DNA of 64,000 nucleotides from a virus. Position numbers and translations under genes: made by a program. Positions 1 to 64,000 of this stretch are shown in pieces. The number at the start of each line of letters is the position of its first letter. Within the stretch, counting starts at the first letter, position 1. Location of the stretch: IMG/VR virus record IMGVR_UViG_3300046539_000057, positions 3,499 through 67,498 of that record; one strand, written 5' to 3'. The notes under the pieces were generated by a model, which saw only the letters and a program-made list of their open reading frames with translations, did no database searches and was not told where the DNA came from.

Positions 1-49
1 CGGTGCAGCTGGTCGAGGAGGTTCGCGCCGAGCGGCTGGAGGACCAGTC

Positions 50-298
50 GTGACCCGGCCCCACGTTGATCTGGCGCCGCCGGTTCGCCAGGAGGGCCCG
101 GCCTACCAGTTGATGCAAGAGCACTGGCGGCGCGCCAAGCGCACGGGCGGCATCGGCGACGAGCGCACCTACTGGCACTGGTGGGACGCGGACGACTACA
201 GCCTCGACGCCCCGGACGAGTTGCCGGCCGGCTCGTGCGTCGGTCGCGGCCCGTGGCTTGGCTGCGCGCAGTCCGTCGCCCTGCGGGGGCAAGCGTGA
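50..298 (+). CDS. Hypothetical phage protein
   Basis: GGAGG upstream; GTGA overlap with the next ORF. Confidence 0.5.
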   Translation: MTRPHVDLAPPVRQEGPAYQLMQEHWRRAKRTGGIGDERTYWHWWDADDYSLDAPDELPAGSCVGRGPWLGCAQSVALRGQA

Positions 299-498
299 GC
301 GGCTTCTGGTTCGTCGGCCCGGTCGGCTTCGACAGCACGGCCCAGCGCTTCACCCACGCCTGCCCGGCCTGCGCGACCCAGGTGGAGACCATCCGCACCG
401 CAGCGCCCGACAAGGGCAAGCGCCGCATCCTGCTGCTCGCGTGGTGCCCGGACTGCCGCGAGGCGGTCGGCCAAGCCCTGAGCCGGGAGGCGGCGTGA
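295..498 (+). CDS. Small zinc-ribbon-like protein
   Basis: GTG start overlapping the upstream stop; CPAC...CPDC pair. Confidence 0.6.
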   Translation: MSGFWFVGPVGFDSTAQRFTHACPACATQVETIRTAAPDKGKRRILLLAWCPDCREAVGQALSREAA

Positions 499-839
499 GC
501 AAGTGCCCTACCCCGCTCCAGGCGGCCCAGGCGAGCCTGCGCTGGCTCAAGGCCAAGCAGCGCATCGTGCTGGCAGACCTCGCCAAGGTCGAGCGCGCCG
601 CCCTCCTCGCCTCCCTGCCCGGCGCCAGGCTGCATGCCCGGTCCGGTCAGGTGAGCGCTGCGCATCCGGCCCGCCAGCGCCTGCAGCCGCACAGCTACGG
701 CGGGCTCGACGGCCGCACCGCGGTCGGCCTGCGCCGCTCCCAGGCTGCCCTGGCCACGGTGCGAAAGCCCACGGCCGAGGAGATCGCCCAGGCCAACGCC
801 TACCTCGCCAGCCTCGGCGTTCCGGAGCGGCTGCTGTGA
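495..839 (+). CDS. Hypothetical phage protein
   Basis: GTGA coupling at both ends; GC-rich third codon positions. Confidence 0.6.
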   Translation: MSKCPTPLQAAQASLRWLKAKQRIVLADLAKVERAALLASLPGARLHARSGQVSAAHPARQRLQPHSYGGLDGRTAVGLRRSQAALATVRKPTAEEIAQANAYLASLGVPERLL

Positions 840-1036
840 AGGTACGCCGCCAGCCAACCCCCTTCCTCGCCCGCAGCGCCACGGTGCTGCTGCGACCCGG
901 CGAGCGCGTGACGGTGCTGCTCTGCGGCCCGGCCCGCATCCCCTTCGACGCCGAAGCCCTACGCGCCAACCCGCCCGAGGGCGTCACGGTCAGCGCTACC
1001 GACTACTACGACTTCCCCCACCTCGCGCAGGAGTGA
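836..1036 (+). CDS. Hypothetical phage protein
   Basis: GTGA coupling; protein-like C-terminus (TDYYDFPHLAQE). Confidence 0.5.
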   Translation: MKVRRQPTPFLARSATVLLRPGERVTVLLCGPARIPFDAEALRANPPEGVTVSATDYYDFPHLAQE

Positions 1037-1043
1037 CGAGACC

Positions 1044-2156
1044 ATGCCACCGCCGTTCTATCGCCTTCCGCCGCAGCCCGCGCACCTGGGCCAGTCGACC
1101 CGCCCGCTGGGCAAGTCCGTCGCGCCGCTGCTCTCGCGCATGGTCGCCGCCCTCTGCCGCAAGCACGAGGCGCCGGCCGAGCCGCCCGAGCCTGGGACCA
1201 TCTGGACCGGCCCGGTGACGAACGCATCGCCTGCTGTCCCGGCCGATCCGCAGTGGCCACCGCCGTACGCGCGCACGCCTGCCGACCCCGACGCCGCACG
1301 CATCGCCCGCGAGAGCCGCATCGCCGCTGCCGGACGCCGTGCCCTGGCCGAGCGCAACGCCGTGGCCGACGAGCGCATCCGGCAAGCCGCCGCCGACCTG
1401 ACCGACACCGAGCACAGCGCCTTCTCCGACCCGTTCGCCCCCGAGGTGCCCGACGCGGCGAGCCTGCGGGCGCCCGACGCCACCATCGACGACGACATCC
1501 AGCGCGTGGTGCCCTACGGCATGGAGCCGGCCAAGTGGGGCCGCCTGAACATGGCGTCCGGGACGCGCATGAACACCGGCCTGGGCGAGCCCGGTGAGCG
1601 GCTGGTGCCGGCCCACTTCCCCCAGGTCGCCACGCCAGAGGGGGACAGGGGACACGGGGGACGGTTCGAGCCGCTGCGCGACTTCCAGCCCGGCATCTTC
1701 GACGGCAGCATGCCGGCAGCCGGCGTGTGGCAGTCTGACTGGCAGGCGAAGGCCATCGAGGCGGCCAAGCACATCGTCCCCGAGCAGCGCGTGACCGCCC
1801 ACCGCGTCGAGTCCGACGCCGAGTGCCGCACCCGCCTGCTCGCCGAGTGGGAAGCCCTCGCCGCTCGCGCCCCGATGCAGGCCGGCACGGTCCCCGGCGA
1901 GCCTGCGCCGCGCACCGAGGCCGAACTGGTCATGCAGGCCGCGTCGCTGGCACGTGGCGTGGGCATGGACATCCCCTGGAACCTGCTGTTCAGCATGGGC
2001 CTGACGGTGTGCCACCAGGACCGCCGGCCGGTGTACGCCGAGCACGACGGCAACCGGCTGGTGAAGTTCATGGTGCGGCAGGCGAAGGAGATCGCGGCCG
2101 AGGCGCCGACTGTCCCCCAGCTGTCCCCGCTGCCGCAGATCGTGTGGGGGGACTGA
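1044..2156 (+). CDS. Hypothetical protein, Pro-rich N-terminus (370 aa)
   Basis: GGAG RBS, long ORF with genome-typical codon bias. Confidence 0.75.
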   Translation: MPPPFYRLPPQPAHLGQSTRPLGKSVAPLLSRMVAALCRKHEAPAEPPEPGTIWTGPVTNASPAVPADPQWPPPYARTPADPDAARIARESRIAAAGRRALAERNAVADERIRQAAADLTDTEHSAFSDPFAPEVPDAASLRAPDATIDDDIQRVVPYGMEPAKWGRLNMASGTRMNTGLGEPGERLVPAHFPQVATPEGDRGHGGRFEPLRDFQPGIFDGSMPAAGVWQSDWQAKAIEAAKHIVPEQRVTAHRVESDAECRTRLLAEWEALAARAPMQAGTVPGEPAPRTEAELVMQAASLARGVGMDIPWNLLFSMGLTVCHQDRRPVYAEHDGNRLVKFMVRQAKEIAAEAPTVPQLSPLPQIVWGD

Positions 2157-2608
2157 TGGTGAGCACCTTCCAGACCCTGATGCGCACCTGCCCGGTCAAC
2201 AGCCTGCCGTGCGGCTGCGCGCCGGCCGAGGCCTGCCGGTGGGCCTCTGCGACGCAGTACGACACCGGGCCGGCGCCTGCCGACGAGAAGCGCTGCGCCG
2301 ACTGCAAGGCCAGCCGCTGCGCCGGACCTGACAACTGCCGCAACGAGTGGGACAAGCAGCGCGCGGACGACGTGAAGCGCTGCGGCGCCTGCGATCGCAG
2401 TCCGTGCCAGTGCAAGGTGCCGGCGCGAGACCCTCTACTCCCACGCAACGCCGTGCTGCGCATCCAGGCGGTGGGCAACGGCTTCATCGTCGAGGCGCCG
2501 AACTACAACGGCGAGCCGCTGGTGTTCCAGACGCTGGGCAAGTACGAGAACGCCTTCTCGCTCGCCGAGTTCGTGCTGTCCCACTTCGACGCCCCGGAGG
2601 ACCGATGA
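2156..2608 (+). CDS. Cys-rich hypothetical protein
   Basis: TGATG coupling; several Cys clusters (CADC, CGAC, CQC). Confidence 0.65.
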   Translation: MVSTFQTLMRTCPVNSLPCGCAPAEACRWASATQYDTGPAPADEKRCADCKASRCAGPDNCRNEWDKQRADDVKRCGACDRSPCQCKVPARDPLLPRNAVLRIQAVGNGFIVEAPNYNGEPLVFQTLGKYENAFSLAEFVLSHFDAPEDR

Positions 2609-2961
2609 GCGACGGCCAGCCCGTGTTGATCCCGCGCGCCGTCGTGCTGCGCGCGCTGGAGCACCACATCGCGTACCGGGGCACCGGCGTGCGCACGTTC
2701 ACCTTCGTCGACCACGGCGCCCTGCACTACGACAAGCCGGACGCCGAGGCCAAGGTGCAGAAGTGGGACCTGGGCCCGATCGGCGCCATGCGCAACGCCC
2801 ACGCGCTGCTGATGGCCGAGGCGAAGCCTGCCGAGCCGGGCGGCGATGACGTGCGCTACGACGCGCTGCGCTTCCGCGCGCTGGTTTCCGGCCTGCGCCG
2901 CCAGGGCATGGGCCACCTGTACGAGTACCTGATGGGCGAGCAGCTGCCCGTGGAGAAGTGA
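2605..2961 (+). CDS. Hypothetical protein
   Basis: GGAGG RBS, ATGA coupling. Confidence 0.7.
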   Translation: MSDGQPVLIPRAVVLRALEHHIAYRGTGVRTFTFVDHGALHYDKPDAEAKVQKWDLGPIGAMRNAHALLMAEAKPAEPGGDDVRYDALRFRALVSGLRRQGMGHLYEYLMGEQLPVEK

Positions 2962-3218
2962 TGGCCGCGACCCTGAACAACCGACAGGGCCCGCGCGGCC
3001 CGCAGCGCAACAGCCTGCTGGGCAGGATCGTGGCGTTCTACCAGAACAACCCCGACGAGGAACTGACCTACGCCGACATGGCGGTCAAGTTCGGCGTGGA
3101 CGAGCGCACGGTGCAGTCGCGGGTGAGCGATGGCGTGCGCGCGGGCTACCTCGAGCGGACCTACGTGGTGCGGCTGGCCGCCGGGCCCGAGGTGCAGCAC
3201 CAGGGGTCGGCGGAGTGA
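2958..3218 (+). CDS. Winged-helix/HTH DNA-binding protein
   Basis: LTYADMAVKFGVDERTVQSRVS HTH pattern. Confidence 0.7.
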   Translation: MMAATLNNRQGPRGPQRNSLLGRIVAFYQNNPDEELTYADMAVKFGVDERTVQSRVSDGVRAGYLERTYVVRLAAGPEVQHQGSAE

Positions 3219-3415
3219 ACCCCTTCGTCATCCCCATGGCCATCGCCAACGCCTGCTGGGGCATGGTCGTGACCGCGATCGTGTTCGTCACGCACGTGGT
3301 GGACCCGAAGCCCACGCACGGCCCGCACCAGCAGCGGGTCGACCTGTCGCGCGAGGACATTGCCGCGCAGCTGGACGCCGCCGGCATCCATCACAACCTG
3401 CCGCGAAAGCAGTGA
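3215..3415 (+). CDS. Small membrane-anchored protein
   Basis: Hydrophobic N-terminal segment; GTGA coupling on both sides. Confidence 0.55.
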   Translation: MNPFVIPMAIANACWGMVVTAIVFVTHVVDPKPTHGPHQQRVDLSREDIAAQLDAAGIHHNLPRKQ

Positions 3416-4800
3416 GCCGCAACCCGCCCTCCCACATTCGCGCGGTCTCGCAGGCCGTGTCGAATCACGGCTTTCCCGAGAAGCTGGCGCCGCTGTTCAC
3501 CTTCGGGAAGTGGCGCGTCAAGGTTCTCTACGGGGGCCGGGGCGGGGCGAAGTCGTGGGGCGTGGCGCGCGCGCTGCTGCTCATCGGCACCATGCGCCCG
3601 GTGCGCGTGCTCTGTGCGCGTGAGGTGCAGGACTCGATCAAGCAGTCGGTGCACCAGCTGCTCAAGGACCAGATCCAGCGCAGCCCGAACGAGCCGAGCG
3701 AGCCGGGCCTGGGCCTCACGGGCCACTACGACGTGCTCAACGACGAGATCCGCGGGCGCAACGGCACGCTGTTCCTGTTCAAGGGCCTGTCGGCCGAAAC
3801 CGCCGATTCGATCAAGTCATTCGAGGGCGTCGACATCTGCTGGGTCGAGGAAGGCCACTCGATCACGAAAGAGTCGTGGGAGAAGCTGACCCCGACGATT
3901 CGGCGCGCCAATTCCGAAATCTGGATCACGCTGAACCCGGCGCTCGACACCGACGAGACCTGGGTGCGCTACTGCGAGTACGCCAGCCCCGACGTGCTGC
4001 GCATCGAGATCAACTGGCGCGACAACCCGTGGTTCCCGGCCGTGCTGGAGAAGGAGCGTGTCTCCGACCAGATCCGGCTGCCCAAGCGCGACTACGACAA
4101 CAAGTGGGAAGGCAAGCCCCGCCGCGTGGCCGAGGGCGCCATCTACGAGCTCGAGATCGAGCAGGTCTACGAGCAGGGCCGGGTCATGCCGATCCGCTAC
4201 GACCCGATGCTGCCGGTGCACACCGTGTGGGACCTGGGGTGGAACGACAAGATGGCCATCTCCTTCGTGCAGCGCAGCCCGATGGAGTTCCGCGTGCTCG
4301 ACTACCTGCAGGAAAGCGGCCAGCGCCTGGACTGGTACGTCGACAAGATCCAGACCATCGCGCGCGACTGGCGCCGCGGCTACGACTTCCTGCCGCACGA
4401 CGCGGCCTCGGGCAACTACCTCACCGGCAAGTCCACCGAGGAGCATGCCATCGAGCTCGGCTGCAACCCGATCGTGCTCGAGCGCCTGGACATCGAGGAG
4501 GGCATCAAGGCCGCGCGGCTCGCCTTTCCGCGCACGGTGTTCAACCGCCAGCCGATCAACCCGGACGACCCAGGCCGCGGTGTCGGCGTGCTGCTGGAGT
4601 GCCTGCGTCGCTACAAGCGCTCGATCAACAAGCGCACCCAGGAACCCGGCGCGCCGGACCACGACAAGTTCAGCCACGGCGCGGACAACTTCCGCTACAT
4701 CGCCATGGCCGGCGACCTCATGCACAGCGGCGCCCTGAGCCAGGACGCCGTTTCCTCACTCATCAACCGCGACCGGCGTCCCGTCACCGCCAGGAGATAG
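3412..4800 (+). CDS. terL: Terminase large subunit (PBSX/Terminase_3 type)
   Basis: Walker A YGGRGGAKS, CARE, Walker B WVEEG, nuclease WDLG and HGAD motifs; start taken at the coupled GTG. Confidence 0.95.
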   Translation: MSRNPPSHIRAVSQAVSNHGFPEKLAPLFTFGKWRVKVLYGGRGGAKSWGVARALLLIGTMRPVRVLCAREVQDSIKQSVHQLLKDQIQRSPNEPSEPGLGLTGHYDVLNDEIRGRNGTLFLFKGLSAETADSIKSFEGVDICWVEEGHSITKESWEKLTPTIRRANSEIWITLNPALDTDETWVRYCEYASPDVLRIEINWRDNPWFPAVLEKERVSDQIRLPKRDYDNKWEGKPRRVAEGAIYELEIEQVYEQGRVMPIRYDPMLPVHTVWDLGWNDKMAISFVQRSPMEFRVLDYLQESGQRLDWYVDKIQTIARDWRRGYDFLPHDAASGNYLTGKSTEEHAIELGCNPIVLERLDIEEGIKAARLAFPRTVFNRQPINPDDPGRGVGVLLECLRRYKRSINKRTQEPGAPDHDKFSHGADNFRYIAMAGDLMHSGALSQDAVSSLINRDRRPVTARR

Positions 4801-4803
4801 CCC

Positions 4804-5274
4804 ATGGACCACATCCCCATCCTCGGGCCTGACGGCCAGGAGACTTTCCGCTTCGGCGGCGCCGCGGTGCACAAGCAGCGGTTCCTCAAGGACTACGTGG
4901 TGAGCCTTGAGTGGTTCGGCCCGAACGGCCGCGAGATCGACGCCTGCATGTGCATCTGGAATGCGCGCGGCGGCTTCGATGCCGGCGTCTACGTGATCGC
5001 GCGCCGCCAGATCCACCTGTACTGCAACGAGCACATGAAGCCCACGCAATACGGCTGGAACGAGGTGTGGGCGGCGCTGCCGGTGCTCGGCCGCGCGCAG
5101 CTGATGGTCGAGGCGCACGCGCTGATGGATGTGATCCTGGAGTGCATCCCGGACCTCATCCACCAGCCCGTTGCGCCCAAGCGCGCCCGCGAAGCGCTGG
5201 CGCACCAGCCGATGTTCGAGATCACCCACAAGGACAAGCATTCCGGCCGCGTCATGCGCGAGTCCGTCATCTGA
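4804..5274 (+). CDS. Hypothetical protein between terminase and portal
   Basis: AGGAG RBS, clean ORF. Confidence 0.8.
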   Translation: MDHIPILGPDGQETFRFGGAAVHKQRFLKDYVVSLEWFGPNGREIDACMCIWNARGGFDAGVYVIARRQIHLYCNEHMKPTQYGWNEVWAALPVLGRAQLMVEAHALMDVILECIPDLIHQPVAPKRAREALAHQPMFEITHKDKHSGRVMRESVI

Positions 5275-5281
5275 GACCGCC

Positions 5282-7417
5282 ATGGCAAAACGTACCGAGA
5301 AGATCGACGCGAAGCAGCGTCACGAGCAGCGATTCAGCTGGTTCGTCGCAGAGGCCCACCGACAGGCCGCCAACCGCGCCATGCGCGCGAAGTGCGAGCG
5401 CTACTACGACAGCGAGCAGATCGACTCGGCCGTGCGCGCCGAGATCGAGGAGCGCGGTCAGGTGGTCGTGGTCCACAACGAGATCAAGCCCTCCATCGAC
5501 TGGCTGGTGGGCACCGAGCGCCGCCAGCGCATCGACTTCCACGTCATGCCGCGCGAGGCGATGGACCGCGAGAGCACCGCCGACGCCGAGAACAAGACGA
5601 AGCTGCTGAAGTGGCTCACCGACATCAACCGCGCGGGCTTCGAGCGCTCGCAGGCGTTCGACGACGCCATGAAATCCGGCCTGGGCTGGATCGAGACCGG
5701 CGTGCGCGGCGACCAGTCCGACGTGCCCATCTACATCGCCTGCTCGCCGTGGCGCGACATGCTGCACGACTCCATCGGCAGCCAGCGCCTGGACGTGGCC
5801 GACGGCCGCTACATCTTCCGCATCCGGGCGGTCGACTACGACATCGCGCAGGCCTACTTCCCCGGCAAGGAAGAACAGCTGGCCAAGGTGCGCCAGTCCG
5901 GCGACGGCCTGCGCTCCTTCGGCTCCTGGCTGGGCGGCACCGGCAACCTGCTCGACCTGGGGCTGCTGTCCGGCTCGGCCAATGACGACGAGGACGACTA
6001 CGCCGTCCCGACGGACCTGTTCAACCCGCGCGAGCGCGTGCTGCTGGTCGAGTGCTGGAGCGTGGAGCCCAACGGCGGCCAGCCGCGCCCCGACGCGCCC
6101 TCGGTCTACGACCGCGCGCAGATGAGCATGCGCTGCTCGATCATGACCGAGTACGACACGCTGCTCGAGTCGTGGAGCCCGTACAAGCACGGCCGGTTCC
6201 CGTTCGTTCCGGTCTGGGCCTACCGCAACAAGCGCACCGGCCTGCCCTACTCGCCCATCCGCCCGCTGCTGGACAAGCAGGACGCGCTGAACGGCGCCAT
6301 GTCCAAGGCGCTGCACGAGGCGTCGGTCAACCTGACCCTGGCCGAGGAGACCGCGTTCTCCAAGTCGATGACGCCCGAGCAGGTGCACACCGAGGTGCAG
6401 GACCCCAACGGCCTCGTCATCCTGGGCCACGGCGCACTCGCCGGCGGCCGCTTCAAGACCGAGCGCGGCATCGACCGCTCGCGCGGCCAGCTGATGATGG
6501 CCGAGCAGCTGCGCCTCGCCATCCGCGAGGGTTCGGCCGTCACCGAGGCCAACAAGGGCCGCGACACCAACGCAACCTCCGGCAAGGCGATCGGCCTGCA
6601 GCAAGACCAGGGCTCGATCCTGTCGACCGAACTGTTCGACAACCTGCTGCTCGCGCGCCAGCTGGAGGGCGAGATCGTGCTGTCGCTCTCGGAGCAGTAC
6701 ATCACCGAGCCGCGCGTCATCTCGCTGTCCGGCGAGCGCCGGCAGAGCCAGATCGTCGAGATCAACAAGCCGATGCCCGACGGCACCATCCTGAACGACA
6801 TCACCGCGCGCTCGGCGCAGTTCGTGGTGGGCGAGCAGCAGTGGCGTCAGACCCTGGCGCACGCCGCGTTCGAGTCGATGATGGAGCTCCTGGGCAACCT
6901 GGCGCAGACCGCACCGCAAGTCGTGGTCGCGTGCCTGGACCTGGTGCTCGAGTTCGCCGACGTGCCGAACAAGGAAGCGCTGCTCGAGCGCGTGCGCGCC
7001 GTCACCGGCCAGCCCGGCCCGGACAACCAGCAGTCCCCCGAGCAGCAGGCGCAGGCCGCGCAGGCGCAGGCGATGCAGCAAAAGCAGGTCGAGCTCCAGA
7101 TGGCGCAGATGGAGGCGACCGTCAAGGAGCTCCGCGCGAAGGGCGCCAAGCTCGACGCGGAGACCGTGGCGACCCGCCTGGAAGCGCTGCTCTCGGCCGC
7201 CCAGGGCGCCGGCATCCTGGCCGTCACGCCCGGCGTCATGCCGATCGCCGACGAGCTCCTGTCCTCGGCCGGCTTCGAGGACCAGAACGCGCCCGGCGTG
7301 CTCGACGTCGCGGCGCCCGAGCTCGAGCAGCCGATGGACCCGGCTCTGGCCGGCCAGATGCCCGGCATGGCAAACCCGGCAGCCGCTGCCGGGTTTCCGC
7401 AAGGGGCGCCGTTGTGA
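5282..7417 (+). CDS. Portal protein (P22-like)
   Basis: Position and size (~710 aa); YYDSEQ, NEIKPSID, SGLGW, SPYKHGRFPFVP, SGKAI motifs; Gln-rich coiled-coil tail. Confidence 0.93.
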   Translation: MAKRTEKIDAKQRHEQRFSWFVAEAHRQAANRAMRAKCERYYDSEQIDSAVRAEIEERGQVVVVHNEIKPSIDWLVGTERRQRIDFHVMPREAMDRESTADAENKTKLLKWLTDINRAGFERSQAFDDAMKSGLGWIETGVRGDQSDVPIYIACSPWRDMLHDSIGSQRLDVADGRYIFRIRAVDYDIAQAYFPGKEEQLAKVRQSGDGLRSFGSWLGGTGNLLDLGLLSGSANDDEDDYAVPTDLFNPRERVLLVECWSVEPNGGQPRPDAPSVYDRAQMSMRCSIMTEYDTLLESWSPYKHGRFPFVPVWAYRNKRTGLPYSPIRPLLDKQDALNGAMSKALHEASVNLTLAEETAFSKSMTPEQVHTEVQDPNGLVILGHGALAGGRFKTERGIDRSRGQLMMAEQLRLAIREGSAVTEANKGRDTNATSGKAIGLQQDQGSILSTELFDNLLLARQLEGEIVLSLSEQYITEPRVISLSGERRQSQIVEINKPMPDGTILNDITARSAQFVVGEQQWRQTLAHAAFESMMELLGNLAQTAPQVVVACLDLVLEFADVPNKEALLERVRAVTGQPGPDNQQSPEQQAQAAQAQAMQQKQVELQMAQMEATVKELRAKGAKLDAETVATRLEALLSAAQGAGILAVTPGVMPIADELLSSAGFEDQNAPGVLDVAAPELEQPMDPALAGQMPGMANPAAAAGFPQGAPL
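7372..7396. repeat. 25-bp palindrome copy 1 (AAACCCGGCAGC-C-GCTGCCGGGTTT), parS-like
   Basis: Perfect 12-bp arms, inside the portal 3' end. Confidence 0.85.
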
Positions 7418-7601
7418 GTCACGGATCGCAATCCATGAGCCACAACGCACCTTGCGGCGCATCGGTGAGCCGCAATTGGGAGGGCCCGCTGATCGGCACC
7501 GAGTCGCCGCCGGCGGTGCCCGGCATGCAGCGCGTCGGCGGCCCCGCCCGTGACCCCATCCCCAACACCTGGCCGCCGGCCATCAACGCGCAGGAGGCGC
7601 A

Positions 7602-8306
7602 ATGATCGAACACCCCGACGACTTCACCCCCGCCGACATCGCCAACGCCCCGTGGGGCGGCGGCGAGCCGGACCCGGTCGACATCCCGCGCCCGCAGTGG
7701 CTGCCGGACCCGCTGATCGAGGACTTCGACGCCGACGAGACCGAGGCGTTCGATGAGGCCGAGGACCTCATCCTGGCCGACCAGCCCTACGAGCGCCACG
7801 ACAAGGACTTCTGGAGAGCCGGGCGCGCCTACGAGGCGCAGCTGCAGGCCGACGAGGCGCGCTTCGCCCGCCTGGCCGAAGACACCTACGACGACTACCA
7901 GGAGCAGCTGCGCGCGCAGGAGAACCCGCTGCAGTCGCTGGTCTACACCCTGATGAGCGAGGGCGTCGACGCGGCCGAGATCGTCGGCATGCCGAAGAAC
8001 CTGGGCGACGACCGAATCGCCGAGATCGAACTGTGGTTCGAGGGTGTGCTGATGCGCGCCGAGGGCACCGTGCTGCGCTTCAAGGTCGACGCCGCCATTG
8101 GCCGCGGCCCGGACGAGCCGCCGATGTACCTGACCGACGACCTCGAGCTCGCGTCGGACGTCGTGCCGATGACGCCCGAGTTCGCCGCGGCCTCGGGCGC
8201 CGCGCTGCGCGAGCACCTGCTGCGCCGCGCCGGCCTGATCGAGGGCGAGGCCGCCACGATGAAGCTGGACCACGACGGCAATCCGATCCCCGAGGTGCAG
8301 CCGTGA
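7602..8306 (+). CDS. Acidic hypothetical protein inserted in the head module
   Basis: AGGAGG RBS, 234-aa ORF. Confidence 0.8.
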   Translation: MIEHPDDFTPADIANAPWGGGEPDPVDIPRPQWLPDPLIEDFDADETEAFDEAEDLILADQPYERHDKDFWRAGRAYEAQLQADEARFARLAEDTYDDYQEQLRAQENPLQSLVYTLMSEGVDAAEIVGMPKNLGDDRIAEIELWFEGVLMRAEGTVLRFKVDAAIGRGPDEPPMYLTDDLELASDVVPMTPEFAAASGAALREHLLRRAGLIEGEAATMKLDHDGNPIPEVQP

Positions 8307-8536
8307 CACCGGACCAGCTGACCGCCGGCATCGTTCTGAATTCGCAGATCGAGCGCATCGACGAGGTGATCGAGAAGGTCGAGAACCTGGCCACCTACGG
8401 GTGGCAGGCCTCGATCGTCAAGGACATCGGCTACGGCCACATCCCCGAGGAAGTCGAGCGCGCCATCCGCCGCGACGTGCTGCAGCACCTGCGCGCGCAC
8501 CGCGACGACATGCTCGACCGCTTTGAAACCCTCTGA
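8303..8536 (+). CDS. Hypothetical protein
   Basis: GAGG RBS, GTGA coupling. Confidence 0.7.
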   Translation: MTPDQLTAGIVLNSQIERIDEVIEKVENLATYGWQASIVKDIGYGHIPEEVERAIRRDVLQHLRAHRDDMLDRFETL

Positions 8537-8549
8537 AAGGACCCCCCCC

Positions 8550-9485
8550 ATGTACAGCCCCCAAGAAATCGCCGCCATGACCGCCTCCGAGCAGGAGATG
8601 GCCCGCTCCATGAATGCCGCCGAGGAAGCCGGCAACGACCCGTTCGGTGACGAGGCGCCCGACGCCGAAGAAGCCGACGAGATCCCCGGCGACAACACCG
8701 AGGCCGAGGAGAAGCCGGCCGAGGAGGAAGCGCCCGCCGACGACAAGCCCGCAGACGACAAGCCGGCCGAGGAAGCGCCGGCCGCCGCCGCCGAGGAACC
8801 CCCCGCCGAAGGGGGCGAAGAAACGCCCGAGATCGACGTGCCGCCCGCGCCGGTGCTCGTCGGCCAGGCGCCCGCCGACTTCGACGCCAAGGTCAACACG
8901 CTGCGCGATGCGATCGACGAGGCCCGCGTCCGGTGGGAGGCCGGCGAGATCGACCTGAAGGATCTCGCCAAGATCGAGCGCCCGCTGCAGGACCAGATCG
9001 CCGGCCTGCAGCGCGAGGCCGCCGTCGCCGAGGCGATGAACAAGGCCAATGAGCAGTTCGCGCGCAACCAGGCGCTGGCCGTCATCGAGCAGGTGCGCAC
9101 CACCGCCAAGGCCCAGGGCATCGACTACGGCACGGCCGACAAGCCCACCGAGCACGCGCACTCGTTCGACCGGCAGCTGCAGGTGCTCGCGCTGGACCCG
9201 ACGTGGCGCGGCAAGTCCTTCGCCGCGCAGGCGCGCGAGGCGCACCGCGTCGTGGCGCTGCTCAACGGCAAGACCGCCGCGGCGCCCGCGCCGGCGCCGC
9301 CCCCCGCCGCCGCACGTGCGAAGCCCCCTGCCCCGCCGGTCACGCTGCGCGACCTGCCCGCGGCCGAGCGTGCGAACGCCGGCGGCGACCTCGAGGCGCA
9401 ATGGGCGGCCGCCACCGGCGCCGCGGCCGAGAAGCTGTGGAGCCGCATGACCCCCGCGCAGCAGCAGCGCGCAATGGGCGAATAA
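8550..9485 (+). CDS. Capsid scaffolding protein
   Basis: Acidic Pro/Ala-rich N-terminus and helical core; lies upstream of the capsid gene. Confidence 0.8.
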   Translation: MYSPQEIAAMTASEQEMARSMNAAEEAGNDPFGDEAPDAEEADEIPGDNTEAEEKPAEEEAPADDKPADDKPAEEAPAAAAEEPPAEGGEETPEIDVPPAPVLVGQAPADFDAKVNTLRDAIDEARVRWEAGEIDLKDLAKIERPLQDQIAGLQREAAVAEAMNKANEQFARNQALAVIEQVRTTAKAQGIDYGTADKPTEHAHSFDRQLQVLALDPTWRGKSFAAQAREAHRVVALLNGKTAAAPAPAPPPAAARAKPPAPPVTLRDLPAAERANAGGDLEAQWAAATGAAAEKLWSRMTPAQQQRAMGE

Positions 9486-9504
9486 GAAAGCAGCGAGAAG
9501 CGAA

Positions 9505-9711
9505 GTGAAGAAGCAGCGATGCGCGGTCCACGAATTGGCAGATGGCGAATCTGTGCAATTCACGCTCCATACGGGCGCTCTCGGCGTTGACAACGAGAAA
9601 GTCAAGCTGACACTCGAGCGCAAGTCGGGGCGCCGCGCGCGCCTGCGAATCGAAGCTGGAGATGGTGTATCCATCGAACGCCTAGACGCAGCAGCGAAGC
9701 GCCCCACCTAA
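9505..9711 (+). CDS. CsrA/RsmA-like RNA-binding protein
   Basis: Pattern L..GESV...VKLTL...SG.RARLRIEA...VSIER resembles the CsrA fold; same slot as the CsrA-like gene I recall in Bcep22-like phages. Confidence 0.6.
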   Translation: MKKQRCAVHELADGESVQFTLHTGALGVDNEKVKLTLERKSGRRARLRIEAGDGVSIERLDAAAKRPT

Positions 9712-9737
9712 CCCGCCGGGCTTAATTGCCCGGTCCA

Positions 9738-9776
9738 GGCGCGCAGGAAGTGCGCCATGTGCCTCACCACAGGAGG
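9738..9776 (+). promoter_or_regulatory. Capsid leader with GGA-loop hairpin and SD-occluding hairpin (candidate Csr sites)
   Basis: GGCGCGC-AGGAA-GTGCGCC stem-loop, then CCTC-ACCACAG-GAGG covering the SD. Confidence 0.55.
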
Positions 9777-9780
9777 TTTC

Positions 9781-10914
9781 ATGGCACGCACTTCTGTTCT
9801 CCCGACCGATCCGCACACCCGCAAGGCGTGGGCGATGAAAGTCGGCACCGATTCCGTCAAGAACGCTTACTGGTCGCGCCACATCGGCGAAGAAGGTTCG
9901 CGTTCGCTGATCGTGAAGAAGACCGACCTCGACAGCGGCGCTGGCGATGAAGTCACCACCACCCTCGTCGCCAAGCTGCGCGGTGCTCCCGTCGTGGAGA
10001 ACCAGAAGCTGGCCGGCAAGGAAATGCGCCTGGACTTCGCCACGCACAAGATGCGCGTGAACGTGATCCGCCAAGGCGTCAACGTTGGCACGCGCATGGA
10101 CCAAAAGCGCACCGACGTGAACCTGAAGGCTCAGGGTCGTCAGCGCCTGACGGACTACATCAAGGAACTGTACGAGGAGTACATCGCTGCTCACCTCGCC
10201 GGTTCGCGCGGTGTCGGCTCCGAGTTCACGCACCTGCCGCTGACCTACGCCGGCTACCCGAACGCGCTGCGCGCGCCGGATAGCGCGCACCTGTTCGTCG
10301 GCACCGCCGGCGACAAGGTCAAGAACACGCTGGTGGTCGGCGACAAGCTCACGCTTGCCACGATCAACAAGCTGCAGACCAAGGCCAAGAAGATGCTTGG
10401 CGGCGTGCAAGACGGCGGCTCGCAGCGGATCGAGAAGATCCAGCGCAACGGCAAGGAGCTCTACGCCCTGGTCACGATGCCCGAAGGCATGCAGGACATC
10501 CGCGACGACACCGGCACGCAAGGCTGGTTCGAGGCGCAGAAGGCCCTGACGAACGCGATCGGCAAGGAGTCGGAGCTGTTCAAGGGCGGCGCCGGCTGGT
10601 TCAACGGCGTCTTGGTCGACGAGGTCGATGTCGGCGTGAAGTTCAGCGACTACGGCGCGGGCTCCAACGTCGCGGCCATGCGCTCCATCTTCGCCGGTGC
10701 CAACGCGGGCGTCATCGCCCACGGCACCAAGAACATGGACTCGGGCCTGGCCATCGAGCTCGACGAGGACGAGGACGACCGCGGCTTCGAGAAGGTCATC
10801 ACGTTCCTGATGATCTTCGGCGTCGACCGTTCGTTCATGACCCCGGTCAACGGCGCTGCTGCCCGCGACACCGGGATGATCGCCGTCGACCACGCCTACA
10901 CGGCGGCGGTCTAA
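9781..10914 (+). CDS. Major capsid protein (N4-gp56/DUF4043 type)
   Basis: AGGAGG RBS; DL..GAGDEVT..L, G.E..L.F, RQGV, LFKGGAG motifs; 377 aa. Confidence 0.92.
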   Translation: MARTSVLPTDPHTRKAWAMKVGTDSVKNAYWSRHIGEEGSRSLIVKKTDLDSGAGDEVTTTLVAKLRGAPVVENQKLAGKEMRLDFATHKMRVNVIRQGVNVGTRMDQKRTDVNLKAQGRQRLTDYIKELYEEYIAAHLAGSRGVGSEFTHLPLTYAGYPNALRAPDSAHLFVGTAGDKVKNTLVVGDKLTLATINKLQTKAKKMLGGVQDGGSQRIEKIQRNGKELYALVTMPEGMQDIRDDTGTQGWFEAQKALTNAIGKESELFKGGAGWFNGVLVDEVDVGVKFSDYGAGSNVAAMRSIFAGANAGVIAHGTKNMDSGLAIELDEDEDDRGFEKVITFLMIFGVDRSFMTPVNGAAARDTGMIAVDHAYTAAV

Positions 10915-10947
10915 GCGATCCACCTGACACACTGAAAGGAGCCTGAA

Positions 10948-11427
10948 ATGGCACTGTTTCAATCCGTGCAGGTGATCGCCAACAAGGCGATCCCTGCCAC
11001 CCGTGGTGGCGTCGACGTCGCCGCGATCACTGGCGAATTCGTGGTGCCGGCCGGCCTCGCGCTGAACGACATCATCGAATTCGTCGGCCTGCCCGCCGGC
11101 CATATCCCGGTGGACCTGGTCGTGAGCGCGCCGGACATGGACACCGGCACCACGATCACGCTCGACGCGGGCATCCTGACCGGCCGCTTCGGCGACCCGG
11201 TGCTCGGTTCGCGCACGATCGGCAGCGAGTTCTTCGCAGCCTCCACCGTCGGCCAAGCCGGCGGCCTGGCGCGCGCGGCGAAGTCGCTCTCGGGCGTGCT
11301 GCCCAAGACGAGCGAGCAAGGTGTTGGCCTCAAGGTCGCCGCGGCTGCAACCGGCCTCACGACCGGCGGCACGATCCGCGTCACGCTGTTCGTCGTCGCG
11401 GCCCCGGCCGAGACCGCGTTCGCGTAA
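10948..11427 (+). CDS. Capsid decoration/cement-like virion protein
   Basis: Directly after the capsid gene, AAGGAG RBS, beta-rich 159 aa. Confidence 0.7.
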   Translation: MALFQSVQVIANKAIPATRGGVDVAAITGEFVVPAGLALNDIIEFVGLPAGHIPVDLVVSAPDMDTGTTITLDAGILTGRFGDPVLGSRTIGSEFFAASTVGQAGGLARAAKSLSGVLPKTSEQGVGLKVAAAATGLTTGGTIRVTLFVVAAPAETAFA

Positions 11428-11432
11428 GCGAC

Positions 11433-11753
11433 ATGCCCCGAGGCCAGCGCAACGGGGCGCCGAAAGGCGCTCCGCAAGCCCCTGCTGTGCCCGACGAGCT
11501 CGGGGCCAGCGCGGTGGATTCCCACAAGGAGCCCATCGCGGTGGCCCCGGCCGCCGAGCCGGAGCCGGTGCGCCCCTACGACTACGCCTCGCTGTCGCAC
11601 GCCGAGCGCGAGAACCCCGAGAAGCTGCAGGGCGACGACCTTCGCCGACTCGCGCATGCGCGCGGACTGAGCCGCTCGGAGATCGGTCGCTGTAGCGACC
11701 AGAAGCTGCGCGAGCAGCTGCGCTACGTCGCCTACAGCCAGTACGACCGCTAA
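11433..11753 (+). CDS. Hypothetical protein
   Basis: Fills the operon gap; small helical C-terminal domain. Confidence 0.6.
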   Translation: MPRGQRNGAPKGAPQAPAVPDELGASAVDSHKEPIAVAPAAEPEPVRPYDYASLSHAERENPEKLQGDDLRRLAHARGLSRSEIGRCSDQKLREQLRYVAYSQYDR

Positions 11754-11761
11754 GGACCCCT

Positions 11762-12556
11762 GTGGCCGCCACCCTGACCGTCCGTGAAGCGCTCTGGCGG
11801 GTGGGCGTCCTGCTGCAGGACGTCGACCCACAGTACACGCGGCACCCCGAGCGCGAGCTTGTGAACTGGCTCGGCGATGCCGAGCTCGCCATCTGCAAGT
11901 TCCTGCCCTCGGCCTGCTCGCGCGTGGACGCGATCAAGCTCAAGCCCGGCACGCGCCAGTCCATCGAGAGCGTGGCCGCCGCGGACTGCAAGCCCGGTGA
12001 CGGCACGACGCCGGCCGCGGCCATCCTCGGCACGCAGCTGCTCGGCCTGCCGCGCAACATGGGCACCGACGGCCTGACCCCCGGCAAGACGATCCGCGTC
12101 GTGCAGCGCGAGATCCTGGACTCGCAGAGCCCCAGCTGGCACCAGGTGAGCGGCACCGAGGTCCGGCAATTCACCTACGACCCGAACACCCCGCTCTACT
12201 TCTACGTGAGCCCCGGCGTGCCCGCGGTGGGCAGTGTGTGGGTCGAGGCCGCGTGGAACGCGCAGCCCACGCGCTACGCCAACACCGGCGCGCCCGGCAG
12301 CGAGCTCTACCGCTACGACGGCGCCAGCGCCACGAAGCTGAACCTGCGCGACGAGTTCATCGACGACGTCGTGAACTACGTCGTGGCGCGCGCCTACATG
12401 AAGAACGCGCAGTTCGCCGGCAACGACCAGAAGGCGAGCACCTTCGCCAGCCTGTTCACCGGCTCGCTGAACGCCAAGGTGGCGGCGCTGACGGGCCACA
12501 GCCCCAACCTCAAGTTCCTGCCGTTCGCGCCGGAACCGCTGGGGGCTGCGTCGTGA
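11762..12556 (+). CDS. Head-tail adaptor-like virion protein
   Basis: LLQD...R....EL..WL start and ...YVVARAYMK end are typical of podophage adaptors. Confidence 0.7.
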   Translation: MAATLTVREALWRVGVLLQDVDPQYTRHPERELVNWLGDAELAICKFLPSACSRVDAIKLKPGTRQSIESVAAADCKPGDGTTPAAAILGTQLLGLPRNMGTDGLTPGKTIRVVQREILDSQSPSWHQVSGTEVRQFTYDPNTPLYFYVSPGVPAVGSVWVEAAWNAQPTRYANTGAPGSELYRYDGASATKLNLRDEFIDDVVNYVVARAYMKNAQFAGNDQKASTFASLFTGSLNAKVAALTGHSPNLKFLPFAPEPLGAAS

Positions 12557-13164
12557 ACTTCGACGGCTTCCACCCCTACGTGCTGCCGCTGGTGGGCAAC
12601 TGCCCGACGCAGACGATCGACTTCCAGGTCCGTCAGGCGGCCATCGAGTTCTGCGACGACGCCGCGGTGTGGGTCGAGCGGCTGGACACGCTGCTGACCG
12701 ACGCGCACCGCAACGAGTACGCGCTGCCGATCGACGACCAGGCGGCGCTGGTGAAGCTGCTCGAGGTGCGCATCGACGACGAGCGCACCGAGATCGCCGG
12801 CGGCGGGCCTGGCGGCGTCGAGCGCCGGCGCATGTACGTGACGCGCCCGACCGCGTGGCTGGTCGACCGCGAGACCCTGCGCATCGAGCCGCCGGCCAAC
12901 CAGGACCAGGCGCTGGACGTGTTCGCGCAGCTGAAGCCCTCGCAGGCCGCGTTCACGTTCGACGACAAGGTGTTCGCGCACCACGCGCAGCACATCGCCC
13001 ACGGCGCGCTCTGCAAGCTGTTCCGCATCCCCGGCCAGCCGTGGACTGACATGGGCCTGGCCGACTACTACGCCGGCCTGTTCAAGCTCGAGACCGCCTC
13101 GCAGGCGCGGATCGCAGAACGCGCCTACGCGCGGGCAACCCAGCGCGGCGTGCGCTTCTACTGA
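12553..13164 (+). CDS. Virion connector/adaptor protein
   Basis: GTGA coupling; F.PYVLP...CP......VRQAAIEFC and GAL..L..IPGQPWT motifs. Confidence 0.7.
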   Translation: MNFDGFHPYVLPLVGNCPTQTIDFQVRQAAIEFCDDAAVWVERLDTLLTDAHRNEYALPIDDQAALVKLLEVRIDDERTEIAGGGPGGVERRRMYVTRPTAWLVDRETLRIEPPANQDQALDVFAQLKPSQAAFTFDDKVFAHHAQHIAHGALCKLFRIPGQPWTDMGLADYYAGLFKLETASQARIAERAYARATQRGVRFY

Positions 13165-13166
13165 CC

Positions 13167-14507
13167 ATGCGCGAACTTCAACGCATCACGAAGCGCGCGA
13201 ACGAGGTCGTCCAGTACCCGTTCAACTTCGGCGACTGGGCCCAGCTGCCCGATGTCTCGCCGGGGCTGCGCCCGCTCGCTTTCACGGTCAGCGACTCGCC
13301 CGACCTGATCGAGAACCACTCGATCCAGGGTGACGTCGTCGTCCTGAACCTCAACGGCGGCGACGACGGCGAGACCTACCGAGTCACCGTCACCGCCACC
13401 GGCGCCAACGGCCTCACGCGCAGCGTCGTGCTCGAGGTGACGGTGTGGGGCGTGCGCGAGGGCGGCGGCGGCGGCGAAGGCCCCAGCGGCGCGGTCAACG
13501 TCATCGACGCGCTGGACAGCAACAGCCAGGTCGACGCGCCCTCCATCCGCGCGGTCGCCGCGGCCCTGGCCGCCAAGGCGGCGCTGGCCGATGGCATCAC
13601 CAGCGCCGAGCGCACGAAGCTGGCAGGCATCGCCGCCGGCGCCACGGTCAACGCCGCGGACGCCGCGCTGCGCGACCGCACCACGCACACCGGCACGCAG
13701 GCGATCTCCTCGGTTGTCGGGCTGCAGCCTGCGCTCGACGCCAAGCTGGCGCTCACCGCGGTCGGCCTGGCGGGCGGCGTGGCCGGCCTGGGCGGCGATG
13801 GCAAGGTGCCATCGAGCCAGCTGCCGAACCTGTCGGCCACCACGTTCCGCGGCGAGGTCTCCAACGAGGCCGCGATGCTGGCCGTGGTCGCCAACCAGGG
13901 CGACTTCGTCATCCGCAACGACCTGTCCAACACCTGGATCTGCGTCGGCACGCCGAGCAACGTCATCACCGCGTGGCGCCAGCTGGCCTACCCATCCTCG
14001 CCCGTCACCTCGGTGGCCGGCAAGACGGGCGCGGTGGCGCTGGTCAAGAGCGACGTCGGGCTGTCGCAGGTGGCCAACCTGGCGCCGGCGGACCTGCCGC
14101 TGTCGACGGCCGCCATCAACGCCAACGCCACGAAGGCGGACGTGGGCCACGTCCACACGACCGCCAACGTGAGCGGCCTGGACGCGGCGCTGGCCGGCAA
14201 GGCGCCGGTCTCGCACACGCACGAGATCGCCAACGTCAACGGCCTGCAGACCGAGCTCAACGGCAAGGCCGCGTCCGCGCACACCCAGGCGATCTCGACC
14301 GTGCTGGGCCTGCAGGCCGCGCTCGACGCGAAGCAGCCGCTGCTCGCCTTTCTCATCGCGGGTGCCGCGCTCGGCGCCTTCCACACGATCAATTTCGGCT
14401 CCGGGTTCACCGGGGCAATCGTCGGCGGCGTGCTGACGCTCAACGTCGGTGGCGACAACAGCTACGTCGACGAGGGCTACGTCGACCCCGGCTACGTCTC
14501 GGCCTAA
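13167..14507 (+). CDS. Fibre protein with H.H.I..V.GLQ..L..K repeats
   Basis: Repeated metal-binding fibre motifs; VTSVAGKTGAV.L.K.DVGL motif. Confidence 0.75.
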   Translation: MRELQRITKRANEVVQYPFNFGDWAQLPDVSPGLRPLAFTVSDSPDLIENHSIQGDVVVLNLNGGDDGETYRVTVTATGANGLTRSVVLEVTVWGVREGGGGGEGPSGAVNVIDALDSNSQVDAPSIRAVAAALAAKAALADGITSAERTKLAGIAAGATVNAADAALRDRTTHTGTQAISSVVGLQPALDAKLALTAVGLAGGVAGLGGDGKVPSSQLPNLSATTFRGEVSNEAAMLAVVANQGDFVIRNDLSNTWICVGTPSNVITAWRQLAYPSSPVTSVAGKTGAVALVKSDVGLSQVANLAPADLPLSTAAINANATKADVGHVHTTANVSGLDAALAGKAPVSHTHEIANVNGLQTELNGKAASAHTQAISTVLGLQAALDAKQPLLAFLIAGAALGAFHTINFGSGFTGAIVGGVLTLNVGGDNSYVDEGYVDPGYVSA

Positions 14508-14519
14508 CAGGAACGCCCC

Positions 14520-16121
14520 ATGGCAGCACTCACTCTCCGCGCGGGCCTCGGCCGCAACCTGACGCCCTCCGAGGTCGACGGCAACTTCACGGCGCTCAAC
14601 ACCGAGAGCGCGGCCCAGCAGACCGCGATCAACCTGCGGGCGCCAATCGACAACGCGACGTTCACGGGCAACGTGAACGCGCCCACGCCGTCGGTCAACG
14701 ACAACGGCACGAAGGTGGCGACCACCGCCTTCGTGATCGGCCAGGCCTCCGACGCGGACCCGCTTGCCAACGGCACGGCCGACTCCGGCGTGTCCCTCCA
14801 GTTCGCGCGTGCGGACCACGTCCACCCCGGCAGTGGCGGCGGCGGCTCGGCGGCGCAGGACAGCCTGACGCCCGGCTCGAGCACGGTGCCGCCGACGGTC
14901 GACGCGGTGGTCGACGCGCTCGCGGCGAAGGCCAACTCGGCCGACGTCACCACGCTCTACGACAACCTGTCCACCACCCTGGGCGGTCAGATCGCGAGCA
15001 AGCAAGGCGCACTCAGCGTGACGGGTCTTGCGACGTTGACGGGCAATGTGCTCAACGTCGCAAGCCCCGCCGTGTCCGGCAAGCTCACCGACGGCAAGTC
15101 GTTCATGCTGCTGCCGGGCGCCACGGCGTTCAGCGGCTTCGGCCCCCAGGTCGGCGCCCTGAGCACTGCCGGCACCTACGTCGGCGCCGGCCCGGCCAAC
15201 CCGACGAACAGCTGGAACTCGCGCGGCCGCGCCGGCTACGAGACCGCAGCCACGGCGAACACGCAGGCGCGCGTGATGATTCAGCCGCGCGTGCGCTTCC
15301 CGCACTCGGTCACCGGCGACCTGACGCAGGGCGGCTTCAAGAGCATCGTCACGTTCGCGGTGGCAGATGCGCTCACCGGCTGCCCGACCTTCATCGGCTT
15401 CCTGCAGAACACGCCCGCCGCCGGCGCGGAGCCGAGCGCCTACACCGGCACGAAGTGGGGCTTCTACCTCGACAGCACCGACACCGACAACCGGCTGAAG
15501 CTCTATTTCGGCACCACGCTCATCAAGGATCTCGGCGCCTCGTTCCCGCTGGTCGGCAACGAGACGAACCCGTACGAAATCGAGTTCGAGGCGGTGCCGC
15601 AGATCGGCGCGGCCGCGCGCTACATGCGCTGGAAGGTCACGCACCTGCTGACCGGCGCGACCGACTCGGGCACGGTGGTCTCGGCCAGCATGCCCCAAGG
15701 CGACTTCAGCCCCTACTTTGCGATGGTGCGCGACACCAAGGCCAACGTGGCCATCGCGCGCTTCTACACCACCGGCTGGGCCGGCGGCGGCTTCTACAAC
15801 CTCGTGATCGGCGACGCATCCGGCAACCTGCCGGTGCCCGGCCGCATCACCGCCAGCACCACGCTCTCGCGCGCGGTGCACGCAAACCTCGAGCAAGTCA
15901 TCAAGTCGGCCACCCCGGTGACGCTCACCGTGGCGAACACCGGCTACATCGACGGCGACACGCTGTACGGCGTGAACCGCGGCGCGGGCGACGTGACCAT
16001 CGTCGGCGAGGGCGGCTTCACCATCGAGAAGCACCCGGACTTGCCGGCCGCGGTGGAGCAGTCCCAGGGCTTCTCGCTGCGCTTCGACGGCGTCGACGGC
16101 GTGTGGACGCGGGTGGCCTGA
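14520..16121 (+). CDS. Tail fibre protein
   Basis: LT..EVDGNF N-terminus; FTG...APT......T.VATTAFV and ARADHVHP fibre motifs. Confidence 0.75.
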   Translation: MAALTLRAGLGRNLTPSEVDGNFTALNTESAAQQTAINLRAPIDNATFTGNVNAPTPSVNDNGTKVATTAFVIGQASDADPLANGTADSGVSLQFARADHVHPGSGGGGSAAQDSLTPGSSTVPPTVDAVVDALAAKANSADVTTLYDNLSTTLGGQIASKQGALSVTGLATLTGNVLNVASPAVSGKLTDGKSFMLLPGATAFSGFGPQVGALSTAGTYVGAGPANPTNSWNSRGRAGYETAATANTQARVMIQPRVRFPHSVTGDLTQGGFKSIVTFAVADALTGCPTFIGFLQNTPAAGAEPSAYTGTKWGFYLDSTDTDNRLKLYFGTTLIKDLGASFPLVGNETNPYEIEFEAVPQIGAAARYMRWKVTHLLTGATDSGTVVSASMPQGDFSPYFAMVRDTKANVAIARFYTTGWAGGGFYNLVIGDASGNLPVPGRITASTTLSRAVHANLEQVIKSATPVTLTVANTGYIDGDTLYGVNRGAGDVTIVGEGGFTIEKHPDLPAAVEQSQGFSLRFDGVDGVWTRVA

Positions 16122-16122
16122 G

Positions 16123-19100
16123 ATGGCTGTCCTTCGTAACCGCGCCGTCGCGTCCCGCCGCATGCTGCGGCGCTCGCCGCTTCCGCCCGAGGTGCCGCCC
16201 GGCTCCGACGGGTTCGGAAGCGGCACGCTCATGTCCAGCCTGTCGCTGACCAACGGCCAGGACTTGACGATCGCCTCGGACGCGCACTACGTCTACGACC
16301 TGGGTACCAGCCCCGCGATCGCGTTCGGCGACATCACCGTCAACGGCAAGCTCTCCTACTCGGCCGCGGCCGCGCAGACGCTCACCGCCAAGAGCATCAC
16401 CAACAACGGCAAGTACGTCGAGACCCCCGACGGCAGCCGCCGCGTGACCGGCCGCAAGGTGCGCACGATCCTCAACGGCGCCGAGGTCGGCAAGGTCAAC
16501 GCCTACATGGTCGACGAGACTGCGGCGAGCGCCGGCGGCAACGGTGTGCTCAAGCGACTCTGGCAGTCGACCAGCACCCCGCCCACGGCCGACGAGACCA
16601 TCACCGTCACCTGGACCAGCGCCACCAACTTCAACGTCTCGGGCACGGTCAGCGGCGCCAACTTCGCCAGCGGCACGGTCGGCACCCTGTTCAACAACAA
16701 GGTGCGGTTCCTGGCGACCGCCGGCACCACGCCCTGGGCGGCCGGCAACACGCGCACCCTGCGCGTCGAGCGCAAGGGCTCCCTCAACGACGGCAAGGCG
16801 CGCGGCGTGCGCAACATGGCCGGCGCGCACTTCGAGTTCAAGGGCCCTGAGAAGCTGGCCTGGACGCGCCTGCTGCAGACGAACGGCACGCTCACCGTGA
16901 CCGGCAACGTGATGCCGCTCGAGCATGTGCCCACCGGCTGGGCCGTCGGCGACACGGTAGTGGTCACCACGACCGACTACTACAACTACTCGGGCACCAA
17001 GGCCGCGAACGAGGAGTTCACGATCTCGGCCATCGACATCGTCGGCAAGACCGTGACGCTGTCGGGCAGCCTGCTGCGCCCGCGCTGCGGCGCCAAGCAG
17101 TACGTCACCGAGACCGGCACCGACGCCAACGGCCGGCTGCTGGGCGCGCTCTCGCTCACCGACGCCGGCTACACGCCGCACGTCGTCGGCGTGCCGCGCA
17201 TCGTCGACCAACGCGCCTACGTGCTGAACCTCTCGCGCGAGATCACGTTCGAGTCCGCGGACGACACCGCCTGGCAGGACACGACCAACGGCCGGTTCGG
17301 CGTGCACATCATGAACATGGGCCTGGAGTCCACGTTCATCCTCGACCAGGTCGAGCTCTACCGCTGCGGCCAGCGCGGGCGCCACGGGCGCTATGCGGTG
17401 CACAACCACATGCCGTCGTTCAGCACGCCGGACGGCAGCACGTTCCCCTCGGACGGCACATTCCTGGGCGACGTGAACCCGTCCAAGCAGTACGTCAAGG
17501 GCGTGGCGATCAACTTCTCTGCCCAGCACGGCATCCAGAACCACGGCGCGTGCGGCTGGGTGGTCACCGACACCGTCGTGCACAACTGCGCCGGCCACGC
17601 CTTCAACCTCGAGGACGGCAGCGAGCTCCGCTACGTCTTCGCCCGCTGCGTGGCCTCTCAGGTGCTGCCGATCACCGCCAGCGCCACGCTGCAGCTGAAG
17701 GCGCACGAGACCGAGGCGGCCGGCTTCTGGCTGACGAACCTCGGCGGCGACTGCTACGACGGCGCGGCCATCAACTGCGGCCGCGGCATCTGGAAGTCGC
17801 CGGCCGGGCGCGCGTTCGGCCTGTCGCGCGACGTCAGCGAGACCCCGACCTACCGCCGTCCTGGCCGCATCGAGAACATGACCTCGATGAGCCACCGCGG
17901 CCTGCCGGTGCTCAACGGCGGCCACGTCACCGACGAACGCGGCGCGGTCGAGGGCTCGATGACCGGCACGCTGGTCTCGGGCAACTTCTATTTCCCCACC
18001 GACAACGACCGGCCGGATGGCAACTGGGTGCGGCCGCAGCTGCTCAAGGGCTTCCACATCTACAAGGCCGACGGCATGGGGTACTTCAACCGGGTGGGCG
18101 TCCCGGAGTATCTCGAGGTCACGGCCGCCGACTGCCGCACCACGATCTTCAACGGCAACGTCAATGCGGGCTTCCTGCGGCGCGCGCTGCTGTGCGGGGT
18201 CTCGCTGCACAACACCTCGCACCAGAACACCTCGACGCCGATCCGCGCGGGCGCGGCGAGCTACCACAACACCCAGGTGAACCAGGACTGCCTGTTCATC
18301 AACTTCCCGCCTTCGCGGCCCGCCGACGGGGCGAGCGCCACCTATTTCGACAGCAAGGCCGGCAGGTCGGAGGTCACCGCGGGCGCCAACCAGTCCGCGG
18401 ACTTCTACCAGAACGTGATCGAGCAGGGCTACAAGCACCACACCGGCTGCAAGTTCCTCTCGGCCGATCCGGGCGTGCGCTCGCGTGAGTGGAGTCACCG
18501 CAAGCTCACCTCCGGCGAGACCGATGCGCCCGGCTTCAACTCCTCGCTCACGCCCGCCGACAAGGACTACCAGGGCTGGTGGCACCCGTCGGGCACGCCG
18601 GGCTGGTGGCGCACGCTCAACCTGCCCTACTACACCGGCGCGCTGTCGACCACGCAGCCCGTCATCATGGGCTACGGTGGCGCGGCCACCACCGACCCGT
18701 ACTTCGTGATGACCCCGGACAAGGTCTACGGGCTCATGGAAATCACGATGGAGACCGACGTGGTGGCCACGGTCGGCACCGCGCGCACGGCGAGCACGTA
18801 CAAGATCGACGACCGCATCAGCGAGCTCAACTGCTGGCGCCTGGACTCGAGCTTCGCCAACGTCGCGCAGTACGTGATCTCGCGCGGCGACCGCGGCGCC
18901 AACGGCCACTACAAGCGCTTCATCGGCCTGCTGAAGAACCAGCGCTACAGCCTGTCGCTGGGCATCACCGCCACGCCGAAGCTGTGGAGCGAGTGGGCGG
19001 TCTACAACGCCGACGACGCCGACGACACCTTCGTCATCGGCATCCCGTGGGACGGGGCCGGCTGCCGCGTGTTCGTCTACTCCGGCCACCAGCTGGACCA

Positions 19101-19353
19101 GAAGCCGTTCCCCGACGTCAGCTGGACCAACGCCAAGGCCTACACGGCGGTCTCGGATCGCGCGGCGGTCGACAGCCATTCCTCGGCCACCAGCGCCGGC
19201 GCGTACTGGTTCGACTCGACCAACAAGAAGGTCTGGATTCGCTACTGGGGCGGCAAGGTCGCGCGCCCGGCCGGCGAGGGCCCGACCAGCTTCGACATCT
19301 TCAATCAGAACGCCGACAACCGTCCGAACACCCTCTACATCTTCCCGGCATGA
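16123..19353 (+). CDS. G8/CEMIP(TMEM2)-like parallel beta-helix protein; putative depolymerase/tailspike
   Basis: GW..GD.VVVTTTDY, V.NLSR.I, FGVHIM, VELYRCGQRGRHGRYAVHNH, LEDGSE, AGFW..N motifs. Confidence 0.75.
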   Translation: MAVLRNRAVASRRMLRRSPLPPEVPPGSDGFGSGTLMSSLSLTNGQDLTIASDAHYVYDLGTSPAIAFGDITVNGKLSYSAAAAQTLTAKSITNNGKYVETPDGSRRVTGRKVRTILNGAEVGKVNAYMVDETAASAGGNGVLKRLWQSTSTPPTADETITVTWTSATNFNVSGTVSGANFASGTVGTLFNNKVRFLATAGTTPWAAGNTRTLRVERKGSLNDGKARGVRNMAGAHFEFKGPEKLAWTRLLQTNGTLTVTGNVMPLEHVPTGWAVGDTVVVTTTDYYNYSGTKAANEEFTISAIDIVGKTVTLSGSLLRPRCGAKQYVTETGTDANGRLLGALSLTDAGYTPHVVGVPRIVDQRAYVLNLSREITFESADDTAWQDTTNGRFGVHIMNMGLESTFILDQVELYRCGQRGRHGRYAVHNHMPSFSTPDGSTFPSDGTFLGDVNPSKQYVKGVAINFSAQHGIQNHGACGWVVTDTVVHNCAGHAFNLEDGSELRYVFARCVASQVLPITASATLQLKAHETEAAGFWLTNLGGDCYDGAAINCGRGIWKSPAGRAFGLSRDVSETPTYRRPGRIENMTSMSHRGLPVLNGGHVTDERGAVEGSMTGTLVSGNFYFPTDNDRPDGNWVRPQLLKGFHIYKADGMGYFNRVGVPEYLEVTAADCRTTIFNGNVNAGFLRRALLCGVSLHNTSHQNTSTPIRAGAASYHNTQVNQDCLFINFPPSRPADGASATYFDSKAGRSEVTAGANQSADFYQNVIEQGYKHHTGCKFLSADPGVRSREWSHRKLTSGETDAPGFNSSLTPADKDYQGWWHPSGTPGWWRTLNLPYYTGALSTTQPVIMGYGGAATTDPYFVMTPDKVYGLMEITMETDVVATVGTARTASTYKIDDRISELNCWRLDSSFANVAQYVISRGDRGANGHYKRFIGLLKNQRYSLSLGITATPKLWSEWAVYNADDADDTFVIGIPWDGAGCRVFVYSGHQLDQKPFPDVSWTNAKAYTAVSDRAAVDSHSSATSAGAYWFDSTNKKVWIRYWGGKVARPAGEGPTSFDIFNQNADNRPNTLYIFPA

Positions 19354-19835
19354 AGCACCTCCTCGCCTGCGTAAGCCTGTTCGTTCTCGCGCTGCTCGCC
19401 CCCAACGTCGCGCTCGCGGCGCCGGGGGACGACTGCAGCTTCCTGCCCGACGTCGGCGAGCAGGTGCGATGCCGCGCCGCCTCCGCGGAGCCGGCTACCG
19501 GGCCCATGTTCGCCAAGTGCGCCGCGCAGATGGTGCGCGGGCTGTGCGACCAGCTGGCCGATCCGTTCGCCGGCTGCGAGCAGCTGCCCGAGCCCAAGCG
19601 CAGCGCCTGCCGCGCCGCCATCGAGGCCAAGGTCGAGCGGTTCGCGCTGGCCGACGGCCGGCAGATCGACGTGCCCAAGAGTGCCGTGTTCGCGGTGCGC
19701 GGGCTGCAGACGCCCAGCCCCAATGACCTGACGATGTGCCACGCCGCGGCGACCTTCTGCCGCGAGCGGCCCGGCAGCCTCGAGTGCCTGGTCGGCCTGT
19801 CCAGCTGGGGACGCACGCGGGACTGGGGGAAGTGA
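19350..19835 (+). CDS. Secreted Cys-rich protein
   Basis: ATGA coupling; signal peptide MKHLLACVSLFVLALLAPNVALA; nine Cys in the mature part. Confidence 0.7.
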   Translation: MKHLLACVSLFVLALLAPNVALAAPGDDCSFLPDVGEQVRCRAASAEPATGPMFAKCAAQMVRGLCDQLADPFAGCEQLPEPKRSACRAAIEAKVERFALADGRQIDVPKSAVFAVRGLQTPSPNDLTMCHAAATFCRERPGSLECLVGLSSWGRTRDWGK

Positions 19836-21455
19836 ATGCGGATCGCGCTGGACGGGTTCGCGGGGGCCATCCGCGCGCTGCAAGCGCGGCTGCTGCCTAA
19901 CAGCATCGGCGTCGACTCGGCCAACCAGAAGCCGGGCCGCGGCGACCTGCGCGGCTGGAAGCTGCCCAACGTCGTCGCCACCATCCCGAGCGGGCGCCGC
20001 ACGATCTACCGCATGGGCCGCGACACGGCGAGCGACAGCACCTACTGGCTGTCGTTCCCCAACGTGGCCCACCTGGTGCGCGGCTTCATCGCCGCCGACA
20101 CCTCCGAGCGCACCTACTACACCGACAACGTCGGCGTGCCCAAGGTCACCGACAACGTGATCGGGCTTGCGGCCCCGCCCTACCCGACGGTGTCTCGCAT
20201 CCTGGGCGTGCCGGCACCGCTCACCGTGCCCACGCTGGTGCAGACCACGGCGGGCACCGGCGACGACGAGACGCGCTTCTACGTGCGCACCTTCGTGACC
20301 GACAAGGGCGAGGAGTCGGCGCCCTCCGGGCCGTCGGCGGCGATCGTGTGCAAGCCCGGCGCGATCATCACCGTCAACGGTCTCGGCGACCCGCCGGTGG
20401 GCCTGTACGGCATCACGCTGCAGCGGATCTACCGCACGCAGACCGGCACCAGCGGCGCCACCACCTTCTTCTTCCTGCGCGAGGTGGCGATCGGCGCGGC
20501 CAGCACGACCGACGACGCGCGCGCGCTCGGCGAGGTGCTGCCCAGCACGACCTGGCTCACGCCGCCGGCGGATCTGACGAGCCTCACCGGCTGCTGGAAC
20601 GGCATCCTCGCGGGCATCACCGGGCGCTCGGTGCGCTACTGCGAGCCGTTCAAGCCCTACGCCTGGCCGATCGCCTACGAGACGTTGATCGACAACGACA
20701 CCCCGGTCGCGCTGGCCACCTACCAGCAGACCCTGGTGGTGCTGACCACCGGCCGGCCGCGCTACATCGAGGGCAGCGAGCCCACCGCGATGCAGGAGCG
20801 CACGGTCCCGATCGACCAGGCCTGCATCAGCAACACCTCGGTGGTCTCGTTCGGGCACGGCGTGGTCTACGCCTCCCCGGACGGCCTGTGCTACGTCGGC
20901 GACGCGCGCGCGCCGGGCGTCATCACCAGCGGCCTCATGCGCCGCGAGGACTGGCAGGCGCTGACCCCGGACACCATCGTCGGCTGCAGCTACGAGGGCC
21001 TGTACTTCGGCTTCTACGACTCGGGCGCGGGCTGGAAAGGCTTCTTCCTCGACCCGGTGAACCCGCAGGGCATCTACTTCCTCGACACCGGCTACGCGGG
21101 CGCCTACAGCGACCCGCTGACCGATGCGATGTACCTCATCAGCGGCACGTCGGTGGTGAAGTGGGACGCCGGCGCCGGCTTCATGACCGCGCGCTGGCGC
21201 TCCAAGAGCCTGCGCATGCCACAGCCGATCAACCTCGGCTACGCGGAGGTGACGGCCGACGCCTACCCGGTCACGTTCCGCCTGTTCGCCGACGGCGCGC
21301 TGAAGTTCACCAAGACCGTCACCGGCCCGGACAGCTTCGGCATGCCCTCGGGCTACCTGGCGCTCGACTACCAGGTCGAGCTCGAGGCGCCGTCCGGGCG
21401 CGCGATCCAGGGCGTGGCGCTGGCCGAGTCCGTCACCGAGCTCGCCGCGGTATGA
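19836..21455 (+). CDS. Tail nozzle/stabilisation-like protein
   Basis: F.G....L..RLLP start; Y..TFVT..GEESAPS, C.P..PYAWP, YASPDGL motifs. Confidence 0.75.
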   Translation: MRIALDGFAGAIRALQARLLPNSIGVDSANQKPGRGDLRGWKLPNVVATIPSGRRTIYRMGRDTASDSTYWLSFPNVAHLVRGFIAADTSERTYYTDNVGVPKVTDNVIGLAAPPYPTVSRILGVPAPLTVPTLVQTTAGTGDDETRFYVRTFVTDKGEESAPSGPSAAIVCKPGAIITVNGLGDPPVGLYGITLQRIYRTQTGTSGATTFFFLREVAIGAASTTDDARALGEVLPSTTWLTPPADLTSLTGCWNGILAGITGRSVRYCEPFKPYAWPIAYETLIDNDTPVALATYQQTLVVLTTGRPRYIEGSEPTAMQERTVPIDQACISNTSVVSFGHGVVYASPDGLCYVGDARAPGVITSGLMRREDWQALTPDTIVGCSYEGLYFGFYDSGAGWKGFFLDPVNPQGIYFLDTGYAGAYSDPLTDAMYLISGTSVVKWDAGAGFMTARWRSKSLRMPQPINLGYAEVTADAYPVTFRLFADGALKFTKTVTGPDSFGMPSGYLALDYQVELEAPSGRAIQGVALAESVTELAAV

Positions 21456-24031
21456 GCGTGCGGCGCGACCTGCCGAGCATCCCGCCGGAGGCCGGGAAGA
21501 TGCGCCCGTTCCTGGAGGCGATGCGCGAGGCCGTGCAGACCTACCTGGGCTACCGCGGCGACGCGCTGGACCGCGGGCTCACGGTGCGCGACGTGGTTCC
21601 GGGCCCGGACGGCACCGTCGTCATCGACGTGGGCACCGGCGGCAGCACGGGGGGCGGCGGCACCATCGTCATCAACCCGCCCGGCGCCGGCGAAGCGCCC
21701 GACCTGACGCCGCCGCCCACGCCCGTCGGGCTGGTGGTGACGGCCGGCCTCACCGAAATCTACGTCAGCTGGGACGTGGCGGCCTACACGGTCGGCCACG
21801 GGCCAGGCCAGACCAACGTCTACGGCAAGCCCTGGCCCGAGGACGACCTGAGCGCGCCGACCTTCAGCGAGGCGATCCTGGTCGGCGTCGCGCCGCACGC
21901 GCTCACCAGCTACGCGCTGTCGACCGAGCCGGCCACGCGCTGGTGCATCTGGCTGAAGTTCCAGAGCGCCGACGGCGTCGAGTCGGCCACGCCGGCGGGC
22001 GGCGCCAACGGCGCGCAGGCCACCACCGGCCAGGACGTCACGAAGCTGCTGGAGGCGCTGTCCGGCGAGATCACACAGAGCCAGCTGTACTCGGCGCTGG
22101 GCGCGCGCATTGATCTGATCGACGGCCCGCTCACCCTCCCCGGCTCGGTGGCCGCGCGCGTGCAGACCGTGCAGACCCTGGCCGAGCAGGCCGGAGCCGA
22201 CGCCAGCGCCGCCGCCGCGCTCGTCACCACGGTGCAGAGCCAGGTGGCCGGCGACATCGGCATGAAGACGGCGCGCTACTGGGGCTTCGACAGCGCGCCG
22301 GACGGCTGGAGCGCCACCGGCGCGGGGCTCTCCCCCGTCGGCGGCGTGCTGATCTGGCAGCCGAGCGCGGCCAACGCGACGTTCGGCAAGACCTTCGTCA
22401 CCGCCGAGCGCTTCGACGGCGCGCGCAACACGCGGGTCCGCGCGCGCGTGCGCCGCACCGCCGGCACCGGCGCGTGGGAGGGGGCGCTGTACTACCAGAC
22501 CGCCGGCCACACCATCAGTTCCGGCTTCGTCAAGAACATCCCCGCACCGGCCGACCTCGCCGCGTGGAACGTCCTCGAGTGGGACATGACGGCGCTCACC
22601 GCCGGCGGCACCGACTGGGTCAGCAACGAGATCCGCGGCCTGCGCATCGACCTCGTGAGCGACGCCACCAGCACCTGGGAGATCGACTGGGTGGCGGTCG
22701 GCGAGCCGAGCACCACGCCCCTGTCGGCCTCGGTGCAGCAGGAGATCACGACCCGCGCCAGCGAGACCGGCTACCTGGGCGCGCAGTACAGCCTGCGCGT
22801 GGACGTGGGCGGCAAGGTGGGCGGCTACGGCATCAGCGGCACCACCGCGCCGGGCGCGCAGCCGACGATCAACTTCATCATCCGCGCCGACAAGTTCGCC
22901 ATCGCCCCGCCCTCCGGGTCCGGCGAAGGCAACGTCGTGCCGTTCGCCGTCACCACGACGACGACCACGCTGAACGGGGTGAGCGTGCCGGCGGGCACGT
23001 ACATCAACAACGCCTTTATCCGCAACGGCACGATCACCGACGCGATGATCGGCAACGCCACGATCTCGTCGGCCAAGATCGCCAGCCTCAACGCGATCCA
23101 CCTGACGGCGGGCACGGGCGTCATCGGCGGCAACCTGCGCTCGACCAACTACGTGTCGGGCACCGGCGGCTGGATCTTGCGCCCGGACGGCACGCTGGAG
23201 CTCAACACCGCCATCGTGCGCGGCTCGATCTTCGCGGCCGACGGGACCATCGGCGGCATCCAGATCAACGCCACCGACATCCGCTCGAGCAACTACGCCA
23301 GCGAGTCGGCGGGCTTCATGCTGACCTCCAGCGGCAGCCTGTTCGCCAACAACGTCAACCTGCGCGGCGAGATCAACGGCGGGGCGTTCACCGGCTTCGC
23401 GTGGCCGGCCAGCGGCACCGGCTACCACCTGAGTGCGTCGGGGCTGCTGATCGGCCGGCTGGCCAGCGGCAGGTATTTCCGCGTGGACGGCGACGGCGAC
23501 GTCACCGCGCCGGGCTTTAGCATCAACGCCGGCAATGCCGTCTTCAGCGGCGACCTGTCCGCGGCCGGCGGCACCTTCAACGGCAACCTGTCGGCCGCGG
23601 GCGGCACCTTCGCCGGCACGCTCACGGCCACCACGGTGGCGGTGCAGACCGCCAACATCGCCGGCCAGGCCGTCACCGTCACCGCCGCGGCCGAGATCGC
23701 CAACTCCGACTCGGTGCTGGTGGGATCGAGCTACACGACGCTGTGCTCGACCACGCTCAACAGCGGCGGCAACCCAATCGCGGCGATGGCCACGATTGCC
23801 GGCACCTTCGGGCTGGCATCTTCCGTGGACGTGCGCATCATGATCGCTGGCGACGAGGAGCGCGTCCTGAACCTGACCGACGACACGCTCACCGGAGCGC
23901 TGCTCGCGCTCAAGTCGGCCCCTGGCACCGGCACCGTGACGGTCTCGCTGCAGGCGCGCACCGTCGGCGCCAGCGGCACCACGATTGCGCGCCGCGGCAC
24001 CGCGCTGTTCGCCCTGGGCTGCAAGCGATGA
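21452..24031 (+). CDS. Tail tip/host-specificity protein (J-like, DUF1983-type domain)
   Basis: AQYSLRVD.GG.V.GYGI, F.IRADKFAI, YI..AFI..GTI..A.I motifs; Gly/Thr beta repeats. Confidence 0.8.
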   Translation: MSVRRDLPSIPPEAGKMRPFLEAMREAVQTYLGYRGDALDRGLTVRDVVPGPDGTVVIDVGTGGSTGGGGTIVINPPGAGEAPDLTPPPTPVGLVVTAGLTEIYVSWDVAAYTVGHGPGQTNVYGKPWPEDDLSAPTFSEAILVGVAPHALTSYALSTEPATRWCIWLKFQSADGVESATPAGGANGAQATTGQDVTKLLEALSGEITQSQLYSALGARIDLIDGPLTLPGSVAARVQTVQTLAEQAGADASAAAALVTTVQSQVAGDIGMKTARYWGFDSAPDGWSATGAGLSPVGGVLIWQPSAANATFGKTFVTAERFDGARNTRVRARVRRTAGTGAWEGALYYQTAGHTISSGFVKNIPAPADLAAWNVLEWDMTALTAGGTDWVSNEIRGLRIDLVSDATSTWEIDWVAVGEPSTTPLSASVQQEITTRASETGYLGAQYSLRVDVGGKVGGYGISGTTAPGAQPTINFIIRADKFAIAPPSGSGEGNVVPFAVTTTTTTLNGVSVPAGTYINNAFIRNGTITDAMIGNATISSAKIASLNAIHLTAGTGVIGGNLRSTNYVSGTGGWILRPDGTLELNTAIVRGSIFAADGTIGGIQINATDIRSSNYASESAGFMLTSSGSLFANNVNLRGEINGGAFTGFAWPASGTGYHLSASGLLIGRLASGRYFRVDGDGDVTAPGFSINAGNAVFSGDLSAAGGTFNGNLSAAGGTFAGTLTATTVAVQTANIAGQAVTVTAAAEIANSDSVLVGSSYTTLCSTTLNSGGNPIAAMATIAGTFGLASSVDVRIMIAGDEERVLNLTDDTLTGALLALKSAPGTGTVTVSLQARTVGASGTTIARRGTALFALGCKR

Positions 24032-24582
24032 AGCACTACGTCATCCACACCGCCGAGGGCGTGATCCGCTTCGCCGGCAACTGCCCCGACGACGCCACCC
24101 CGCCGGACCACTCCGACGAGGGGCTGACCACGCTCGTGCTCGCCGCGCCGCGGCCTGCGGGCGAGTGGCACGTCGCCGGCGGCGTGCTGCAGTCGGGCCG
24201 GCTCGACCTGCGCACGCTCGAGCAGCGCCGCGCCGACAAGTGGGCCGAGCTCAAGGCGGCGCGCGCGGCCGCCGAGGCCGCACCGCTGGCCACGCCGTAC
24301 GGCACCTTCGACTGCGACGCCGTGAGCCAGGCGCGCATTGCCAACGCGGCGCTGCTGATGCAGACCCAGGCGGCCGAGCTCCAGCCCGGCGCCATGCCAA
24401 CGATCGACTTCACGCTCTACGACAACTCGTCCGTCACGCTCACCGCCGGCCAGATGGTCGAGGTCGCGCTGCGCATGGGCGCGCAGGTCCAGGCCGCGTT
24501 CGCCACCGGGCGCGCGCTGCGCGAGGCGCTGGATGCCGCGCAAACCGCCGAAGCTGTGTCGGCGCTGGCCTGGCCGGGTTGA
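24028..24582 (+). CDS. Tail-associated protein (DUF4376-like)
   Basis: KW.ELK..R, FD.D..SQ.RI, TL.DNS...LT..Q motifs. Confidence 0.75.
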   Translation: MKHYVIHTAEGVIRFAGNCPDDATPPDHSDEGLTTLVLAAPRPAGEWHVAGGVLQSGRLDLRTLEQRRADKWAELKAARAAAEAAPLATPYGTFDCDAVSQARIANAALLMQTQAAELQPGAMPTIDFTLYDNSSVTLTAGQMVEVALRMGAQVQAAFATGRALREALDAAQTAEAVSALAWPG

Positions 24583-24646
24583 TTTCCGCGGATTGCCGGG
24601 GACGATCCACGAGAGCCTGCGCCACGCGGGCGTGGGCACTTGAGCC

Positions 24647-25117
24647 GTGAACGACTTCGAGCACTTCGAGCGAATTGCACTGTCGGTCCTTCGGGACGTC
24701 GACGCGGCTCGCCTCGTGGCCAAGGTCTACGCCGCGTGCCACCTGTTCGACGACCTGGCCGACCGCGACCGCGCGGTGACGCCGGACGAAGTGCTCCAGG
24801 CCTTCCGCACGCTGCTGGTCGAGATCCCGACCAACCCGTTCTACCGCGCCCACGTCGAGCAGCTGGCGCCCGTGATGGACAGCTTCATCCTGTCCTGGGG
24901 CACCGCCAACACGTTCGAGGCCGGCGACGACGAGGAGCGGCTGCGCATCGCCTACGTGATCCGCTCGGACTACATCAACCTGCTGCTGCGCTGCGCCCAG
25001 CTGCTGCACGGCTTCGACTACGCGCTGCAGGCCTCGCCGCGGTTGCGCGACCTGTGGCACCTCGAGGGGTGGCGCGGATACCTGAAGAACCTCGAGATCC
25101 AGAAGCAAGGAGCCTGA
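24647..25117 (+). CDS. All-helical protein with DDxxD motif (isoprenoid synthase/prenyltransferase-like)
   Basis: HLFDDLADRD motif in a helical context; function is inferred. Confidence 0.6.
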   Translation: MNDFEHFERIALSVLRDVDAARLVAKVYAACHLFDDLADRDRAVTPDEVLQAFRTLLVEIPTNPFYRAHVEQLAPVMDSFILSWGTANTFEAGDDEERLRIAYVIRSDYINLLLRCAQLLHGFDYALQASPRLRDLWHLEGWRGYLKNLEIQKQGA

Positions 25118-25118
25118 T

Positions 25119-25901
25119 ATGTGCGGTGGCGGCGGTGGCAGCAAGAAACTCGGCAAGGCCGCGAAGATGCAGGCCGAACTGGCGAAGGAGTCGCTCGCCT
25201 GGTTCAAGGATCAGTACGCGGCCACGGCGCCCGACCGCGCCAAGGCGGCCGACACGGCGGAGGCGATCTCCGGCGAGCAGCTGAACACGATGCGCCTGCA
25301 GAACGGGCGCGCCGAGGACCTGTACGCCTTCGACAAGCAGTACACCCGCCCGATCCAGGAGCGCCTGTCGACCGAGGCGATGGCCTACGACACGCCGGAG
25401 CGGCGTGCGGCCGCCGCGAGCGCCGCGGCCGCCGACGTGCAGATGGCGTCCTCGAACCAGCAGGACCAGCTGAACCGCAACCTCGCGCGCCAGGGCGTGA
25501 ACCCCGGCTCGGGCGCCGCGATGGCGCTGCAGACGCAGGGCGCGCTGCAGACCGCCGCGGCCTCGGCCGGCGCGCAGAACGTGGCCCGCCAGCAGGTCGA
25601 GAACATCGGCTACGCGCGCATGAGCGACGCGGCCAACGGCGGCGCGCAGATGGTCAACCAGGGCAACCAGTCCGCGCAGCTGGCGCTCGGCGCGAGTCAG
25701 GCCGCGCTCGGCTCCTCGAATTCCCGCCTGGCCGCGGTCACCTCCGGCATGCCGGGGATGCAGCAGGCCTTCAACACTTCGGGCCAGCTGATGAGCTCGG
25801 CCGGCAGCCTGTACGGGCAGCAGGCCCAGGCCGGCGACAACTCCGGGATGTGGGGCTCGCTCGCCGGCTCGGCCATGACGGCCGGCGCCATCTATATGTG
25901 A
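25119..25901 (+). CDS. Internal virion/DNA ejection protein
   Basis: AAGGAG RBS; MCGGGGGS start; Ala/Gln/Gly-rich; L.R.GVNP.SG motif. Confidence 0.75.
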   Translation: MCGGGGGSKKLGKAAKMQAELAKESLAWFKDQYAATAPDRAKAADTAEAISGEQLNTMRLQNGRAEDLYAFDKQYTRPIQERLSTEAMAYDTPERRAAAASAAAADVQMASSNQQDQLNRNLARQGVNPGSGAAMALQTQGALQTAAASAGAQNVARQQVENIGYARMSDAANGGAQMVNQGNQSAQLALGASQAALGSSNSRLAAVTSGMPGMQQAFNTSGQLMSSAGSLYGQQAQAGDNSGMWGSLAGSAMTAGAIYM

Positions 25902-26635
25902 CCGCGATGCTGGAGGAATTGATCCGCCAGCACGCGCCGCGCGTGGCGCTGCAGTTCAGCGGTGGCCGGGACTCCCTGGCCATGCTGCTGCTGCTGCGCC
26001 CGCTGTGGGACGTGCTCACGGTCTACCACTGCGACACCGGCGACGCCTACCCGGAGACCCGGGCGCTCGTCGCGCGCGTGCGCGCTGCGGTGCCGAGCTT
26101 CGTCGAGGTGGCCGGCAACTCGCCGGCGACGACCGAGGAGCACGGCTGGCCGAGCGACGTGCTGCCGGCCGGCGCGAACTGGCCGTTCGAGGGCGTCGAC
26201 CGCCTGCCGCTGGTCGACCGGCACTGGTGCTGCTTTGCCTCGCACATGCTGCCGATGCACCGCCGCGTGGTGGCCGACGGCATCACGCTCGTCCTGCGCG
26301 GCCAGCGCGACGACGACGCCTCGAAGTCCCCGGTGCGCCACGGCGAGGCCGTGGACGGCATCACGATCGCCTACCCGATCCGGCACTGGTCGGCCGAGGA
26401 CGTCGAGACCTACATCGCCGTGCACGGCTGGGACCTGCCCGCCTTCTACGCCGAGGGCCTGACGTCGGCGCCGGACTGCATGCACTGCACCGCCTGGCTC
26501 GAGCACGGCGCCCTGCCCTACCTCGGCCGCCACCACCCGGTGGCCGCCTCTGTCGTCACCGCACGGCTGCGCGCGATCCGCGTGGCCGTCGAACCCCACT
26601 ACGCGCGCCTGGTGCGCGCCACGGAGCCCGCATGA
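25898..26635 (+). CDS. PAPS reductase-family protein
   Basis: PP-loop FSGGRDS, DTG..YPET, CC, RGQR..D, YPI..WS, DC..C motifs; start GTG 25898 or ATG 25907. Confidence 0.88.
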   Translation: MTAMLEELIRQHAPRVALQFSGGRDSLAMLLLLRPLWDVLTVYHCDTGDAYPETRALVARVRAAVPSFVEVAGNSPATTEEHGWPSDVLPAGANWPFEGVDRLPLVDRHWCCFASHMLPMHRRVVADGITLVLRGQRDDDASKSPVRHGEAVDGITIAYPIRHWSAEDVETYIAVHGWDLPAFYAEGLTSAPDCMHCTAWLEHGALPYLGRHHPVAASVVTARLRAIRVAVEPHYARLVRATEPA

Positions 26636-28518
26636 GCAACAACGCACTCGCCTTCATGGCCGGCCTCGCCTCGGGCGGCGTCAGGGGCTACCAGATCCGC
26701 CGCGATATGGACAAGGAAGACGAGGCCAGCGCGCTGCGCAAGGAGCAGGCCGAGCGCCAGCGCACCGAGTGGGCGCGCGAGGACAAGCTGCGCACCGACC
26801 TGGGCGCGGCCGCGCAGCCGCAGGCCGTCACCCCCGGCGAGGTCTACCAGCCGGCGGTCGACGACGACGGCAACGCGATGCCGGCCAACCCGACCGCCGG
26901 CACCTTCATGGCCGGTGGCCAGCGCTACGCCGACGAGGGCCAGGCCCTGAGCGCGGCGGCCGCGGCCAACACGCCCGAGGCGCAGAACCAGCGCATGGCG
27001 CAGGCCTACATGGCCAACGGCGCGCCGGACAAGGCGCTGGCGATGCAGGCGAACGTGCGCCAGGCCAAGCTGGCCGATCTGCAGCTGACCAAGACCCAGG
27101 GCGACATGGAGCGCGAGACCGCGTGGCGCGACGCCGTGACGCCGCTCGCGCAGAAGGGGTGGAGCGCCCTGCCCGACGTCTACAAGCGCTACAAGGACGG
27201 CAACGACGTGCTCGTGCAGGAGGACGGCAAGGGCGGCGCCGCGGTGCAGTTCCTCGACAAGGACGGCAAGCCGCTGGGCAACCCGCAGCACTACGCCAGC
27301 CTGCCCGAGTTCGTCGACCAGCTGTCCGGCGCGTTCGACCCGAAGCTGTGGACGGCCGCCGCCAAGGACCAGCGCAAGGAGGCGCGCGAGGCGGCCAAGG
27401 ACGCGCAGACCGCCAGCTACCAGAACCGCACGGTGGCGGTGGCCGAGCAGAACGCCAACACCAACGACGCCTACCGGAGCGACATGGTCAAGGTGGCGCA
27501 GCAGAACGCGGGCACCCGCGCCGGCTCGACGGTCGACCGCATGCCCGAGCGCGACCGCCAGGCCTACGACACCGCCGAGGCCGAGGCCAAGGACTACCGC
27601 AAGCGCATCCTGGATCTCCAGACCGACCCGCTGGCCGACCCCGAGGACCCGCGCACCCAGCAGGTGCTGCAGAACCTCAACCAGCAGCTGACCGAGTCGG
27701 TCAAGCGCTCGCGCATCATCCTCGCGCGCAACGCGCCGCCGCCGGGCGCCGCCGCCGCGCCGGGCGCCGACCCGCTGGGCGTGCGCTCGCCGGCCGCTGC
27801 CCCTTCGGCCACGATGGCCGGCGGCCGCGGCCCGGACACCCGCGTGTCGCCCGAGCAGCAGAAGGCGCTCGACGCCAACCGCCCGGCGATCCTCGACCAG
27901 GAGAAGGTCCAGGCGCAGGGCGAGCTCGTCAAGGCCAAGGCGCTGCAGGCCGCGGCCACGGCCCCCGACCAGCGCGCCGAGGCCGACGCCGCGGTGGCCC
28001 GCATCGAGGGCGACCTGGCCGCGCTGGACCGCGAGATCAAGGCGGCGAGCAAGGGCAAGGGCGGCGCTGCGCAAGCGGCACCCGCCCCTGCGCCTGCCGC
28101 AGCGCAAGCGGCACCCGCCCCTGCGCCGGCTCCGGCCGCCGCCGCGCCCGCCGCGCCGCCCGCGCCGCGCACCCCGGAGAGCACCGCCGCGGCCGCCGCC
28201 GCACGTGTGCGCGCAGCGCCCGCCCCCGCCGCCATGGCCGCGCCGACCGCTCCCCCAGTGGTCACTAACCCTGCCCCGGCACCGGCCCCGGCCGCCACGA
28301 TGGCGCCCAAGCCGACCGCGGACGCGACGCTGAACCAGATCACCGAGAAGAACGCGAAGCGCAAGGCCGAGCAGGTCGCCACCTACTCCGCGGAGCTCGA
28401 GGTCGCCAAGCGCGCCCTGCAGGACGCCATCGCCTCGCGCAATCCACAGGCTATCAACAAGGCCGCGACGCTCCTCACGCAGCATCAGCAAGCGCTCGCC
28501 CTCGTCCAAAACTCCTAA
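26632..28518 (+). CDS. Internal virion/ejection protein
   Basis: AF..GL..G...GY N-terminus, coiled coils, Ala/Pro-rich linker; lies before the giant gene. Confidence 0.75.
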   Translation: MSNNALAFMAGLASGGVRGYQIRRDMDKEDEASALRKEQAERQRTEWAREDKLRTDLGAAAQPQAVTPGEVYQPAVDDDGNAMPANPTAGTFMAGGQRYADEGQALSAAAAANTPEAQNQRMAQAYMANGAPDKALAMQANVRQAKLADLQLTKTQGDMERETAWRDAVTPLAQKGWSALPDVYKRYKDGNDVLVQEDGKGGAAVQFLDKDGKPLGNPQHYASLPEFVDQLSGAFDPKLWTAAAKDQRKEAREAAKDAQTASYQNRTVAVAEQNANTNDAYRSDMVKVAQQNAGTRAGSTVDRMPERDRQAYDTAEAEAKDYRKRILDLQTDPLADPEDPRTQQVLQNLNQQLTESVKRSRIILARNAPPPGAAAAPGADPLGVRSPAAAPSATMAGGRGPDTRVSPEQQKALDANRPAILDQEKVQAQGELVKAKALQAAATAPDQRAEADAAVARIEGDLAALDREIKAASKGKGGAAQAAPAPAPAAAQAAPAPAPAPAAAAPAAPPAPRTPESTAAAAAARVRAAPAPAAMAAPTAPPVVTNPAPAPAPAATMAPKPTADATLNQITEKNAKRKAEQVATYSAELEVAKRALQDAIASRNPQAINKAATLLTQHQQALALVQNS

Positions 28519-28526
28519 AGCGGCAC

Positions 28527-31500
28527 ATGAAGAACATCGCCCAACTGCGCGAAGAAATGCCCGACCTGCTCGGCGGCTTGAGCGATGCCGACGCGCTGGA
28601 CGTGCTGCACCAGGCCTACTACCCCGACCTGCCGATCGAGCAGGTGGCGCAGGCCGTGGGCTACAAGCCGGAGCCGGCCGCCGCGCCGGCCGCGCCGGCC
28701 GCGCCGCAGGGTGAGCGCAGCTGGGGCCAGGTGGCCGCCGACACCGGCCGCGGCCTGATGGCCGGCGCCGCCGGGCTGGTCGAGGGCGTGGGCACCGCCT
28801 ACGGCCTGGCCACCGGCGACATGGAGAACGGCGTCCGCACGCTCGGCAAGGACGCGGGCGAGTATTGGCAGGAGGGCATGTCGCCCCAGCTGAAGGCCCA
28901 CCAGCAGGCGCGCGCCGAGGCGATGAAGGGCGCCGACGGCATGCTCGAGAAGGGCTGGACCGGCCTCAAGGAGACCATCACCGACCCGACGCTGCTGCTG
29001 GACGGCATCGCGCAGAGCGCCGCGTCCTTCGTCCCCGGCATGGCCGCCGGTCGGGTCGCCGGCGCCGCCACCATGGCGCGCGGCATGGCCGCCGGGCCGA
29101 TGAGTGAGGCCGCGGCCGCAGCGGCCGCCAAGATGGCCGGCACCGTGGGCACCGGCGTCGCCGTGGGCACCGGCGCCGTGCAGCAAGGCGCCAGCGTGGC
29201 GAGCGACACCTACGACCGCTCCCTGCAGACGGCGGCCGAGGAACTGGCCGCGCACCCGGACTTTCAGGCCCGCGTGCAGGCCGGCGAGGACCCGACCGCG
29301 GTGTTCCGCGACATGGCCACGGGCGCCGCGCGCGCCTCGTTCGGCCCGGCCACCGCGATCTCGGCGGTGCTCAACGCCCTGCCCGGCGGCTCCGCGATCG
29401 AGAAGGCGCTGGTCGGCGGCGCGGCGCGCCAGGGCGCCGGCGGCCTGATGAAGAACGTCGGCATGGCCGGCGCCGGCGAATTCCTCTCCGAAGGCGGCGA
29501 GGAAGGCGGCGGCGCGTTCGCGGGCAACGTGGCGCGGCGCGCCTTCGTCGACCCGAGCGCCAGCCTGTCCGAGAACGTCGGCGAGAGCGCCGGCGTGGGC
29601 GCGGCGACCGGCCTGGCCATGGGCGGCCCGGCCGGCATCTTCCACGCCGGCCCGGCCGCGGAGCCGACCCCCGATCCGCTCGCCCCGCCCTCCCCGGCCA
29701 TCGTCCCGCCGGCCGTGCCGCCGGTCGCGCCGCCCGGTGCCGGCCCGCTGACCCGCGCGGCCGCCGCGGGCGCCGCCGCCGCCGCGACCGCCGCCGGTGC
29801 CGCAAACCCGGCAGCCGCTGCCGGGTTTGTCCCGCCGACCCCGGCGACCATGGCAAACCCTGCACCCGGTGCAGGGTTAGATCCGAACGATCCGTTCGCC
29901 GGATCGCCTCTCGTCGCACCCGGGGTGCCTGGCAGCCTGCAGACGCAGCCGATGGTTGCGCGCCCCGACTTGTCTACCGCAGCGCCGCCGGACGTCGATC
30001 TGACCCAGCCGGCCGGCAGCGCGTTCCAGCAGCGCGAGGCCGACCGGCCGGAGATCGTTGTCCAGCCGCAACAGCCTGGCGACATCGTGAACCGCCAGGG
30101 TGCGCCGTTCAAGACCATGGGCGCCGCGCAGACGGCGCTCGCCAGTGCAGGGGAGGGCGCCGAGATCGTTCCGGTCGCAGGCGGCCTCGTCATTCGACCG
30201 AAGGGGAACGCTGATGGTGTACCTGGGGGACAGCCTGGACCCGCTCGATCCGGCGATGCAGGAGGCGGTGCAGCAGCAGGTGGTGACGCTCGAGGAGGCG
30301 TGGCAGCTGCAGATGGAGTTCCTGTGGGGGGACCCGTACAGCCCGTGGTCGCCGCACCTGGTGGCGCCGGCCAAGAGGGTGGAGTTCCTGCAGATGGAGG
30401 CGTGGCCGACGGTGCAGTAGACGACCTGTACGCGCAGGCCGAGGCGCTGGTGCGTGGCCTGGGCCGCGGCGCGCAGATGGAGATGCAGCGCCATCTGCGC
30501 ATTGGCTACAACCGGGCCAAGGGCCTGCTGGAGCAGCTGGAGGCGCGCGGCGTCCTCGGGCCGCAGGGAGAGAACTTTGCGCGTCCCGTCATCGCACAAG
30601 GCCAGAGCGACTCGCCTGCCGCCAGCCCCGGAGCCCAAGCGGCGCCGGCGGGAGAGGGCGCTGCAGGAGCAGCAGGAGCCGTTGACGTTCCCGCTGCCGG
30701 AGCCGCCGATCTACAAGCCGCTGGGTTGACCGCGCCGGCCGGCGAGTACCGGCCCGGCCAGGCGATCGACCTCGACGGCCGCAAGTGGACGGTGAAAGCG
30801 GTCGCGCACACCGGCCGCGAGATCACGGTCGCCACGAACGACGGCGGCGTATTCCGCGAGGAGCGCATCCAGGTCGAGCAGGCCGCACCCTCTACCGCCG
30901 CACCTTCCACCAAAGAGGTGGAGGGTGGAGGGTCGACGGTGCAGACCCCCGCGCCGGCACCGGAAGCCGCTCGGGTAGGGCCGTCCGAGGCCTCGCGCCG
31001 CGACCAGGCGGGCAACGTGCTCGAGGTCGGCGACACGGTGGAGGGATACGGCGCCAGCGGCAGGGTCATCGCCGACTGGAACCAGAACCTGGAGGGCCGG
31101 TGGTTCGCCGTCGATGCCGATGGCAGCACGATCGGCAGCCCCTCGCGCCTGATGAAGCAGGCGCCCGCCGCCGCGCCGGCCCCGGCCGAGCCGCCGAACA
31201 GCGAGGTGGTGGAGCACGTCACCGAAAAGGGCAAGACGATCCGCGGCGTGTGGCGCGACGACTTCACCGAGCGCCAGGCGAAGGAGATCGACCCCTACAG
31301 CTTCAACGCCAATGGCAAGGGCTGGTTCATCCGCGAGAAGCACTTGGGCCAGCTGCCGCCCAAGGGCGAGCCGCCGAAGGACGTGCGCACCCAGCGCCAG
31401 GAGCGCATCGACGCGGCGCGCGACAAGTCGCCGGCCGTGCAGTTCGGCCGCGCCATGCGCGCCGAGGGCCTGGAGATGGAGGGCACCGACGCCTTCGACT

Positions 31501-34500
31501 GGTCGGCCGACCTGGGCGACGGGCACGAGGTGCACGCCAAGCTGGACCGCGACGGCAACGTGCGCGTGCGCCGCATCGTCAACGGCGAGGAGGTGGCGAC
31601 GACCGTCACCGTGCGCGAGAAGGCCGGCGAGGTCGTGGCGCAGATGCGCGCCGACTCGGCGATGGAGAAGAAGCAGCCGCCCGCCGCCGCGCCCGCGCCG
31701 CGCCCGGTCACCGTCACCCCCGCAGGCCCCGGCGCGTTCGCCATCACCATCGATCCGTCCGCCGGCCGGCCGCCGCCGGCAACCGAGGAGGCAGCCCCCA
31801 AGGATGGGAAGGCAGCCCCCCAGGTTTCCGGCAACACGGTGTTCACCGAGGACGCCGCCGAGAAGGCGCGCGCGGTGCTGCGCGCCAAGCTGCGCGGGCA
31901 GCTGAACAGCGGCATCGACCCCGAGATCCTGCAGGCCGGCATGACGCTGGCCGGCTACCACATCGAGAAGGGCGCGCGCACCTTCGCCGCCTACGCGAAG
32001 GCGATGATCGCGGACCTGGGGGAGGGCATCCGCCCGTACCTCAAGTCCTTCTACCTGGCGGTCAAGTTCGACCCGCGCGCAGCCGCGTTCGAGGGCATGG
32101 ACGGCGCCGCCGCGGTCGAGTCGGCCGAGATCGAGGCCAGCGTAAGCCCGGAGGCCGCGCCAGCTGACACGAAGCCGGCTGCCGAAGCTGCAGCTGACAC
32201 GAAGTCCGCCGCGGATCTCACCGAGCGCCTGCTGACCGAGATCGAAGCCGGCCGCATGCCCAAGGACAACCCGGCGCTGAAGAAGCTGGTGGAGGCCTTC
32301 GACGGCAAGCCCGCCGACCCGGCGCGCATGAAGCAGGCCCAGGAGGCGCTGGAGGTGGCGATCGTGCGCCGCTCGCGCGGCATCGTGCACGAGGCGCCGA
32401 TCCGCGGCGTGCGCGGCACCTTCGACCGCCTGCTCGAGCTCTACAACTCGCAGCCCAACCTGAACGTGCGCACCAGCACGTCGATCGCCAACCAGGCCTA
32501 CAGCACGCCGGCGCCGCTCGCCTACCTGGCCTCGCGCCTGTCGGCCATCACCAAGCAGAGCACGGTCTACGAGCCGACCGCCGGCAACGGCATGCTGCTG
32601 ATCGCGGCCGACCCGAAGAAGGCGCTCGCCAACGAGCTCAACGACGAGCGCCGCGCCGCGCTCAAGGCGCAGGGCTTCAACGCCACCGGCCAGGACGCCA
32701 CCACCTACGCGCCGGGCGAGGGCGGCATCGACGCCGTCATCGCCAACCCGCCGTTCGGCCCGCACGCCGAGGTGCGCTTCGACGGCTACAAGGTCACGGC
32801 GATCGACCACGTCATCGCCGCGCGCGCGCTGGCCGCCATGGCCGACAACGGCCACGCCACGCTCATCCTGGGCGCCAACATGAAGGCGGGCGGGCAGAGC
32901 GAGGCCGACCGCATCTTCATGAACTGGCTGTACGGGCACTACAACGTGACCGGCCATTTCGAGGTCGAGGGCGACCTGTACGCACGCCAGGGCGCCGGCT
33001 GGCCGGTGCGCGTCATCAACATCGCGGGCCGGAAGCGGTCCAGCACCATCGCGCCGAAGGTCGGCACAATTCAGCGAGCCAGCACCTGGGAGCAGGTCTA
33101 TGAGCACTACCAGCAAGCACTGGCTGCCCGACGGCAGCCTGACGCCAGCGCAGCAGCTGGCCCTGTCGGTCCCGGAGCGGACGCACGCACCGATGGACCA
33201 GGAGCAGTACCTGCTGCGCCTGGAGAGCAAGCTGCAGCGGCTGGCCCAGCAGCTGACGCCCAAGGAGCTCCGCGAGGCGCTCGAGGTGTCCCTGGAGAGC
33301 CTGCCGGAGATCTACAGCCTGGCGCAGGAGGGACTGACGCCGCCGGAACTGGCGCAGGCGCTGGTGCAGAGCGACAGCCTGCGGCTGCTCCTCAACCTGA
33401 TCGACTGGAGCCGGCCGGGAACGACAAGGCCGAGCCCGGAGCAAAGCCTGGACGAGTTCCTGGAGCAGCTGGCGCTCTGACGCCGCCGGAGCAGGCCAAC
33501 ACCTTCCAAGCGAAGTACGTCCCGCGCAGCAGCCGCAAGGACGAGGACGTCCTGATCCCGGTGAACATGGCGCAGCCGTTGCAGGACGCGCTCTCGCAGC
33601 TGGAGGACCAGGTCGGCGACATCGACGAGTTCGCCGCCAAGGAGCTCGGCTACGACAGCATCGAGCAGATGCACGAGGCCCTCATGGGCCTGCAGGTCGA
33701 CGCGGTGGCCGCGGCGATCTACCAGATCAAGGAGCGTGGCAAGGGCATCATCATCGCCGACCAGACCGGCATCGGTAAGGGGCGCTCGGCCGCGGCCATG
33801 ATCCGCTGGGCCATGCGCAACGGCCGCGTGCCGATCTTCATGACGGCCACCGACAACCTGTTCACCTCCATGTACGACGACCTGCAGGACATCGGTTCGA
33901 CCGATGCCCAGCCGTTCATCGTCAACCGCGAGGCGTTCGTGTCCGGCGAGGGCAGCGAGAAGCTGTTCACCAACCGCAGCAGCGTGCTGCACTCGCGCAC
34001 GATCGACCAGATCGCGGCCACCGGCACGCTTCCGGCCGGCACGAACGTGGCGTTCCTCACCTACACGCAGATCAACGTCGACAACCGCCAGCGCAAGGCC
34101 ATCATGGCGCTCGCGGACAAGGCGGTGTTCATCCTCGACGAGAGCCACAAGGCGGGCGGCGACTCGGCCACGGGCAAGTTCATGCAGGGCGCGATCGGCC
34201 TGGCGCAGGGCACGGTCTACCTGTCGGCCACCTTCGCCAAGCGGCCCGACAACATGCCGCTGTACTCCAAGACCGACCTGGGCGACTCGATGGACTCCGA
34301 GGCGCTGCAGGCGGCGATGGCCGCCGGCGGCCTGCCGCTGCAGACGGTGGTGTCGGCGAACCTGGTGGCCGCCGGCCAGCTGTTCCGCCGCGAGCGCTCG
34401 TTCGAGGGCATCTCCATCGTGACGGAGACCGACACGGCGCACCGCGAGGAGCACCGCGACATCGCCGACCGCGCCACCGAGGCGCTGCGCGCGATCGTCG

Positions 34501-37500
34501 CGGCCGACCACGCCTTCCACACGACGTTCTTCGACGAACTGCGCGAGCAGTACGAGGAGGCCGGCGAGGGCAACCGGGCGCTCGACGGCGCCGGCAACCA
34601 GGCCAGCGACTCGGTCAACCGCACCGAGTTCTCCAGCGTGGTGCACAACTTCGTGCGCCAGATCCTGCTGGGCATGACCGCGCAGACCGCCGCCGACGAC
34701 GCGCTGGCGGCGGTGAAGCGCGGCGAGCGCGCGCTGATCGCCTTCGAGAACACGATGGGCTCGTTCCTGAACGAGTACGCGCAGCAGAACGGCCTCAAGC
34801 CGGGCGACAAGCTGGGCATCTACGACTACCGCAACGTGCTCTCGCGCGCGCTGGAGCGCAGCCGCTACTACAAGCTCAAGAAGGCCAACGGCGACGATGA
34901 GCGGGTGCAGGTGCCGCTGTCGCAGCTGGACCCGGAGACCTACGACGCCTACCGGCGCGCGCAGGAGGTGATCGACGCGCTGCGCATCAAGCTGCCGGCA
35001 TCGCCCATCGACTGGATGCGCCACGTCATCACCTCGGGCGGGCACACCGTCAAGGAGATCACCGGGCGCACCATGCGCGTGGACTACTCCGACCCGAAGG
35101 CACCGACGCTGGAGAACATGGCCAAGGAGGAGATGGACAACCGCGTGCTCACCGCGCGCGAGTTCAACGGCTCCGACGGCGTCGCGCCCTCGCTCGACGT
35201 GATCCTGCTGAACGTCGCCGGCTCCACCGGCATCAGCTTGCACGCGGCGGCCAAGTTCGCCAACCAGTCCAAGCGCCACATGATCGTGGCGCAGGCCGCG
35301 GGCGACATCAACACCTTCATGCAGATGCTGGGGCGCTCCAACCGCACCGGCCAGGTCGTGAAGCCCGGCTACAAGCTGCTGCAGCCCGACCTGCCGGCGG
35401 TGCGCCGCCCGGCGGCCGTGCTGTCGAGCAAGATGAAGAAGCTCAACGCCAACACGTCGAGCAACACCGAGAGCGCCACGTCCGTCGAAGCGGTGGACAT
35501 GCTCAACAAGTACGGCGACCAGGTCGTGAGCCAGTACCTGGCCGACAACCCGCTGCTGGCCGCGGAACTGCGCCTGGAGCCCAGCGAGGACGCCGAGAAC
35601 GCCACCGAGGGCATCGCCATGAAGGCCACCGGCCGCATGGCGCTCATGCCCGTGTCGGTGCAGGACGAGTTCAACGAGGAGGTCGAGGCGCAGTACCGCG
35701 CGCTCATCGAGTACCTCGACAAGACGAACCAGAACGACCTGGTGCCGCGCACCTACGACTACGACGCCAAGGAGCTCAAGACCCAAGTCCTGTACGAGGG
35801 CGAGAAGCCCGAGAGCCCGTTCGGTGCGGACGCCATCTACGGCGAGTACAGCATCAAGGCGCAGGGCAAGTCCATGACGCCGGCCGAGATCCAGGCCGAG
35901 ATGGAACGCAACCTGGAAGGCAAGCGCGGCGAGGCCCACGTCAAGGCGATCGTCGACCGGCTCGAGGCTGCCTTCCTGCCCTGGGCCGGCAGCATCCCCG
36001 AGGCGCTGCGCGAGACCGCGGAGATGCAGCGGCGCACGGCGCGCGAGTTCCTGCAGCAGCACCCGATCGGCACGCTGGTCCGCGTGCAGATCAACGAGGA
36101 CGCCTACAACGCCGCGGTGCTCAACATCCGCAGCACGCACAAGACGGCGGGCAACCCGTTCGCCATGAGCAAGATCCAGGTGACGGTCGCCGTCAACGGC
36201 GCGCTGCGCCAGGTGACGGTGCCGGCCACGCAGTTCCGCAAGATCGAGGTGGCCAACCTGCAGCAGACCTACCGGCTGGCGCAGCTGTTCGAGGCGGCGC
36301 GCGAGAACGACCGCGAGACCGTGAAGATCGTCACCGGCAACCTGCTCGCCGCCTATGGCGAGATCAGGACCGCGGGCCGCATCATCAGCTTCACCAAGGG
36401 CGACGGCACGACCGAGCAGGGCATCCTGCTGCCCAAGAAGTTCACGCTGGCCGAGCACACCGACCAGACCTACCGGCTGCGCTCGGCCGAGCAGGGGCTG
36501 CGCTTCCTGGTCGAGAGCACCAACGAGCTCACGGCCAAGTGGGGCCTCAACTCGCGCGATCGCACGGTGAAGGTGCTGCAGGACCAGCGCCTCGGCATCG
36601 ACCACAGCCAGCCGGGCATCCAGATCATCGTGCCCAAGTCCAAGGCCAAGGGCGGCAAGTTCTTCCTCGACAAGGAACTGCTGCAGCACACCGGCGACTT
36701 CGTTTCGCACGGCGACAAGATGATCGTCCATGTGACGGGCCGCGCGAAATCCATCGCCGCGATCGAGCGCCTGATGAGCAAGACGGCCCTGTACGTGCCG
36801 CAGTCGATGGCCGAGGAGGCCAAGACCAAGCTGCCGCCCACCGAAAGCCTCTCCATTTCCGAGGCCACCCAGGCAACGGGTGACAAGCAAGTGTCCCCCC
36901 TTCAAAATAGGGGGAATGCCCAGCCCAGCGCTACCGACACCGAACGAGTCGCCAAGCTCGCCGAACGACTCGCCCCGGCCTATCCCGGGCGTGTGTTTCA
37001 CGCTGCTGCTGCGCCAACTGGACGAGGCGGACGGCCTGGTTCCACCGCTGGCGCCGCTACCTGGGTCGCCAAGCGACTGTTCGGCCACGACGCCGTGTGG
37101 GTCCGCTTCGACGGCGAGCCCCTGTTCAACGGTGCATTCAGCGCCGTCATCCCCGACGCGATCTTCCTGAACGCGGACGCCGACAAGCCGCACCTGGCGG
37201 TCCTCGGCCACGAACTGCTGCACCGGCTGCGCCGCGAGCGCCCGGACGTCTACGCGCAGCTGCAGAACCGGCTGGCGCGCGTGCTCAAGGACGTCGACCA
37301 GTTCCGCAACGCGCTGGCGGCGAAGTACAAGGAGCAGGGCTACGAGCTCCCCGGCAACTGGATGGAGGAGCTCCACGCGGACATCGTGGGCGACTTCTTC
37401 GTCGACCCGGCCTTCTGGCGCGAGATCGGCAAGACGCAGCCCGCGCTGTTCCGCCGCGTGGCCGCGGCCATCATGAAGTTCCTCGACGACGTCAAGGCCT

Positions 37501-40500
37501 CGCTCACCGGCCGGCCGTTCGGCACCGAGGCCTTCCTGTCGGACATCGACGCCGCGCGCGCCGCGGTGGCCGAGGCGATGGGCGAATTCAGCAAGGGCGA
37601 GGGCGCCCCGGTGCACCAAGCCGAGGGAGCCGAGTCGCTGTCGCTCGCCAGCGCGCTGCGCGCCGGCAACGTGCGAGACCTGGGCATCGGCATGGGCTAC
37701 AAGATCAACGACCTGGTCGAGCAGCACGGCACGCTCTCCACCTGGCAGAAGACGGTGGGCACGCCGTTCAACCTGGCCAAGCGCTCGGCGGTGTTCCGCC
37801 GCGTGTTCGACGCGGTGCAGTCCTTCCTGGGCGACGTGAGCCACTACGCCAACCAGGCCGCCGACCTGGCGCCGACGATCCTGCCCAAGCTCGAGCACCT
37901 GCGCGACCTGCTGAAGACGCCGCTCACCGGCGCCGACAAGAAGGCGCTCGCCGCCCCGATCTTCGAGGGCACGCTGTCCTGGGTGCGCGGCGTCGACGGC
38001 AAGCCGGTGCGCGTCGAGACCCTGGAGGAGGCCGCCGAGCAGATGACGGTGCACGACAAGGCGCAGGAGCTCATGCACCAGCAGCGCGTCGACCCGAGCC
38101 TCATCCGCATGTGGCAGGGCCGCGACATCGCCACCTACGAGACCATCATCAACAACCGCTACGCGCACGAGTTCCTGCGCGGCGGCATCGTGTGGACCGA
38201 CGCCGAGCTCCGCAGCCAGCACAAGCTGGACGCGCGGCAGATCAAGCTGTACCGCGAGTTCCGCGCGGCCACCGACAAGAGCCTCGACAACCTGGCGGTC
38301 TCCGAGGCGCTGCGCCTCATGGGCAAGGCCGCGGCTGACGTGCGCGAGCAGGCGCTGGACGCCAAGACGCTCGATGCGGCCTTCGCGGTGCTGGAGGCCA
38401 AGCAGCTTGAGCTCGACCAGGCGCTCGAGGCCGGCACGCAGGGCGAGCGCGACGCGATCAACGTGAGCGCTGCCAAGCTCATCGAGATCAAGCAGCGCGC
38501 GCTCGACCTGAAGGAGCGCGGCTACGCGCCGCTGTCGCGTTTCGGCCAGTTCTCGGTCGACGTCACGCGCGGCGACGAGCGCATCCACTTCGGCCTGTAC
38601 GAGAGCCAGGCCGAGGCGAACCGGGCCGCGCGCCAGTGGCGCGGCAAGGAGCCGGGCGCCACGGTCAGCCAGGGCACCATGGCGCAGGAGACCTACAAGC
38701 AGTTCCAGGGCGTGAGCCCGGAAACGCTGGCGGTGTTCGCCGACGTCCTGGGCCTGGACAAGGACGAGGCCTTCCAGGGCTACCTGCAGAAGGCGGTCTC
38801 CGGCCGCTCGGCCTTGAAGCGGCTCATCCACCGCAAGGGCATCGCCGGCTACAGCCCGGACGTGGGCCGCGTGCTGGCCAGCTTCGTGACGTCCAACGCG
38901 CGGCGCACCTCGAGCAACCTGCACACCGGCGAGATCGAGGCCTCCGCGGCCGCGATCCCCAAGCAGTCCGGCCAGATGGCGGACTACGCGCGCCAGATGG
39001 TCGACTACGCGCTCACCCCCCAGGAGGAGGCGCAGAGCCTGCGCTCGGTGCTGTTCGCGCAGTACATCGGCGGCTCGATCGCCTCGGCGCTGGTCAACAT
39101 GACGCAGCCGATCACGATGACGGTGCCCTACCTGTCGCAGCACATCGGCGGCAGCAAGGCGGCCGCGCACGTGGCGCGCGCCTGGAAGGACCTGGCCAGC
39201 GGCAAGACCGGCGACGCGGCGCTCGACAAGGCGCTCGAGCAGGCCGAGGAGGACGGCATCGTCGCGCCGCAGGAGATCCACCACCTGCAAGCGCAGGCGG
39301 CCGGCCGCGGCGTGCTGCACGGCGGCGACGGCACCAAGCTGGGCGAATGGCGCGCGACCGGCAGCCTCGCCTTCGCGCGCGCCAACCTGGTGTGGGTCCG
39401 CCTGTTCGGTTGGGCAGAGCAGGTCAACCGCCGCACGACCTTCATCGCGGCCTACCGCATCGCCAAAGAGAAGCCCAGCCTGGGCGACCCGGTGGCGTTC
39501 GCGCGCGACGCCATCAACGAGACGCAGGGCATCTACAACCGCGGCAACCGGGCCCGCTTCGCGCGCGGCGCGGTGGGCGCGACGCTGATGACGTTCAAGC
39601 AGTATTCCGTGGCCTACGTCGAGCTCCTGACCCGCCTGGCCAAGTCCGGCAAGGACGGGCGGCGTGCGGCGCTGCTGATGCTGGCGCTGCTGGTGCTCAC
39701 CGCCGGCATGGACGACCTGCCGTTCATCGAGGACCTGGAGGACGTGGTCGACGGCATCGCGCAGCGCCTGGGCTGGAACTTCTCCTTGAAGGAGCGGCGC
39801 AACGCGGCGGTCGAGGCCGTGGTCGGCAAGGGCATGGCGCGCTTCCTGGCCAAGGGCATCTCCGGGGTGTCGGGCATGCCGCTGGACGTGTCGGGCCGCA
39901 TGGGCATGGGCGACCTGATCCCCGGCACCGGCCTGTTCATGAAGAAGGCCGACCACACCCGTGACGTCATCGGCATCGCAGGCCCCGCCGGCGACCTGGC
40001 CACGCGCGTGGCAACCGCGGCCGGCCAGGCGCTGGGCGGCGAGTTCGGCGCCGCGGCCAAGTCGGTCGCGCCGCGCGCGGCGGCCAACATGGCGCAGTCG
40101 GCGAGCATGCTGCAGCACGGCGAGTACCGCGACCAGGCCGGGCGCAAGGTGGTGGAGACCACCCCGGTCGAGGCGGCGCTGAAGTTCGCCGGCTTCCAGC
40201 CCAACGTGGTCGCGCGCGACAGCGAGATCAACTACTCGGCGACGCGCGAGTCGGCGGCGATCCGGCTGGAAAAGAGCGAGATCGCGGCGGCCTGGGCCCA
40301 GGGCGTCGTCGACAAGGACCCGGATGCGGTGCGCGCGGCGCGCCAGCGGCTCAAGCGGTGGAACGCGCGCAACCCCGAGGCGCCGATCTCCATCAAGATC
40401 CCGCAGATCCGCCAGCGCATCAAGCACCTGCGCGAGAGCCGGGCCGACCGGACAATCGCCAACGCGCCCAAGGAGATCCGGGCGCGCGTCAAGAATGACC

Positions 40501-40517
40501 TGGAGGTCGAGCGATGA
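28527..40517 (+). CDS. Giant DarB-like polyvalent virion protein (3996 aa): FtsK-gamma-like, N6-MTase, strawberry-notch-type SF2 helicase, zincin-like and PLxRFG domains
   Basis: EPTAGNG and NPPF (~32570-32760); ADQTGIGKGR (~33760); DESH (~34140); HELLH (~37210); APLSRFG (~38530). Confidence 0.92.
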   Translation: MKNIAQLREEMPDLLGGLSDADALDVLHQAYYPDLPIEQVAQAVGYKPEPAAAPAAPAAPQGERSWGQVAADTGRGLMAGAAGLVEGVGTAYGLATGDMENGVRTLGKDAGEYWQEGMSPQLKAHQQARAEAMKGADGMLEKGWTGLKETITDPTLLLDGIAQSAASFVPGMAAGRVAGAATMARGMAAGPMSEAAAAAAAKMAGTVGTGVAVGTGAVQQGASVASDTYDRSLQTAAEELAAHPDFQARVQAGEDPTAVFRDMATGAARASFGPATAISAVLNALPGGSAIEKALVGGAARQGAGGLMKNVGMAGAGEFLSEGGEEGGGAFAGNVARRAFVDPSASLSENVGESAGVGAATGLAMGGPAGIFHAGPAAEPTPDPLAPPSPAIVPPAVPPVAPPGAGPLTRAAAAGAAAAATAAGAANPAAAAGFVPPTPATMANPAPGAGLDPNDPFAGSPLVAPGVPGSLQTQPMVARPDLSTAAPPDVDLTQPAGSAFQQREADRPEIVVQPQQPGDIVNRQGAPFKTMGAAQTALASAGEGAEIVPVAGGLVIRPKGNADGVPGGQPGPARSGDAGGGAAAGGDARGGVAAADGVPVGGPVQPVVAAPGGAGQEGGVPADGGVADGAVDDLYAQAEALVRGLGRGAQMEMQRHLRIGYNRAKGLLEQLEARGVLGPQGENFARPVIAQGQSDSPAASPGAQAAPAGEGAAGAAGAVDVPAAGAADLQAAGLTAPAGEYRPGQAIDLDGRKWTVKAVAHTGREITVATNDGGVFREERIQVEQAAPSTAAPSTKEVEGGGSTVQTPAPAPEAARVGPSEASRRDQAGNVLEVGDTVEGYGASGRVIADWNQNLEGRWFAVDADGSTIGSPSRLMKQAPAAAPAPAEPPNSEVVEHVTEKGKTIRGVWRDDFTERQAKEIDPYSFNANGKGWFIREKHLGQLPPKGEPPKDVRTQRQERIDAARDKSPAVQFGRAMRAEGLEMEGTDAFDWSADLGDGHEVHAKLDRDGNVRVRRIVNGEEVATTVTVREKAGEVVAQMRADSAMEKKQPPAAAPAPRPVTVTPAGPGAFAITIDPSAGRPPPATEEAAPKDGKAAPQVSGNTVFTEDAAEKARAVLRAKLRGQLNSGIDPEILQAGMTLAGYHIEKGARTFAAYAKAMIADLGEGIRPYLKSFYLAVKFDPRAAAFEGMDGAAAVESAEIEASVSPEAAPADTKPAAEAAADTKSAADLTERLLTEIEAGRMPKDNPALKKLVEAFDGKPADPARMKQAQEALEVAIVRRSRGIVHEAPIRGVRGTFDRLLELYNSQPNLNVRTSTSIANQAYSTPAPLAYLASRLSAITKQSTVYEPTAGNGMLLIAADPKKALANELNDERRAALKAQGFNATGQDATTYAPGEGGIDAVIANPPFGPHAEVRFDGYKVTAIDHVIAARALAAMADNGHATLILGANMKAGGQSEADRIFMNWLYGHYNVTGHFEVEGDLYARQGAGWPVRVINIAGRKRSSTIAPKVGTIQRASTWEQVYEHYQQALAARRQPDASAAAGPVGPGADARTDGPGAVPAAPGEQAAAAGPAADAQGAPRGARGVPGEPAGDLQPGAGGTDAAGTGAGAGAERQPAAAPQPDRLEPAGNDKAEPGAKPGRVPGAAGALTPPEQANTFQAKYVPRSSRKDEDVLIPVNMAQPLQDALSQLEDQVGDIDEFAAKELGYDSIEQMHEALMGLQVDAVAAAIYQIKERGKGIIIADQTGIGKGRSAAAMIRWAMRNGRVPIFMTATDNLFTSMYDDLQDIGSTDAQPFIVNREAFVSGEGSEKLFTNRSSVLHSRTIDQIAATGTLPAGTNVAFLTYTQINVDNRQRKAIMALADKAVFILDESHKAGGDSATGKFMQGAIGLAQGTVYLSATFAKRPDNMPLYSKTDLGDSMDSEALQAAMAAGGLPLQTVVSANLVAAGQLFRRERSFEGISIVTETDTAHREEHRDIADRATEALRAIVAADHAFHTTFFDELREQYEEAGEGNRALDGAGNQASDSVNRTEFSSVVHNFVRQILLGMTAQTAADDALAAVKRGERALIAFENTMGSFLNEYAQQNGLKPGDKLGIYDYRNVLSRALERSRYYKLKKANGDDERVQVPLSQLDPETYDAYRRAQEVIDALRIKLPASPIDWMRHVITSGGHTVKEITGRTMRVDYSDPKAPTLENMAKEEMDNRVLTAREFNGSDGVAPSLDVILLNVAGSTGISLHAAAKFANQSKRHMIVAQAAGDINTFMQMLGRSNRTGQVVKPGYKLLQPDLPAVRRPAAVLSSKMKKLNANTSSNTESATSVEAVDMLNKYGDQVVSQYLADNPLLAAELRLEPSEDAENATEGIAMKATGRMALMPVSVQDEFNEEVEAQYRALIEYLDKTNQNDLVPRTYDYDAKELKTQVLYEGEKPESPFGADAIYGEYSIKAQGKSMTPAEIQAEMERNLEGKRGEAHVKAIVDRLEAAFLPWAGSIPEALRETAEMQRRTAREFLQQHPIGTLVRVQINEDAYNAAVLNIRSTHKTAGNPFAMSKIQVTVAVNGALRQVTVPATQFRKIEVANLQQTYRLAQLFEAARENDRETVKIVTGNLLAAYGEIRTAGRIISFTKGDGTTEQGILLPKKFTLAEHTDQTYRLRSAEQGLRFLVESTNELTAKWGLNSRDRTVKVLQDQRLGIDHSQPGIQIIVPKSKAKGGKFFLDKELLQHTGDFVSHGDKMIVHVTGRAKSIAAIERLMSKTALYVPQSMAEEAKTKLPPTESLSISEATQATGDKQVSPLQNRGNAQPSATDTERVAKLAERLAPAYPGRVFHAAAAPTGRGGRPGSTAGAATWVAKRLFGHDAVWVRFDGEPLFNGAFSAVIPDAIFLNADADKPHLAVLGHELLHRLRRERPDVYAQLQNRLARVLKDVDQFRNALAAKYKEQGYELPGNWMEELHADIVGDFFVDPAFWREIGKTQPALFRRVAAAIMKFLDDVKASLTGRPFGTEAFLSDIDAARAAVAEAMGEFSKGEGAPVHQAEGAESLSLASALRAGNVRDLGIGMGYKINDLVEQHGTLSTWQKTVGTPFNLAKRSAVFRRVFDAVQSFLGDVSHYANQAADLAPTILPKLEHLRDLLKTPLTGADKKALAAPIFEGTLSWVRGVDGKPVRVETLEEAAEQMTVHDKAQELMHQQRVDPSLIRMWQGRDIATYETIINNRYAHEFLRGGIVWTDAELRSQHKLDARQIKLYREFRAATDKSLDNLAVSEALRLMGKAAADVREQALDAKTLDAAFAVLEAKQLELDQALEAGTQGERDAINVSAAKLIEIKQRALDLKERGYAPLSRFGQFSVDVTRGDERIHFGLYESQAEANRAARQWRGKEPGATVSQGTMAQETYKQFQGVSPETLAVFADVLGLDKDEAFQGYLQKAVSGRSALKRLIHRKGIAGYSPDVGRVLASFVTSNARRTSSNLHTGEIEASAAAIPKQSGQMADYARQMVDYALTPQEEAQSLRSVLFAQYIGGSIASALVNMTQPITMTVPYLSQHIGGSKAAAHVARAWKDLASGKTGDAALDKALEQAEEDGIVAPQEIHHLQAQAAGRGVLHGGDGTKLGEWRATGSLAFARANLVWVRLFGWAEQVNRRTTFIAAYRIAKEKPSLGDPVAFARDAINETQGIYNRGNRARFARGAVGATLMTFKQYSVAYVELLTRLAKSGKDGRRAALLMLALLVLTAGMDDLPFIEDLEDVVDGIAQRLGWNFSLKERRNAAVEAVVGKGMARFLAKGISGVSGMPLDVSGRMGMGDLIPGTGLFMKKADHTRDVIGIAGPAGDLATRVATAAGQALGGEFGAAAKSVAPRAAANMAQSASMLQHGEYRDQAGRKVVETTPVEAALKFAGFQPNVVARDSEINYSATRESAAIRLEKSEIAAAWAQGVVDKDPDAVRAARQRLKRWNARNPEAPISIKIPQIRQRIKHLRESRADRTIANAPKEIRARVKNDLEVER
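29804..29879. repeat. 25-bp palindrome copies 2 (29804-29828) and 3 (29855-29879, variant)
   Basis: Copy 2 is identical to 7372-7396; copy 3 (AAACCCTGCACCCGGTGCAGGGTTA) carries symmetric substitutions. Confidence 0.85.
30214..30420 (+). CDS. Nested 68-aa gene in the +1 frame of the giant ORF
   Basis: AAGGGG RBS; nearly all codons end in G/C in this frame while host-frame third positions become A/T-rich. Confidence 0.75.
   Translation: MVYLGDSLDPLDPAMQEAVQQQVVTLEEAWQLQMEFLWGDPYSPWSPHLVAPAKRVEFLQMEAWPTVQ
30577..30729 (+). CDS. Possible nested 50-aa gene in the +1 frame (TTG start)
   Basis: GGGAG RBS before TTG; GC3 bias shifts to this frame. Confidence 0.4.
   Translation: MRVPSSHKARATRLPPAPEPKRRRRERALQEQQEPLTFPLPEPPIYKPLG
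33100..33480 (+). CDS. Nested 126-aa helical gene in the +1 frame of the giant ORF
   Basis: GGGAG upstream; strong GC3 bias; Leu/Glu/Gln-rich product; host frame is a low-complexity linker. Confidence 0.8.
   Translation: MSTTSKHWLPDGSLTPAQQLALSVPERTHAPMDQEQYLLRLESKLQRLAQQLTPKELREALEVSLESLPEIYSLAQEGLTPPELAQALVQSDSLRLLLNLIDWSRPGTTRPSPEQSLDEFLEQLAL
36916..37170 (+). CDS. Possible nested +1-frame ORF behind an internal promoter-like sequence
   Basis: GTGACA-17-CAAAAT just upstream; GC3 shift covers only the 5' part. Confidence 0.3.
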   Translation: MPSPALPTPNESPSSPNDSPRPIPGVCFTLLLRQLDEADGLVPPLAPLPGSPSDCSATTPCGSASTASPCSTVHSAPSSPTRSS

Positions 40518-40639
40518 AAGACCTGGGCGCCGCCTGCGCGGCGTTCGGCATCGCCTTCGCCGTGCACGCCTTCCTCGGCTGGTGGGGGCTGGCCGGCGTC
40601 GCGCTGCTGCTGTGGTGGCTGTACCGACAAGGGCCCTGA
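40514..40639 (+). CDS. 41-aa membrane peptide
   Basis: GGAGG RBS, ATGA coupling, almost wholly hydrophobic. Confidence 0.6.
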   Translation: MKDLGAACAAFGIAFAVHAFLGWWGLAGVALLLWWLYRQGP

Positions 40640-40655
40640 TCCGCACGGATTCGCG

Positions 40656-40683
40656 TTGACTCTCGGCGATGTGCGGGTGCAAT
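40656..40683 (+). promoter_or_regulatory. Candidate sigma70 promoter for the lysis cassette
   Basis: TTGACT-16-TGCAAT; holin ATG follows within 6 nt and has no SD (possibly leaderless). Confidence 0.4.
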
Positions 40684-40688
40684 GCACC

Positions 40689-41087
40689 ATGCGCCCGTAC
40701 ATCGCCCGCTTGGCCCTGTGCCTGTCGTTCCTGGCACCGTTCCATGCCCAGGCCGCTGACGTCATCACGGGCGACAAGTCGCCCCTGAGCTACCCGCTCA
40801 AGCAGTACGGGTTCGTGCTCGGGATGGCCCTCCTTGGAGGCTTCGTGAACTGGTACAGCCTTGTCCGCAAGGGCGAGCTCTCTGGAACGAGCATCACCGC
40901 ACTGGTCGGCGAGCTCACCACCTCGGCGCTGGCCGGGCTGCTCGCCTTCTTCGTGTGCGAGTGGCTGGGGATCTCCCCGCTGCTCACCGGCGCAGTGGTC
41001 GGCATCACAGGCCACATGGGCACGCGGGCCCTGGCGCTCGGCGAAGAAGCCTTGAAGCGCAAGGTCAACCGCGAAACCGACAAGTGA
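40689..41087 (+). CDS. Holin (LydA-like) with N-terminal signal-peptide-like extension
   Basis: LLGG.V.W, GEL.TS..AGL..F..C, G..GHMGTRA motifs; basic C-tail; upstream of the endolysin. Confidence 0.85.
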   Translation: MRPYIARLALCLSFLAPFHAQAADVITGDKSPLSYPLKQYGFVLGMALLGGFVNWYSLVRKGELSGTSITALVGELTTSALAGLLAFFVCEWLGISPLLTGAVVGITGHMGTRALALGEEALKRKVNRETDK

Positions 41088-41091
41088 TGCC

Positions 41092-41595
41092 ATGGACTTC
41101 GACCAGGCTTTCGAGCGGCTGATCGGCCACGAAGGCGGGTTCACCCAGGACACCCGCGACCGCGGGAACTGGACCGGCGGCGAGGTGGGCCGCGGTGTCT
41201 GCAAGGGCACCAAGTACGGCATCAGCGCAGCGGCGTATCCCGGCGAGGACATCGAGCACCTGACGCTCGCCCACGCCAAGCTGCTCTACGCGCGCGACTA
41301 CTGGGGCCCGGCCGGCTGCGACGCGGCGCCCGTGGGCATCAAGTTCGACCTGTTCGACATGGCGGTCAACTCCGGCGTGCGCGCGGCCATCAAGGCGCTG
41401 CAGCGCGCGGTCGGCGAGGACGTCGACGGCATCCTGGGCGTGCGCACGATCATGGCCGTGCAGAGCATGCCGGCGCTGCGCCTGCTGGCGCGCTTCAACG
41501 GCGCGCGGCTCGAGTACATGGCCTCGGCCGTCACCTGGCCGGCGCACGGGCGCGGCTGGGTGCGCCGCGTGGCGCTGAACCTGCTCGCCGCATGA
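41092..41595 (+). CDS. Endolysin, glycoside hydrolase family 108
   Basis: HEGG, D.D.G..T, TKYGIS, Y..DYW, FD.AVNSG, DG.LG..T, GW..R motifs. Confidence 0.95.
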   Translation: MDFDQAFERLIGHEGGFTQDTRDRGNWTGGEVGRGVCKGTKYGISAAAYPGEDIEHLTLAHAKLLYARDYWGPAGCDAAPVGIKFDLFDMAVNSGVRAAIKALQRAVGEDVDGILGVRTIMAVQSMPALRLLARFNGARLEYMASAVTWPAHGRGWVRRVALNLLAA

Positions 41596-42182
41596 TCCCG
41601 CTGCTGATCGGCTGGTTCGCGGAGAAGGCCTGGCCGATCGTGGCGGCGCTCGCCGCGCTGGCGCTGCTGGCCGGCTGCGTGCTGCTGCTCGAGCTCCACG
41701 GCGCCGGGCGCGGCCGCGCCGAGGTGCGCGCCGAGTGGGATGCGGCCAAGGACCGGCAGCGCGCGGTGGATGCCACCTACCGGGCCCGCCTGGAGGCCGA
41801 CTACAGGGAGATTTCCGATGGAGCAAGAAACCAGCTGGCGCGCGTGCGCACCGATGCTGCTGCTGCTGGCCGCGCTGGCGAGCGGCTGCGCGACGTCTAT
41901 GCCGCCGCCGTCGCCCGCGGCTGCCCCGCCGATCCCGCAGGAGGCGAAGCAGCCGCCGGTGCCGGAAATCTGCTCGCCGACGTGCAGCGCCGGCTTGGAG
42001 AGGCTGCTGGAGAGCTTGCGGCGGTCGCTGACTACCGAGGCGCCGCCGGCGCCGCCTGCGAGCGCGCCCTGACGGCGGCCAGCACGGCCAGCCCGACGCC
42101 CATGAGCGCCCAGGTGGTGGGCTCCGGCGCCGGCGAGACCGAGCCGACGTCGCCCTCGATCACGAGCCAGGCCGGCCGGTAG
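41592..42182 (+). CDS. Inner-membrane spanin (Rz-like)
   Basis: N-terminal TM segment, coiled coil, AG.ACE motif. Confidence 0.85.
   Translation: MIPLLIGWFAEKAWPIVAALAALALLAGCVLLLELHGAGRGRAEVRAEWDAAKDRQRAVDATYRARLEADYREISDGARNQLARVRTDAAAAGRAGERLRDVYAAAVARGCPADPAGGEAAAGAGNLLADVQRRLGEAAGELAAVADYRGAAGAACERALTAASTASPTPMSAQVVGSGAGETEPTSPSITSQAGR
41818..42072 (+). CDS. Embedded outer-membrane spanin lipoprotein (Rz1-like)
   Basis: AGGGAG RBS, lipobox LASG-C, Pro-rich mature part, nested in Rz. Confidence 0.85.
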   Translation: MEQETSWRACAPMLLLLAALASGCATSMPPPSPAAAPPIPQEAKQPPVPEICSPTCSAGLERLLESLRRSLTTEAPPAPPASAP

Positions 42183-42610
42183 TCGTAGAGGTAGGACAGC
42201 ACCGTGCCGCCGCCGGCGCGCGCGGCCTGCACGAACAGCCCCGCCTCGTCGGCGAACGTGCCGCCCAGGTCGGCCGCCCAGGTCTGGTAGCAGAACCAGC
42301 GCCCGAAGGGGCCCGCGTTGGCGGTGCCGGCCTCGAACGAGGCGGCGGTGTTGCCCAGGGCGTCGAACACCAGCGAGTCCAGCTGCGCGACGGTGGGCAG
42401 CTGCCAGCCCGTGACGCCGGCCACTTCGATCTGCCCGGCGTACATGCGCACGAACCAATTGAACGACTGCGGCTCGGCCTGCCACGTCAGGCTGGTGGAG
42501 CTGTCGAAGTAGGCGTCCACGGTCCCATTGGCGTCGAGGTCGCGCTGCTCGAGCGTGGCGTGGACGGCGGTGGCGACGAGCATGGCGAGGGCGCAGAGCA
42601 GTCGTTTCAT
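42032..42610 (-). CDS. PEP-CTERM surface protein with DUF1566/Lcl-like domain
   Basis: AAGGAG RBS; signal peptide; D....LTW and GW.LPT motifs; C-terminal APEPTTWALMGVGLAVLAAVRAR. Confidence 0.88.
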   Translation of the reverse strand: MKRLLCALAMLVATAVHATLEQRDLDANGTVDAYFDSSTSLTWQAEPQSFNWFVRMYAGQIEVAGVTGWQLPTVAQLDSLVFDALGNTAASFEAGTANAGPFGRWFCYQTWAADLGGTFADEAGLFVQAARAGGGTVLSYLYDYRPAWLVIEGDVGSVSPAPEPTTWALMGVGLAVLAAVRARSQAAPAAPR

Positions 42611-42664
42611 GGCGGTCTCCTTCGTGGTGGCAGGGTAGGGCGCCGCGCGGGCGCCGTGGGTGGT

Positions 42665-42868
42665 CTAGCGCTCGGTGTCCAGCCTCGATTCGTGGGGTGC
42701 GGCGCGCGCGGCCTCAACGATCCGGCGGAAGTCCGCCACCGGGATGCCGTAGGAGTAGCACCCCTGCGAGAGCATGCCGAAGCCGAGCAGCTTAGGGCGG
42801 CCCATGGGAAGCCACTCGGCGCGGAAGCCGGCGGCCTTGGCGATTGCTACGAGCTCGTCGTCGGTCAT
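42665..42868 (-). CDS. Hypothetical protein
   Basis: ATGA-coupled last ORF of the leftward operon. Confidence 0.6.
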   Translation of the reverse strand: MTDDELVAIAKAAGFRAEWLPMGRPKLLGFGMLSQGCYSYGIPVADFRRIVEAARAAPHESRLDTER

Positions 42869-43179
42869 GGTCTCAGTCGGGTCGGCGGGAGGTAGCGGAA
42901 CGGGTCGTGGCTGGGGTCGGCCAGCTGGAACAGCACGTCGTCGCTGTAGAGCGAGCGGACGGCCATCACGGCGCGCGTGCTGGCGTCGGCGTGGGTGATG
43001 CGGGTCATGTCCCCGCCGAACACCGCGGCGGCCGCCTGGGCGGCATCCTCGAGCACGACGCGGTAGAAGCTCTCCAGGCGGTCCAGCAGCAGCTGGGCCT
43101 CGACGTCGGCGTCCGCCGGGTAGGCGTTGAAGCCGGCGCGCTGCGCCAGGGTGAGGAATCTGTCTCTGTCCAACGTCAT
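42865..43179 (-). CDS. Hypothetical protein
   Basis: AGGAG RBS, coupled. Confidence 0.65.
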   Translation of the reverse strand: MTLDRDRFLTLAQRAGFNAYPADADVEAQLLLDRLESFYRVVLEDAAQAAAAVFGGDMTRITHADASTRAVMAVRSLYSDDVLFQLADPSHDPFRYLPPTRLRP

Positions 43180-43496
43180 GTCTCCTGGGTGGCGGCGTCG
43201 ATGGCGGCGCGCATGACCTTGATGTATTGGCCGTCCTGTCCGACGTAGCCAGACCGCTGGCAGCGAGTCACGGCCCCAGTCAGCGCATCCAGCAGCGTCG
43301 CCTTCGACCGCTCTGCCGCATCAAGGCGCGCCTGCAGCGATGCGAGGGCGGCGTCGGCGTCGGCCTTGCGGACGAGGGGATGCCACCCGCGAACCTCGTA
43401 CAGGGTCAGCGGGGAATGTCCCAGATACTCGCGCGTGTTGTCCGCATCAATCCACGCCACCACAGGCAGCGGAGGCACAGTGAGGTCGGCGCTCAT
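43176..43496 (-). CDS. Hypothetical protein
   Basis: AAGGAG RBS, coupled. Confidence 0.65.
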   Translation of the reverse strand: MSADLTVPPLPVVAWIDADNTREYLGHSPLTLYEVRGWHPLVRKADADAALASLQARLDAAERSKATLLDALTGAVTRCQRSGYVGQDGQYIKVMRAAIDAATQET

Positions 43497-43996
43497 GCTG
43501 GCTCCTTGGTCTTGATGTGCGACGCGACCCAGGCGCGCATGTGCTGCCATCGCTCCTCGGCGGCGCGCTCTCTCGGGACGCTGCGGGTGCGGTTGTGCCG
43601 CTCCCAGTAGGGGGAGTGCGGCCGCATCGGGCCGCATATCACGATGTCGATCCACTTGTAGTCGTCGATCGCCTCGTCGTTCTCAAACACGATCTCGCGC
43701 ACCAGGGCCGGCGCGATGCCGAAGGCCTTGGCGACCGCCTGCCAGTCATCCGGGTCCAGTGCGTCGATATCCATGCCGCGAACGCGGCCGAGCGCGCCGA
43801 GCGTGCAGTAGTCGCCGTCTGCTGTAACCAGCGAGTCGGCTGCCAGCGCCTTCTCTGGCATCTCGTCGAGCGCGGCGGCGATCTCGCGCAGCGCCTGCTG
43901 CCCGCGCTTGCCGCGCAGCGCTGACGCGACGGCGCCGCGCCACATGATGTGCCGCCAGGTGTCCTCGACATCGTCGGTGTAGCCGCTGCGGCTCAT
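43493..43996 (-). CDS. Conserved-type phage hypothetical protein
   Basis: MSRSGY.DD...WRGAVASA.RGKRGQ, C.LG, EIV.END motifs. Confidence 0.8.
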   Translation of the reverse strand: MSRSGYTDDVEDTWRHIMWRGAVASALRGKRGQQALREIAAALDEMPEKALAADSLVTADGDYCTLGALGRVRGMDIDALDPDDWQAVAKAFGIAPALVREIVFENDEAIDDYKWIDIVICGPMRPHSPYWERHNRTRSVPRERAAEERWQHMRAWVASHIKTKEPA

Positions 43997-44814
43997 GCCC
44001 CGCCCTCCGGCTGTCCCTTGAGCGCAGCGCGCACGATGGCCTGCACGTTGTCCAGAGTCAGCAGGTACTCGCCGCGCGGCGTCATCTGCTTGGCGTGCGT
44101 GGCGGCCCAGTCGTCGATCTGCTGGCGGGTCGGCTCGGCCTGTGCACCGCGCGCGGCGGCGTACACGAGGGGGCGCGCCACGTAGCCTTTGTCGACGCTC
44201 AGTTGTCCAACATAGGTGCGCTCGCTGTAATCAACGATGGCGTGCCCAGTGATGGGGTGCCGGAATTCGTAGGCAACGATAGCCGGCTCGGCCTGTGCAC
44301 CGCGCGCGGCGAGTGCGGCCAGTTCGGCGATGGCCTGCGAGGCCGGCACCGCCAACTCATGCGGGCTGGCGTCGCCCTGCCACTCGTTGCCCCCCATCGC
44401 CTCGTTGAGCGCGGCGAGCACCTGCATCGGCAGGCCCTTGCGCGGCGGCGGCTCGGCCTGGGCGGCTGGCGGTGCTGCCTGCTGGGCGAGGGCGGCTTCA
44501 GCGACAAGCGCCTCGAACTTCTGCCGCGTTTCCTCCGACCGGCGGTTTTGCGCGTAGGACTCGCTATCGGCCTGCGCCCCATAGGTTTGCCCAAGGGAGA
44601 ACGCGCGCCTCAGTAGCGCCTCGGTGTTGTCGCTCACCAGCCCCATCTGCGTGGCCAGGCGCTTGACGACGGACTTGCTGTAGACGGGCTGCGCCTGGGA
44701 TGACGACGAGACCGGCAGGTGGTAGTAGGCGCCGCGCCACACGATGCGGTCGCACTTGTCGGGCACCGGCTGCACATAGCTGTCGGTGGGCGGCTCGATG
44801 ATGTTGTCGCTCAT
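43993..44814 (-). CDS. Modular early protein with AQAEP junction repeats
   Basis: AAGGAGG RBS; AQAEP three times. Confidence 0.7.
   Translation of the reverse strand: MSDNIIEPPTDSYVQPVPDKCDRIVWRGAYYHLPVSSSSQAQPVYSKSVVKRLATQMGLVSDNTEALLRRAFSLGQTYGAQADSESYAQNRRSEETRQKFEALVAEAALAQQAAPPAAQAEPPPRKGLPMQVLAALNEAMGGNEWQGDASPHELAVPASQAIAELAALAARGAQAEPAIVAYEFRHPITGHAIVDYSERTYVGQLSVDKGYVARPLVYAAARGAQAEPTRQQIDDWAATHAKQMTPRGEYLLTLDNVQAIVRAALKGQPEGGA
44131..44311. repeat. 28-bp direct repeat CGGCTCGGCCTGTGCACCGCGCGCGGCG (44131-44158, 44284-44311)
   Basis: Exact copies flank a lower-GC in-frame module. Confidence 0.8.
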
Positions 44815-45176
44815 TGCGCCTCCTTGGCGATGGCTTCGGACCACTCGGTGCCACCCTCGACGGCGGTGGCGATGCGCCAGCGCGCGGCCGGCGGCAAGTC
44901 CTTCCACAGGCAGCAGTCGGCCGCGCCGTGGGTGGTGATGGCTTCCTCGCCGCACACCGGGCAATGCAGCTGGCTCAAGCCGGTATCGGCGTCGCTCGAG
45001 TGCAGGTGCTCGCAGCACTCGACGGCATCCTCCTCCTCGTCGTGCTCGTCGTCGCAGTGCGGGCAGCAGTAGCGCGTGCGCAGCACCTCGCGCGGCCTGG
45101 GCGGCCCGGAGGCCGCGCAATCGGCGATCCAGGCTGCGCTCTGCATGTTCGATCGGGTCAGTGGGCTCAATCGCAT
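44811..45176 (-). CDS. Cys-rich zinc-binding protein
   Basis: AGGAG RBS; CPHC...CC and CPVC...CC. Confidence 0.75.
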   Translation of the reverse strand: MRLSPLTRSNMQSAAWIADCAASGPPRPREVLRTRYCCPHCDDEHDEEEDAVECCEHLHSSDADTGLSQLHCPVCGEEAITTHGAADCCLWKDLPPAARWRIATAVEGGTEWSEAIAKEAQ

Positions 45177-45190
45177 GTGGGTCTCCTGGG

Positions 45191-45288
45191 AGAAGAAAAA
45201 GGGGGTGCGCCTGGCATCGCCGGCCCTGCGCGTCCGATCCGGGAAGTACAGCGGGAGGAGGGTGTTAAATGGACCCGGATCGGCCCCC
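45191..45288 (-). ncRNA. Candidate structured RNA/terminator-like element
   Basis: Perfect 10-bp stem 45234-45243/45274-45283, outer G5/C5 stem, U-run on the minus strand. Confidence 0.45.
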
Positions 45289-45298
45289 GTGAACTGGT

Positions 45299-45949
45299 TC
45301 AGGCGATGGACAGCGCTTCGGTCGCGGTGGCACCGCGCAGCAGGGCCTCGAGCTCGTCGACCGTGCCCTTGAAGCGGATCAGGTCGAGTTCCAGGGCGTC
45401 GATCGCCCGGTCGTCGCGCAGGATGCGGCGCACCGTGAGGTCGCGGCCGATGGGCGACAGGTCCGGCGCCCACAGCACCAGGTCCCACCACTCGCGCTCG
45501 AGCAGCCACATCGCACCGTAGCACTGGTCGATGTAGTCGCTGATGTCGCCGCCGAGCACCTTGAACAGCTGGTCCGTGCCGACGAGGGTCTTGCACTCGA
45601 AGCCGCCGTCGCGCCCGATCAGGCCGTCGACCGACACGCCGTAGCGCGCGCAATCGCTGGTGATGAACCCGGCCTCCTCGACGATCACGCCGTGGCGCAC
45701 CTCGTACTCGATGCGCGCCACGCCCTCCTGCTCGGTGCCGAAGCGCATGGCCGCCGTTTCGTAGGGGCCGGCGTCAGGGATGCCGGTGACGCGCTCGCGC
45801 GCCACCTTGCGGGCGTATTTCAGGCAGTCCGCCGACGGCGCGCCGCTCTTGAGCCGGTCGCGGCAGAACTTGAAGTTCGAGCCGGTGATGACGCCCGCGC
45901 GGGCGGCCTTCCAGGCGTCGGTGCCTTGCGCGTGGTTGTGGACGATCAT
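45299..45949 (-). CDS. YqaJ/lambda-exonuclease-family nuclease
   Basis: QGT..W...R.G.IT.S, G...E..AR..YE, S.DGL, ECK motifs. Confidence 0.92.
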   Translation of the reverse strand: MIVHNHAQGTDAWKAARAGVITGSNFKFCRDRLKSGAPSADCLKYARKVARERVTGIPDAGPYETAAMRFGTEQEGVARIEYEVRHGVIVEEAGFITSDCARYGVSVDGLIGRDGGFECKTLVGTDQLFKVLGGDISDYIDQCYGAMWLLEREWWDLVLWAPDLSPIGRDLTVRRILRDDRAIDALELDLIRFKGTVDELEALLRGATATEALSIA

Positions 45950-46917
45950 GCCGCCTCCCGCTCGTCGTCGTCCTGGCCGGGCTCGCGCGCCGGCGGGTTG
46001 TCGATCGTGCGCTTCGCATCGGCCTCGGTGGCGGTGGCCTTGAGGCGGCGCAGGTGGCCCTTGAGCGTGCCGCGCTGCTCCTCGCTCAGTGCGTGCTCCC
46101 ACCATGCCTTGAGGGTCACGACGCCCTTGGCGGCGGCCGCCTCGCCGGCTGCCAGCACCGCGTCGGCCGGCACGTTGGGCGTGGGCGCGAGCACCGGCGC
46201 GGACTGTCCCGCGATCTCGGCCAGGCCTTCCTCGTTGTCGACGTTCAGGCGCTGGATCGCCTCGGCCAGGCGCTGCGTCTTGGGCCAGGACTTGTAGGCG
46301 CGCTTGATGACCGTCTTCTTGGCCATCTCGGACCAGTCCGTCACCCACGGGCATTTCTTCTTCTTCTCGACCCAGGCCTTCCACGCGGTCGAGCGGTCGC
46401 GGATGGCGTTGACTTCGTCGGTCGTCATGGTCTGCGTGAGGTAGTCGCTATCCACCGTCTTGGCGACCACGTACACGCCGCGCACCTCGCCGCGGTCGGG
46501 CGAGAAGGCGTCGTACTCGTGTTGCGGCGGGCGGTCGTAGCCCAGGCGCTTGAACACGTCGCCGGCATAGACCACCTCGGCCTGGGCCCACTTGATGGAG
46601 CCCGAGTCGATGGCGATGTGCACCAGCCCCATGTAGGAGATGTCGAGGCAGATCTTGCCGTCGCGCGGGACGAGGTAGGCCAGCTTGAGCGCCGGGTTCA
46701 GGCTGATGCCGATGGCCGCCACGTTGGTGACGGCGTTCACCACCGACTGGCGGTTTTCCATCGCAATGCGCAGCGCGTAGTCGTTGCTGCCGAGGATCTG
46801 CAGCGCGAAGCCGGCCTCGCGCTCGAACTTGAGCGACTTGTCGACCAGCGCCGACTCGAACGCGGTGCGCGTGGCGTGGATCTCGTCGGTGATGACCTGC
46901 AGGGCGTTACTGGACAT
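45946..46917 (-). CDS. recT: RecT-family single-strand annealing protein
   Basis: AAIGISLNP..K.AYLVPR, ISY.GL, PW.TDW.EMAKKTV.KRA.K.WP. Confidence 0.95.
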   Translation of the reverse strand: MSSNALQVITDEIHATRTAFESALVDKSLKFEREAGFALQILGSNDYALRIAMENRQSVVNAVTNVAAIGISLNPALKLAYLVPRDGKICLDISYMGLVHIAIDSGSIKWAQAEVVYAGDVFKRLGYDRPPQHEYDAFSPDRGEVRGVYVVAKTVDSDYLTQTMTTDEVNAIRDRSTAWKAWVEKKKKCPWVTDWSEMAKKTVIKRAYKSWPKTQRLAEAIQRLNVDNEEGLAEIAGQSAPVLAPTPNVPADAVLAAGEAAAAKGVVTLKAWWEHALSEEQRGTLKGHLRRLKATATEADAKRTIDNPPAREPGQDDDEREAA

Positions 46918-48007
46918 GGGTGCTCTCCTCGGGCAGGGCGGCGGCGATGGACTGGTCGACCTGATCGGCGATCCAGCTGGGCAGCAGGGCGGTGTCGGCG
47001 TTCCAGGCCTGCACGCTGGTGAGCGCGACCAGCATCACGGCGGCGGCCGCTTCCATGCGCTGGGCGGCGGCGGCGGCGGCGCGCAGCTGGGCGGCCTGCA
47101 GTTCGCGCTCGGCGGCGGCGGCGGCGTCGGCGATGGCCTGCGCACGTGCGGCGGCCTCGCGGGCCTCCTGGTCGCGCTTGGCCTGCGCGGCGCGCTCGGC
47201 CAGCTGCTCGCGCTCGACGGCGGCCTGGCGCTCGCGCTCGGCGGCCTCGGCGATCTCCTGCTGGTGGCGCAGGGCGGCCTGCTGGCGCTCGAGCTCCGCG
47301 CGCTGCTCGGCCAGGATGCGCTCCTTCTCGGCGCGCTCGGCGGCCAGCTGCGCCTCGATGGCCTTGCGGTCGGCCTCGGCCTGCTCCCGCGCGGCCGCGG
47401 CGTCGTACAGGTCGCTCAGGCGCTTCAGGGTCTCGGCGATGGCGCGGTCTGCCGCCGGCGCGAACTCGCCGAACGTGGCCGAGTCGGTGAGGGTGACGAG
47501 GTCGATCGCCGAGGAGATCGCCTCGGCGCTGGCGTTGAGCATGTCCAGTGGCACGGCGCGGATCGCGTCCAGGCGCTGCATGAGGGCGTCGCGCGCCTCG
47601 CGCTCGGCCTGCTCGCGGGCGGCCTTCTCGGCGGCGCGGCGGTCCTCCTCGGCCTTGATCTGGTTGTGGATCGGCTCCTCCAGGTCCAGCAGGCGCAGGG
47701 CAATCGCGTCGCCTCGCGCGTCGACCTGCTTCTTGAGCCCGTTCAGGCGCTTCTTGGCGTCGTCGACCGCATTGGCGACGCTGTAGCGCACCTCGCGGAT
47801 CTCCTGGCGGGCCTTGCGCGCGGCGTCCATGCCGGCGCCCCTGGTGACGTCGTACACGACGCCCTTGAAGGCCTCCTCGAGCGTGGCCAGGCCCTGCTCG
47901 ACGCGGGTGCAGATGGCCAGCGCGGTGCCGACGGTGTCGGGGGCGGCGTCGACCACTTCGGTCGCGGGCTCCAGCATCTCGATGCTGGGGTTGCTCATGT
48001 CGGTCAT
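46907..48007 (-). CDS. Coiled-coil protein (DUF1351-like position upstream of recT)
   Basis: GGAGG RBS; long Ala/Glu/Arg heptads. Confidence 0.75.
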   Translation of the reverse strand: MTDMSNPSIEMLEPATEVVDAAPDTVGTALAICTRVEQGLATLEEAFKGVVYDVTRGAGMDAARKARQEIREVRYSVANAVDDAKKRLNGLKKQVDARGDAIALRLLDLEEPIHNQIKAEEDRRAAEKAAREQAEREARDALMQRLDAIRAVPLDMLNASAEAISSAIDLVTLTDSATFGEFAPAADRAIAETLKRLSDLYDAAAAREQAEADRKAIEAQLAAERAEKERILAEQRAELERQQAALRHQQEIAEAAERERQAAVEREQLAERAAQAKRDQEAREAAARAQAIADAAAAAERELQAAQLRAAAAAAQRMEAAAAVMLVALTSVQAWNADTALLPSWIADQVDQSIAAALPEESTHVQ

Positions 48008-48222
48008 TGGTCCCTCCGGGGGTTCTGGTTGAAGGCGATCTCGGCGCGCCACTCGGCGATCTGTGCGGTGATGGCCTCGGCCTGCGCGAGGTCGCGCTGG
48101 ATCTGCTCGCACAGGCCGCGGTGGTCGCGCTCGGCCTCGCTGATGCGGTAGGCCAGCCACAGCCGGCGGATGGCGCGGCGCAGCGGGCTCGCGGCGGGGG
48201 AGGCGAGGAGGGCGGTGCTCAT
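48004..48222 (-). CDS. Hypothetical protein
   Basis: ATGA coupling on both sides. Confidence 0.65.
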   Translation of the reverse strand: MSTALLASPAASPLRRAIRRLWLAYRISEAERDHRGLCEQIQRDLAQAEAITAQIAEWRAEIAFNQNPRRDQ

Positions 48223-48611
48223 GCGCCACCCCGCGCGGCCAGCATCTGGTCGGCGTAGTACCAGCGCCACTCGAAGAAGCGCGTGGCCTTGCGGGACTCC
48301 TCCGCGGCGCCGCGCGCGACCCAGGATTCGCGCGAGGCCTGATTGGCCAGCGCGGCGATGGGCTTGAGGCGATCCGGCAGGTCGGCCAGTTCGAGGTAGC
48401 CGTCGTGCTCCGACTGGCGCATCAGGTCCAGGTCATTCATCGAGAGGGCCCTGTAGCCGGGCTGCAGGCGCAGCGCCTCGGTGATGTTCAGGCCCTCGGG
48501 CAGGTCGGCCCAGGCGAACCAGGCCGGCACCTCCGGCGCGTGCGCGGCGAAGTATTCGCGCACCGTCAGCGTTTCGGATGCGATGAAGCTGCCGTAGCGG
48601 TCAGTCGTCAT
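48219..48611 (-). CDS. Hypothetical protein
   Basis: GGAGG RBS; T.REYFAAHAP and YADQML.AR motifs. Confidence 0.75.
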   Translation of the reverse strand: MTTDRYGSFIASETLTVREYFAAHAPEVPAWFAWADLPEGLNITEALRLQPGYRALSMNDLDLMRQSEHDGYLELADLPDRLKPIAALANQASRESWVARGAAEESRKATRFFEWRWYYADQMLAARGGA

Positions 48612-48916
48612 TGGCCGGCCTCCGCGACGGTGGTGGCGGTGGAGGAGCACAGCGCGGCGGCGGCCGCGGCGGCGACCGCGTCCTCCTGCTGGCCGGGCAA
48701 GTCCTGGCGGGCGGCCAGCGCGCAGAACGACGCGATGGCGATGGCCAGTCCGACGGCGACCAGCCAGGTCGAGATGCGGTCGAACACCATCGCCTCGGTC
48801 AGGCGGCAGGCATCGCGGGTGGGGCAGGGCACCTCGCCCGAGTTGCAGGCGCCGGTCAGGCAGGCCGAGACCATCGGCTCGACGGGCCGCTCTCGGTGCA
48901 TGTGGATGATGGGCAT
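48608..48916 (-). CDS. Small Cys-cluster/membrane protein
   Basis: AGGAG RBS; C..G.C..G...CP...AC and one TM segment. Confidence 0.65.
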   Translation of the reverse strand: MPIIHMHRERPVEPMVSACLTGACNSGEVPCPTRDACRLTEAMVFDRISTWLVAVGLAIAIASFCALAARQDLPGQQEDAVAAAAAAALCSSTATTVAEAGQ

Positions 48917-48925
48917 GCGGCGCTC

Positions 48926-49213
48926 CTAGACCAGCGGGTAGGCCGGGAAGGCGGCGCCGCTCTTGCACCACGGGTGGCACAAGGCGTTCCAGGTGGCGAA
49001 GTCGGGGTCGAGCTCGCGCTGCTCGTCGAGCAGTTCCTTGCGTTCGGCGCGACCGCGCTGGACCCAGCGCATGTCGTCGCTGAACTCGTGCGACCAGTCG
49101 TGGCGCTTCAGCAGCGCCCGGTAGTGCGCCTTGCGCTGCTCGATCGTGGTGGCCGGCGGCGGCGCGATCCCGCGCAGCGCCTCGACAAATACCGGGTGAA
49201 GATTGCCTGACAT
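48926..49213 (-). CDS. First gene of the leftward early operon, hypothetical
   Basis: AAGGAGG RBS; HDW...FSDD motif. Confidence 0.75.
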   Translation of the reverse strand: MSGNLHPVFVEALRGIAPPPATTIEQRKAHYRALLKRHDWSHEFSDDMRWVQRGRAERKELLDEQRELDPDFATWNALCHPWCKSGAAFPAYPLV

Positions 49214-49237
49214 CGAACCCTCCTTGTTGGAGAGCCA

Positions 49238-49277
49238 ATGATAGGCAAGAACGTCCTCCGACGCAAGAACTTCTAGC
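49238..49277 (-). promoter_or_regulatory. PL-like promoter with operator
   Basis: TTGCGT-17-TATCAT on minus; GCAAG-N5-CTAGC (49263-49277) overlaps the -35. Confidence 0.65.
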
Positions 49278-49319
49278 GCGCGGCGGCCGGCGTTGCGCCG
49301 GCGCCGCAGTCTGCGCTAT

Positions 49320-49976
49320 TCAGTGTTGCGGCACGGGCTCGAGCATCATCAGATGCCCGGCGACGAGCTCGATGCTCTCGATGTCGACGCGCTGCAGCGT
49401 GGTCGCAGCATAGGTCTCATTGAGCGCCATCAGGTGCACCTCGTCGTCGCGCTCCCACGCCAGCACGGCCAGCAGCACGCCGCCATCCTTGCAGCGCACG
49501 AGCACGTCCATGCCGGGGCCCGGCGGGCTGGCGGGGGAGACCACGATCAACTCGCCCGAGCGGAAGCGCGGCGCGGTCATGTCCCCGCGTACACGCATGG
49601 TGTACGCCTTCGGGTCTGTGATGGGAAAGTGAACATGGCCCTTGGGCTCGTCGTACTGCAGCACTTGCAACTTCCCGTCCTCGATGCCCCGGATTTCTCC
49701 GGCAATCGGCAACGGTACCGTAGCGTGACGCTGTTGCACTCGTTCCGCGTGCGTAACAGGCGGACCCAGCAATTCCTCCACGGAAACGCCTAGAACTTGT
49801 GCGACCACCGCTAGACGGGTGTGGCGCGGGGCCGACATGCCGTTCTCCCATTGCTGCACGGTTTGCCGCAGCAGCGGTTTTTCCAGCCCCTCCTTGATGG
49901 AGACAGCGTATGCTAGCTGTTCCTGCGTCATCGCCTTGTGGAGGCGCAGCTGCTTGATCCGTTGATGGATGTCCAT
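49320..49976 (-). CDS. cI: CI-like repressor (XRE HTH plus degenerate S24 domain)
   Basis: IKQLR....MTQ.QLA...TVQQWENG...P HTH; MRVRGD..PR..SG S24 fold; divergent from cro. Confidence 0.9.
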   Translation of the reverse strand: MDIHQRIKQLRLHKAMTQEQLAYAVSIKEGLEKPLLRQTVQQWENGMSAPRHTRLAVVAQVLGVSVEELLGPPVTHAERVQQRHATVPLPIAGEIRGIEDGKLQVLQYDEPKGHVHFPITDPKAYTMRVRGDMTAPRFRSGELIVVSPASPPGPGMDVLVRCKDGGVLLAVLAWERDDEVHLMALNETYAATTLQRVDIESIELVAGHLMMLEPVPQH

Positions 49977-50013
49977 ACGGTCCCCCAACGCGAACAGGTT
50001 GGCGATAGGTAGC

Positions 50014-50042
50014 TTGCTTTTTTGGGCAAGAGGCTCTAGCAT
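50014..50042 (+). promoter_or_regulatory. PR-like promoter with operator
   Basis: TTGCTT-17-TAGCAT; GCAAG-N5-CTAGC (50026-50040) matches the PL operator. Confidence 0.65.
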
Positions 50043-50079
50043 CATCATCATTCCTTTCCTTGGCTTGTCACTGACTTCC

Positions 50080-50334
50080 ATGCGCACCCCCCAAGAACGA
50101 GAGCGCGCCATCCAGGCGGCCTGCAAGGCCGTCGAAATGCTAGGCGGGCCGTGTCTTGCCGCGCGCCGCTTGAAGGTGAAGGACAACCGCCATCAGACGG
50201 TGCAGTCCTGGATGCGAACCGGGGTGCCGGCCCACTGGGCGCCGGTGATCGAGACCGAGCTCGCCGGGCGCGTCACGCGCCAGCAGCTGCGTCCGGCCGA
50301 CTGGCACCTGCTGTGGCCGCACCTGCTGCACTAG
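50080..50334 (+). CDS. cro: Cro/YdaS-like regulator
   Basis: A....GG...AA.L.V....TV..W...GVP.....IE....G.VT...LRP.DW...WP. Confidence 0.85.
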   Translation: MRTPQERERAIQAACKAVEMLGGPCLAARRLKVKDNRHQTVQSWMRTGVPAHWAPVIETELAGRVTRQQLRPADWHLLWPHLLH

Positions 50335-50384
50335 ATCGCTTCCAGCCGTTCGCCATCAACGCAAATTCGTCGGAGAGCATCAGC

Positions 50385-50678
50385 ATGCTATTGCGCAGCG
50401 CCTTGCGGACGGCTAGAGCAGCCCACGCCGAGTCGGATATCTGCTTGTCGATCGCCGACGCGCGCACCGTCAAGGTCGGCGCCTGGCTCACCCCCGACGA
50501 GCAGGAGGCGTTCGCTCGCAAGGCGCGGGAGGTGGGATACCGCTCGGTATCGGACTGCATGCGGGACTTGGTGCTCATGACGACGTCCGGTGGTGTTCTC
50601 GGCGTGATGGATCTTCAGCGGCAGCGCCTGGACGCGTTGGTCCGAAACCGGCCCTCTGAGGCCACCACGCAACAATAA
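50385..50678 (+). CDS. CII-position ribbon-helix-helix-like regulator
   Basis: GGAG RBS; V...LT..E...F...A...G..S.S...RDL pattern. Confidence 0.55.
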   Translation: MLLRSALRTARAAHAESDICLSIADARTVKVGAWLTPDEQEAFARKAREVGYRSVSDCMRDLVLMTTSGGVLGVMDLQRQRLDALVRNRPSEATTQQ

Positions 50679-50686
50679 CTTGCGTC

Positions 50687-51030
50687 ATGGCCGATCGTAC
50701 TGCGTTGATGCAACAACTTGCACCCCCTGCGCCACCCTGCTTCGGCTCGCGGATGCAGTGGATCGAGTGGCTGGCCTCATCGGTGGCCGCTCAGAAGCAC
50801 GGACGCGAGAGTGCGGCTTTGTTGCGCAATGGCGCAACCCCTAGGAACGGATCGTTCGCCGTTTTCGACCTGACCGTCAATTTCTGCGTCGACTGCGCCC
50901 ACGACAAGGCATGGCGCAGCGCGCACAGGGGCAAGGAATGCCGTCCCGACTGGCTACAGCAGTTTGCGCCGCGACAGCCCATCGTCAGCGCCGTAAGGGT
51001 TATCGAGCATGAGATGGAGGAGGCCGAATG
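50687..51030 (+). CDS. Cys-containing hypothetical domain; no own stop, frame stays open to 52240
   Basis: APPCF....QW.EW and FC.DC motifs; the end coordinate is approximate. Confidence 0.55.
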
Positions 51031-51342
51031 TCTGTCGATTGCCACACCGAGCGTGAAGTCCAGCGCAGAACGTTCCGCCTCGACCTGTTCAAGCGCCGCG
51101 GCGTCACCGGCGAGCGCGCCGGCTTGCTCGTCGACCGGCTCACCCTGCGCGACCGCGCCTTCCGCGACGACCGGCGCATGTGCATCGAGTGCAAGCACCT
51201 GCAGGCCGACCACTCCCGTTTCGGCCGCGGTTGCTTTCAAGCCCAGCACGGCCTCCTCGGCCCAGGCGTCGACCGCCGGCTCACCCCCGTCTACGACGTC
51301 CTGCAGCGCTGCCACCGATTCGAGTTCGTCACCCCGAGATAA
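51028..51342 (+). CDS. Zinc-binding hypothetical protein
   Basis: GGAGGAGG RBS; L..RD...DDRRMC.EC..L and LQRC..F motifs. Confidence 0.8.
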   Translation: MSVDCHTEREVQRRTFRLDLFKRRGVTGERAGLLVDRLTLRDRAFRDDRRMCIECKHLQADHSRFGRGCFQAQHGLLGPGVDRRLTPVYDVLQRCHRFEFVTPR

Positions 51343-51346
51343 CGCC

Positions 51347-52240
51347 ATGCTGCAACGCCACCCCCTGTCGGCCCTGCTGCCGGACTTCACGCCCGAGGAA
51401 TTCATCGGCCTGCGCGAAAGCATCTTGCGCATTGGTGTGCAGGAACCGATCGTTCTGTTCGAGGGCATGGTGCTGGAGGGCTGGAATCGTTACTCGATCT
51501 GCTCGCAAGAGCATGTGACGTGCCCGAGCCGCCTGCTCGACGAGGCCACCGATCCGGTCGAATATGTGCGCTCGCGCACCCGCGGCCGCAACATGAGCCA
51601 GTCGCAGCTGGCGCTGCTGGAGGTGTCGCTGCGCGAGTGGCGCGGCACCGGCCGGCCCGCCGGAAACCCGGCAGCCGCTGCCGGGTTTAGCGCCGCCACC
51701 AGCGCCGAGATGGCTGCCGAGGCGGGCGTGTCCGAGCGGATCATCCGCCAGGCCAAGGTCGTGCACGCCCAGGCGGTCGAGCCGGTGCGCCAGGCGGTCA
51801 AGGACGGCAAGCTCTCGGCCGAGCGTGCCGCGCACATCGCCAAGCTGCCGGCCGACGAGCAGGAGCCGGCGCTCACCGCCCCGCGCGCCCTGGCCGTCGC
51901 CCTGGAGGCGGCAGCAAACCCTGCACCGGCTGCCGGGTTTGAGGAGGACGCCTACGACAGCCCGATGCAGCTGCTCGAGCAGCAGGAGGTGCGCATCAAG
52001 GAACTGGAGGCGATCGTCGCCGCGGTGCAGGCCGACGACACCGCCGCCAAGATCATCCAGCTGCAGACCCAGCTGATGGTCGCGCAGCGCCGCTCCGGCG
52101 AACTGCAGCAGGCCGTCGCCGAGCGCGAGGGCGAACTGAAGAAGCAGGCCAACATCCTGCGCGCGCTGGGCGACCTGCTCGACGAGCCGCTGCCCAACAA
52201 GCTGGTCGCCGCCGTCAAGGCCCTCAAGGCCAACGCCTGA
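51347..52240 (+). CDS. ParB-like protein (ParB N-terminal domain, HTH, coiled coil)
   Basis: HP.S..LP.....EF..L..SI...G...PI......LEG.NR; SAEMAAEAGVSERII HTH; V.DG.LS...A. Confidence 0.8.
   Translation: MLQRHPLSALLPDFTPEEFIGLRESILRIGVQEPIVLFEGMVLEGWNRYSICSQEHVTCPSRLLDEATDPVEYVRSRTRGRNMSQSQLALLEVSLREWRGTGRPAGNPAAAAGFSAATSAEMAAEAGVSERIIRQAKVVHAQAVEPVRQAVKDGKLSAERAAHIAKLPADEQEPALTAPRALAVALEAAANPAPAAGFEEDAYDSPMQLLEQQEVRIKELEAIVAAVQADDTAAKIIQLQTQLMVAQRRSGELQQAVAEREGELKKQANILRALGDLLDEPLPNKLVAAVKALKANA
51664..51940. repeat. 25-bp palindrome copies 4 (51664-51688) and 5 (51916-51940, hybrid) inside the ParB-like gene
   Basis: Copy 4 is identical to 7372-7396; copy 5 combines arms of both variants. 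Confidence 0.85.
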
Positions 52241-52245
52241 CCGCC

Positions 52246-53778
52246 ATGGGCGCCCCGGAGCTTCGTGACTACCAGCTGGACGCCGTCCAGCAAGCCCGCG
52301 ACCACATCCGCAACGGGCGCCGGCGCGTGCTCATCTGCGCGCCCACGGGCAGCGGCAAGACCGTGATCGGCACTCACCTGATCCACGAGTGCGTCAACAA
52401 GGACCGCACGGCGAAATTCATCGTCGACCGCACCTCGCTCATCAACCAGACGTCCAAGGCCTTCGACAAGGCCGGCGTCGACCATGGCGTGATCCAGGCC
52501 AGCCACTGGCGCCACCGGCCCCACCACCGCGCCCAGGTGTGCTCGGTGCACACGCTGCGCCGGCGCAAGGGCATGGGCCCGTCGAACCTGAACATCGTCG
52601 ACGAGGCGCACACCCTCGACAAGTTCACGACCGGCATGCTGGCCACCGCCAAGGACGGCAAGGGCGAGGTCTTCATCGGCCTCACCGCGACCCCGTTCAC
52701 GAAGGGACTGGGCAAGCATTACGACGCGATCATCAACGTCACCACGACGGACAAGCTGATCGAGCAGGGCTGGCTGGTCCCCTACCGGATCTTCTCCTGC
52801 GTCGAGCCCGACATGCACGGCGTGCCGGTGGTCGCCGGCGAGTGGCAGGAGGCGGGCGCCGCCTCGGCCGCGCTGGAGGTGGTCGGCGATGTCGTGCAGG
52901 AGTACCTGACGCACGGCGAGGGCCGCACCTTCATCTGCTCGGCCGTCAACACCGATCACGTCGAGGAGCTGGTGCGCCAGTTCCAGGCCGCCGGCATCAA
53001 CGCCGTCAGCTACACGTACCGCGACGGCGACGAGGAGCGCGACGAGACGCTCGAGGAGTTCATCAAGCCCGACACCACGATCCGCGGGCTGGTGACGGTC
53101 TCCGCGGCGTCCAAGGGCTTCGACAAGCCCGACCTGGGCTGCGTCATCATGGCCCGGCCGCTTCGCAATTCGCTCGCCGAATTCATTCAGCTGTTCGGCC
53201 GCGGATTGCGCATCGCTCCCGAAACCGAGAAACAAAATTGTCTCGTGCTGGATCACAGTGGCAATTGCGCCCGCTTTTGGGACAAGTGGCAGTATTTCTT
53301 TGCGAACGGCTGGAGTGAATTGGACGACGGCAAGAAGAAGGCCGAGCCCAAGATCAAGCCCAACGAAGAAGCGCAGCCGGTCAAGTGCCCGTCCTGCGGC
53401 CACCTGCACAAGTTCCGCCCGACGTGCCCCAACTGCGGCCACGTCTACCCGAAGGCCACCGCCAAGGTCGAGCACAAGGTCGGCACGCTGACCGAGCTCA
53501 TCGCCAGCGGCAACCGCGCGCAGCTGTCGCGCGACCTGTGGCCGCAAGTCTGCGCCCACGCCCGCGCGCGCCGGCCCGGTGACGAGGCGGCGGCGAAGAA
53601 GATGGCGCTGGCGCTCTACAAGGACATCACCAAGACGTGGCCCACGACCGACTTCGACCGCACCGAGTCGAAGCCGATCACCAACGCCGTCTACGAGAAG
53701 ATCCGCGCCGCGCAGATCAAGTTCGCCTACAAGCGCGGCGCTGCTGCCAAGCATGAGGCGGGGAGGGCAGGGGCATGA
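52246..53778 (+). CDS. SF2 DEAH helicase with C-terminal zinc ribbon
   Basis: LRDYQ, APTGSGKT, DEAH, GLTATP, GFD.P, Q..GRGLR, CPSC..CPNC. Confidence 0.95.
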   Translation: MGAPELRDYQLDAVQQARDHIRNGRRRVLICAPTGSGKTVIGTHLIHECVNKDRTAKFIVDRTSLINQTSKAFDKAGVDHGVIQASHWRHRPHHRAQVCSVHTLRRRKGMGPSNLNIVDEAHTLDKFTTGMLATAKDGKGEVFIGLTATPFTKGLGKHYDAIINVTTTDKLIEQGWLVPYRIFSCVEPDMHGVPVVAGEWQEAGAASAALEVVGDVVQEYLTHGEGRTFICSAVNTDHVEELVRQFQAAGINAVSYTYRDGDEERDETLEEFIKPDTTIRGLVTVSAASKGFDKPDLGCVIMARPLRNSLAEFIQLFGRGLRIAPETEKQNCLVLDHSGNCARFWDKWQYFFANGWSELDDGKKKAEPKIKPNEEAQPVKCPSCGHLHKFRPTCPNCGHVYPKATAKVEHKVGTLTELIASGNRAQLSRDLWPQVCAHARARRPGDEAAAKKMALALYKDITKTWPTTDFDRTESKPITNAVYEKIRAAQIKFAYKRGAAAKHEAGRAGA

Positions 53779-54698
53779 GGTTCGAGGACGCCCTGCGCTC
53801 GGCCGGCCTGCTGCCCAAGGCCATCGTGGCCGACGGCGTGATCCGCCGCTGCGGCACCGCGGAGAAGCCGCGCAGCGACAACGGCTGGTACGTGCTGCAC
53901 CCGGACGCCCGCGGCCACTGGGGCGACTGGTCCTGCGGTTCCGGCGAGGTGCTGGGCACCTGGAAGGACGAGACCGCGAAGTTCGACCCGGCCAAGATGG
54001 AGCGCATCCAGCGCGAGGCCACCGCACGGCGCGCGCAGGAGCGCGAGGACACCCTCAACGCCATCCAGGGCGCCCGGCGCTTCTGGAGCGACGCCAGCCC
54101 GCTCTCGCGGCCCCACAAGTACATCGCAGACAAGGGGCTCACCCCCGAGGGCTGCGCCACGCTGCGCACGCGCGACGGCCTGCTGCTGGTGCCGATGCTC
54201 TGGCACGGCGAGCGCGGCGTGTCGCTGCTCAACGTGCAGACGATCACGCTCGACGGCGAGAAGCTGTTCCGCAAGGGCGCGCCGAAGAAGGGGACGTGTT
54301 GCGTTCTCGATCGCCCCCGCTACGCTGTCACGGCACTGGTGGAGGGCTTGGCGACCGGCCTTGCGATCTACCAGTCGGTGCGCATGGCGCGCGTCGTCGT
54401 GTGCTTCGACGCCGGCAACCTGCTTGCCGTGGCCGAGCAGCTGCGCAAGGTCGGGCAGCTGCTCGGCTCGACCGTGGTGTGTGCCGACAACGATCTGGGC
54501 ACGCTGGAGCGCCGCGGGTTCAACCCCGGCATGCAGTTCGCCAGCAAGGTCTCCGAGGCCACTGGGGCCGGCGTGGCCGCTCCCGAGGGCATCGAGGGCA
54601 CGGATTGGGCCGACGCGCTCAAGGAGTGGGGCGAGGGCGGTGCACGGCGCATCGAGCGCCAGGTGCTGGCCAAGGCGAGGCTCGTCATGCCGCCTTGA
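53775..54698 (+). CDS. TOPRIM-domain primase
   Basis: Y...KG, LLVPM, Q.I..DG.K.F, EG.ATG, FDAGNL, ADND, DW.D. Confidence 0.92.
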   Translation: MRFEDALRSAGLLPKAIVADGVIRRCGTAEKPRSDNGWYVLHPDARGHWGDWSCGSGEVLGTWKDETAKFDPAKMERIQREATARRAQEREDTLNAIQGARRFWSDASPLSRPHKYIADKGLTPEGCATLRTRDGLLLVPMLWHGERGVSLLNVQTITLDGEKLFRKGAPKKGTCCVLDRPRYAVTALVEGLATGLAIYQSVRMARVVVCFDAGNLLAVAEQLRKVGQLLGSTVVCADNDLGTLERRGFNPGMQFASKVSEATGAGVAAPEGIEGTDWADALKEWGEGGARRIERQVLAKARLVMPP

Positions 54699-54699
54699 A

Positions 54700-54905
54700 G
54701 CGACCTCGATGTCGCCTGTGGTCGCGCAACGGCAGCAGCGCAGGATGACACGAACCCCTACTGTGAGGACAAACGTGGAGGCAGGGGAAAGCGGTGGCGA
54801 AGCTAGCGCCGCAACGTTGAACGGCTGGCGGGTCGAGCGGCTCCGAATACGGGTACTCGTGAAGGTCACGCCTTGCTATGCAAGGAGGGCGGGGCCTTCC
54901 CACCA
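54700..54905 (+). ncRNA. Candidate structured ncRNA/origin element downstream of the primase
   Basis: At least five predicted stems in a ~280-bp intergenic gap. Confidence 0.45.
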
Positions 54906-54979
54906 AACCGGGTCAAACGCAAAGAGAGCAGCGTTAAACGCAAGTCACAGTGTATTTCTGACAACGGGAGGGGATCTCG

Positions 54980-55690
54980 ATGACACAAGCTAATCGCAAG
55001 CAAGTTACTTTGACGCAAGACGAAGCGGTGACGCAGCGCGCCTACAACACGCTGCAGCGCAAGCGCGGCAAGAAGCGCATCCCGATCCCGCAGGCGGTGC
55101 TGGACTTCCTGCTGCCGCGCGTCGAGGTCGTGACCTACGTCGACGACGAGGACAACAAGCTGGGCGAGTGCTGGCTGTGGACGGGCAGCGCGATGTGCGA
55201 CGTTCCGCGCGCCTATCTCGGCAAGGGTGATGACGGCAAGGGCGGGCGCTGGTCGAACGTGCGGCCCTGGGTGGCGCAGGCGATGCGCTCGCAGCCGATC
55301 CCGAAGAAGTGGCTGACGGTGGCCGAGTGCGGCCGGCCCCTGTGCGTGCACCCGCACTGCTGCACGGCGATGTCGCGCAGCAGTGCCACGCACCTGTGGA
55401 ACGAGCGCGGCACCACGAGCACCGCGGTGCGCGTGCGCGCTGCGATGCGCGCCGGCCGGCTCAACTCGCACATGACGCCCGAGACGGTGCAGCAGCTGCG
55501 CGCCGACCGCGAGGCGATGCGCGCGGCCGGACAGGTGCGCAACATCTACTGCGTGCTTGGCCCGCGCTACGGCCTGACCCCCATGTCGGCCAAGAACATC
55601 GCGCTGGGCCGCCGCTGGGCGCCCGGCCAGGAGGTGCTGGCCCCCTCGCGCCCGGTAGCCTCGGTGTTCGACCTCGGGAGGATGGCATGA
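54980..55690 (+). CDS. Degenerate HNH-like protein with C-terminal HTH
   Basis: ECWLWTG, PIP, C....CV.P pattern; catalytic His/Asn appear substituted. Confidence 0.65.
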   Translation: MTQANRKQVTLTQDEAVTQRAYNTLQRKRGKKRIPIPQAVLDFLLPRVEVVTYVDDEDNKLGECWLWTGSAMCDVPRAYLGKGDDGKGGRWSNVRPWVAQAMRSQPIPKKWLTVAECGRPLCVHPHCCTAMSRSSATHLWNERGTTSTAVRVRAAMRAGRLNSHMTPETVQQLRADREAMRAAGQVRNIYCVLGPRYGLTPMSAKNIALGRRWAPGQEVLAPSRPVASVFDLGRMA

Positions 55691-56178
55691 GAAAGCGCAG
55701 CAGCTACCGGCCCAAGCCGGTCTACTTCAACGCCCACGAGCGCGCCCGACAGCGCGCCGCGCTCATCGAGCCCGTCGACCGCGACAACCTCAAGGCGATC
55801 GCGCACAACGCGCGGGACTGCTTCGTGCGCGGCGAGGACCCGCGCGGGCACTGGAAGGCGCTGGCCGACTGCATCAACACGGCCACGTGGCTTGCCGCGG
55901 CCGGCATCTGCTCGGACGTCGAGAGCGTGGGCCTCATCGACGCCGGCCACGACGCGCTGGGCGAGGTGGCCAAGCGCTGCACGGCGGGCGGCAGCTGGAC
56001 GATGCGCTCCGCGGAGATTGCCGCGCTCGACGCGGCCATCGCACGGCATGTGATCCAGCTGGACCACTGCAGCCTGGGCGAATTCGAGGCCGCGCGCGAG
56101 AAGGTGCGCCGCCATACCGAGCAGGCGCTTCATGGCAATGCCGCGCCCGGCGTGATGGTCTACGGGGGAACGCAATGA
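55687..56178 (+). CDS. Hypothetical phage protein
   Basis: GGAGG RBS; MRKRS.YRP start. Confidence 0.75.
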   Translation: MRKRSSYRPKPVYFNAHERARQRAALIEPVDRDNLKAIAHNARDCFVRGEDPRGHWKALADCINTATWLAAAGICSDVESVGLIDAGHDALGEVAKRCTAGGSWTMRSAEIAALDAAIARHVIQLDHCSLGEFEAAREKVRRHTEQALHGNAAPGVMVYGGTQ

Positions 56179-56648
56179 CCAAGCCCACCTACCAGGAGGA
56201 GGTGCAGTTCGTCGCGTACAGCGACAGCAGCCGCAACGGCGCGCGCGTCACGTTCCGCCTGCCCGACCGCGACCTGCTCGAGCACTTCATCGGCCAGGAC
56301 GGCAAGCGTTTCATGATGGTGCTGGTGGAGATCGGCGCCGACGAGCAGCCGGTCGAGCCGGCGCCGGTGGCCAGGCCGAGGGGAGGGCGCCTGGCCAAGG
56401 AGGCCGGGATCATGTGCGCCAACAAGGCATTCCACCGCCAGGTCGAGGCCTTCTTCCCCACGCAGTGGGGCAAGGCGATGCTCGACTGCGATGGCGATCC
56501 GGTCGCGGCCGCGGCGCACGTCATCCGCAAGGTGTGCGGCGTGCTCTCGCGCGCGGACCTGGATCACAGCGCGGACGCGGCCGACAACTTCCAGCGCTGC
56601 TTTCGCAAGCGCTGGATCGCCTCCGAGGCCGGGGTTGACCTCGGCTGA
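56175..56648 (+). CDS. Hypothetical phage protein
   Basis: GKRFM.VLVEIG.DE.P and R..CGV.SR..LD motifs. Confidence 0.75.
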   Translation: MTKPTYQEEVQFVAYSDSSRNGARVTFRLPDRDLLEHFIGQDGKRFMMVLVEIGADEQPVEPAPVARPRGGRLAKEAGIMCANKAFHRQVEAFFPTQWGKAMLDCDGDPVAAAAHVIRKVCGVLSRADLDHSADAADNFQRCFRKRWIASEAGVDLG

Positions 56649-56680
56649 AACTGCCTTTCAATGACGAACGGGAGAGAGCC

Positions 56681-57520
56681 ATGAACACCCACATCGTGTT
56701 TCACGAAGACCTCGCAGCCGCGATCATCTACCACGGCTACCGCTACCCGCACGACAGCGAGCGCGAGGAATTCACGCGGCGCCGCATCCTGATGGTCTAC
56801 GGCGACGGGGAGGGCGGGGCCGGCATCGCGGACGGCATCGTCGACTGGACCCCGCTGGAGCGCGTGCAGGCTGTCGCCGCGGTGCAGCTTGGCGACCCGT
56901 ACGGCGGCACGCTGATGGCGTGCGACCTGCCTGCCGGCCACCCGTTCATGGCCACGCCGATCATCCGCCGCTACCCGCACCACTTCCACATGCCCAGCAT
57001 GGGCTATGGCGAGTACAGCGACGGCCGGATGTGGTTCCCGCACGTCCCGCGCGGCAATGACTCCGACGGCGAGATCACGGGCTGCACAACGCATTACGAC
57101 CTCGGCGTCAAAGATGAGTGCGCCGCCGTTTTGGTCGACTCGTCTTCGACGAACAAGACGGCCACCGAGGTGCGGCTCAAGATGGAGGCAGAGCGCGACC
57201 GCTGGTACAAGGAGCAGTACGAGGCGACCGCCGCCCAGCGCGAACGAATCAAGATCGATCCCGACCTCTGCGGCACCATCGAGGCCATGCCGGACCTGCC
57301 GGCCAAGCCGACCCGGCGCAGCCTGTTCGTGCCCGCTGGCTGCACGCTGTTCGTCGGGCCCGACGTCGACATGGACCAGTACGACGAGGTGCTGATCGAG
57401 GGCGTGCTGCGCTTCGACGAGCCGCCGCCGGTCGCCAAGCCCAAGCCCAAGCCGAGCACCCCGGCCGGCCTGACGTTCGAGCAGCCGATCCAGAACCGCC
57501 TGGGGAGGATGGCGAAATGA
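56681..57520 (+). CDS. Hypothetical protein (279 aa)
   Basis: GGGAG RBS, long ORF with codon bias. Confidence 0.75.
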   Translation: MNTHIVFHEDLAAAIIYHGYRYPHDSEREEFTRRRILMVYGDGEGGAGIADGIVDWTPLERVQAVAAVQLGDPYGGTLMACDLPAGHPFMATPIIRRYPHHFHMPSMGYGEYSDGRMWFPHVPRGNDSDGEITGCTTHYDLGVKDECAAVLVDSSSTNKTATEVRLKMEAERDRWYKEQYEATAAQRERIKIDPDLCGTIEAMPDLPAKPTRRSLFVPAGCTLFVGPDVDMDQYDEVLIEGVLRFDEPPPVAKPKPKPSTPAGLTFEQPIQNRLGRMAK

Positions 57521-57729
57521 GCGCGCGCCCCGAGTGGGTCGAGTGCATCCAGCGCCCGCGTCCTGGCCAGCCGCGCACGGCGTGGTGCGGCAAGGTGCTG
57601 GGCAATGCGTTCGCCATGGAGAGCCTGGATCACGCCGCGGAGAACGGCCACGTCGAGGGCCGGCTGCTTGCCTGCCGCGCCTGCGTGGCGGTGGGCATCG
57701 CGGCGTTGAAGCGCGGGGCCCAGGAATGA
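57517..57729 (+). CDS. Small Cys-containing protein
   Basis: Coupled; WCG...C..C. Confidence 0.65.
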   Translation: MSARPEWVECIQRPRPGQPRTAWCGKVLGNAFAMESLDHAAENGHVEGRLLACRACVAVGIAALKRGAQE

Positions 57730-57956
57730 GCTACGCACGATTCGGCGGCGGCTGCGACGTCTACGTGTTCGAGCACTGCCTGGGCTGGTGGCAGATCTTC
57801 GTAACCGGCGGCGGCGACTTCCGGTGCGGCAGCCCCGGCGAGTGCGCCGACCGACTGGAGGAACTGCGCGCCGAGGGGCGCTCGGTTCCCCAGTACGCCA
57901 TCGACGCGCTGCGCGCCGAGCAGGCCGAAACCGACGCGCAGGACCCGCCGCGCTAA
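57726..57956 (+). CDS. Hypothetical protein
   Basis: Coupled; MSY.RF...CDVYV and G..VP..AI..L motifs. Confidence 0.7.
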   Translation: MSYARFGGGCDVYVFEHCLGWWQIFVTGGGDFRCGSPGECADRLEELRAEGRSVPQYAIDALRAEQAETDAQDPPR

Positions 57957-57964
57957 GAATCATT

Positions 57965-58324
57965 ATGTCAAGTCGTACACATTTCCAGGTGCCGTTGCGC
58001 ACCAGTCCGGGCGGGAACAACCGCGAACACCACATGGTTCGTGCGCGCCGCGTGAAGAAGGAGCGCACGACCGTTGCATGGGTGCTGCTGGACAAGCCGC
58101 GCCCCGCCCTGCCGGTGGTGGTCACGCTGATGCGCCGCGCGCCGTCCTCCGGCCTGGACGACGACAACCTCACCATGTCGCTGAAGGCGGTGCGCGATCA
58201 AGTCGCGGTGTGGCTCGGCGTCGACGACAAGGACCCGCGCGTGCAATGGGAGTACGACCAGCTGCGCGACAAGCTGTGGTCCGTCACCATCGAGGTGGCG
58301 GCCATGGCGGCGGTGCCGGCATGA
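57965..58324 (+). CDS. rusA: RusA-like Holliday junction resolvase
   Basis: D.DN....K...D.......DD acidic motif. Confidence 0.75.
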   Translation: MSSRTHFQVPLRTSPGGNNREHHMVRARRVKKERTTVAWVLLDKPRPALPVVVTLMRRAPSSGLDDDNLTMSLKAVRDQVAVWLGVDDKDPRVQWEYDQLRDKLWSVTIEVAAMAAVPA

Positions 58325-58437
58325 GCGCCGCGCTGGAGGTGGTGTTCTCGTCCTTCTGGACGTTCGCCGGCACCTTGATCCTGGTCGAGTGCGTCCTGGA
58401 GGGTGTGGCCGCGATCATCAAGGCGTTCCGGCGGTGA
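58321..58437 (+). CDS. Small membrane peptide
   Basis: Coupled on both sides, hydrophobic. Confidence 0.5.
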   Translation: MSAALEVVFSSFWTFAGTLILVECVLEGVAAIIKAFRR

Positions 58438-58910
58438 AGCGCTCGGCGCCGATGCGGCGCACGCCGATGCGCCGCTCGGCGATTAAGCCGGCGCATACGT
58501 TCTCGATTCATGAATCCAGAATGCCACCGCTCACGGCCCGGCCCGCTGACGCGCCGCGCGCGGTGATGGTGGCCGCCGCCGCCCTGGAGGCGCGCCCCAA
58601 GCGCTCCTACGTGCGATCTGAGGCGCTGATGCGTGCCTACCGGCTCCTCCCCTGCCAGCACTGCGGGCGCGACGACGGCACGGTGTGTGGAGCGCACCCG
58701 AACACGGGCGCCGACGGCAAGGGCATGGGGATCAAGGCATCGGACGAGCGCGCGGCCAGCTTGTGCGCGGTGTGCCACCACGCAATCGACCAGGGCTCGG
58801 TGCTCGATTACGAGGAGCGCCTGGCGCTGCACGAAGCCGCCAGGCGCAAGACCCTCGCCGAGCTTGTCAGGCGCGCCCTGTGGCCGCCTGGGGTGCCTGT
58901 GCCTACGTGA
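58434..58910 (+). CDS. Zn-binding HNH-like protein (DUF968/DUF1364-like)
   Basis: LPC..CG, AH.N, GKG.GIK..D, LC..CH..ID. Confidence 0.75.
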   Translation: MKRSAPMRRTPMRRSAIKPAHTFSIHESRMPPLTARPADAPRAVMVAAAALEARPKRSYVRSEALMRAYRLLPCQHCGRDDGTVCGAHPNTGADGKGMGIKASDERAASLCAVCHHAIDQGSVLDYEERLALHEAARRKTLAELVRRALWPPGVPVPT

Positions 58911-59016
58911 GCAGCGCGACGAGCGCGCCCAGGGCCATGCCGGCGGCGACGACGGCCACGGCGACCAGGATGAGGCGCGCCGCGAGGACTTCTCCCTTTC
59001 GGTCTGCGTCGTTCAT
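58903..59016 (-). CDS. Small membrane peptide
   Basis: Coupled start, single TM segment. Confidence 0.5.
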   Translation of the reverse strand: MNDADRKGEVLAARLILVAVAVVAAGMALGALVALLT

Positions 59017-59432
59017 AGCTCGAACTCCTCGCCGAACTTCGCCTTGTGCGCCTGGAGGTAGGCGTCGAAGAAAGCCTGATTCGGCTCCTCCTCGTCCGGC
59101 CAGTCGCGGCTGCTGTGCAGCTGCTCGCGCAGTTCGTCGTCCATGCCCATGACGGCCGCGTCGTAGTCGATGATGCGGCCCTCGAACCAGACCCCGCGCG
59201 ACGGCACCCACTGCAGGGTGAGGGCGCGCCACTCGACCTTGGGCCAGCGGTCGTCGATGCCGTGGCGCGTGTCGGTCAAGTCGTGCTCGTAGGTGACGTA
59301 GACCTCGGTCTCGATGTCGGGCTTGGCGGCCCATTCGTCGCTCGATACGGTCTTGCCGCTGGCCGCGGGCTCGGACAGCCACTGGCCGGTCTCGCGGTCG
59401 GCCTTGACGGTGTAGTGGGGCAGCTGGCTCAT
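59013..59432 (-). CDS. Hypothetical protein
   Basis: AAGGAG RBS; MDDELRE.LH...Q.F.DAY...H..KFGE.F motif. Confidence 0.75.
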   Translation of the reverse strand: MSQLPHYTVKADRETGQWLSEPAASGKTVSSDEWAAKPDIETEVYVTYEHDLTDTRHGIDDRWPKVEWRALTLQWVPSRGVWFEGRIIDYDAAVMGMDDELREQLHSSRDWPDEEEPNQAFFDAYLQAHKAKFGEEFEL

Positions 59433-59725
59433 GCGGCTTTCTCCTTGGCGACAGGCCACGATTCGTACAGGGCGACGGCCTCGCGCAGCTTGGCGCGTGC
59501 GGCCCGGACCGCATCGCTCATCGCGCAAAGGTCGTTGCTCGCCTCCACCATGACTTGGTAGCGGTCGGTGGACTTGAGGCCGTCGTGCCATTCCAGGCGA
59601 GCAATCTTCTCGTCCTCCTCCTCGGCGGTGATGCCGAGCGCCAGCTGAATCGATCTGAGCGCGGTCTGCGTGGCCTTGAGGTAGTCGACGATCTGCTCGA
59701 TGCGGGCGCGCTGTGCGTCGTTCAT
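59429..59725 (-). CDS. Helical hypothetical protein
   Basis: GAGG RBS, coupled. Confidence 0.7.
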   Translation of the reverse strand: MNDAQRARIEQIVDYLKATQTALRSIQLALGITAEEEDEKIARLEWHDGLKSTDRYQVMVEASNDLCAMSDAVRAARAKLREAVALYESWPVAKEKAA

Positions 59726-59883
59726 TGCGGCGCCTCGCACTCGGTCTGCCCTGGCCCGAACCGCAGTTCGTGCAGCGGGTCGCTTGAGGGCTCGCACGGC
59801 TCGGGCCCGCGCAGCGCGTTGGCCGTGGCCACCGCTGCGATGCAGGCGGCGGCGACGATGAGGAGGGTTGCTGCGAGCTTCAT
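59722..59883 (-). CDS. Small secreted protein (53 aa)
   Basis: GAGGAGG RBS; signal peptide MKLAATLLIVAAACIAAVATANA; Cys pair. Confidence 0.6.
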   Translation of the reverse strand: MKLAATLLIVAAACIAAVATANALRGPEPCEPSSDPLHELRFGPGQTECEAPQ

Positions 59884-60128
59884 GCCGCCCTCCTCGCCAT
59901 GTCGGCCGTCTTGATGCAGAAAAGCTCCCAGGACGCGGGGGACATGCGGCGCTCGCCGCGCTCCCAGTCTTGGAACGTGCGCCAGCTGGCGTAGATGGTG
60001 GCGCCGGCCTCGGCCTGCGTGAGGCCCAGGCGCTCGCGGCGCTCCTTGATCTGCGCGGGCAGCGGGGTCTCGCCCGGTTTAGGGTCGCAGCCCGGCGGGC
60101 GGGCGCGGCGGTTGGGGTGGTTGCTCAC
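59880..60128 (-). CDS. XRE/KorC-like HTH regulator
   Basis: AAGGAG RBS; R...GLTQ.EA........R.FQ.WE.G.R.M.P..W.LF. Confidence 0.85.
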   Translation of the reverse strand: MSNHPNRRARPPGCDPKPGETPLPAQIKERRERLGLTQAEAGATIYASWRTFQDWERGERRMSPASWELFCIKTADMARRAA

Positions 60129-60568
60129 GGGTTCTCCTTGTTGTCTTTCACGGCGCCCGTCCAGGCTTCGGCCGGGGTCTCGAAGTAGCCTGCGCTGGCG
60201 CGCGCGTCGGTCCATCCTGGCTTTTTCTGCCACCACGCCCACACGTCGCCGAAGGGCACCACGGTGTAGCCCGCGTCGCGCGCTGCCTTGACGTCTTCCA
60301 GGTCGGCCGACAGCAGTTCGGCATCGTCCACCACCGCGTGGACGGCGGTGATGGCCACGATGCTGTGCGCGTGGATGAGGGTGTGCAGCGTGTGGCTGCC
60401 GCTGTCCCACTCCAGCGTGAGCACGTTCTGGAAGGACTGGCGCCCCACCTTGCCGCGCAGGCTGTGGCCGCTGCACAGGTGCACGTCCACGTCCTGGCCA
60501 GCCGCGAACTCGCGGATCTGGTGGGCGATCAGCTGGAACGGCGTCGGGCTGTTTTCGAGCGTGTTCAT
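60125..60568 (-). CDS. Hypothetical protein
   Basis: AAGGAG RBS. Confidence 0.7.
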   Translation of the reverse strand: MNTLENSPTPFQLIAHQIREFAAGQDVDVHLCSGHSLRGKVGRQSFQNVLTLEWDSGSHTLHTLIHAHSIVAITAVHAVVDDAELLSADLEDVKAARDAGYTVVPFGDVWAWWQKKPGWTDARASAGYFETPAEAWTGAVKDNKENP

Positions 60569-60584
60569 GGGGCGCTCCTTGGTG

Positions 60585-60920
60585 TCAGGTGCCGTACTTG
60601 ATCTTGCCGCTGGCGGTCAGCGTGCCCAGGCGTTGCCCACCGTAGCGGACATCGGGGAACTTCCCTTCGCGGGCGTGCAGCGCCATCTTCATGCGGCCGG
60701 TCTTGGTGTCGTAGACGCGGGCCAGTGCGTACTTGCCCATCATCAGCAGGACCATTGCGCCACGAATCACGCCGATCTCGCTGGCGGGCGACCCCCAGCT
60801 GTCGGGGTAGTCGGGCATGGTGTCCGCCTGCTTGTAGTAGCGGACCTGCAGCGGGCGCTTGAGCGTCTTGGCCTTGGGCTTGACGAGTCGGAGGGTGCGT
60901 TGCTTGGTCATGGGGTTCAT
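60585..60920 (-). CDS. Hypothetical basic protein
   Basis: Coupled; codon bias. Confidence 0.65.
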   Translation of the reverse strand: MNPMTKQRTLRLVKPKAKTLKRPLQVRYYKQADTMPDYPDSWGSPASEIGVIRGAMVLLMMGKYALARVYDTKTGRMKMALHAREGKFPDVRYGGQRLGTLTASGKIKYGT

Positions 60921-61144
60921 CCGTTGCTGGTGTCGAAGTTGAGATTGAGCCAGGACAGCAGTCCGGCCCGGTCGGTTGGTATGTCCATCGGCTCGACTTC
61001 ATCGGGGCCGACGCTGCCATTGCCGTTCTCGCGCGCAGTGGCCTGCAGCAGGCGCAGCGTGCGCTCGGCTTCGCTCTTGCTGGCGTGCCAGGACAGCAGC
61101 TGCCCACGCTGGGCGTCGTAGAAGCGGACGCAGTAGAGCTTCAC
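60917..61144 (-). CDS. Hypothetical protein
   Basis: GGAG RBS, GTGA coupling. Confidence 0.65.
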   Translation of the reverse strand: MKLYCVRFYDAQRGQLLSWHASKSEAERTLRLLQATARENGNGSVGPDEVEPMDIPTDRAGLLSWLNLNFDTSNG

Positions 61145-61428
61145 AGCGCGATCTCCCCAATCTCTTGGAACACGTCGCGGTCGATCACGCCCAGGTACTT
61201 GCAGCAGGTGACGTGCGGCTCGTCCCACTCGTCGGAGGCGAACGCGGCGGTCACTTCGTCGGGGGGCTCGTCCGGCACGCCGGGCAGGTTGTCGGTGATC
61301 TCGGCGCGAACCAGTTCCTCGGCCTTGCCCTGGCTGTCGGACTCGCCGCTCACGATCCAGGCCTTGATGGTGGAGTCGAGCGGATCATGGTTCACCTCGG
61401 CCTCGATGTAGAACAGGTGCCATGTCAT
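61141..61428 (-). CDS. Acidic hypothetical protein
   Basis: GAGGAG RBS. Confidence 0.65.
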   Translation of the reverse strand: MTWHLFYIEAEVNHDPLDSTIKAWIVSGESDSQGKAEELVRAEITDNLPGVPDEPPDEVTAAFASDEWDEPHVTCCKYLGVIDRDVFQEIGEIAL

Positions 61429-61438
61429 CGCGCGCTCC

Positions 61439-61780
61439 TCAGTAGTTGCGGTAGTAGCTGGTGCGCACGCTGAACTCGCGCCGCTTGGTCTGCTTGATGG
61501 TGGAGGACCAGTGCAGGCAGCCGCAGCAGTCGTACTCGTGTTGGCAGCCGCCGCCGCTGAATGCGTCGTACAGCGCGCGGTGCGCGGCCTTGGGGTCCAT
61601 GCCGCGCGGGATGGTGACGAGGCGCTTGTAGACGCCCGCCTCGTCGTAGTCTTTCGCCTCCTCGACGAGAACCGCATCGGTGGCGCGCACCACGCCGATG
61701 AATTCGTGCTTGTCCAGGTGGCGCCAGCCGTCGCGGTAGCGGTGCGTGCGGCGCGCGTACAGATTGATGTGCTCGGCCAT
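61439..61780 (-). CDS. Hypothetical protein with C.H.YDCCGC motif
   Basis: GAGGAG RBS; Cys cluster. Confidence 0.75.
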   Translation of the reverse strand: MAEHINLYARRTHRYRDGWRHLDKHEFIGVVRATDAVLVEEAKDYDEAGVYKRLVTIPRGMDPKAAHRALYDAFSGGGCQHEYDCCGCLHWSSTIKQTKRREFSVRTSYYRNY

Positions 61781-61790
61781 GTCGCTCTCC

Positions 61791-62297
61791 TCAAAACACC
61801 GCGTTGGCGATGAGGTACGCATCGGGGTCGGCCAGTTCGGCCTCGTCGATGTGCACCCAGGTGCCGTTGCCGAACACCACGCCGTAGCTCCAGCCCTGCT
61901 CGACGTAGTTGTCAACGCTGATGATCTGGCCGACGGCCATGGAGCCGGTGAAGCGCTCGCGTGAGTCGCTGTAGTCCGGCCCGTCCTCCACCTCTACCTC
62001 GATCTCCTCCTCGTCGCTCTCCCCTTCGGCCGAGAGGATCAGCGTGCCGAGCGCGAGCGGGTGCGCGTCCAGGCGCGCGGTCGTCCAGCTGTCGTTCGAC
62101 AGGTGCACGCCCATGGCCTCGGTCATGTCGCGCAGTTCGAGCGCGTAGTTCTCGTTGAGCTCGAACTCGGCCTCCAGGCTCATGGCGCGCAGGATGCGGT
62201 TCTGCAGTTCGCGCGTCTTGTCGCGCTCGGCCTGCAGCTTGCCGTGCAGTTCCTCGACGGCCAGCTTGGCCTCAAGCGCCCATTGGGGTGTTCCCAT
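61791..62297 (-). CDS. Hypothetical protein
   Basis: AGGAG RBS. Confidence 0.7.
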   Translation of the reverse strand: MGTPQWALEAKLAVEELHGKLQAERDKTRELQNRILRAMSLEAEFELNENYALELRDMTEAMGVHLSNDSWTTARLDAHPLALGTLILSAEGESDEEEIEVEVEDGPDYSDSRERFTGSMAVGQIISVDNYVEQGWSYGVVFGNGTWVHIDEAELADPDAYLIANAVF

Positions 62298-62387
62298 GTC
62301 TATCTCCTGCCCCGTTCCCGCGAGGCGCCCGGTGTTGCGTCGCAACTGGCATGCACCGGCGCGCGGTGCATGGCGGTTGGGACTGGC

Positions 62388-62699
62388 CTACTCGTCGCGC
62401 TCGTCGGTGAACGGCAGCGCCGCTTTCATGGTGTCGATCCACACTTGCAGGTCCTCCATCGCCTGCTGGTGCTGGTTGCGCTTGTACTGCTTGCCCGTGT
62501 ACTCGCTGGCCAGCGCGAGCAGCTGCGTCGGGCCGACCGCGCGCGTGAGGCGGATGCCGCTCTTGATCCACAGCGACAGGCCCATGCGCACGTTGAGCGC
62601 GCGGAAGTAGTGCATGCCGTCGCGGCCGTTGATGGTGAAGCCGCCGCCCTTGTGCGCAGTGATCTCGCTGGCGTCGGGCTTGGTGGTGATGGTCTGCAT
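62388..62699 (-). CDS. Hypothetical protein, first gene after the internal promoter
   Basis: AAGGAG RBS. Confidence 0.75.
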   Translation of the reverse strand: MQTITTKPDASEITAHKGGGFTINGRDGMHYFRALNVRMGLSLWIKSGIRLTRAVGPTQLLALASEYTGKQYKRNQHQQAMEDLQVWIDTMKAALPFTDERDE

Positions 62700-62753
62700 G
62701 TTCTCTCTCCTTCTCTGCCCCGTGTCGTGCCGCCGAGGCGCCGGCTTGGTTCG

Positions 62754-62783
62754 ATTGTGAGGCACGCAATGCGTGCGGGTCAA
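62754..62783 (-). promoter_or_regulatory. Sigma70-type promoter with palindromic operator in the spacer
   Basis: TTGACC-18-CACAAT on minus; GCACGCA-A-TGCGTGC at 62762-62776. Confidence 0.7.
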
Positions 62784-63343
62784 GAGGTTTGTTGCTGGGG
62801 TCGGACGAAGTAGCGCAGCGCCTCGCGCAGCTGGTCGCACTTCTCGTGCATCACGTAGGGGGCGGTGTTGCTGTTGAGGGCGTCGAGCATGTCGTTCGCG
62901 GCCTGGGCCAGCGTGACGATGGCCTCGGCTTGGTCGCCCAGTTCGATCATGAGGGGCACCATGTCATCGTCGAGCCCGGCGTGCCCGGCGTCGTAGCCGG
63001 CGCGGATCGCGTTGCACAGGTCGGTGACGTTGCCCTCGTTCGACTTGGCGATGGCCTCCTGGAACACGCGCTCCAGGCGCTGCTCGTCGGTCTCTGCGGG
63101 TGCAGGCTCGGGCTCGGGCTCGGGCTCGGGCGCTGCGGCCCGCGACAGCCGCGCGCCCATGTGCTCCAGCGCATCCATGACGGCGCCGTTCCAGTCGGAG
63201 CGCCACTCGGCGATGTAGCGCAGGCCAGCAGGGGCGTCACTGCGGAAGGCGCGGTAGCCCTCGCTGCCCTCCTCGATGCTGTAGCCCATGCGTTCCACCA
63301 GCGAGGCGGCGTCGTCTGCAAGGTCGGGTGCGGTGTAGCTCAT
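62780..63343 (-). CDS. Hypothetical protein with (EP)n linker
   Basis: GGAG RBS; GGCTCG x4 tandem repeat. Confidence 0.7.
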   Translation of the reverse strand: MSYTAPDLADDAASLVERMGYSIEEGSEGYRAFRSDAPAGLRYIAEWRSDWNGAVMDALEHMGARLSRAAAPEPEPEPEPAPAETDEQRLERVFQEAIAKSNEGNVTDLCNAIRAGYDAGHAGLDDDMVPLMIELGDQAEAIVTLAQAANDMLDALNSNTAPYVMHEKCDQLREALRYFVRPQQQTS

Positions 63344-63344
63344 G

Positions 63345-63494
63345 TCAGTCTCCAATGGATGTGTCGGTGTCGGGGCCGTTCTCGCACTCGCTGTCGGTGC
63401 TGCAGTTGGCCACGGTGAGGGGAGCCGGTGCTTCGGCCGGCTGGCTGGTGCTGGCCAGCATGGCCAGGGCGAGCACGATGATGTAGCGGCGCAT
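63345..63494 (-). CDS. Small secreted protein
   Basis: Signal peptide MRRYIIVLALAMLA...; C.TD.EC motif. Confidence 0.6.
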   Translation of the reverse strand: MRRYIIVLALAMLASTSQPAEAPAPLTVANCSTDSECENGPDTDTSIGD

Positions 63495-63715
63495 CACTTG
63501 TTCACCTGTACGTCGTTGCCGTGCATGCGCACGAACACGCCATCGTCGGCCCGGTAGGGTTCGAGCAGCAGGTAGGGCTCGCCGTCCTTGTAGGCCACGC
63601 GCACGGCCAGCAGGCAGCCGGTCTTGGTGGTGCTGGAGAAGATTTCCACGATGGTCTCGTCGCCGGTCGCGTACTGCGAGGCGGGACCCTTCTTGATGGT
63701 GGGCGGGCGTGCCAT
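63494..63715 (-). CDS. Hypothetical protein
   Basis: AAGGAG RBS. Confidence 0.65.
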   Translation of the reverse strand: MARPPTIKKGPASQYATGDETIVEIFSSTTKTGCLLAVRVAYKDGEPYLLLEPYRADDGVFVRMHGNDVQVNK

Positions 63716-63720
63716 GGTGT

Positions 63721-63873
63721 TCACTCCTTGCAGAGAATCGTGAGGCCAGCCACCAGCGAGCCGGCGAACAGCGCGCAGCCAGTGAGGGAGCCGATGGTGC
63801 CGGCGTTCGCGCTGGCGAAGCCGATTGCGAGCGGCATGGGGACCGCGAGCAGGGAGCCGATGATCTTGCGCAT
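63721..63873 (-). CDS. Small membrane protein
   Basis: GAGGAG RBS, two hydrophobic segments. Confidence 0.55.
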   Translation of the reverse strand: MRKIIGSLLAVPMPLAIGFASANAGTIGSLTGCALFAGSLVAGLTILCKE

Positions 63874-63876
63874 GGC

Positions 63877-64000
63877 TCACTCCTCGGTGATCTCGACCAG
63901 CGCGCCACGCGGCGAGATGCGCCACGTTTGCAGGGGCAGCAGGCCGGCCACGAAGTCATCCAGGGTGTTGTTCAGCATGGACACCACGGACAGCTTGTCG
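63877..64000 (-). CDS. Partial ORF, 5' end outside the window
   Basis: Open frame to the window edge with GC3 bias. Confidence 0.5.
   Translation of the reverse strand, partial: DKLSVVSMLNNTLDDFVAGLLPLQTWRISPRGALVEITEE

What the first reader, a model, noticed from the sequence alone, without database searches (positions are those of the whole stretch)
33100..33480. 126-aa gene hidden in the +1 frame between the MTase and helicase domains of the giant protein
Seen: across exactly this interval the 3996-aa frame becomes a Gly/Ala/Pro linker with A/T-ending codons (gga, gca, gct, cct), unlike the rest of the gene. The +1 frame has a GGGAG RBS, ATG, strong GC3 bias and a Leu/Glu/Gln-rich helical product; a -10-like CACAAT lies ~35 nt upstream. 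Inference: a real overprinted gene. It may be a cognate inhibitor or chaperone that keeps the neighbouring domains inactive in the producing cell but is not injected, and it would be inherited inseparably with them. Standard gene callers would discard it.
Basis: partly seen in the sequence, partly recalled or inferred. Interest (0 to 1): 0.8.

Follow-up and report, generated by a model that had tools for sequence, protein, structure and literature searches.

The report
Hidden gene inside giant gene's linker
A real, unannotated gene for a small acidic folded protein is written one base out of step inside the floppy linker joining the methylase and helicase parts of a giant phage protein, and most related phages keep the same two-frame layout, though its job is still unknown.

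Summary
Across 33100-33480 the third-codon-position G+C of the 3996-aa frame falls from about 1.0 to 0.32-0.5, while the +1 frame shows normal coding statistics. In this 70% G+C window, open frames alone prove nothing. The case rests on relatives. Of 80 related viral loci, 73 carry a +1-frame ORF of at least 94 aa over the same linker, down to 37% G+C. Five have split genes without a linker, and two are cut by the contig end. In four independent groups, substitutions switch from sparing frame 0 in the flanks to sparing the +1 frame inside the ORF (Fisher p 1.7e-8 to 5.6e-31). Frame 0 also stays open against expectation. The 126-aa product folds confidently (pLDDT 87, pTM 0.79). It has no Pfam, PHROG, PDB or BFVD relative. 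It belongs to a family of 200 cluster representatives. I read it as a separately initiated gene, with the linker probably the younger reading. Function is unknown; my best guess is an accessory partner of the giant protein, as TraH is to TraI. This scan has reported the same layout on other genomes before. I found no paper describing it.

The parts
28527..40517 (+). Giant polyvalent (DarB-like) gene, 3996 aa, no cysteine. Carries FtsK-gamma, MTase motifs, Sbno-type helicase and an HELLH metallopeptidase motif.
   Evidence: ORF list; Pfam FtsK_gamma 631-690, AAA_34/ResIII 1719-1969, Helicase_C_4 2171-2340; motifs and Cys count
32571..33116 (+). C-terminal part of the N6-MTase-type domain in frame 0, from EPTAGNG and NPPFG to the last conserved helix STWEQVYEHY.
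   Evidence: Motif positions; conserved in the 25-sequence alignment A3
33088..33092 (+). GGGAG Shine-Dalgarno-like motif, 7 nt before the nested ATG. It is formed by the conserved Trp-Glu codons of the giant frame.
   Evidence: Sequence; similar motifs before the ATG in L011/L015 (AAGGAG), L012 (GGGGAGG) and L014 (GGGAGG)
33100..33480 (+). Nested gene in the +1 frame, 126 aa, acidic (pI 4.65), predicted as a folded mainly helical protein.
33117..33494 (+). Frame-0 reading of the same DNA: an Ala/Gly/Pro-rich low-complexity linker (about aa 1531-1656) with 56% A/T-ending codons.
33495..35546 (+). Start of the Sbno-type helicase module in frame 0. A conserved N-terminal segment (FQAKYVPRSS...) is followed by AAA_34/ResIII and Helicase_C_4.

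Best explanation
33100-33480 is a genuine, separately translated gene embedded in the +1 frame of the giant polyvalent-protein gene. One stretch of DNA gives two products. Read in frame 0, it is a disordered Ala/Gly/Pro spacer that only has to stay open and flexible between the methyltransferase and helicase modules. Read in +1 from its own ATG behind a GGGAG, it is a 126-aa acidic protein with a compact, mainly helical fold. Selection acts mainly on the +1 reading. Frame 0 is kept free of stop codons. The pair is inherited vertically with the giant gene across a wide range of phages. Shown here: conservation, frame-specific selection, foldability, a conserved ATG, and openness of both frames. 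Inferred: initiation at the internal ATG on the giant gene's late mRNA (about 80% against a frameshift fusion). Also inferred: the small gene is the older reading, and the linker arose when the MTase gene read through it into the helicase gene. Function is inferred by analogy only. Most likely (about 35-40%) it is a trans-acting accessory partner of the giant protein, made in fixed genetic linkage with it. It would help the giant protein assemble, be packaged or be held in check, as acidic TraH, encoded out of frame inside RP4 traI, stabilises the TraI-TraJ relaxosome. The next most likely role (about 25%) is an independent acidic counter-defence effector.
For: (1) GC3 inversion confined to the ORF. 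(2) Four called proteins of 124-127 aa share 53-80% identity, with the same start and end. Metagenome locus L002 has a 35%-identical +1 ORF while the giant frame stays open across the whole contig. (3) 73 of 80 viral loci found through the flanking helicase segment carry a +1 ORF of at least 94 aa at the same place, at G+C from 0.37 to 0.65. In low-GC loci it is the longest +1 run, 130-164 aa against 50-90 for the next longest. (4) Nucleotide diversity by frame-0 codon position in group A (34 sequences): flanks .035/.035/.171 and .043/.019/.215; nested zone .181/.086/.058. Group B (18 sequences) shows the same rotation. In a 6.9-kb sliding scan, the ORF is the only zone where position 1 is clearly the most variable. 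One 5' window (start 136) also fails the position-3 test, but with three near-equal values (.126/.119/.115), as in an unconstrained stretch. (5) I counted variants that are synonymous in frame 0 but non-synonymous in +1, against the reverse class. Flanks 233:39, 413:210, 150:49, 172:32; nested zone 34:93, 82:108, 31:57, 24:62. Fisher p = 5.6e-31, 1.7e-8, 1.7e-10, 2.9e-20. (6) Given the nested protein, frame 0 would stay open by chance with P<=0.001 in 12 of 16 representatives and P<=0.015 in 14 of 16, so both frames are maintained. (7) AlphaFold2 on a 30-sequence alignment gives pLDDT 87.1 and pTM 0.79. A distant subfamily (L035 type) gives 69.8/0.71 with the same order of helices. (8) A profile search finds 200 cluster representatives at E<=1e-3 and 80 at E<=1e-10. 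(9) All 63 unique nested runs have an ATG, and 61 of 63 have it within 6 codons of the upstream +1-frame stop. SD-like motifs occur in several subfamilies. (10) Nested-protein identity tracks flank identity (rho 0.42 and 0.38, p=0.0005). (11) Analogy: TraH is described as an acidic protein encoded in a different frame within traI that stabilises the TraI-TraJ interaction (PMC7314908, passage read).
Against: There is no direct evidence of translation; no RNA run was listed and there is no proteomics. In this window alone both open frames are expected by chance, so the claim rests on relatives. Given the linker protein, the +1 frame stays open by chance with P 0.001-0.58 in relatives, because linkers poor in Phe/Leu/Ile/Met/Val rarely create +1 stops. 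ORF length is therefore weak evidence on its own. Pairwise percent identity in the two frames is similar within the window's clade. Only alignment scores favour the nested frame, in 13 of 15 pairs. The alignments used for folding consist of the nested ORFs themselves, and no fold of the frame-0 linker was run as a control. Two database proteins (P0010, P0102) join the MTase C-terminus in frame to the nested reading. This could mean natural fusion forms rather than indel errors. The function has no computational support.
Confidence: 0.85

Rival explanations
1. Programmed +1 ribosomal frameshift. Some ribosomes leave frame 0 at the end of the MTase domain. They then make a shorter isoform (N-terminal modules plus MTase) ending in the 126-aa domain. 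On this reading the domain is a C-terminal domain, not a separate protein.
For: Homologues exist in which the domain is the in-frame C-terminus of longer proteins. P0066, P0070 and P0060 also share the helical domain found at giant aa 1121-1183. P0010 joins the MTase C-terminus directly to the nested Met. In this window the +1 frame is open for 50 codons upstream of the ATG (open frame 176 aa).
Against: An ATG is present in 63 of 63 unique sequences. A +1-frame stop lies within 6 codons upstream of it in 61 of 63, leaving almost no room for a conserved shift site. SD-like motifs sit at initiation distance, 7 nt in the window. I saw no stop-codon or rare-codon shift motif in the sequence (my reading). 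119 of the 152 stored family members are at most 165 aa, and 147 of the 152 begin with Met.
Confidence: 0.08
2. Not a gene. The open +1 frame and its G+C pattern are by-products of a Gly/Ala/Pro linker in a 70% G+C genome.
For: Gly, Ala and Pro codons start with G or C, which inflates the +1 'GC3'. The +1 frame stays open by chance with P=0.95 given this linker. Long spurious ORFs abound here, for example a 2655-aa antisense ORF.
Against: This does not explain frame-0 GC3 of 0.32-0.5 in a gene that otherwise has GC3 near 1.0. It does not explain the same ORF in loci of 37-46% G+C. It does not explain the rotated substitution pattern in 4 of 4 groups, the confident fold or the 200-member family.
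Confidence: 0.03
3. A mobile in-frame insertion carrying a hidden out-of-frame ORF. The model is the ShiLan element, which hides an HNH endonuclease in a phage methylase gene.
For: The formal layout is the same: an insert read through without stops in the host frame, with its own ORF in another frame (PMC11855218, abstract read). Relatives with separate MTase and helicase genes lack both the linker and the ORF.
Against: No nuclease or any other family hit was found. All 73 loci with the fused architecture that could be assessed carry it. Its divergence tracks that of the flanks. Its position is fixed at the domain boundary.
Confidence: 0.03
4. A dead fusion scar or a compensated frameshift/assembly error. 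On this reading, a former gene or a former in-frame segment is now read only as linker.
For: Codon statistics of a former frame can persist for a while after a frame change.
Against: Purifying selection on the +1 frame continues within four separate present-day groups. Start and stop are conserved. The same layout in 73 loci excludes an assembly error in this record.
Confidence: 0.01

Closest known systems
RP4 (IncP-alpha) traH inside traI
   Same: [quoted passage not shown] It acts as an auxiliary factor of that enzyme's complex (PMC7314908, passage read). The nested protein here is also small and acidic (pI 4.65; relatives 4.1-4.8).
   Different: The host gene here is a virion-type polyvalent MTase-helicase, not a relaxase. 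Sequence relationship to TraH was not tested. Binding to the host protein is not shown. Here the overlapped part is a disordered interdomain linker.
Rz1 embedded in Rz (spanin genes of lambda-like phages)
   Same: A same-strand gene wholly embedded in the +1 frame of another phage gene, with both products functional (my own knowledge, not re-examined here).
   Different: Rz1 is a short lipoprotein that binds Rz in lysis. Here the host is a 3996-aa enzyme fusion, and the nested product is a soluble acidic folded protein of unknown role.
ShiLan out-of-frame HNH endonuclease in an actinophage DNA methylase gene (PMC11855218)
   Same: A segment read through in frame as a tolerated loop of a phage methylase, while an alternative frame encodes a complete protein (abstract read).
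   Different: ShiLan is an actively homing, sporadically distributed endonuclease element. The gene here has no nuclease signature, is present in all assessable fused relatives and co-diverges with its host gene.
Hepatitis B virus polymerase spacer overlapping preS/S
   Same: A flexible spacer between enzyme domains is the alternative reading of a gene under stronger constraint (my own knowledge; the lead came from note e1-2771386).
   Different: That case is an animal virus with a tiny genome. Here a 67-kb dsDNA phage has no obvious need for compression.
Accessory proteins of the phage P1 Dar system (Ulx, Hdf, DdrA, DdrB)
   Same: Small proteins are needed for ordered packaging of the giant antirestriction protein DarB (PMC12810830, passages read). 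The JC1 paper states that no homologues of them had been identified in the Bcep22-like Lessieviruses, which carry DarB-like giants (PMC9144972, passages read). The nested protein could fill such a role.
   Different: No sequence or fold relationship was tested or seen. The P1 genes are separate, not nested. This is a functional analogy only.

Membership tests
Embedded same-strand out-of-frame gene pair (Rz/Rz1, traI/traH type architecture) | The inner ORF lies wholly inside the outer ORF, on the same strand, in a different frame | tested here: met
   33100..33480 lies inside 28527..40517, in the +1 frame
Embedded same-strand out-of-frame gene pair (Rz/Rz1, traI/traH type architecture) | Both frames are kept open across diverged relatives beyond chance | tested here: met
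   73 of 80 loci carry the ORF. Frame 0 is open with P<=0.001 in 12 of 16 representatives. The +1 frame is open with P 0.001-0.58, and 0.95 in the window itself.
Embedded same-strand out-of-frame gene pair (Rz/Rz1, traI/traH type architecture) | Purifying selection acts on the inner frame | tested here: met
   Rotated codon-position diversity. The synonymous/non-synonymous contrast is reversed in 4 of 4 groups, p 1.7e-8 to 5.6e-31.
Embedded same-strand out-of-frame gene pair (Rz/Rz1, traI/traH type architecture) | The inner gene has its own translation start signals | tested here: met
   ATG in 63 of 63 unique sequences. GGGAG lies 7 nt upstream here, and SD-like motifs occur in four other subfamilies. 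This shows presence of signals only, not their use.
Embedded same-strand out-of-frame gene pair (Rz/Rz1, traI/traH type architecture) | Both products are detected experimentally | not testable with these tools
   Needs ribosome profiling or mass spectrometry
TnpV (Pfam PF14198), which earlier notes of this scan reported as nested in other polyvalent genes | Match to the family HMM above the cut-off | tested here: not met
   No TnpV hit at E<=0.1 for 11 nested proteins. No six-frame match at E<=1 in the whole record. The only trace is a sub-threshold hit (E 0.075, 13.5 bits against a cut-off of 27) in the N-terminus of the longer homologue P0066, outside the shared domain.
ShiLan-type homing insertion with a hidden endonuclease | The hidden frame encodes a homing endonuclease | tested here: not met
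   No nuclease family in Pfam, PHROGs, NCBIfam or PADLOC
ShiLan-type homing insertion with a hidden endonuclease | Sporadic presence or absence among close relatives | tested here: not met
   Present in all 73 assessable loci with the fused architecture. Co-diverges with the flanks.
Programmed +1 frameshift product | A conserved shift site upstream, with no need for a start codon | tested here: not met
   A +1-frame stop lies within 6 codons of a conserved ATG in 61 of 63 unique sequences. I saw no shift motif. Not excluded experimentally.
Polyvalent / DarB-like giant protein (the host gene) | Several enzymatic modules (N6-MTase, SF2 helicase and others) in one very long polypeptide of a phage or conjugative element | tested here: met
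   Pfam helicase and FtsK-gamma hits. MTase and HELLH motifs. The concept is from PMC5512222 (abstract and term search read). Virion association was not tested here.

The most novel reading that the evidence does not exclude
The interdomain linker of a whole family of giant ejected phage proteins was created by reading through a pre-existing small gene in another frame. That small gene survives as an obligate trans-acting subunit, with a fold that has no detectable relative. It loads, holds in check or activates the giant anti-restriction protein, a TraH- or Ulx-like role. If so, 'disordered linkers' of polyvalent proteins would be a systematic hiding place for functional genes. A second GC3-inverted +1 ORF at 30214-30420 in the same gene hints at this.
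Probability: 0.3. Interest if true: 0.8.

Novelty: new member of a known kind. Interest (0 to 1): 0.6.

Why it matters
Long, deeply conserved same-strand overlapping genes are rare in dsDNA phages and are missed by annotation. This one adds an uncharacterised protein family of 200 cluster representatives. The family has a confident fold with no detectable relative. It is tied to the giant polyvalent proteins that phages are thought to send in with their DNA to beat host defences. It is a clean natural case in which one frame needs only to be open and flexible while the other carries the information, and it suggests how gene fusions can arise over an intervening gene. In practice, proteomics databases and phage annotations of these genes are incomplete. 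Engineering or codon-optimising the 'linker' would silently destroy a second gene.

Tried and rejected
I therefore could not examine the contigs of the closest homologues P0002-P0005 or the contexts of the longer homologues.

Locus searches:
- The nested alignment A1 found nothing in viral contigs.
- It found nothing in genome contigs.
- It found one locus, L002, in metagenome contigs.
- P0038 found nothing in genome contigs, and P0056 found nothing in viral contigs.

tblastn searches:
- Nested peptides from the window, L035 and L016 gave no match against INPHARED phages.
- The window peptide, P0128 and P0038 gave no match against PLSDB plasmids.

Family and structure searches gave nothing above threshold:
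- Pfam, PHROGs, NCBIfam and PADLOC.
- Foldseek against PDB and BFVD: no match at E<=1e-3.
- VIA-align wide: best Z 3.2, with pyrin/death-domain-like helical bundles among ties. I treat this as a common arrangement, not a relationship.
- PDB sequence profile: only Fis at E 0.013. I rejected it as marginal and not echoed by either fold search.
- ESM Atlas: no usable hit.

Other steps without a result:
- Complex prediction of the nested protein with the upstream 436-aa helical-domain-plus-MTase region returned no answer. It is not used as evidence either way.
- No RNA holder was listed for the window stretch.
- The five split-architecture virus records gave no homologue of the nested protein. The tool warns that an empty answer shows little, and three of the five records are under 75% complete.
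- The second candidate nested ORF (30214-30420) found only itself in the protein collection and nothing in five related records.

Literature. Three full-text searches found no description of a gene nested in an MTase-helicase polyvalent or DarB-like gene:
- polyvalent protein / overlapping gene / phage;
- DarB / overlapping / nested gene / methyltransferase / helicase / phage;
- strawberry notch / methyltransferase / phage / overlapping open reading frame.
PMC5512222 contains none of 'overlapping', 'frameshift' or 'linker'.

Considered and rejected: two programmed frameshifts that would place the segment in frame within the giant protein. The nested frame is bounded by stops, and frame 0 is under selection to stay open.
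Full report
**What is there.** The window is part of a 67.5-kb virus record with 70% G+C, rated complete by CheckV. A single ORF of 3996 codons runs from 28527 to 40517. Pfam finds an FtsK-gamma domain (aa 631-690) and a strawberry-notch-type helicase: AAA_34/ResIII at aa 1719-1969 and Helicase_C_4 at aa 2171-2340. The sequence shows EPTAGNG (aa 1349) and NPPFG (aa 1407), which I recognise from my own knowledge as N6-adenine methyltransferase motifs. It also shows an HELLH metallopeptidase motif and no cysteine at all. This is the 'polyvalent protein' type of Iyer et al. (PMC5512222; abstract and term search read).

The ORF in question, 33100-33480, lies in the +1 frame exactly between the last conserved helix of the MTase region (STWEQVYEHY) and the first conserved helicase segment (FQAKYVPRSS).

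**Check of the observation.** Third-position G+C of the giant frame is 0.96-1.00 on both sides and 0.32-0.52 inside the interval. The +1 frame reaches 0.86-0.98 there. Frame-0 third positions are 56% A/T in the linker against 6% elsewhere in the gene, and 81 of the 126 linker residues are Ala, Gly or Pro. GGGAG lies 7 nt before the ATG.

Two cautions apply.
- A Gly/Ala/Pro linker makes the +1 'GC3' high automatically, because those codons begin with G or C. The real anomaly is the loss of G/C-ending codons in frame 0.
- ORF openness means nothing in this window. I resampled synonymous codons from the giant gene's own usage. The +1 frame stays open in 95% of trials given the linker protein, and frame 0 stays open in 34% given the nested protein.

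The proposed -10 element (CACAAT, 33065-33070) is not part of any sigma-70-like promoter by the consensus scan.

**Relatives.** A word-indexed search found four called proteins of 124-127 aa at 53-80% identity, with the same N-terminus (M..SK.WLP) and the same C-terminus. A metagenome contig, L002, has a 35%-identical +1 ORF while the giant frame is open from end to end.

Using the flanking helicase segment as bait, I fetched 80 viral loci, the best 80 of 167. The results were:
- 73 carry a +1 ORF of at least 94 aa directly after the MTase C-terminal helix, spanning a low-complexity stretch of the giant frame.
- 5 (L008, L009, L010, L013, L033) have separate MTase and helicase genes or no linker, and no such ORF.
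- 2 (L036, L038) are cut by the contig end.

The carriers fall into about ten subfamilies, with G+C from 0.37 to 0.65. In the low-GC ones the linker ORF (130-164 aa) is the longest +1 run in the locus; the next longest are 50-90 aa.

A profile of 30 nested proteins, searched against 1.84 billion representatives, found 200 proteins at E<=1e-3 and 80 at E<=1e-10. Of the 152 stored family members (the 150 listed plus two), 119 are at most 165 aa.

The cultured Bacteroides phage BS-TP4 has a 5391-aa 'hypothetical protein', gp3. A 119-aa +1 ORF sits at the same junction, and it is not annotated.

**Selection.** This is the decisive evidence.
- Codon-position diversity. In a group of 34 related loci, nucleotide diversity by frame-0 codon position is .035/.035/.171 and .043/.019/.215 in the flanks but .181/.086/.058 inside the ORF. 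That is the order expected (third > first > second) if the +1 frame is the constrained one. A second group of 18 loci shows the same rotation.
- Sliding scan. Over 6.9 kb, the ORF is the only place where position 1 is clearly the most variable. A 5' stretch shows near-equal diversity at all three positions, and one window there also fails the position-3 test. That stretch is what an unconstrained region looks like.
- Variant classes. I classified single variants by their effect in each frame and compared two classes. One is synonymous in frame 0 but non-synonymous in +1; the other is the reverse. The ratio of the first to the second is 233:39, 413:210, 150:49 and 172:32 in the flanks of four independent groups. 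It is 34:93, 82:108, 31:57 and 24:62 inside the ORF (Fisher p 5.6e-31, 1.7e-8, 1.7e-10, 2.9e-20).
- Frame 0 kept open. Given the nested proteins, frame 0 would carry 4-14 stops on average. It stays open by chance with P<=0.001 in 12 of 16 representatives.

Both readings are therefore maintained. The +1 reading is maintained for its sequence; frame 0 is maintained at least for being open.

**Weaker points.**
- The +1 frame is not hard to keep open over a linker poor in hydrophobic residues (P 0.001-0.58 in relatives).
- Percent identity in the two frames is similar within the window's own clade. Only alignment scores favour the nested frame, in 13 of 15 pairs.

**The product.** AlphaFold2 with the 30-sequence alignment gives mean pLDDT 87.1 and pTM 0.79. 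The model has an N-terminal beta element, six helices and a short C-terminal helix. The distant L035-type protein gives 69.8/0.71 with the same order of helices. I did not fold the frame-0 linker as a control.

All 13 tested family members are acidic, with pI 4.1-4.8 and net charge -6 to -23. No family in Pfam, PHROGs, NCBIfam or PADLOC matches. No PDB or BFVD structure matches either: Foldseek gives nothing at E<=1e-3 and the best VIA Z is 3.2. It is not TnpV, which earlier notes of this scan found nested in other polyvalent genes.

**How it is made.** All 63 unique nested sequences have an ATG, and in 61 it lies within six codons of the preceding +1-frame stop. SD-like motifs precede the ATG in the window and in at least four other subfamilies. 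They are often built from the conserved Trp-Glu codons of the giant frame. This favours internal initiation on the giant gene's mRNA.

A +1 frameshift making an MTase-plus-domain isoform is the main rival. Some database proteins carry the domain as the in-frame C-terminus of longer proteins. Three of them share the helical domain found at giant aa 1121-1183. One has TPR/Sel1 repeats. One is a chromosomal Variovorax protein. Two short database proteins join the MTase end to the nested frame; I read these as probable indels, but they may be natural fusions.

**History (inference).** Four observations bear on this.
- Codon usage and selection follow the nested frame.
- The frame-0 reading is low-complexity.
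- Longer homologues exist whose conserved N-terminal extensions do not look like out-of-frame MTase sequence.
- Split relatives lack both the linker and the gene (weak evidence).

Nested-protein identity also tracks the identity of the flanking domains (rho 0.42 and 0.38, p=0.0005), which argues for vertical descent rather than a homing insert. The simplest story is that a small gene once lay between the MTase and helicase genes and was read through in another frame when they fused. The linker is then the overprint.

**Function.** Nothing computational points to a function. By analogy with acidic TraH, I favour a trans-acting accessory partner of the giant protein, at about 35-40%. TraH is encoded out of frame inside RP4 traI and stabilises the relaxosome (PMC7314908, passage read). 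A second analogy is the small accessory proteins that P1 needs to package DarB (PMC12810830 and PMC9144972, passages read). An independent acidic counter-defence effector, such as a DNA mimic, is next at about 25%.

**Known or new.** The architecture is a known kind: Rz1 in Rz, traH in traI, the ShiLan hidden HNH in a phage methylase (PMC11855218, abstract read), and the HBV polymerase spacer. This gene family and its link to polyvalent proteins did not turn up in three literature searches or in PMC5512222.

Earlier notes of this scan report the same layout on more than ten other genomes. I treated them as leads and re-derived the evidence here. The result adds an independent high-G+C instance and four-group selection statistics.

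Noticed in passing
window 30214-30420 (+1 frame of the giant gene; longer form from GTG 30100): A second +1-frame ORF (68 aa, or 106 aa from the GTG) shows the same GC3 inversion: frame 0 at 0.28-0.45, +1 at 0.97-1.0. It ends where the FtsK-gamma domain begins. No homologue was found: only itself in the protein collection, nothing in five related virus records, and no Pfam hit.
   Followed up: partly
window 30567-30690 and 36837-37017: Two further, weaker dips of frame-0 GC3 (0.55-0.72) with raised +1 values occur inside the giant gene.
   Followed up: no
window 28527-40517: The 3996-aa giant protein contains no cysteine. The giant frames of L011, L012, L014, L016 and L021 also lack Cys over their 6.9-kb loci.
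   Followed up: no
L083:6428-6787 (PQ571277.1, Bacteroides phage BS-TP4, inside gp3): A cultured phage carries an unannotated 119-aa +1 ORF at the MTase-helicase junction of its 5391-aa 'hypothetical protein'. It is a ready experimental system.
   Followed up: partly
proteins P0010 and P0102 (one search hits): Two short database proteins read the MTase C-terminus in frame 0 and then continue in the nested frame. These are either indel errors in short assemblies or natural MTase-domain fusions.
   Followed up: partly
proteins P0066, P0070, P0060; giant aa 1121-1183 (window about 31887-32075): A helical domain of the giant protein (...MIADLGEGIRPYLKSFY...) recurs just upstream of the nested-type domain in three longer database proteins. 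Similar helical segments follow the linker in the L004 and L016 subfamilies. This may be a Rosetta-stone hint to a partner.
   Followed up: partly
window 33312-41279, minus strand: A 2655-aa antisense ORF opposite the giant gene shows how long spurious ORFs run at 70% G+C.
   Followed up: no
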